64,000 nucleotides of DNA. Source: Ascidiella aspersa (Eukaryota). This document shows positions 1 through 64,000 of the stretch, piece after piece. Each line of letters begins with the position of its first letter. Position 1 is the stretch's first letter. The notes under the pieces were generated by a model. That model was not told the DNA's origin and did no database searches. It was given only the letters and a program-made list of their open reading frames with translations. The translations under genes and the position numbers were made by a program. The DNA lies in assembly GCA_963924565.1 (NCBI GenBank), contig OZ004607.1, positions 10,354,001 through 10,418,000 on the forward strand, in the 5' to 3' direction.

Positions 1-3000
1 GTAGTGCAGTGCTATACACTGCTGGGTGCTCTTAAGCAAACACGCAAAAACAGACTGTTCTCCGTGAAAATTTTTCAGTGATTTACTTCTAAATTTTTCA
101 AACAGTTGCCACTTGCTCTGCTTCACCGACCCTGACACAAGGGACTTTCCCTCCGGCCCCTATTGGTGGCTACACAGGCACAGTGTCAATCACGTGCAAC
201 ACTGGGTATGCGGTAGCTGCTGCTTCGTCGTGTTCTTCCCGTTGTATTGCGACAGACACCTGGAATCCTGCTTCGCTCTCTTGCATTGGTAATGCATTAC
301 CGTTTCTTTTCATAAACGTAGTTTGAGGTAATAGAAGTAAACGATCTTTTGTACACTAAGATTTAAATATTGTTTAATTTGCGTTGCAAAGATCAACAGT
401 TTATAAGAAGGCGTGTACGAAAAAAAAAGGTGAAAAACATTAAATAAACTAGTATTAATAAGGTCAAGGTCTTACTAAGCTCGAGGAGATTTGTTGTTTG
501 TTTTCTGTTGATTTTTTGATATAGTTGAACAAATATGCGAGTTATTTTAAGTTTCAAGGGTATTACGCTGTGTACTGTGAAAATCAAAGTTTTTTGCTCC
601 TGCCAGGACCTTGTCATTTCTCTATAAAACCTCTAAATGAACGATACTGTTACTAATATCCAGTTTTAATGCCTTTTTTATATTTGTTTTTTGTCCTCAT
701 CTTTCTATTATTGTAGTTTATTCTATAATATTTGTACTTTATCTAAAACAATTATAACATATAAAAAAGGCGTGTTTACTAAACTAAATGTATATTGGTT
801 AGAATTGTATAATCATATTAACCGTCATTCCTAAAAGGCACAGTCACTAAATAAATTAGTAATAATTAAGGTCAACAAATTAACAAATTCTTAACAAGGT
901 CTTACTGCGCACGAGGAGAGTTTCCTGTTTGATAAGTTGAATAACTGTGCAACTGAGTTTGAGTTTCAAGTGTATTATGCTATGTAACTGCAGCAAATCA
1001 AAGTTTTATGCTACTGTCTTTACTATAGGACCTTGTCATTTAACTTTAAAACCGTTAAAATAACGGCACTATTCCTAAATGAATATACAATGTCCCTGCT
1101 AATATTTGTTTATATCGTCTTATTTATATTTTACATTTTATTCCGTAATATTTGTACTTTCCTTAAAATAACAATATCAAATATATTTACAGCTATCGAA
1201 TGCGCGGCGTTGACGATAATCGACGGGGTTGGAACTACTGGAATAACAGCCTACAACGAATCAATAACTGTTACTTGCAATGCTGGTTACGTTTTATCTG
1301 GAACAGCCAACTTAACATGCGACGGAACCAAATCTATCAACTGGTCGGCTGCTCTACCCACATGTGTTGGTCAGTTTAACAATTTAAACTTATATAGATT
1401 TTAATTAGTTTAAAGGAACCAAGCACGGACAACAATTAGCGCAAAATGGAAAACGTATATTAATTAACTATAGTGAGCAACAGCACATTTTCAGCCTGCT
1501 GGTAAGAAGTCGTCATAAGACATTGACTTCCAAAGCTGTTAACAAACACAATTACTGTATATCACAACTTGCCCATGTCGCACATACGCAGCAGAAACAG
1601 TGATTTGCTCAGTATTTCAAAAAGTGTATTGCCATATCTTCGGCCTAATTTACATTTGTACAATTCGTAAAGTTTTGACTTGGATTACGATTGGTGGACT
1701 GAATTAAAAGAACAAAAGAGAACGTAGACGTAAACCAAATAAAGGTTGTGACTTGATTGTTAACGTTGACCAAAATGTGGTTGGAAATTTGAAATCAAAT
1801 CAGTAGTGGTCCAGACCAATTCCCTTGAAAACCTGTTTCCACTAAGAAGTAAGCCCTATCACGCAGGTAGGGTCCAAGATATTAAGTGCACACACCAGAA
1901 GGAAACGTTCCTTCCTTTTTCGTGGTAATTATTAAATAGTACTTAAGTAATAACTTAAAGTTGTAGTTATTTAATCACCCCAAATCCAGCTTTCGCCGAG
2001 AAACTAAAACGGAACTTCACTGACCTTAAGCAGCGTAGTAAGTGTTAAGTAGTTATTTTCCCCTTTTATTTAAAGCTAAGTTTTTCGGTTCAAATGCTAT
2101 AATACTGATGTTATAAATCAGCAAACATGTAATATACAAGCAAATATTAATTGCGAAATCACAAATTTGTAAAAGGATTACTTATACAGCTACAAATGTA
2201 GGCCTACTGTTGTACTTGCAGCTGCCTGCACTGCTCTACCTGGCGTTGCCCAAGGAACACTTTCACCCAATGCTCTCCCTGCTTCTGGTGGTTTTACGGA
2301 CGGTGATACAGTCACAGTGACTTGCAATTCTGGGTTCGCTACTTCTACACCAACATCGACTTGTACAGTTGCAACCAACACCTGGTCACCATCAACATTG
2401 ACATGCACAGGTAAAACATCCCATTTGTTTAAAAATAGGAGCAATGCAAATAAGTGACAAGGTTGGGCGATACGTCGCTTCGGTTTACACCTGTGATAAA
2501 AGTTAGCCAAAACGTTCCGGATCGGCGTTACGGTAAACGAATTGCTACCGGAACGGGGTTCCACTAAAAACCTTTTGCAGATATACGCTGTGTCGGTAAA
2601 AATGTTTTTCTTATCAAAACCATCGCACCAACTCTTTTAATTTATTTACCAAAGATTTCAGTGGCACATTTGTGCACGACATCGAACGATAACCTCAGGT
2701 GTTCTAAGGTTACTTGTTTAGTACGTCCCGTAATGACGTCACTTTGTGACGTCATCTCTGGAATGTTGATGCGTTCCAGTAAGAAAATATTTTATTGTTT
2801 CGGTAAAACAAGTTTTCTACTTACACCCCTGGTTTACACTGAACAGTACAGATTGAAAAATAGAAATTTAAACATCAACAATTTTAGATTATTTTGGTTA
2901 CATAAGCAATCGGTGTTTAGTGTCTGTTTTAAAATGAAGCGAAAGTGGGACAAGAGTAAATATTTTAAGTTAATTGCTTTGACTTAAAAGCTACGGTTTA

Positions 3001-4600
3001 CATTTAAAGTGTACCAGACCTCTGGTTATTTAGGAGATATTGACCGATTTCATTGGTTAGTATTAAATATTGCGATAATTTGTTCCCTAAGTATAAGTAA
3101 TTAAAAAATGGTAATATTTTTTAAACGATTAATAAAATGATTAATTTTATATTTGTCTTTTTTTCGTTTTTTGTGTGAGTTGTACTACTTAAATCGATAG
3201 TTTTTCTTTCGGGGCAACATAGTACCAATAGTGCAATGCTAAACTGTACTATTATTCTAGCTCGCAAAAACCGACTCAATTTTTCATGAACAATTTTCAA
3301 TGATTCAGTTTCCAAATATTTCAAACAGTTGCAACTTGCGCCGCTCCACCGACCCTGACACAAGGGACTTTCCCTTCGGTCCCTCCTGGTGGCTACACAG
3401 GGAGGATGATAATCACGTGCAACTCTGGATATGAGGCTAGTTCGTCGTATTCTGCGAGTTGTATTGCGACAGACACCTGGAATCCGACTTCACTGACTTG
3501 CATTGGTAATGCTTTAGCGTTTCTTGACATAAGCATAGTTAGATGTAATAGAAGTAAACGATCTTACGTACCCTAATATTTAAATATGTTTAATTTGTGT
3601 TCCAAAGGTTACGCAACAGTTTATAATAAGGGGTGTTTACTGAACTAAATCCATATTAGTTAGAACTGTATAATCAGATATTTATCTGCTATATTTAACC
3701 GTCAATCATAAAAGGAAAAAACACCAAATAAACTTGTATTATTAAGGCTAACAAATTAACGAATACATAAGAAGGTCTTATTGAGCACGAGAAGAGTTTT
3801 CTTTTAGACATAGTTGAATAACTGTGCAAGTGAGTTTGAGTTTCAAGGGTCTGTGTAACTGTGACAAACCAAAGTTATATGCTACTGTCTTTACTAAGAC
3901 CTTGGCATTTAACTTTAAAGCGTTAGCTGAACGGTACTATTCCTAAATCGATATACAATGCCCTTTCTTAGGTTTGTTTTTTTATCCTCATCTTTCTATT
4001 TTTGCATTTTTGCATTTCATTCTTACATATTTGTACTTTCCGTAAAATAACAATATCACATACTTATGTACAATATACATTGTACAGCTATCGAATGCGA
4101 GGCGTTGACAATAACCAATGGAGTTGGAACTTCTGGTAAAACAGCTTTCAACGCAGTCATAACTGTTACTTGCAATGCTGGTTACGTTTTATCTGGAAAT
4201 TCCACCTTAGTATGCGACGGAACCGAATCTAACAACTGGTCGGCTGCTCTACCCACATGTGTTGGTGAGTTACAGTTTAAATTTGCAAGGTTAAAATTTA
4301 TGTTTTAACGTGCGAAACAAAAAAGACAATATACGGTAAAAAAGGTATTTTTCCTGAGTTTCCAAATAAATAGTTTTTCCAACAGTTGCCACTTGCGCCG
4401 CTCCACCGACCCTGACAAACGGGACTTTCCCAACTATCCCTTCTGGTGGCTACACAGGCACAGTGTTAATCATCTGCAAAACTGGGTATAAGGTATCTGC
4501 TGGTTCGTCGTATTCTGCGCGATGTATTGCGACAGACTCCTGGAATCCGACTTCACTGACTTGCATTGGTAATGTACTAGCGTTCCTTCCATAAGAATAG
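1..4600 (+). repeat. Tandem segmental duplication of Sushi exon-intron units (A-B-C-A'-B'-A'')
   Basis: Exons 106-288, 3329-3505 and 4386-4568 are near copies (VATC.A.PTLT.GTFP...CIATD.WNP.SL.CI). Exons 1193-1369 and 4088-4264 are near copies (AIEC.ALTI..GVG...NWSAALPTCV). Flanking introns also align: 289-1192 with 3506-4087, and 1-105 with ~3230-3328. ~440-760 is an extra internal copy of ~850-1190. Confidence 0.9.
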
Positions 4601-7600
4601 TTTAAATTAATTGGTTTGCTCATTTCAATTTGCCCAACATATAGGGTCTTTACTAAATCAGATTTTGTCATACGAGATAATGTTGTTTGTATGGTTATAA
4701 CTTTTCTTGATTCTGACAAGCTTTTTAACGAGTTTATTTTAATTTCAGGTTAAGGTTAAATAAAACGCTCTTCATGTGACCTTGTCTGGCTATAAGATCC
4801 GCTTTAAAAATCTAACGCTTTATCAGGTATCCTTAAAACAAATGCTTAGTTTATAATTTACGAATCTGACTTTATAAAGCCGTATATTGTCTGTGAAACG
4901 TTTTTTAATCAATTTTAACTAAAATCTAATTGCCATGCTTTACAGAAATCTCATGTACGGCCTTGGATGTTACCAATGGAGCTATCATCCCTTCTTCCAA
5001 TCTCACGTATATGAAAATGGTATTTGTGACATGTAATTTCGGGTTTAAGTTAAATGGATCAGCCTCCCTAAAATGTGATGGATCACTGGGTGATAACTAC
5101 AACGTGACAGCCCCTACGTGCAATGGTACGCTGAACTATGCTCTATTTACAAAGGCAACAATATACGATAGCGTGTTTTCGAACAACGTAGGCCTATATG
5201 CAAATGCATTGCGAAAGTCATATAACACCTTCAAAGTATATTGAACTCTATTGATTTCCTACTGAAAGATAAATTACCTTCAAAATCACCGTTTTACTTA
5301 AACCAGCTGCGTATACCAACGTTTATATAAACTTACTAGCATAGTAGTTAGCAAGACGATGTATTTACTTCTAACATTCACTGTATTTAAATCGTCCTGA
5401 CTCTTTGACCAGGTTACTGCCGAAATTATTTTTGCTTTACCATATTGCTCTTTTTACTATTTCATTGCAGACATTGATGAGTGCAGCGATGGCTCAGACA
5501 ACTGCACCAGCAACGCAGTTTGCACAAACACGGCCGACGGTTTCAATTGTGCTTGCTTTACTGGATACATCAAAGATAAAAAGGGAAGTTGCATAGGTAA
5601 TCTTTACCCGATAAAGAAAAATGTAACTATTAAACAGTTGGACTTGAAAACGAATATGAAACAAGTTTAGTAGTGCTTTTTGTGGTTTAGTGAAAATGTA
5701 TTCATTAATTAAAAAGCATCATTTCTAAAAGAGATTGACGGTATAAAACCGCAAAAATAAAATATATAAGTCCTGCAAATCTGTCGCTTAGAAATACATC
5801 AACAAGAGTAGAGTTATTTAATATTAAAATCTATTGATACTTAGAATAAGTGCACCCTTGTTGGTCAGTGTGACTTAGGAAAGGCCAATTGGCATGCAGT
5901 TATATATGTGTACAATTAGATCAGGGGTTCTTGAACTGGGGTCCATGGCGGTGCGTGAACTAGTTTTAGGGGGTCCGTGAACGTCTATTTGAAATATTTC
6001 TTATTATTTAAGAGGTAATCATTTTATCAAAGAAAACAGTTTGTTTAAAAAATAACGTTTTTGCACCGAATGTATTTAGACTCCATTTCACTTTCCAATT
6101 TTTGGACCGAAATCCGCATATTTATATAGTCTATTTGTAGGCCTACTGTGACGAAAATTTTGATGTCATTTTTGAAACTTTTTGTTTACCGTGATTCACG
6201 CGAGGTGTATCCCTGACTATTGTAACGCTATTGTATTTTGCGTTCCAGCTCTTTACGTTCACGAGTTCAGTCAACACCTCTCGCCAGATGCAATCACAAT
6301 TCATGACAAAAGCTTGAAACAGCGATTGGCATCTTCTCTGCTGCCAGCATTTAGCCACGGAAACCCGAACATAAAAAAAATAATCGTAATTGAAATCACC
6401 AGCAATGCTACGAGGTTTGTTTTGGTTGTATTGAAACGTCCGTTTATCGCCGATACCCGATCCTAAGGCGTATAATCGTGTGCGGAAAGTGAATTTTAAT
6501 GAACGTATGATTATTGAAGTTAATAGCACAAGACAACTAAACGTTTTTTCTCTACTGTAATTTCCCACTTAACAACTCGGTTTTGCAAAAGCTACGAAGT
6601 ATCGAACCGCACTAGTTAAGGCTACTGGAATTACAAATCTTGCTTATTGATTGTTTGGGTAAATATGACGAAAATGTGGTATTGGTTTTGTGAAGCAATT
6701 TTTTGTTTGCGAAAACACTTCATCTACATGTGACGTCACGATTTATCCGTGTTATGCTCCGCTACTAAGGAATGTTTGCCCATCAATTTATTTGTAGTTT
6801 TCCAGTAAAAGTATATGAACATCTTTCTAAAGACAAAAAGTTATAAACGCCACTTTGGTCAGATCTTAAATAAAAATCTCGATTAGAAACAACAAAAAAC
6901 TCACATTATTGTCAAACAACAATTATTAAATATCTGTGAATTCATAGACCATTTTATCCTTTGTTAAACGTAGGCATTTATTTGTAAACAATATTAACAA
7001 CTAATGAAGGTGACTGTTTGCAGATATCTTGTTCAACTTTCCGGCTGGCAACAACCAAATTCTAAGCTGCTTCAAAGTTACCTCGAGTACAGAAATTCCA
7101 ACTCAGTTCCTTGGGTGTCCGGATTCCCAAATAGCTGTGAGTCGTCTTTACGAGTAGAATGAGTAGCAAATGATTTTCAACTGACCTTTTCACATTTCAA
7201 CCAAGAAGTCGGCTAATAGCTTAAATTGCCATTTAAAGACATACAAGAAGTCGGCTAATACCTTTGCCATTTAAAGACATACACGGCTAATAGAATGCCA
7301 TTTAAAGACATTCATAACCTATCTTAATTATACGCTCACTCAAACACGTTATTTAATAAATTCCACTCGTTTAAAATGATATTTAAACTTTTGCGACAAA
7401 CGTTTTACGACCAAATTTACAGCTTTTTGTCGGGGACAAGTTTACAACGGTTTCCACTTTCCAGCAACGGCTGTCGGGAAACTGAGCTACTCTGGAGAAA
7501 TCTGTCCCAACGGTATGTCTAGTAGCCTTCTAAAATTTTGATACAAAATAATTGTTAAGTGATCTGGCGATCCTGAAGTCGCACTGATTAACGATAACGA

Positions 7601-9815
7601 CCGCACAAACAGACCGAACGCTCTCCTAAGGATTATAAAAATCTGCTGGCCTACCAGAACCGGTATCGGACTCGTGACTGCATACTTTGTAAAACTATCG
7701 AGCAGTGGTAATGGATTAATCAAGTTGCATGTAGACATGTGCGGCATAGCAACCACTACTTCTCAAACTACTCAATAGTATGACAACGAAACATTAGTGT
7801 CCCAATTCTCTTCACAGACGTTGTTTTAAGCAAACAGATTAGCATTATTAATTTAGATTTAAATTATTTGACCCGCATTATTAATTTAGATTCAAATTAT
7901 TTCATTTTTTCGGAAATCTTTTCAGAATAAATCTCAACATATCGTATAATTTGATTTACTGTAGTCGGCGACCCAACCAAATAAAACGGTAAACCAATTT
8001 TGAGTGGTGACCCATGGGCTGTGAAACACTACAATGATATGTAATACCTATATCTATGTATACATTAATAAACCGTTTATTAAATGATATATAAGTGGTG
8101 GCCGTTTTGTTGTTTCCAGGTTATTCTCAGGCTTCTATAAGTTGTAGACCCCATCAATACATCACCATACATGGACAGCTGCAAACTTCCCAATTCGACA
8201 ACTCTAGTTTCGCAAATGTAAGCTGCCAACTCAAGATAAACGACATTAAGGTAAACTGGAAGCCAATTTATCATGAATAAACTGAATGCAATTTAGTTTT
8301 AGGTGATGACTTAACTGTAGTGTAGCGCCTTATTAAATTTGCTTAAGGTGTTCAAAATTTTCTTTTGAATAAAATAACCTGCCTGAATCCGAATGTTGAA
8401 CAACAAACGATTTCCTGATACACATGGCAACTTAGTACGGAACAAAACGAAAATCAGCTGATTTGGAAAAAACAATATATTTCTCTACGAGCATGATCAG
8501 TATTTTACAAAATAGGTCATTTGGGATTGGTCTTCTGTACAGCATCATAGTGTTTTACAACATGGTGATAGTCGGCCACTGTTGGAAGTATACTTATGAG
8601 TTAGCGTTGCCATCTTGGTTAAATAGAAAACTGCATAACGCAGGGTGAAGTGATTGGACGGGCTCGCAAAGATTATCTATTTTTGAATAATCTTTAAGGC
8701 AAAATACAATTGTTATACGATGTTTGTAAGATATGCGTTAATCTCTGTATGCGTTAATCCTGAAATCCCTTTAGGATTAACTGGGAGTATACATAACGAA
8801 GCATTGTAGACGGAATATCATTCAACAACAAATAATATATTTGATTTACCCATAATTAGTAACGTGTATGTAAAAAAACGTAATTTCACTAAGATACAAC
8901 TTGCAGGTTAACGCGACGGCGATGACCCAAGCTTCTGTGGAAAAGAGTGCGAATAACTTACAACTGATCACTTCAGGATCATCGAACCTTACAGCAGAAG
9001 AGAAAACTGTGATCTTCAATTTCGTCAATTCAGTCAGTCAGGGGGCACAAGCGGGAAATATCAACGTGAGCTACTGTTACCTACTTAGCAACTATAATTT
9101 AACATTATGGCTTTTTGACAGCACAGTAAAAAAATAACGGTGACCTCCGTGACAACTTCGCAGAAAATATGCCACAAATTTGCTTAGCGGCAACAAAACA
9201 TGATTTAACTAACATAATCATCATTTAACGTAGCGATGCAAAACTAGGCTAACAAAGTTACACTCTTTTGTTTAATATAATGCCTAAACTGATTTCAATT
9301 TCTGTGTTTTTAGGGAGCATTCTAAATTAAAGATGCAAATAATTTATTTTTTGTGTTTTATAAATTAGGTTAAGGTTTTTATGCACCAGATTGTTTTTGT
9401 TTCAACACTGGCAAGATAAATCAACGATACACTATTTTTAACAATATTTTATTCAAGTTGCTTTAATTGTGTATTTAGTAAAAGACTGATATCTATAAAT
9501 TTCGACCTTCATAACTTATTCATTTTATAGGTCACAACATCATTGCTAACGGACATTGTGGCCACAACATCCCACGTGGTTGAATCAATCTCGAGCGAAG
9601 CGATACGAAAAACTGGCTTCACTGTTAAGATGAGTCAAAACCTTCTGAAATCACTTAACTTACTTGCACATGCGGTCAAACTGGACAGCAACACTTCTTC
9701 AGTGCTGGAAGTTGCAACTGAGTCCATAACTCTTAAGGTTAGGAGATTGATAAGCGCGTTAGCTCGGCCTGGTAATTTAATCTATGCACATATATCCGAA
9801 AACGTCGAGTTTAAA

Positions 9816-9849
<34 letters not shown>

Positions 9850-12800
9850 ACCATAATTGCTAATAAATCCTGGTAGGCCTAGGGCAGGAGTTTCGGATAG
9901 CGTTCACGCGAATGTCAGGATACATCAAAAAAGTTGATATTTTGGCCATTTCAAAGCAGTGTCTCTTACTGTACCTCTAATTCTTTTTTTAATTTATTTA
10001 GGAAGTGAGCTAAAAATTGCTTTAGTCAATCGATTGATGGATTTTCGGCACTTTGCAAATATAACGCTAGGGTGTATAAAAGGGTGGGCAAAGTAATATT
10101 ATTTTTACCCAAAGGTGTCCGAACACAGTTTACAGTCAGCTGCCTCGGGCTTGTGGTTCGCTCCAGTGGAACAAGTTCGTGCTGACAGTAGTGACGTTTT
10201 CGCCATGAATCTGTCTCTCCCCAGCTCTGCATTGTCGCAAGCCAGTGAGAAAACCAACCAGTCAAAGCTGAGGAGCGTGTTTTTCCTGTACAAGGGAGAT
10301 TCTCTCTTTCCGTCCGAAAATAAAGTGAACTGGGTAAAAACGTTGATAATGGAGTCAGCAGGTGTTGATATTGTCGCGGTGTTAAAGAGTAGCAATAACC
10401 ATCATACTTTTAGCCATGTGCTATCAAAAAGAGATATGAAGTACAGTGTTCTCGATCCTTTAGCAAGAGGAAACACCCATGCATTTCTAAGGATTAAAAA
10501 AGCACGCCATAGGCCTTTTAGTTTTAGGCAACAATTTAGCTTACTGGTGTGCAATTGATTGCCAGACCTAAATAAACGAGATACCATAGTGACAATAACT
10601 ACAGTTGAATGTGTTAAAAGTTAATAGATAAACCTAACACCTTTCAAGCAAGCTTTTGTTCTTATTTAAAGATTAAAAAACGTTGGTAAATGTTAGGTTG
10701 TGTCAAACTATATTGGGCATGTTTCTACAGGTTATATCTGGTGAGCTTGGTAACGGCATTGGTTTAAAGAATCTTAATCCACCAGTTTCCATAAAATCCG
10801 GGAAAGAAAAAACTAGACACGGACAAAAACTACCCCTAACTAAATTAAAGGTAAGTAATATAAACGCAAACATCTTGAGGCAATTTAGCACGAGACAGCA
10901 GTAAAAAACAAGTTTGTTCTGGTTCAACAAACAAGTTTTCCTTTAGAAAAACAATGGTTTGTAAATCACCTTATTTTTTTCCCATCAACTTAAATATTAG
11001 CCCGCATGGCATCTCGGCTACGGGTTGGTTTGTTTTTTTAACCCTCCTGTTTGTTTTTAAACTCTTTACATCTTTGTTTCGACAGGTGAAAAAAATAGAT
11101 CAAAAATGTGCTTACTGGGATTTTAAAGCCGTCGCTTGGAAGACCGATGGATGTTGTCTTGACAATAAAGCTAATTCTCCAGTTTGCAAATGCAATCATC
11201 TCACCAACTTTGCTCTTTTAGTGGTACGAATTCCAAGTGAAATTTATATAAAAAGTTGGACATACTATCGAGTCTTTTCAATTATGACATCCAAACAATA
11301 TTCCTGCTAAACAATAGCGAATATTTGAAAACTAAAGCCTTGATTTTCACACCCATAGAACTCCTACGTTTAATATCTGACATCATCTTAATAAATAAGT
11401 TTTTGTTTCAGTCTAAAATTGAGGTTCCGGCAGATGTAGCGCTCGCAACAGTCAGTGACGTGGGTTGCGCACTTTCAATACTTGGTTTCTGTGCAACTGT
11501 GGTGCTGTATCTTATAAACAAGTTAGTTACGTTTCGTATGTAGCGTTACTTCGGTACAAGTATTTTTCAAGGACTGTTGTTAATTTGTATGCAAATAAGA
11601 TCAGCATGAGTTTTAGCGTCTGTTATAAAAATTATCCCGGTTAATTTACCAATGGTCAGGAAAAAATAAATCCCCATAATGTGGGTGTATCTATTTTATT
11701 GCGTTGCTATATATAACTCATAAAGTACTTTTTTTCCAATTTTGCAGAGAACTTCGCAAAAAAGTCACCAACCAGATCCAGCTGCACATTTACATCAACC
11801 TAACAGTTGCCTATCTTCTATTTCTTTTTGGCATTGAAATGGTTGCTAACAACGAGGCCTGTACGACTATCTGTGCCTTGATGCAATTAAGCTTTCTAAC
11901 GGCCTGGCTTTGGATGGCAGTCTACAGCAACAAGCTTTACAAGTCCTTTACCAATGTAAAACAATTTCCATTTGTTTTGTTTAGGATTAAAGGAAACTTA
12001 CGTGACATTATATGGACTATGCATAACTTTAACAAGTTGAATTTTATAGAGATATTAGGCAGAATGAGCATTTAATTTTAAAGTTTTAAAAATTTTGTTT
12101 CACTATAATTTTATATATGGTAGACATTTGTTACAAACATTTTATATTATTGTTTCGGACAATCAACATAAGCAAAATCTTCGGACAGCCGACATATCAA
12201 TTTCTCAATTATCACTTATTTTGCGAAGTATATTCCATCCAACAAGTACAGTAAGTTTTATTAACGAGCAACCTCGACTGGAAAAAGTTTAAACCACTAG
12301 AAATAAGTTTGTAAACCAGCAGAACTTATTTAACACTTGAGTTAAAAACAGAATCAAATATTGGTTTTTACTTGATGCAGCTTGTCAATTCCACTTCTGG
12401 TAACTACATTATAAAGGCGGGTTTGTTTTCCTACGGAATTCCTATTGTAATTGTTGGATGCAACCTTTGTCTCACACAACTATACTTTGACAAGCAACAG
12501 CAAAACAAAAACCTGTGCGTAAAAGGTAAAAAAATGTTGGTTTGCAAGATATTTGTTTTTTACTGGTTTGCAAGATATTTGTTATACGGAAACGAATTCT
12601 TAAACACTTTTTGAAAACTCTTCGTGGAAAACATAGTTAATTTCGTTTAATATTAAAGGTACGTTTAGGTTTAGGTCAGACCATGAGTGGCAATTGTTTT
12701 AAAATGGCTTTATGAAGACCTAGTTTGTTCGAAGGTGAGCAGAAGCAGTGTTTTTAAAGGAGATTTTAGGGATTGAAATGGTATATCAAAATTGCGAACA

Positions 12801-14976
12801 ATCCTCTAAAGAATACAGTGCCAATAGTATCAATATTTTGTTTTAACACATATTGGCATTGTCGTACTTAGATGAATATAGAGGCTGACAACAAATGTAA
12901 ACCCTTGGAAAGCCTAAAAGCCGCAGTCTGAAAAAGGTAGCCTATTTACGTTATAGCGTTTATTTTTTCGCAGTTAAAAAAGTTGATTAGGTGCATATAG
13001 TGAAAATAACGCGTTCGTATTTCGTCTGTTTAGTTTTGGAGAGAAAACCGTAAAAGGCATTTCTACTAAATTGAAAGCAAATAATCTAGAATTTGTAAAC
13101 TGTAATTCGCAGTGTTTTCTTAAGCATTTGCGTAAAGAGTGTTTCCTTTCACAGATGACCCGGCGTTTCTTTCTTCAACTTACCGTGCCGAGAACATGTG
13201 CTGGATCAAGGGATACTCCCTCTACTTTGGATTTCTCCTCATCATTGGACTGATCTTGCTCCACAACCTTGGGGTGCTTGTGCTCGTAATGAGGGAGATT
13301 TCTTGCAAGAGAAAGGCGGTAGGATGTTCTTTTTTGTTAGATTTGGGACTGCCGAGAATAGGTGCTTATGGGAATTTGCCGTAACCAAACTAAATACTCG
13401 GAACAACCTTCTTAACCAAAGGGTCAATAGAGTAGGTTTACAACTGGGCCATGGACCTAGTGGGAAAATCTGTTTTACTTCTATAACTATATATCTCTAC
13501 CTTGCACAAACTGCAATTTTTGTCGCCTAACTCCGTTTTGTTTTTTACATTATACAGGACTTCAGGCTCACGTAACGTGAACTTTTTCAGTGACATATCT
13601 GTTTTGACTTTTTTGTTTAGTTTACGTGACACTGACAGTAATTGTTATTGTTGTAAACCTGTCTAATATTTGTTGTTTTACGCGGCTAGCGAGATACAAT
13701 ATTAACCTAATAAAAATTCGATGGTTGTTTTACAGTTCCATTTATACATTTTTGTGGTGATTTAAAATTTAGCTACAGAAATGTTTACACGCTTTTCTAT
13801 AACCACTGGGTTGGCGTAATATTCGTAAATACAATGTAAACTTTTCTGGAACAGGTCTGGTTTAATCACAAGTGCTTATTGCAACGTTGGTTCCTATCTA
13901 ATTGAGATTTTTTACATTCAGTTGTTCAGTTTTGTTTAATTCATTCGCAAGTTCGGGCCTCCTGAAAATTTTATTGTGACTTACCTTATCCAATTGAGGT
14001 GTTGCCGGCACCTTAGCGGAATAAAGTTGGATCACACTTTCAGCACGAGTTTTGACACGAGTTTAAGGTTGTCAAAGATTGTCGTTACACAACTGTATAA
14101 AAACGATTACTGCTGTTTCTCGTGCAAAATGCAAATTCTGTTTCGACCTATTTAATGCATCTTAAACTAGATGAAAAAAACACAATGTAAACAAATAGAC
14201 AGGAATGCAATTAAGATCGACTTACACAAATTCCATCTAATAGTCGGCGATCAGGTTAAGAAACACTCTAAAGAAAAATCCTAAATAGTTCAAAATTCAT
14301 GTTGAGCCCTTGGAAAACTAAATTGTATTTCTGACAGATTCAGTCGACTGCTTCCAAGGAAAATCGTGGCAAAAACGTTGTTAGAGCTGTAACTTTGTCC
14401 TTTACGCTTGGAATAACTTGGATATTTGGATTTTTGATGCTCTTGTCAACCGACCCAATTTATAATCTCATACTAAGCTGGATATTTTCCATTTTTAATG
14501 CATTCCAGGTTAGTTATCATTGAGTATTCTCTTTGGGGAATGTCACATACCTTAACCAGAGATACTCTAAATTTATTGGAATGAAGCTTCAATTTAAATT
14601 GCAGTTTCCTTTACCCACAGCTTTATAATTAAATGTGTCCGACATTAAATTATTTTTATGTAAGATAAATCTAGAAAATGGAATATTAAATTAAATATAT
14701 CACGTTTTTTACTTTGTTTGTCAGGGTATATTCGTCTTTTACATTCTTTGTGTGAAACGCAAGGACATGTTCGACTTTTGGTGGCAACCTGTCACAAGCT
14801 GCTTTCGCCGAGCAATCCAAACCGTAGGTCTTAGCTTTCGTTCATCCGACATCACTACAGCTACCCACTACTCATCCAGTCAACCAAACCCTGGTAGTTC
14901 AACAGCCATCACAGTGTCAGAAAAGCTTTACCCAAGCGAATCTGTCAACGAAAATGCTTCAACTTCTCGTATGTAA
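106..14976 (+). CDS. Adhesion GPCR (class B2), 5'-partial: >=7 Sushi/CCP + EGF-Ca + SEA-like + HormR-like + GAIN/GPS + 7TM; 23 exons visible, ~1260 aa
   Basis: Frame-consistent GT-AG exons: 106-288, 1193-1369, 2222-2410, 3329-3505, 4088-4264, 4386-4568, 4946-5125 (Sushi, C..TC..GY/F..C...W/Y...C); 5471-5596 (DIDEC EGF-Ca); 6249-6414, 7024-7136, 7423-7512 (FCRGQVYNGFHFPATAVG..CP), 8120-8250, 8907-9065, 9531-9737, 10115-10333, 10731-10850; 11086-11223 (GPS CAYWDF..W..DGC..CKCNHLTNFALLV); 7TM 11412-11521, 11748-11955, 12381-12525, 13155-13318 (CWI), 14338-14508 (LGITW, FNAFQ), 14725-14976 (stop). The start lies upstream of the window. The SEA-like and HormR-like labels are tentative. Confidence 0.93.
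5922..6205. mobile_element. Truncated hAT-like MITE, same family as 38205-38543
   Basis: Begins CAGGGGTTCTTGAACTGGGG. The body (gcaccgaatgtatttagactccattt, gtctattt, tgtgacg, taccgtg) aligns with the element at 38205. No right TIR is seen. Confidence 0.6.
7202..7311. repeat. Short imperfect tandem repeat (x3) ggctaata...tgccatttaaagacat
   Basis: Three copies visible in the GPCR intron. Confidence 0.75.
7842..7902. repeat. ~33-bp tandem duplication gcattattaatttagatt(t/c)aaattattt
   Basis: Two adjacent copies. Confidence 0.75.
9817..9847. repeat. (TA)n microsatellite
   Basis: Direct reading, ~15 TA units. Confidence 0.95.
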
Positions 14977-16049
14977 AAGATCCAAACACTAACTGCTTTA
15001 CTATATTATATTGACACTGTAAAATGGTGTTTTTGTTGCTGAATTTTCCTTGTTTTTATAGATGCAGTAAAACGATAAATGATTTTAAGTATAATGATGT
15101 CACGAATCCCTTTCAACTAATAGCTTTCGTAGTGTGGTTCCTTTTAATTCATGTCTTTAAAAAATATTTCTAAATTTTCCATTCCAAAAAGTCGTTTAGC
15201 CTTACAGCACATGTTATTTCTAAAGACTCGTTTTTTACTACTAAAATATTCGTAGTGCCGAGTACTGTTTTTTCGACTCGCCACTCGTATTAATTTTCGT
15301 ATTGCCCATCTTCACAGTCTATTCGTTACTCGTTCAGATCCTAACTGAGAGAACATTTTCCACAAACTTGACACGTTTAGGTTTTTTTTCGGTATAAGTT
15401 CTTTTGTTAATGTTCAATATGATAATGGATCCAAATAGTTTTCCCCCGACCTTACATAAATTATTTTTAAGTGAAACTTTGACAAATTTACATTAAAAAG
15501 GTAACGCTTTTTGAACAACATTCGCTGGTGTGACATTGGAATTTGTGTTTTGTTGGATTTTGTGTTTGTTGATAGATTTCAACCTTTCTTTTGCTCCTAA
15601 TTTCGTTAACGTAAGTTACTTTGGCCTTTACAAATCGATTCATTACTTGAAGGCTGATGTTCGTTTAACAACCAATCTTTTTTAACCAAATGTTTAGTAT
15701 TGAAAATAAGTAAATAACAAGCCTTTTCTTTGTCGCTAAGGGCTATTGCTAGAAAATACCGCATCTCTTTTGTCAAAAAACAATAAAAAAACAAACAAAA
15801 AACAATAAATTAAAAAGTAAAAACAGGTTTATTTTTATTAATTTACAATATATTAAAACATTTTAACTCCTGTCTTTTATACTAAAAACAAGCAATAAAT
15901 CAGATAACCTTAATAAATGTATTTACGAAATAAATTGTCATACTTGTTTTAGCTAATAATATTATCCATGATATGTTCATTAGCGTTTAATTTAAGAATC
16001 AAACTTTCACATATATATTTACATTTCTTCATTATACAAGGTGTATTAG

Positions 16050-17009
16050 TTAAGTTGCATTAAATTTCCCACAATGTTTGTACCCAATCGTGATTTCCTT
16101 CATGAAAGTAAGGTCTTTCGCCAGTGTGAGTTCGTTCATGAATTATAAGATGTCTTGCCCGACTTAAAACTTTTCCGTAGACTTTGCATGGGTTATTGTT
16201 TATCTAGTGTGATTTTGTTCATGAAGTTTAAGATTTCCTCCACCGCTAAAGCATTTTTCACAAACTTTGCATCTGTATTTTTTTTCGGCAATGTGGGTTC
16301 GTCTATGCATTTTTACATGTCCTTTCTGACTAAATTGTTTTCCACGTGTATTTTAAGATGTGCTACCTGACTGAAACATTTTTCACATTTCTTGCATTTG
16401 AAAGGTTTAACTCCGATGTGAGTTTTTTTTTATCTTTGTTAAGACTTTTACGATTGGCGAAGCATTTCGCACAAGCTTTGCATTTAAAAGGTTTTTCTCC
16501 GGTATGACATTTTTCACGCGTTTTAAGATTTCCTACCTGGCTAAAAAATGTTCCACATTTCTTGCACTCATAACATAAGGTTTTTCCCCAATGTGATTTC
16601 TTGTGTGATAAGTGACATTGTTAATTGCTCCAAACCGTTTCCGGCAAAACTTGCATTCGTGTTTTTGGATTTTAAAGTGTACACATGTTTATTGAGCAGG
16701 CGACGGCCTTTAAAACACTTTTCGCAAATTTGGCATCGAAACTCAAAGCTTTTTCGTTTCTGACTAACTTTTCCATTTTTGTTATAAGTTTGTAAAGTTA
16801 ATTTTTCCTTTTTGAAGTTGTTTGGCTTTCGTTCTCCATCTGAGTTTCACTTTGATCCGGTTCAGTTTTTCTTCACAATGGAACTCTCCAACGGGTTGAT
16901 GTTCTTGTGATGAGAATTCCTTTGTCTTGGCAACAGAACTTCTGGAAAATGTACCATGGGCCTGTGTTTTTAGATCTATTAGTTTAAGGCGGAGTTGGTA
17001 GTTTGACAT
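16050..17009 (-). pseudogene. Decayed Kruppel-type C2H2 zinc-finger gene (~8 fingers)
   Basis: The minus strand reads FRCQICEKCFKGRRLLNKH / HECKFCRKRF..HTRNHIGEKPY / CKKCGTFFSQVGNLKTREKCHTGEKPFKCKACAKCF / HIGVKPFKCKKCEKCFSQVAHLKIH / HIAEKKYRCKVCEKCFSGGGNLKLHEQNHT* / HERTHTGERPY. It is broken by several frameshifts (e.g. a 4-nt duplication at ~16572, an A-run expansion at ~16425), a stop, and lost His/Cys residues. The ATG at 17009 is preceded by a TTTTTCAG acceptor. Confidence 0.88.
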
Positions 17010-18034
17010 ACTGTTACTCCTGAAAAACAGATATTAACTTTTGTAATACAGCATTTCAATCAAAACATCGGCGAACAACGAAGGTCGGACAGATAAGCTC
17101 CACACATCGAATTGCCATTCACTAACGGTTTTATTTTGTAACCGCGATTCTGTTTAACACAAACCACATTTTCCCGGTTTGTTGCCAACTTAAAAGTTCT
17201 CCAGTGCACCTTATGTACACGAGTTACTTTACTATGCAGCTAACAAAAATACTGTTCATCATGGTGTAGCGGACGACCATTTGAGCATTTTATTCAGGTC
17301 GTGTTTTTTATTGCAGTATATTGTGAAGCGAAAAACTCTTCGCATGTTTGTTCTCCAAAAAAAAGTATGAACTTATTTCAAGGAATGAATTCATTTCAAC
17401 CAGAACTTAGAAATGAAATTATTTCAACCATAAAATCTATAATTGCTTGAATACATAATGACAAATAACCTGTTTCCTATAGCCACACAAAATTACAAAA
17501 GGCTGACAGAAATACAAGAACAAAAAATTCGTTACATAGCTTGGGCATACTGGAACTCGGCATTGACAAACTGCAAAAAATCAAATCAGCCACATTGAGA
17601 AAGCTTTGTTCTTCGACGTCTTATACGTACTCCAATTCCTTTGAAAAATGGCTCTTTTTGGAGCCAACTTTTTCACAATTCAGTGCATAATAAAATAATC
17701 CACAATGAACGTATTTTGGTACACTGTCTTGCGGAAAAAAATGAGGGGAACAGGCCTTTTTTTCAGTCCACGAGTGCAAAAATAACTTTTTACAACATTA
17801 GTAATGGTGTATACAATTTTAATCACATTTTTATTGGGTTGAAAATCGTTTTTACTCTTATCGAAACATCACATGATTCATCAGTGAATAAAGAAGAAGA
17901 ACTATGAATCTACGTTTTTAAAAGCATGTTATTCATAAAAAGCTGTTGGAACTATAGTCATTTGTCCAATAGACTCAAATCAAGTCATTTGAAAACCGTG
18001 ACTTAAATGCATTGACTTAAGTCGTTTGAACCTA

Positions 18035-18900
18035 AATTGCAACGCTCGCAATCCAATTCGTCGCTATTGTCGTGACAGTTTTTCAGCCATAGTCCACATT
18101 TGTACCACTCACACACCCTCTGTCATCAGCGCATTTGTGGGGTCGGTTTTTGTCGCGTGTTTGTGCACAGTTCAACTCGTCGTTGTTGTCTTTGCAGTCC
18201 TGCCGTTCGTCGCAAACCTTGCTTTGATGAATAAATTGATCTCGATTTTACACCTTCAAGGCCCCGCTTCGACACAATTTTCGCAGGTCAATTCATCGCT
18301 GTTGTCGTCGCTAACATCCCTCAGACAGATACAACTAGTTCCAGTAAATTTTCGACAAAAGTGCAAGTGGCATAATGCGACAAGTCGCTATTGTCGTCCC
18401 AATCTTCCATTCTGTCGTAAACATCACTCAAACGACAACATTCAGTTACAGTTTTACACTTAAAAGGCCGATCTTTGGGGGCAATTTGCGCAGTTTAATT
18501 GGTCACTTTTGACGTCGCATTCGCATTGAACTGATGCTTTATTACACCTAGTTCCACACAAGCATCTCGTACATCGGTAGCCTATTGGGAGCACTTATAG
18601 TCATGCAAGTAGACTCGTTCATCGCTGTTGTCTTTGTAATCCATTTTAACATTAGAAACAGAACTCTTTGCAATACAATTGCTGGCATCATTGCATCTCC
18701 GCTTATTATGTAGACATGATATGATTCTTTTAAAACCAAGGGCGCCACCCAGGAGACCAGTAAACAACTAAAAGTATTACCGGCTTCATCGCATATGGCT
18801 GTGATTTGTATACAAAAAAGATTAACGAAATATGGTGCTGAAATTGAGAACCATAATGAATTACCCAGTTTCAGCAACGCGTCACAAGGTACGTAACCAG
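18035..18900 (-). pseudogene. Decayed intronless LDL-receptor class A (LDLa) repeat array (~6 repeats)
   Basis: Minus-strand fragments: RCNDASNCIAKSSVSNVKMDYKDNSDE, CANCPKDRPFKC, VYDRMEDWDDNSD, DDNSDELTCENC..P*RC, KVCDERQDCKDNNDELNC, NCHDNSDELDCERC. There are frameshifts, stops and Cys->Tyr/Trp changes. Confidence 0.8.
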
Positions 18901-19450
18901 TGTCCACTGGCGTGTGACCAACACCCGAACCGACCGTTATCGGCCTTTCGACTCGTGATTCATCCTACTTTATGATATTCGATTGCTTTAGTTACCGTTT
19001 TAGTTTATCGTGTGTACTGATATTTGTGAATATACTCAACCAGGAATATCAACTGAGTAAAGTGACTCTGTCTAGAATTTAAGTTAAGGACAGACATATT
19101 AGCGGCCTGCTTCTAGAAGTCAGGTGTGAAAAAGAACGTATAAGAGACTTAGAAAAACGTTGGCTTTCGCCTTAAGAGCCAGCGACTACTTGCTTGTAGC
19201 AACCACACCCCTCATGAACGCTAGGCATTGTACATTTAATTTTTAGAACATCTGCAAATCTAGATTTTTCCCTGGTCCACTTGCTTTTATAATTTCGCTA
19301 CAGCGAAAAGTGGTGTATTGCTGAATTTAAGTTGGATCTTGACGGAATTATTGAATAACGCGGTGACTATTTAAACTTGGCCGTAATGTTTCCGGTTAAT
19401 CGTTAAAAAAAGCACATTCAACTTATAAAAAAATATGAATTGTGGTTTTG

Positions 19451-19653
19451 GGCGCTGGTCTAGAATCCTACCACAACGAAACACCATTTGGGTTAGGGTG
19501 CGGGTTAGTGTTTGGGTTAAGGTGGGTCAAGCATTATTATTAAACAAAGCATATAATATTACTTGACCCACCCACACCCAAACGCTAACCCGCACCCTAA
19601 CTAAAATTTTGTGCGTTGATTTTAGAACTGTGGTAGGATTCTAGACCAGCGCC
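19451..19653. mobile_element. Palindromic (foldback) MITE, 203 bp, perfect 8-bp TSD
   Basis: 25-bp perfect TIR GGCGCTGGTCTAGAATCCTACCACA / TGTGGTAGGATTCTAGACCAGCGCC, plus inner inverted arms. TSD TGGTTTTG at 19443-19450 and 19654-19661. Confidence 0.92.
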
Positions 19654-20504
19654 TGGTTTTGCCCCGCAGGTTTGCACAAAACCTATTTTCATGCCTTAAA
19701 ATTTCGTGCTGCGCGCACCTGAGATCTCGGCGTGATTTGCAATTAAATGCAGTCCGGCTTGCGAGTATTGAATTGAGTCATAAATAAATGGGATGCCTAT
19801 TCGTATATTCAAGAAAGTTTAAAATACTTAATATTTTTGGGAATTTATGAATAATAAAACTTTTACAGACAGGAATGATGCAGTTGCTCAGTCAGCCATA
19901 GCCATGCATTTCATGAAAAATAGCCATAAATTATGGTCATGAAGATTTCCTCAATTGTGCTAATTTTTAGATATGAAAATGTTAGAAATAACATTATTAC
20001 AGCTGCACAAATCTTACTAAAATACTGCTCGGTGCAATTTTAAGCTGCAAAATCGTCTTCCCCGTGCAATATCAAAGGTTACCAATTTCGGACGTTCACA
20101 TAAATTTCTTAAAAACTTGTGTATGCAAGCTAAGACACCACTTTGGATTTTAGTATAATATTTCATTTTCAGTTGTGTAACTTTTACAAATAACGTTATT
20201 AAAGCTGCGAAAATTATGGTGGTAATGTTATAATTGTTTAGTTGAAATAAGCTGCAAAATCGTCTATCTAACGCAAAGTCCAAAGTTTTCAATCTGGCCA
20301 ATGCAGATAAAATCTATGCCCTTTTATAATAAATGCTGTGATTTTTTTTCATTTGTATTACATTGTCATTTACTTCATAAGTTATACAGTGGACCAGGCT
20401 GAAAAAAAGTTAAATTGTGAGAATAAACTAAATCTTTTTGGGATGATACAGATTTTTGGTAAGACTTTAATAAAAATTCTATTTATTTTGACAGTTGAGC
20501 AAAA

Positions 20505-23500
20505 ATGAGCATAGGGGCAGATATCAGTCAAAGTATTCAGCAAGCCATTAAGGCCAAGCTGATTGAACTGAGCTCCTATGTTGATGATGAGCTGCCTGAT
20601 TACATTATGATCATGATTGCAAACCGCAAAAAAGAGGAGCAGATGACAGAATCGCTCTCACTGTTTCTCGGCAACAACACCAAAGTCTTCACGAAATGGC
20701 TGTACGAGCTGCTTGCCACTTTGCGAGGCAAAAAAGACGATTCTGCGCCCAAGTCATCCAGTTCTACCTCTACTACAAAGCAAGTTGATAAAAAAGAGAA
20801 GCCTACCGCTGTTGCTTCAATTACGCCTGTCAACGAAGAAAGCAACCACTTGGAAATTAAAAAGGAGTTAGAGGTCCCTTCAAAAGTGGAAGCTCAACCA
20901 ACAGCAATCAGTTCTGCCCCAGCTGAAGCTGAGATAGAAATACTGCCAGACAGCGGAGATGTTTTGGACTTGGAGTTGTATGGCTCTAATGAAATGTCAG
21001 CTAATGACTCAATGCTAGCTGAAGGCCCCCCTGAAGCAACACAGGCTTCTAGTTTGTCTAAGGAAACCATCTCTTCTAAAACTTCCAACAAGCGCACAAA
21101 CAATTCAAAATCAAACTCTGAAAATAAAGAAAAGGTGGTTACCAAACGGAAAATACAAATTGTTGCCACCGGAAGTAAATCAAAACCAAAGACGTCTGCT
21201 GATAAAGACGCGAAAAGTTTTAAAGTGGAAAAGGAAAAAGAAAAGATAACGTACAAATCTTCATCCTCCAACAGTCGAAATTTGGAATCTGTAAAATCTT
21301 CCTCAAAGCATGACGATAAACAGAAGGGATCATCGGGCAGAGAAAAAACCAAAAAACTGAAACGCTCAAGATCATCAAAAGATGATTCTCTGAAGCGAAA
21401 GCACTCATCCAAGCAGACCCGAGAGTGGGATATGGTTAAAGAAAGCAAAGGCTCCTGGAAAGAGAGTGATAATTATGAAGCACAGTCAAAGAGACAATCA
21501 AGCCAGCAGCCGAGATACAATAAGAACGACAAACAAGAGGATGATGATGACGAACCTGTTGTAAGAAAAATTGCGAGCACCGTACAATCTTCAGTTTCAA
21601 CCAACCGAGAATACATTAGTGAAAGTGAAGAAGAAAACTTTAGTTCCAGCGCTGTCATCAGCAAGGTTTCTGTCCCGGAGAGACGTTCGCGTTTGCCTCC
21701 AACAAAACAGGCCAATAAGTCGCTGCTTTTAAGAGCTGTTTCCGAGGCCCAGACAAGCATGAAACGTCACAAAAAATCAAAAGATAAATCGCAAAAGGAC
21801 ACTGTAAAATCAGTGAAGTCAAGACTGGGAAAACCTAAAGATCGCTCCCCTGAAATCACTAAACCCAAAAAGAGTAAACAAAATTTCGAGGAAGACTTTG
21901 AAATTCAAATAGAGCAGCCAATAAAACGAACACTTAAACGAAAAAACATTGACAGTTCAGTTGTGATAAAAAAAACTAAATCTCTCTCAAAACATCCCCC
22001 AAGCGATGATTCACATGACGACAAAACAGTGCAATACAAGAAAACAAAACAAGTCAAAAGTTTAAAATCTGATTTGGAGCCGGTTTCTTCTACTGTTGAA
22101 GATAACAATTTATACACTGGAGACAGAAGGCGCTTTGTTTCAAGAAGTTCTTTGTCGGATGATGCTGAAGATAGTAGGAAACAAATCAGCGTTGTGCGAA
22201 ATGCATCTGAGGTTATGGACGACTCTTCGGTGCAATTTGACCGCAGAAATTTGCATGTAACAAAGAGTGCAGAGCCTTCTCCTAACGCTTCTGTGCAATC
22301 TTCTGATTCGGAACCAGTGGCACCTCCAAGAAAACGACAATCCGTCAAGAAACAGGGTAAAAGCACGAAAAGACGATCACCCAGCCCTTGTTTTATCGTT
22401 ACCCTGGACGGAACGTCTTCCAAATCAAAAAACGAAAATCAGAAACCTGATTCCCCGTCAAAAGTCGAGCAACCACAAAAGAAACCGTTCAAGGCTGTTC
22501 CAATTGTGGCTCCAAGTAGTGCTTCATCTGCAACAATAAAAGGTCAAAAAACGAATTCTGTTAAACCACTTACGATTAAAAAGGACAGTATTGAAACCAG
22601 TGATGATGAACTGACTATTATGCGCGAAAAACTTTTGAAAATGCAAGAAGAAGCAAGAAAATTAAAGACATTACAACAAGAGCAGCTAAACATTTTAAAG
22701 CAAAACCCCGCTGCTTCAAAAACTGCAGCGAAACCGGAAACTAACAGGTCAATTCATGTTGCCAATGTTCATTTTTCAGCCACCGAAAAAAAACTTTCTG
22801 AATATTTTGGCATATGTGGAAAAGTGCTAAGGCTGACCATCTTGAAAGATCAATTTACTGGTCATCCTAAAGGGTAAGAATAAAAATTTTGTGCAATACA
22901 GCAAACTATTTTATTCAACAATACACAGGGATTTTTTGGGCTTCAGGCTTAGTTTTAATTTTTACATCATGTGTTTCTGAACTTGTTCTATTATAAAATT
23001 GTAAAATATTTTTCAAAAACCTAATGCTGTTTTGCAGTAGTTTGCCATTTTGAAGGGAATAAAAACGAATACTAATTTAAAAAATTTAAAAAGCAACACT
23101 ATGTATAATAACATTTTAGTTTATAGACCTATATTTATTAAACTTTTGTATTTCATGTTAACTTGGCATGATGCCAAACAAAAACTTTTTTGGTCAAAAA
23201 AATAGAAATTTTGCTAGTTTCTCTGGAGCAATTATGCCATTTATAAAGAAAATATCTGCCAAAATTTGCTGATACTGATACATCAGTAGAAGCTAAATAT
23301 CCACCAGTTTTAAGGATAAACCGATATCTCTACATAATACTATAGCAATATTAAAGTATAGTTTAATTTAGTATAAGCCATATCTATGCTTTTGCAATTT
23401 TCTTAAATTTTAGATTAAAAGCTGCCAAACCAAATCATCGCCGACCCAATTTTGGTTAAGAAACACTAACTTAAATTAATGTGCTGGTTCCTAAAAGATA

Positions 23501-23853
23501 TGTTATTATTGAAATAAAAACAGTAGTACAGCACATTAAACCAAGATATTATTGTTATTACCAGCTTTGCATATCTGGAGTTTGAAGAGCAAAGTTCTGT
23601 GGAAACTGCCCTGGCACTTGACAACACAATGTTTTGCAGTCGCCTGATAAAAGTGACTCGCAAGAGCAGTGCCCCGTCCACCCCCGTCAAGCTTGCCCCA
23701 ACCCGTTTTGTGGCAAGGAGACCCAGAAGCTTTGGAGTCCACCCAAGAGCAAGATATAGTGCCAGGGCCGCATTGGCCACTTTTCGGCCTCGATATCCTG
23801 CAACCCGTGGACGAAATAAGACCTGGGTCAAACCTGGGTTTGTTGCCACATAA
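20505..23853 (+). CDS. ZC3H14/Nab2-like PWI protein with C-terminal PABPN1-like coiled coil + RRM (no CCCH fingers seen); 885 aa, 2 coding exons
   Basis: Exons 20505-22873 and 23565-23853, with a phase-2 intron inside GHPKG|FAYLEF. The N-terminus MSIGADISQSIQQAIKAKLIELSSYVDDELPDYIMIMIANRK..LSLFLGNNT..FTKWL matches the ZC3H14 PWI-like domain. Internal PERR..LPPTKQANKSLLLRAVSEAQ and FIVTLDG are ZC3H14 motifs. ELTIMREKLLKMQEEARKLKTLQ followed by RSIHVANVHF..TILKDQFTGHPKGFAYLEF..ALALD..F.SRLIKV matches the PABPN1 coiled coil and RRM. Confidence 0.92.
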
Positions 23854-24486
23854 GACTCATTTTAATTTCTGAAGTATTTATGTGTGGCAAAAAAGTTAAC
23901 CACAAAATAGACAAACCGACTCACCTTGTTTTTATAAAGATACAAAACAACTCAAATGTGTTTCGATTTAAAGTCTTTTTTGCTGTATTAAATTACCACT
24001 TATTTTGTTTTACAGCCTGTGGTGCCACTGCGATAAAAATGTAATCTCCCAAGACTTTTTGCAAGCTGCTCTGTGTATGTTAATTTTATTGCTACTGCGC
24101 TTTTAACCCTATTATCTTTATTTGGTTGCAACTTGCCAGAGCTATATTTAAATATTTACTTTTTTGGAAACTGCAAAACTTTTAAACGCAACTTAATTGT
24201 TAGACAATATCTACTCCTCTCATTAAAAATGTATCTCATTTCTTTGTCTGTATGTTGTTTTGTCACGCTGTGTGGTAAAACTTTTTTCGACATTGTTTTC
24301 TGTTTTATTGACACTTAAAAGTGGTGCGAAAAATCTGTTTGTTTGCATCAGAAAAAAACGCCTAAAACTTTCTTTGCAAAATGGTAACAAAATAATGACA
24401 ACATCACATTTTTCTGTGTATTTCAGTGCAATAGGTTTGTTTTTGTCTGTGCTCTTGTTAGGGCGGCTAGTTGGAAAGAAGCTTGA

Positions 24487-27400
24487 ATGTTGCACACACT
24501 TCAGTTTATTTTCAAAACCGTTTTGTTGATTGCTCTTTGGTTTGCCTTTCAACTCCCAGCAACAACTGTCTCTGGTAAGTTTGTTAACATAGTATAAAGC
24601 AGGGTTGCGGGGTCGATTAGAAACAACCATAGTCTAACTCTCACTGAACAGATAAACTTGAGTTCGACTCTAAGTTCCGAGCGGGTTCCAGACAAATTTG
24701 CTGACTAAGATTTCATTGTTCGTCTATGACTTTACAGCTAGTGTTCCATCCAGTTACATGACTAAAGTTGAGTTGATAAAGCAATATACTTAAAGGTGAC
24801 AAAATTGTGATTTAACTGCAATTTGGATTCAGTTATGCATTTCAAAACTGTTGATGACTTTAGTTAACCTAAAATTTAGAGCAATAATACTTGACTTAAT
24901 TAGAGCATTAATCCTTGACTTAGATTTTATATTCACAACTACATGACTGGGAAAGCCTTCTAACTGAATTTTGTTTTTTTCAGGATATGGCCTCAACGAG
25001 CAGCTTTACCTTGACGTGACATATCCTCGCGATGTGGCCTTCACCTACAAGTTTCGGCAGGCACGCGACTTCGGCGATGTGATGAGCTACACAATCCACG
25101 GCGCTCAACTGGTGCTGGTGGAACCCAAGCACGCTTGCGGGCAACAAATCGAAAACAGCTACATGCTGCAGGGAAGAGTGGCACTTATTGAACGCGGGTA
25201 TGGATACATTTATTACCAAGGTTGTTTTTGTAAGTATAACCTACCTGCTTTGATTTGTTGACTGAATTGCTTGTGGCTACCAAAGTTCAATGTAGAATCC
25301 CAAGTTATCCTAAAATATTAGGTTTTAAATTTTGAATAATGAATCCAGAATATTGAATCCTAGTATATATTTAATTAATTATTTACCTTCTACTTTTTTT
25401 AATATTCATAATACATACATATACCCTTTAGTGACAAAAACAGCACTAATGGATATATATAAAAAAATCCAGTTTGGGATTCAAATCTAAAGATCTTATA
25501 TTCCACTTTAATCATCCCTAGTTCTGGTGTACTTGGAGGGACTATGTCTTGCAAAAAGTGCGGGTTGTTTTCAGTGTGCAATGCCAAAAAATGCTGGATA
25601 ATTAAATATCACTTTTTGTTTTCTGATAGGACAGGCTGCTGAAACTTATGATTATGGGGTACCGTAGTGCGGTTGTGTTGGAGTATTGCTTGTTTAGGTT
25701 CAGTTTGACATTTGGATATTTTGCTTCCCGGTTGCCCCAAGTCTTTTGATCTTTAAATTAATTCGAATTAAAAAGTCTTGAAAACCACATGCTTTCCAAA
25801 AGTCTTTAAATAGTCTTTGTATTTATTTTATGCCCAGCTAAGGTATATGTTTAGAAAACGCCTTTAAAACCAATTTTAAACTTGTGTGTACTACTGGTGT
25901 TAATTAATGTTGTTTTATCGAAATAAAAATGGTTCGATTTTATGTCTTTATAACCTATAAATTCTCCCTAAAAAATTTTTAACCTTTTTTTTTTGTAGAA
26001 GTGTGTGGCAACTGGCAACTCTGTGTTGAAAAAATTTTTCGACAAGGATAAAAAAAAATTGCGTCCATAAAGTATTCCCGTGCGTTGATGGTTTGATTGT
26101 GATCACATTTACACAAGTAAAAAAAACATAAGTCAATAGCTATGCAACGAATTGACAGAACATCTTCGTGAAATGGTGTCTTTAACTGCGTTATTCACAA
26201 TAAAGAATTGGAAGAAATCACAGCCCGGCCTTGGTTACTACTGTTAGGGTTTAGAGCGAAAAAACCTTAATGTCTGCTTGACACTAGCCTGCCAACCGCG
26301 GAAGGGTTTTCGTGACGTAACGCGTCATTGCAGCGAATTCCGCATCGGCATCGACGCCGGGTATTAGACGAGTTCCGATACCGCAGGATTGACACAGAGT
26401 CTTGAATCTTCAATAGTCTTTGAATATCTTTGAAATGATTTACAATTTTATATTATTCAAAGCCCTGTTTTTTCCTGTTAAGTTTTTGAATAGCTTTCAA
26501 ATTTGTTTGTTGTCTAGCTTAAGGTATGTGTTTTGATAGTGCCGTTAAAAAACAATTAAAAATTGTTTTTTTAACTGTGTTGACCATGTATTTTCTGCTG
26601 TTTTGTTTTCGGATTATTTACAAAAGCGATCCAATTTTAGGTATTTTAAAACCAAAAACTTCATTGAAAAGTCATTGAATGGCTTCACATTTTTTCATAA
26701 AATTGTGTGACAACCATGTACTATCACCTTCAGCACCAAACCGCTATTCTCATTTTAAATTATATCGCATTGTTTTTTTACGACAGCGAATGCTCGTTCG
26801 TCACGAAAGCGCTGCACGCCGAAGCATGTGGAGCCAGGGCTGTCATTATAACGGACCACGATCCAACTTCTACAGTGTGGATTGATATGGTACAAGATGG
26901 AACGGAGCGGCAAGTTCAAATCCCGGTCTACTTCATGCTTGGAATGAACGGGTAACGACCCCTGGCTTTTACAGTTTTTTTTTTATTTATGTAAAAATTG
27001 ATTTTTTATTTATTTAATAAAACAGGGTTGCCACAAGCTATTTTTTTTTTATTGACTCGATTTGCATATTGAGAAGTCAAACCCCGCGTTTTTTCCAAAA
27101 GTCTTCAAATAGTGGAATATTTTTGTTCTATCTAAAGCAGCGGTTCTCAACCAGTGGGCTATGGTTCACTGGTGGGTCATGGAAACATTTTAGGTGGGCC
27201 ACAGACCAATTTAAAAATGCTAGATTTATTGAAGAATTTAGTTTCATTGGTGTCACTATACCTAATTTTACAGGGATAATTGCTTGGAATGTAAATGAAA
27301 CAAAAATTTATTGTTCAGAAGCAAGTACCTCACTAATGCACGGTTGAATAGATAATCTGTTTTGATATATGCTCCGCTCATAGCTGCGTTCGAGTGTTTT

Positions 27401-28212
27401 TTCGAAAACGTTTGCTTGCAGCAATTCCATTTTACCGGATTTCCCTAGTCACTGATACGAGTCGCAGAAAAGCTTGAAAAGGCTGCGGAGTGCGGAGTCG
27501 GTAAAAAAACTACCAGACTCACGACTGGACTCTATTTCCCACCTATTTACGTAACTAAAATAGGGTAAATATCCAGCAATTTACTTAAAGAAGGGTGTTC
27601 TATATCTTATACACCCACAATATGTATGTTGTCTTGTCAATATTCAATTAATTAATCACCTTTTCACACTTAGAATTTGTTGCCTTAATACTTTTAAATG
27701 TAATACTGCGCACGCGCGCCTCGGACTCGACCGTCATACATAGTCTTTGCCCCTTTGTTTTGAGGGACCTCTTGAAAACGATAAACAACAAAAACACCTT
27801 AAAAACACGGTACAAGGTAATTTAATTATTAGGGACGTTATTTATTTTTTGTCTAACCGGATTAAGCTGCTCACTTCCAACCTTCAAAAAACAATAGTCA
27901 CCAACTTTTTACTTCTTGGCCGGGGTTAATTTTCTACTACATGTGGATTTATAGCGAGAACAAAACTATGTATGTGTACGCCACAAAAGTGGTGGCGGAT
28001 GTTCGAGTCCGGCTCCAACTTTGCAACCCTTAAGCTCTGCATTACTCGTCTTGCCTCCATAACTCCACTTAAGCAAGCCGCTGCTGTATTTTTGCAGGAA
28101 GAAAATCCGTGACTCGATTATCGCGAACAGAGTACCTTGGGCGGTGGTCAACATACCGGTGAACTACACCAACAAGGTGATACATCATCAGCCCCCCTGG
28201 GACACCTGGTAG
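24487..28212 (+). CDS. PRADC1: Protease-associated domain-containing protein 1 (PRADC1/PAP21), secreted, 193 aa
   Basis: Exons 24487-24574 (signal peptide MLHTLQFIFKTVLLIALWFAFQLPATTVS), 24984-25197, 26787-26951 and 28098-28212. PA-domain motifs: ARDFG, EPKHAC, VALIERG|ECSFVTKA..GARAVIITD, MVQDGT.RQVQIP, and C-terminal IPVN..QPPWDTW*. Confidence 0.93.
27138..27350. mobile_element. hAT-like MITE fragment
   Basis: Starts CAGCGGTTCTCAACCAGTGGG, the same terminus type as 49273 and 35124. The right end is not evident. Confidence 0.45.
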
Positions 28213-28328
28213 ACCCCTCTGTTACCCCCCCCCCCCCCCCTGGGACTTTCCCCTCCACTGTGTTCTGCTTGCTTTTGTGAACTGATTTAGCGATATTGTT
28301 TTTTGCCTAATTGGTGAATGATAGGGAA

Positions 28329-28727
28329 TAGGGATGATGTCCGATACTTGGTATTTTATTCCGGTACCCGATATTTTGAGTAACAAAGTACCGCTCTCCG
28401 ATTCAAAATCGAATTACGTCATTACTGTGGTCACATAAGCAAGTTTATAAGTGCATCGGTCATGATTATTATCGGAGTGTTTACATTCTGCGTTAGGAAG
28501 CATCAAATTTAAAAGTTAAATTTTCCTAACAATACCATTCTAGGTATAAAACTAGACGTTGAATTACAAAACTTAGCTAAAATGCTGAAATTATTTGGTA
28601 TCAGATCCGCCTGATACACCATTGTATCGGACAAGAACCGATACTATCACTTGGCCTAGGGTATCGGACGAGCACCGTTACTCCACTTGGTATCGGGTAT
28701 CGGCTCTGATATTATCGCACATCCCTA
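28329..28727. mobile_element. TAGGGATG-ended non-autonomous DNA element (hAT-like) with subterminal ccgatac/gtatcgg motifs
   Basis: TAGGGATG...CATCCCTA termini with many CCGATAC/GTATCGG subterminal repeats. It lies in the PRADC1 3' region. Confidence 0.65.
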
Positions 28728-29371
28728 TTGGTGATTGCTCAAATTATCGCGAAATTGAAATGATTTAATTGGTGCTGTTTGTATTTCACTGTCGTTGTTT
28801 TGCAATTTAATCCAGAACTTTTAATTTTTCCACCATTCGTCAATTGAATCTCCTGTAGTAACTATAATTGTTTAGGTACAAACTTAATAGTGATGTAGCA
28901 AATTACCGTTATGAAGTCAACTGATTTTTCCACTTGTACATGGTGACGGTTTTGGTGACAGACAATCTCTCGTTTTCTCGCTGCTTCGAAGCCCTTTTAA
29001 AGCGTTTTAATTGTCCCCTTGCGTTAGTTTGGTGAAGCTTGTATTTTGCGTTATTTAGAGGTGACCCGCATTTCCATAAATAGTATGCGATTCTATTATA
29101 TATTGCGCCTTATCCATTGCGTTTTACCGCCATTTCTCGCGTGCCAATACATTTCCGAGTCGTTTTATCGCGCAATAGAAGCTATTTAACTCATTTGACT
29201 TGGCGTCGTTATTTGAAGTTCGATTATATTATATACATGTTATCGTTACAAATTAAAACTATTCACTTCCGAAAACAACCGCCTGACTTTTTCATTCGGT
29301 TTTCAACTAGATTTAGTTTACAATTGTTCAGTAGATGCTTCATTTAAAAAATATCGTAACTGTATTAGAAG

Positions 29372-29758
29372 CAGTGTTTGTAATGACTTGATTTAAGTCG
29401 TGTTATTTACTAACTTAGCTCAACTTTACTCGTTCTGGTAAAATGACTTCACTTTAGTCTTTAGGACAAAAGACTTGACTTGGACTCACGTCATCGTTTT
29501 CGTTTTACGTTATTTTATAAAAGTGAGCTATTTATCTGTTGTATAAGTTTTGCACTTGAACAATTAGATTGTTAAATGTTGGTTTTATTATAATGTTTTC
29601 TAGTTGACCTATTGCTCATAATCAGACGAGTTTACCAGTTTTAACAGTATCATATATTGTTTTATTTTGATATTAGTTATTTGACTTGGAGATGACTTGC
29701 TCTAATATTGACTTGACTTGGAATGTAGATGTTTCGAAATGACTTATTTACAACACTG
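29372..29758. mobile_element. hAT-like MITE with perfect 8-bp TSD (GACTTG-rich family)
   Basis: Termini CAGTGTTTGTAA / TTACAACACTG. TSD ATTAGAAG at 29364-29371 and 29759-29766. Related GACTTG/CAAGTC-rich fragments lie near 17960-18025, 32200, 42680-42890, 47700-48011 and 56100-56651. Confidence 0.9.
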
Positions 29759-31583
29759 ATTAGAAGCAACATAAAGTATCGAATATCCCGATAACTGCTT
29801 TTCTTCCACTCAAATCATTATCCAATCTGATCGATTTGAAATGCTAAAACTAAGTTTTAAACGGGCAAGCGAACCTGGAAGATAAACAATGAGGCGGACG
29901 ACTTGCGTTTGTCTTTTTTTCTCCAAAATTTACGCAAATTCAACAATCCGGTCCATCGGGAGAGAACCAAGGGGGCTCAACTCCAGGGACAACTCGACAT
30001 AAGAAACCGACGCGCTGTGTGTGTGTGGGTGAGAGAGCGAGAAAAAAGCAACAATAGGGGGAAAAGGCAAACGCGGAACTTGGATGAGAGAAAGGTAAAC
30101 GCACGGAAGCACGCGTTCTCAGATGAGAGAAGCGGCAGCGAAATAAAATGTCTGATTGGCGACGAAACGGACTCTCAACGGAGATGGATAGTGGATGAAA
30201 AACGCGAAAAGATGCGCTGCTAAAGGATTAGCACTGTTTCGCCAAGTTGCGCAGTTTAAAGCGGAGTTCGAAATAAACAAGGACCACAAATAGTTTCGCA
30301 CCGTGTTTTAGCTATTCTTTTACATGGTCTTTCAGTTGTACTTCTAAAATTACTTGTTCTTAGTTCAACAAGTTTCATTTAATATGAGTTTACACGAGTT
30401 ATATAGACCAAGTATATCCAATTAAAAACTAAAACAATATCCAAAATTCATTGGTGGTATTTCTAAAGGGAACAAAGGTTTACGACTGTTAATTTACTAT
30501 TTTCAAATAGCCCGTGAATAACGCAAGTTTAGTAGAATTGAGAGACCTAAACGTTGACCATGGTTATCCACAGCTGGTTGCGATATGACAGTTTAAACGC
30601 GAAGGTGAGTTGAACAGATTTTTAAATCAACAAATTTTGACACAACGTTGACCCGCTTTCTATTGCTGCACAGTGTAACGGATATTCTCCTTGCGTAATT
30701 GGCCAAAAACCGACGTCGTTTATTTAAAAAGAATTTTCTTGGAAGCCGTTTGAGCTATTTCGAATGTAACATCACCACTGGAAAAAAGTATTAGTGGACT
30801 TCCGACGTGATAATTTCTGCAAGAAATCTATTACTTTTATTGAGTTATGATACAAAACGGGATATTTGTGCGACGCCTTCAAAAAAGTTAATACGAATTA
30901 TCAGGGCGCTGCGACGAACAGTTTGTGAACCTCTGGTTTAAGCCGTTTCCCCCCAAATAGTTTCAAAAAAATTTGGGTCTTTAAAGTTACAGAAAAAAAA
31001 AGGTTTTAAATCAACGAAAAAAACCTACTCACGAATGGATCAGTTTACTCTTGTTGTTTTTAAGATAGTTGCGTTTCTTTCAAGGGTCTGATGTTTAATA
31101 TTCCTAGAGATAGGGTGTGGAAGTTGAAGAAAAGTGATTTTTTTTCCGACGGCTGCTTTCTTATGAGCAACGAGCAAAACTTGATCGATCATTCTCCCCC
31201 AAAAAGAATAAAAAGAAACACTGACAGCAAAAAGCCGCGAGCCGCGGACTCGGCAGATTCGCGTGCGCAAGAGAAAAAAACATCAAAAAAACGCGGCGAT
31301 TTTTTCGAAAACAGAAAACGGCAAGAAACCTTCCTCGTCGTTCGTTTACCAACACTTTAGTGAGCGAGCGCGTGGCAATAAAACAAAAGCGGTTCGCGTG
31401 AAACGGGGGCGGAGAGTAACACTTTGCGGCGTGCGGCCTTGGGCTCCAAGAAAAAAGGTTCAATTCGTTTCGCCTCGTCATCGACGTCACCACTTCACAA
31501 ACCGGGTGAAACCGCCCGAAACCGGTTTTCGTCGGCTTCTGCAGCTCGGCGGAAAATTGTTTCGCTGGCTCGCTCGCTCCCGG

Positions 31584-63894
<32,311 letters not shown>

Positions 63895-64000
63895 CTGTAG
63901 TGACGTCATGCGGAGTTTACGATATTGAAAAGCAATGACGTCATGTAACGTGTTGATGACGATGGCGATGACGGAGAAGTGGCGGAATGAGGGGAAAATA

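What the first reader, a model, noticed from the sequence alone, without database searches (positions are those of the whole stretch)
20505..23853. Chimeric nuclear poly(A) regulator: ZC3H14/Nab2 body ending in a PABPN1-type coiled coil + RRM instead of CCCH zinc fingers
Seen: one uninterrupted 2.37-kb exon carries a ZC3H14-like PWI N-terminus (20505-~20730), the ZC3H14 internal motifs PERR..LPP.KQANK.LLL.A.SEAQ (~21670-21755) and FIVTLDG (~22390), and then ELTIMREKLLKMQEEARKLKTLQ and an RRM (..GHPKG|FAYLEF..ALALD). These are followed by an Arg-rich tail and a stop. No C-x5-C-x4/5-C-x3-H finger is readable before PRADC1 starts 634 bp later. Established: vertebrate ZC3H14 and yeast Nab2 bind poly(A) through tandem CCCH fingers and restrict tail length. 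PABPN1 binds through an RRM and stimulates poly(A) polymerase through the coiled coil directly upstream of it. Inference: this protein joins the scaffold of one nuclear poly(A) regulator to the RNA-binding and PAP-stimulating module of its functional antagonist. That implies either a lineage-specific domain swap or an ancestral PWI-CC-RRM architecture lost in vertebrates. Because the junction lies within one exon, a gene-model artefact is unlikely.
Basis: partly seen in the sequence, partly recalled or inferred. Interest (0 to 1): 0.85.

Follow-up and report, generated by a model that had tools for sequence, protein, structure and literature searches.

The report
Tunicate ZC3H14 with PABPN1-type RRM

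Summary
A two-exon gene (20505-22873 and 23565-23853, 885 codons) encodes three ZC3H14 parts: the PWI-like N-terminus and two internal ZC3H14 motifs. These are followed by a coiled coil, a PABPN1-type RRM split by one intron, and an Arg-rich tail. The tail ends in the ZC3H14-type peptide WVKP.

No CCCH finger occurs anywhere in the 64-kb window. No ZC3H14-type finger array was found in the 308-Mb assembly. The assembly also holds a separate, intact-looking canonical PABPN1 gene.

The same architecture occurs in Ciona, Phallusia, Clavelina, Styela, several unnamed assemblies and a marine planktonic relative of unconfirmed taxonomy. It is therefore at least as old as the ascidian orders sampled, and it is not a gene-model artefact.

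The N-terminus groups with deuterostome ZC3H14, so this is the ZC3H14 orthologue with its RNA-binding cassette replaced.

The source of the RRM is unresolved. It is PABPN1-type, but ML trees place it outside the canonical metazoan clade, and AU tests reject neither a metazoan PABPN1/PABPN1L origin nor kinship with plant proteins.

A new point: green plants and Trebouxia algae have a widespread, unnamed PWI-coiled coil-RRM family with the same RRM signature (NVHF instead of NVDY).

Poly(A) binding and PAP stimulation are inferred, not shown. No RNA-seq could be laid on this genome.

The parts
20505..22873 (+). Exon 1: start codon, then 789 codons plus 2 nt. It holds the whole ZC3H14-like body, the coiled coil and the first half of the RRM in one open frame.
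   Evidence: ORF list; donor AAAGG|GTAAGA read; full-length collinear tunicate homologues.
20535..20723 (+). PWI-like N-terminal domain of the Nab2/ZC3H14 type (aa 11-73).
   Evidence: Pfam PF01480, E 1.9e-6. BLASTP gives 57-65% identity to ZC3H14 of most vertebrates and amphioxus over 9-11% of the query. 45-51% identity over 100 aligned columns. The AF2 model has pLDDT 70, and nine of its ten best PDB fold matches are PWI domains, including Nab2-N 2v75 (3lcn follows at rank 12), at weak E-values.
21672..21752 (+). Conserved ZC3H14 internal motif VPERRSRLPPTKQANKSLLLRAVSEAQ (aa 390-416).
   Evidence: Coordinates. The same motif is in tunicate, amphioxus, Saccoglossus and vertebrate ZC3H14 and is absent from the plant and algal proteins. 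The own-genome match to amphioxus ZC3H14 aa 250-339 has E 7e-9.
22392..22412 (+). Conserved ZC3H14 internal motif FIVTLDG (aa 630-636). In canonical ZC3H14 it lies upstream of the zinc fingers.
   Evidence: present in the tunicates, amphioxus, Saccoglossus and gecko ZC3H14; absent from the plant and algal proteins.
22608..22709 (+). Coiled-coil helix of PABPN1 type (aa 702-735). It includes L720, the equivalent of PABPN1 L136.
   Evidence: The PDB match 2m70 covers aa 702-790. Alignment to canonical PABPN1. The AF2 model of the Ciona savignyi orthologous module has a helix at 12-60 with pLDDT above 90. Numbering anchored.
22749..22873 (+). First half of the RRM: RNP2 reads SIHVANV (His where PABPN1 has Y175), followed by the NVHFSAT signature, up to GHPKG.
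   Evidence: Pfam RRM_1 at aa 751-790. 3ucg, 3b4d and 2jwn align to aa 742-790. Signature analysis.
22874..23564 (+). The only intron: 691 nt, GT..AG, phase 2. It splits the RRM between GHPKG and FAYLEF.
   Evidence: Sequence. The same break is present in seven other assemblies whose ORFs stop right after G(H/Q)(P/S)KG. It is spliced in the planktonic relative: P0276 (604 aa, ENA contig) stops there, whereas P0012 (693 aa), whose cluster includes a MERC (ERR1719259) member, continues.
23565..23664 (+). Exon 2, second half of the RRM: RNP1 reads (G)FAYLEF, with F791 equivalent to PABPN1 F215.
   Evidence: Pfam RRM_1 profile positions 41-70. 3ucg, 3b4d and 2jwn match at E 2-4e-4.
23665..23850 (+). 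Arg/Pro-rich disordered tail. It ends in the ZC3H14-type C-terminal peptide W-V-K-P (23824-23835).
   Evidence: Translations. W[VI][KR]P occurs in the last 20 aa of 97 of 108 ZC3H14 hits and of 0 of 65 canonical PABPN1-type hits; tunicates carry WVKP or WVNP. The tail is disordered in the AF2 model.
23851..23853 (+). Stop codon TAA.

Best explanation
This is the tunicate orthologue of ZC3H14/Nab2. In it, the cassette of five tandem CCCH poly(A)-binding zinc fingers has been replaced by a cassette of the PABPN1 family: a coiled-coil helix, a single RRM and an Arg-rich segment. The ZC3H14 N-terminal PWI-like domain, the two internal ZC3H14 motifs and the ZC3H14 C-terminal W-V-K-P peptide were all kept.

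The replacement happened before the sampled ascidian orders diverged, and the result is under purifying selection.

The inferred mechanism is as follows. The protein still attaches the ZC3H14 scaffold to nuclear poly(A) tails. The PWI domain serves as a protein-interaction module for the pore or export machinery, and the conserved motifs have unknown partners. Attachment, however, now runs through an RRM plus Arg-rich tail instead of zinc fingers. In other words, a non-homologous poly(A) reader has displaced the original one.

The retained coiled coil keeps the residue that PABPN1 needs to stimulate poly(A) polymerase. The protein might therefore also contact PAP, or compete with the genome's separate canonical PABPN1. 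This last step is the least secure.

The most likely donor of the cassette is a metazoan PABPN1/PABPN1L-type paralogue that diverged fast after the fusion.
For: **Shown: gene model and domains**
- One ORF plus one intron gives 885 codons, with PWI and a split RRM.
- The RRM and coiled coil match PABPN1-type structures best: 2m70, 2jwn, 3ucg, 3b4d.
- In the AF2 model of the orthologous Ciona savignyi module, Foldseek aligns the human PABPN1 RRM at 47-50% identity.

**Shown: conservation across tunicates**
- Full-length collinear homologues with PWI and RRM exist in Phallusia, Clavelina, Ciona and Styela, in unnamed assemblies and in a planktonic relative.
- Conservation comes in islands: PWI 66-85%, PERR-KQAN motif 42-77%, RRM 60-82%, against 16-40% in the linkers.

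**Shown: the body is ZC3H14**
- The N-terminus groups with deuterostome ZC3H14 against the plant proteins (SH-aLRT 97).
- The internal motifs are shared only with animal ZC3H14.
- The C-terminal W[VI][KR]P is a ZC3H14 feature, not a PABPN1 feature.

**Shown: the rest of the genome**
- ZC3H14 queries from amphioxus, chimpanzee and Saccoglossus hit only this locus, and only with their N-terminal parts.
- The PF14608 hits examined (eight of nine) are isolated fingers at scattered loci; two read like ZFP36 and RBM22 fingers from recall.
- A separate canonical PABPN1 gene lies on contig C3. It has exons for the coiled coil, RNP2, the RRM and KRTNKHG, and it ends ...SWYSPY.

**Supports the inference**
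- By raw similarity the tunicate module scores highest against metazoan PABPN1 and PABPN1L (100-104 bits). The plant PWI-RRM proteins rank 83rd and 89th (76-77 bits).
- Under LG+C20, the tree that holds tunicates with Metazoa is 7.2 lnL better than the free tree. It puts them next to vertebrate PABPN1L.
- F215 (RNA binding) and L136 (PAP stimulation) of PABPN1 are conserved here as F791 and L720. Their roles are taken from PMC4456446.
- PABPN1 binds RNA through its RRM together with the Arg-rich C-terminus (PMC5340911).
Against: - The splice is therefore supported only by homologues.
- In the free ML trees the tunicate RRMs lie outside the metazoan canonical clade (99/99) and pair with the plant and algal PWI-RRM proteins (99/95). 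Under LG+F+G4 that pairing is 11-13 lnL better than a metazoan placement.
- Tunicate and plant RRMs share NV-H-F where 98% and 95% of canonical sequences have D and Y.
- The chimeric gene shares no intron position with this genome's canonical PABPN1 gene.
- The RNP2 aromatic residue Y175 is His here, and the KRTNxPG motif after the RRM is missing.
- S. pombe Pab2 has the same module yet does not stimulate its PAP (PMC5340911), so PAP stimulation cannot be assumed.
- The absence of CCCH exons rests on searches whose sensitivity for very short exons is limited.
Confidence: 0.72

Rival explanations
1. Ancient architecture. PWI-coiled coil-RRM would be an old eukaryotic form of the Nab2/ZC3H14 family, shared by descent between green plants or algae and tunicates. 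The tunicate gene would then descend from that lineage rather than from a swap inside ZC3H14.
For: - Panicum and Trebouxia proteins have the same order of parts. They match the tunicate protein at both ends: PWI at E 1e-11 to 2e-11, CC-RRM at E 3e-25 and 6e-26.
- Streptophyte clusters of 460, 71 and 73 members carry PWI plus RRM.
- The free ML tree pairs the tunicate and plant RRMs at 99/95, and this is the best topology under LG+F+G4.
- The two groups share the NVHF signature.
- Trebouxia ends in NVYIRPG, much like the tunicate NKTWVKPG.
Against: - The first 100 aa of the tunicate N-terminus are 45-51% identical to deuterostome ZC3H14 and 22-26% identical to plants, and they group with the former.
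- The PERR-KQAN and FIVTLDG motifs are animal ZC3H14 features that are absent from the plant proteins.
- Amphioxus, hemichordate and vertebrate orthologues all carry CCCH fingers. Descent would therefore need a second gene kept only in tunicates and lost in other animals.
- No other animal cluster with PWI plus RRM was seen.
- The AU test does not favour this topology significantly.
- Plant proteins rank low by similarity.
Confidence: 0.1
2. Horizontal acquisition. The CC-RRM cassette, or a whole algal PWI-CC-RRM gene that then recombined with ZC3H14, entered the stem tunicate from a green alga.
For: - The RRM tree pairs tunicates with the Trebouxia and Panicum proteins.
- When the Trebouxia cassette is used as a query, tunicate proteins are the best long non-Trebouxia hits.
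- The NVHF signature is shared.
- From general knowledge, not tested here: tunicates are filter feeders with a known foreign cellulose synthase gene.
Against: - Only 34-35% identity between the cassettes.
- The tunicate cassette scores higher against metazoan PABPN1.
- The AU tests are not significant.
- Long-branch attraction, plus a few convergent positions, explains the pairing equally well.
Confidence: 0.05
3. Incomplete model. The RRM ending would be only one isoform, and CCCH exons exist further away or elsewhere; or two neighbouring genes have been read as one.
For: No RNA data for this genome could be obtained.
Against: - The body-to-coiled-coil junction lies inside one uninterrupted ORF here and in seven other assemblies.
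- The Ciona, Clavelina, Phallusia and Styela database proteins, and the 2.4-3.3 kb contigs of the planktonic relative (cluster with a MERC member), contain the whole architecture.
- There is no CCCH pattern in any frame of the 64-kb window.
- No ZC3H14-type fingers were found genome-wide.
Confidence: 0.03

Closest known systems
ZC3H14 / Nab2 family (human ZC3H14, Drosophila Nab2, C. elegans SUT-2, yeast Nab2)
   Same: - PWI-like N-terminal domain: 57-65% identity by BLASTP to ZC3H14 of most vertebrates and amphioxus over 70-90 aa, and a PWI fold.
- The internal PERR...KQAN...EA and FIVTLDG motifs.
- The C-terminal W[VI][KR]P peptide.
- A single copy in the genome; the N-terminus groups with deuterostome ZC3H14.
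   Different: It has no CCCH zinc finger at all, whereas the family review states that the Zn-finger domain is conserved in all Nab2 orthologues (PMC6371209). A coiled coil, RRM and Arg-rich segment occupy that position. Nearly the whole gene is one exon.
PABPN1 / PABPN1L (ePABP2) / S. pombe Pab2: nuclear single-RRM poly(A)-binding proteins
   Same: - A coiled coil directly upstream of a single RRM, followed by an Arg-rich tail.
- 47-50% identity of the orthologous Ciona savignyi RRM module to the human PABPN1 and Xenopus ePABP2 RRMs in the Foldseek alignments.
- The equivalents of F215 and L136 are conserved.
   Different: - About 700 aa of ZC3H14 body replace the acidic, Ala-rich N-terminus.
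- NVHF replaces the near-invariant NVDY.
- His stands at the Y175 position.
- There is no KRTNxPG motif after the RRM.
- The tail ends in WVKPG rather than a [WFY]xxPY end.
- The RRM lies outside the canonical metazoan clade in free ML trees.
- The genome keeps a separate canonical PABPN1 gene.
Plant and green-algal PWI-coiled coil-RRM proteins (e.g. Panicum hallii LOC112899577, Trebouxia WJX77_009911), annotated only as 'RRM/PWI domain-containing' or hypothetical
   Same: The order of parts is the same (ZC3H14-type PWI, long disordered linker, coiled coil, PABPN1-type RRM). So are the NVHF(S/A)AT signature and the lack of KRTNxPG. The Trebouxia proteins have a similar C-terminal peptide.
   Different: - Only 22-26% identity in the N-terminal 100 aa and 34-35% in the CC-RRM.
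- They lack the animal ZC3H14 internal motifs.
- Common descent is not shown.
- I could not establish whether any member has been studied.

Membership tests
Nab2/ZC3H14 family | N-terminal PWI-like fold domain | tested here: met
   Pfam PF01480, E 1.9e-6. 57-65% identity by BLASTP to most vertebrate and amphioxus ZC3H14. AF2 model with pLDDT 70; nine of its ten best PDB fold matches are PWI domains (RBM25 3v53 at TM 0.67, Nab2-N 2v75, PRP3 1x4q; Nab2-N 3lcn follows at rank 12), though with weak Foldseek E-values of 0.2-2.
Nab2/ZC3H14 family | Tandem CCCH (Nab2-type, PF14608) zinc fingers that bind polyadenosine | tested here: not met
   No Pfam zf-CCCH_2 hit in either exon, whereas amphioxus and chimpanzee ZC3H14 each give five fingers. 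No CCCH pattern in the window. No finger array in the assembly.
Nab2/ZC3H14 family | Orthology: single genomic counterpart, family-specific internal motifs and C-terminal peptide | tested here: met
   This is the only locus hit by ZC3H14 queries. PERR-KQAN and FIVTLDG motifs. W[VI][KR]P end. N-terminal tree.
PABPN1 family | Single RRM of PABPN1 type preceded by a coiled-coil helix | tested here: met
   Best PDB sequence hits are 2m70, 2jwn, 3ucg and 3b4d. The AF2 model shows a helix plus an RRM with pLDDT above 90, and Foldseek aligns the PABPN1 RRM at 47-50% identity. Of 929 representative hits, most of the best single-RRM ones are proteins of about 200-300 aa matched across both coiled coil and RRM; a sample carries PABPN1 names.
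PABPN1 family | Residues needed for RNA binding (Y175, F215) and for PAP stimulation (L136) | tested here: inconclusive
   The F215 equivalent (F791) and the L136 equivalent (L720) are conserved. Y175 is His in this species and Tyr in Styela and P0282. The roles come from PMC4456446. No biochemical test was possible.
PABPN1 family | Placement inside the canonical PABPN1/PABPN1L clade | tested here: inconclusive
   The free ML tree excludes it from the metazoan clade (99/99). AU tests do not reject inclusion: p 0.61 under LG+C20, and 0.17-0.21 under LG+F+G4.
PABPN1 family | Post-RRM KRTNxPG motif and a C-terminal Arg-rich tail ending in [WFY]xxPY | tested here: not met
   An Arg-rich tail is present, but KRTNxPG is absent and the end is WVKPG(FVAT).
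Plant/algal PWI-CC-RRM proteins | Same domain order and the NVHF RRM signature | tested here: met
Plant/algal PWI-CC-RRM proteins | Common descent of the whole protein | tested here: inconclusive
   The PWI tree separates the plant proteins from the tunicate plus animal ZC3H14 group. The RRM tree is ambiguous. The internal motifs are not shared.

The most novel reading that the evidence does not exclude
The poly(A)-reading module of the Nab2/ZC3H14 family has been exchanged between a CCCH-finger type and an RRM type more than once in eukaryote history. On this reading, the PWI-linked RRMs of tunicates and of green plants or algae form one distinct RRM lineage, marked by NVHF instead of NVDY and by the loss of KRTNxPG. 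The two groups would share it by deep descent or by transfer, not by convergence. Plants would then have an unrecognised ZC3H14 counterpart, and tunicates would be the only animals that use it.
Probability: 0.15. Interest if true: 0.8.

Novelty: new variant of a known kind. Interest (0 to 1): 0.62.

Why it matters
[quoted passage not shown] In human cells they act antagonistically in poly(A)-dependent RNA surveillance (PMC11788927). ZC3H14 loss causes intellectual disability, and the family is described by its zinc fingers (PMC6371209).

A whole chordate subphylum, the sister group of vertebrates, runs ZC3H14 without fingers and with the reader module of the other protein. This is a natural domain-swap experiment. 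It suggests that what must be conserved is the tethering of the PWI scaffold to poly(A), not the way poly(A) is read.

It also offers a tractable system, Ciona. There one can ask which ZC3H14 functions depend on finger-specific properties, such as tail-length restriction and mRNP compaction, and which depend on the scaffold.

The parallel plant family, with the same two substitutions at near-invariant RRM positions, hints at a rule for how this RRM must change when it is tethered to a PWI scaffold. It also points to an uncharacterised plant counterpart of ZC3H14.

Tried and rejected
- **Spliced protein.** The exons were handled separately by reference. The trees use only the exon-1 part of the window gene, together with intact orthologues.
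- **Search for other long proteins with this cassette.** Querying with the Phallusia and Trebouxia C-terminal regions returned only tunicates and Trebouxia. The word-based prefilter even missed Panicum, so a blank here is weak evidence.
- **Representative search.** It listed only 150 of 929 hits, so other lineages with the architecture may be hidden.
- **Phylogeny.** The first 'careful' tree gave 99/95 for tunicate plus plant. The constrained search then found a better tree under the same model, so I do not rely on that support value. Background IQ-TREE jobs were killed between calls, and the analysis was redone on 44 rows.
- **'PRARY' in the tail.** I rejected it as a PABPN1-tail marker: it is too degenerate across tunicates and occurs in scattered canonical proteins.
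- **Literature.** No paper in the library links ZC3H14 with Ciona, or with tunicates among those listed. My recollection that Arabidopsis At3g12640 belongs to the plant family could not be checked; one paper lists it only as a nuclear RRM protein.
- **Earlier findings of this scan.** They hold nothing on these genes.


Full report
**1. What is in the sequence**

On the + strand an ORF runs from the ATG at 20505 for 790 codons. It ends ...FTGHPKG, followed by TAA. The DNA reads AAAGG|GTAAGA at 22873/22874 and ...attaccag|CTTTGCATATCTGGAG at 23564/23565. Splicing there is in phase 2 (GG+C = Gly) and continues FAYLEFEEQSSVETALALD..., up to a TAA at 23851-23853. This gives 885 codons.

Pfam finds a PWI domain at aa 11-73 (E 1.9e-6) and the first 40 positions of RRM_1 at aa 751-790. 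Exon 2 supplies profile positions 41-70.

No CCCH pattern exists downstream, and the whole window holds only one chance match, on the other strand. The identity of the next gene was not confirmed.

**2.

The coiled coil and RRM match PABPN1-type solved structures best: Citrus PABN 2m70 over aa 702-790, then Xenopus ePABP2 2jwn and human PABPN1 3ucg and 3b4d. Generic RRMs are several orders of magnitude weaker.

An AF2 model of the orthologous C-terminal module of Ciona savignyi (P0122) shows three parts:
- a long helix (pLDDT above 90);
- a canonical RRM (pLDDT about 96);
- a disordered tail.

Among its many RRM fold matches, the PABPN1 and ePABP2 RRMs stand out with 47-50% identity.

An AF2 model of the N-terminal 95 aa (pLDDT 70) has nine PWI domains among its ten best PDB matches, including Nab2-N 2v75, with 3lcn at rank 12. 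The E-values are weak.

By sequence, the N-terminal domain is 57-65% identical to most vertebrate and amphioxus ZC3H14.

**3. It is the ascidian form of ZC3H14, and possibly the general tunicate form**

Full-length collinear homologues come from four named species:
- Phallusia mammillata (annotated 'ZC3H14', 815 aa);
- Clavelina lepadiformis (898 aa);
- Ciona intestinalis (LOC100181905, 849 aa);
- Styela clava (annotated 'nucleolin 2-like', 969 aa).

All run from PWI through PERR-KQAN, FIVTLDG, the coiled coil and the RRM to ...NK(T/K)WVKPG.

Seven further unnamed assemblies show one ORF from Met1 to G(H/Q)(P/S)KG followed by a stop. That is the same giant exon and the same RRM-splitting intron.

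A more divergent cluster (P0012) includes a member from the MERC catalogue (accession ERR1719259). I take these to be marine metatranscriptome data and the 2.4-3.3 kb contigs to be transcripts; the source records could not be read. The 604-aa form from an ENA contig (P0276) stops at GYSKG, whereas the 693-aa form continues with FAYLEF. This suggests that the intron is spliced as modelled in that organism. Its placement among tunicates rests on sequence grouping only.

Within tunicates, conservation comes in islands:

| Region | Identity to the window protein |
|---|---|
| PWI | 66-85% |
| PERR-KQAN motif | 42-77% |
| FIVTLDG motif | 45-70% |
| Coiled coil | 25-74% |
| RRM | 60-82% |
| Linkers | 16-40% |

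Both the ZC3H14-derived parts and the PABPN1-type parts are therefore constrained.

**4. What the rest of this genome holds**

Amphioxus, chimpanzee and Saccoglossus ZC3H14 hit only this locus, and only with their N-terminal domain and the PERR-KQAN region. Their finger regions hit nothing.

The Nab2-type finger HMM gives nine isolated matches at scattered loci. The eight I examined are single fingers, and none forms an array. Two read like the fingers of ZFP36 and RBM22, an assignment made from recall and not tested.

A separate canonical PABPN1 gene lies on contig C3 at about 30.905-30.908 Mb. Its exons encode ELEAIKAKVKEMEAEAEKLKEMQ......ADARSIFVGN, VDYGATAEEL...RGRQLQV, KRTNKHGFSSTD and ...FRGRARSWYSPY. 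They are 75-82% identical to turtle and annelid PABPN1.

None of its intron positions coincides with the single intron of the chimeric gene.

**5. Which parts come from where**

The N-terminal tree puts tunicates in one group with amphioxus, Saccoglossus and vertebrate ZC3H14 (SH-aLRT 97), apart from the plant and algal proteins.

The two internal motifs occur only in animal ZC3H14 and the tunicate proteins.

- W[VI][KR]P lies in the last 20 residues of 97 of 108 ZC3H14 hits.
- It occurs in 0 of 65 canonical PABPN1-type hits, 13 of which end in [WFY]xxPY.
- The tunicate proteins end in ...WVKPG.

So both ends of ZC3H14 are retained. The coiled coil, RRM and Arg-rich cassette sit where the five fingers were. 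This is an internal cassette replacement, not a 3' fusion.

**6. Where the cassette came from is not resolved**

Among 1.84 billion representatives, most of the best single-RRM hits to the coiled coil plus half-RRM are proteins of about 200-300 aa matched across both parts; a named sample of them are PABPN1, PABPN1L or unnamed RRM proteins from animals, a fungus, a choanoflagellate and an amoebozoan.

The trees and tests gave the following results.
- **81-row ML tree (LG+C20 PMSF).** The metazoan canonical clade includes sponge, nematode, PABPN1L and this genome's own PABPN1 exon. It is supported 99/99 and excludes the tunicate proteins, which pair with Panicum and Trebouxia at 99/95.
- **Constrained search, same model.** With tunicates and Metazoa held together, the search found a tree 7.2 lnL better than the free one. 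In it the tunicates sit next to vertebrate PABPN1L (p-AU 0.61 against 0.39).
- **LG+F+G4 on 44 rows.** The ranking reverses. Tunicate plus plant is best, while tunicate plus Metazoa has p-AU 0.17 and tunicate plus PABPN1L has 0.21.

Nothing is rejected.

By raw similarity the tunicate cassette is closest to metazoan PABPN1 and PABPN1L (100-104 bits). The plant proteins rank 83rd and 89th.

I therefore favour a metazoan PABPN1-family donor with fast divergence after the fusion, at roughly 65%.

**7. The parallel in plants**

Panicum hallii LOC112899577 (PWI E 1e-4, RRM E 1e-13) and two Trebouxia proteins have the same order of parts. They match the tunicate protein at both ends.

In the Atlas, streptophyte clusters of 460, 71 and 73 members carry PWI plus RRM, and no animal cluster does.

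Tunicate and plant RRMs share His-Phe where 98% and 95% of canonical sequences have Asp-Tyr. They share a few further positions, and both lack KRTNxPG. Whether this is convergence, deep descent or transfer remains open.

The ZC3H14 identity of the tunicate N-terminus, motifs and C-terminus argues against descent of the whole gene from a plant-like ancestor.

**8. How it probably works**

Three points are established in the literature:
- PABPN1 binds poly(A) through its RRM together with the Arg-rich C-terminus, and its coiled coil is needed to stimulate PAP (PMC5340911).
- F215A abolishes RNA binding and L136A abolishes PAP stimulation (PMC4456446).
- The Nab2 N-terminal PWI domain is a protein-interaction module for Mlp1 and Gfd1, and the Nab2 fingers bind poly(A) (PMC6371209).

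In this protein the F215 and L136 equivalents (F791, L720) are kept. Y175 is His.

My inference is that the protein still tethers the ZC3H14 scaffold to nuclear poly(A), but through an RRM-type reader. It may also touch PAP or compete with canonical PABPN1. S. pombe Pab2 shows that this module does not always stimulate PAP, so I rate that step at about 30%.

**9. Novelty**

The sequences are already in public databases under uninformative or misleading names. No paper found in the searched library links ZC3H14 with Ciona or tunicates. The family review states that the finger domain is conserved in all orthologues.

I class the finding as a new variant of a known kind.

**Limits**
- There are no reads for this genome.
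- Searches for very short finger exons have limited sensitivity.
- Only 150 of 929 representative hits could be seen.
- The RRM alignment is short (138 columns).

Noticed in passing
G000:C3:30904677-30907671 (loci L010, L020, L021): A canonical, intact-looking PABPN1 gene of this genome, with five recognisable exons: the coiled coil, RNP2, the RRM, KRTNKHG and ...SWYSPY. None of its intron positions matches the intron of the chimeric gene.
   Followed up: partly
P0224 (Panicum hallii LOC112899577), P0121 and P0307 (Trebouxia spp.): A widespread plant and green-algal family with a ZC3H14-type PWI, a linker, a coiled coil and a PABPN1-type RRM. It is annotated only as an RRM/PWI-domain or hypothetical protein and may be the plant counterpart of ZC3H14. 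Its RRM shares NVHF(S/A)AT with the tunicate proteins.
   Followed up: partly
window 23824-23835; C-termini of P0013-P0120: A short C-terminal peptide, W[VI][KR]P, is conserved at the very end of vertebrate and hemichordate ZC3H14 and of the tunicate proteins. Trebouxia has a similar end (Y-I-R-P). I know of no assigned function for it.
   Followed up: partly
P0126, P0132, P0133 (representative-search hits): Proteins with two tandem PABPN1-type RRMs. P0133 looks like a plant PABN with an internal duplication. These may be real tandem forms or assembly or model artefacts.
   Followed up: no
Pfam gave no hit at E <= 0.1 for this piece, so the neighbour's identity is unverified.
   Followed up: partly
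window 20505-22873: The whole ZC3H14 body, which I recall (not checked here) is split over many exons in vertebrates, is a single 2.37-kb exon here and in seven other tunicate assemblies. This points to extensive intron loss, or to a retro-copied origin of the chimeric gene.
   Followed up: no
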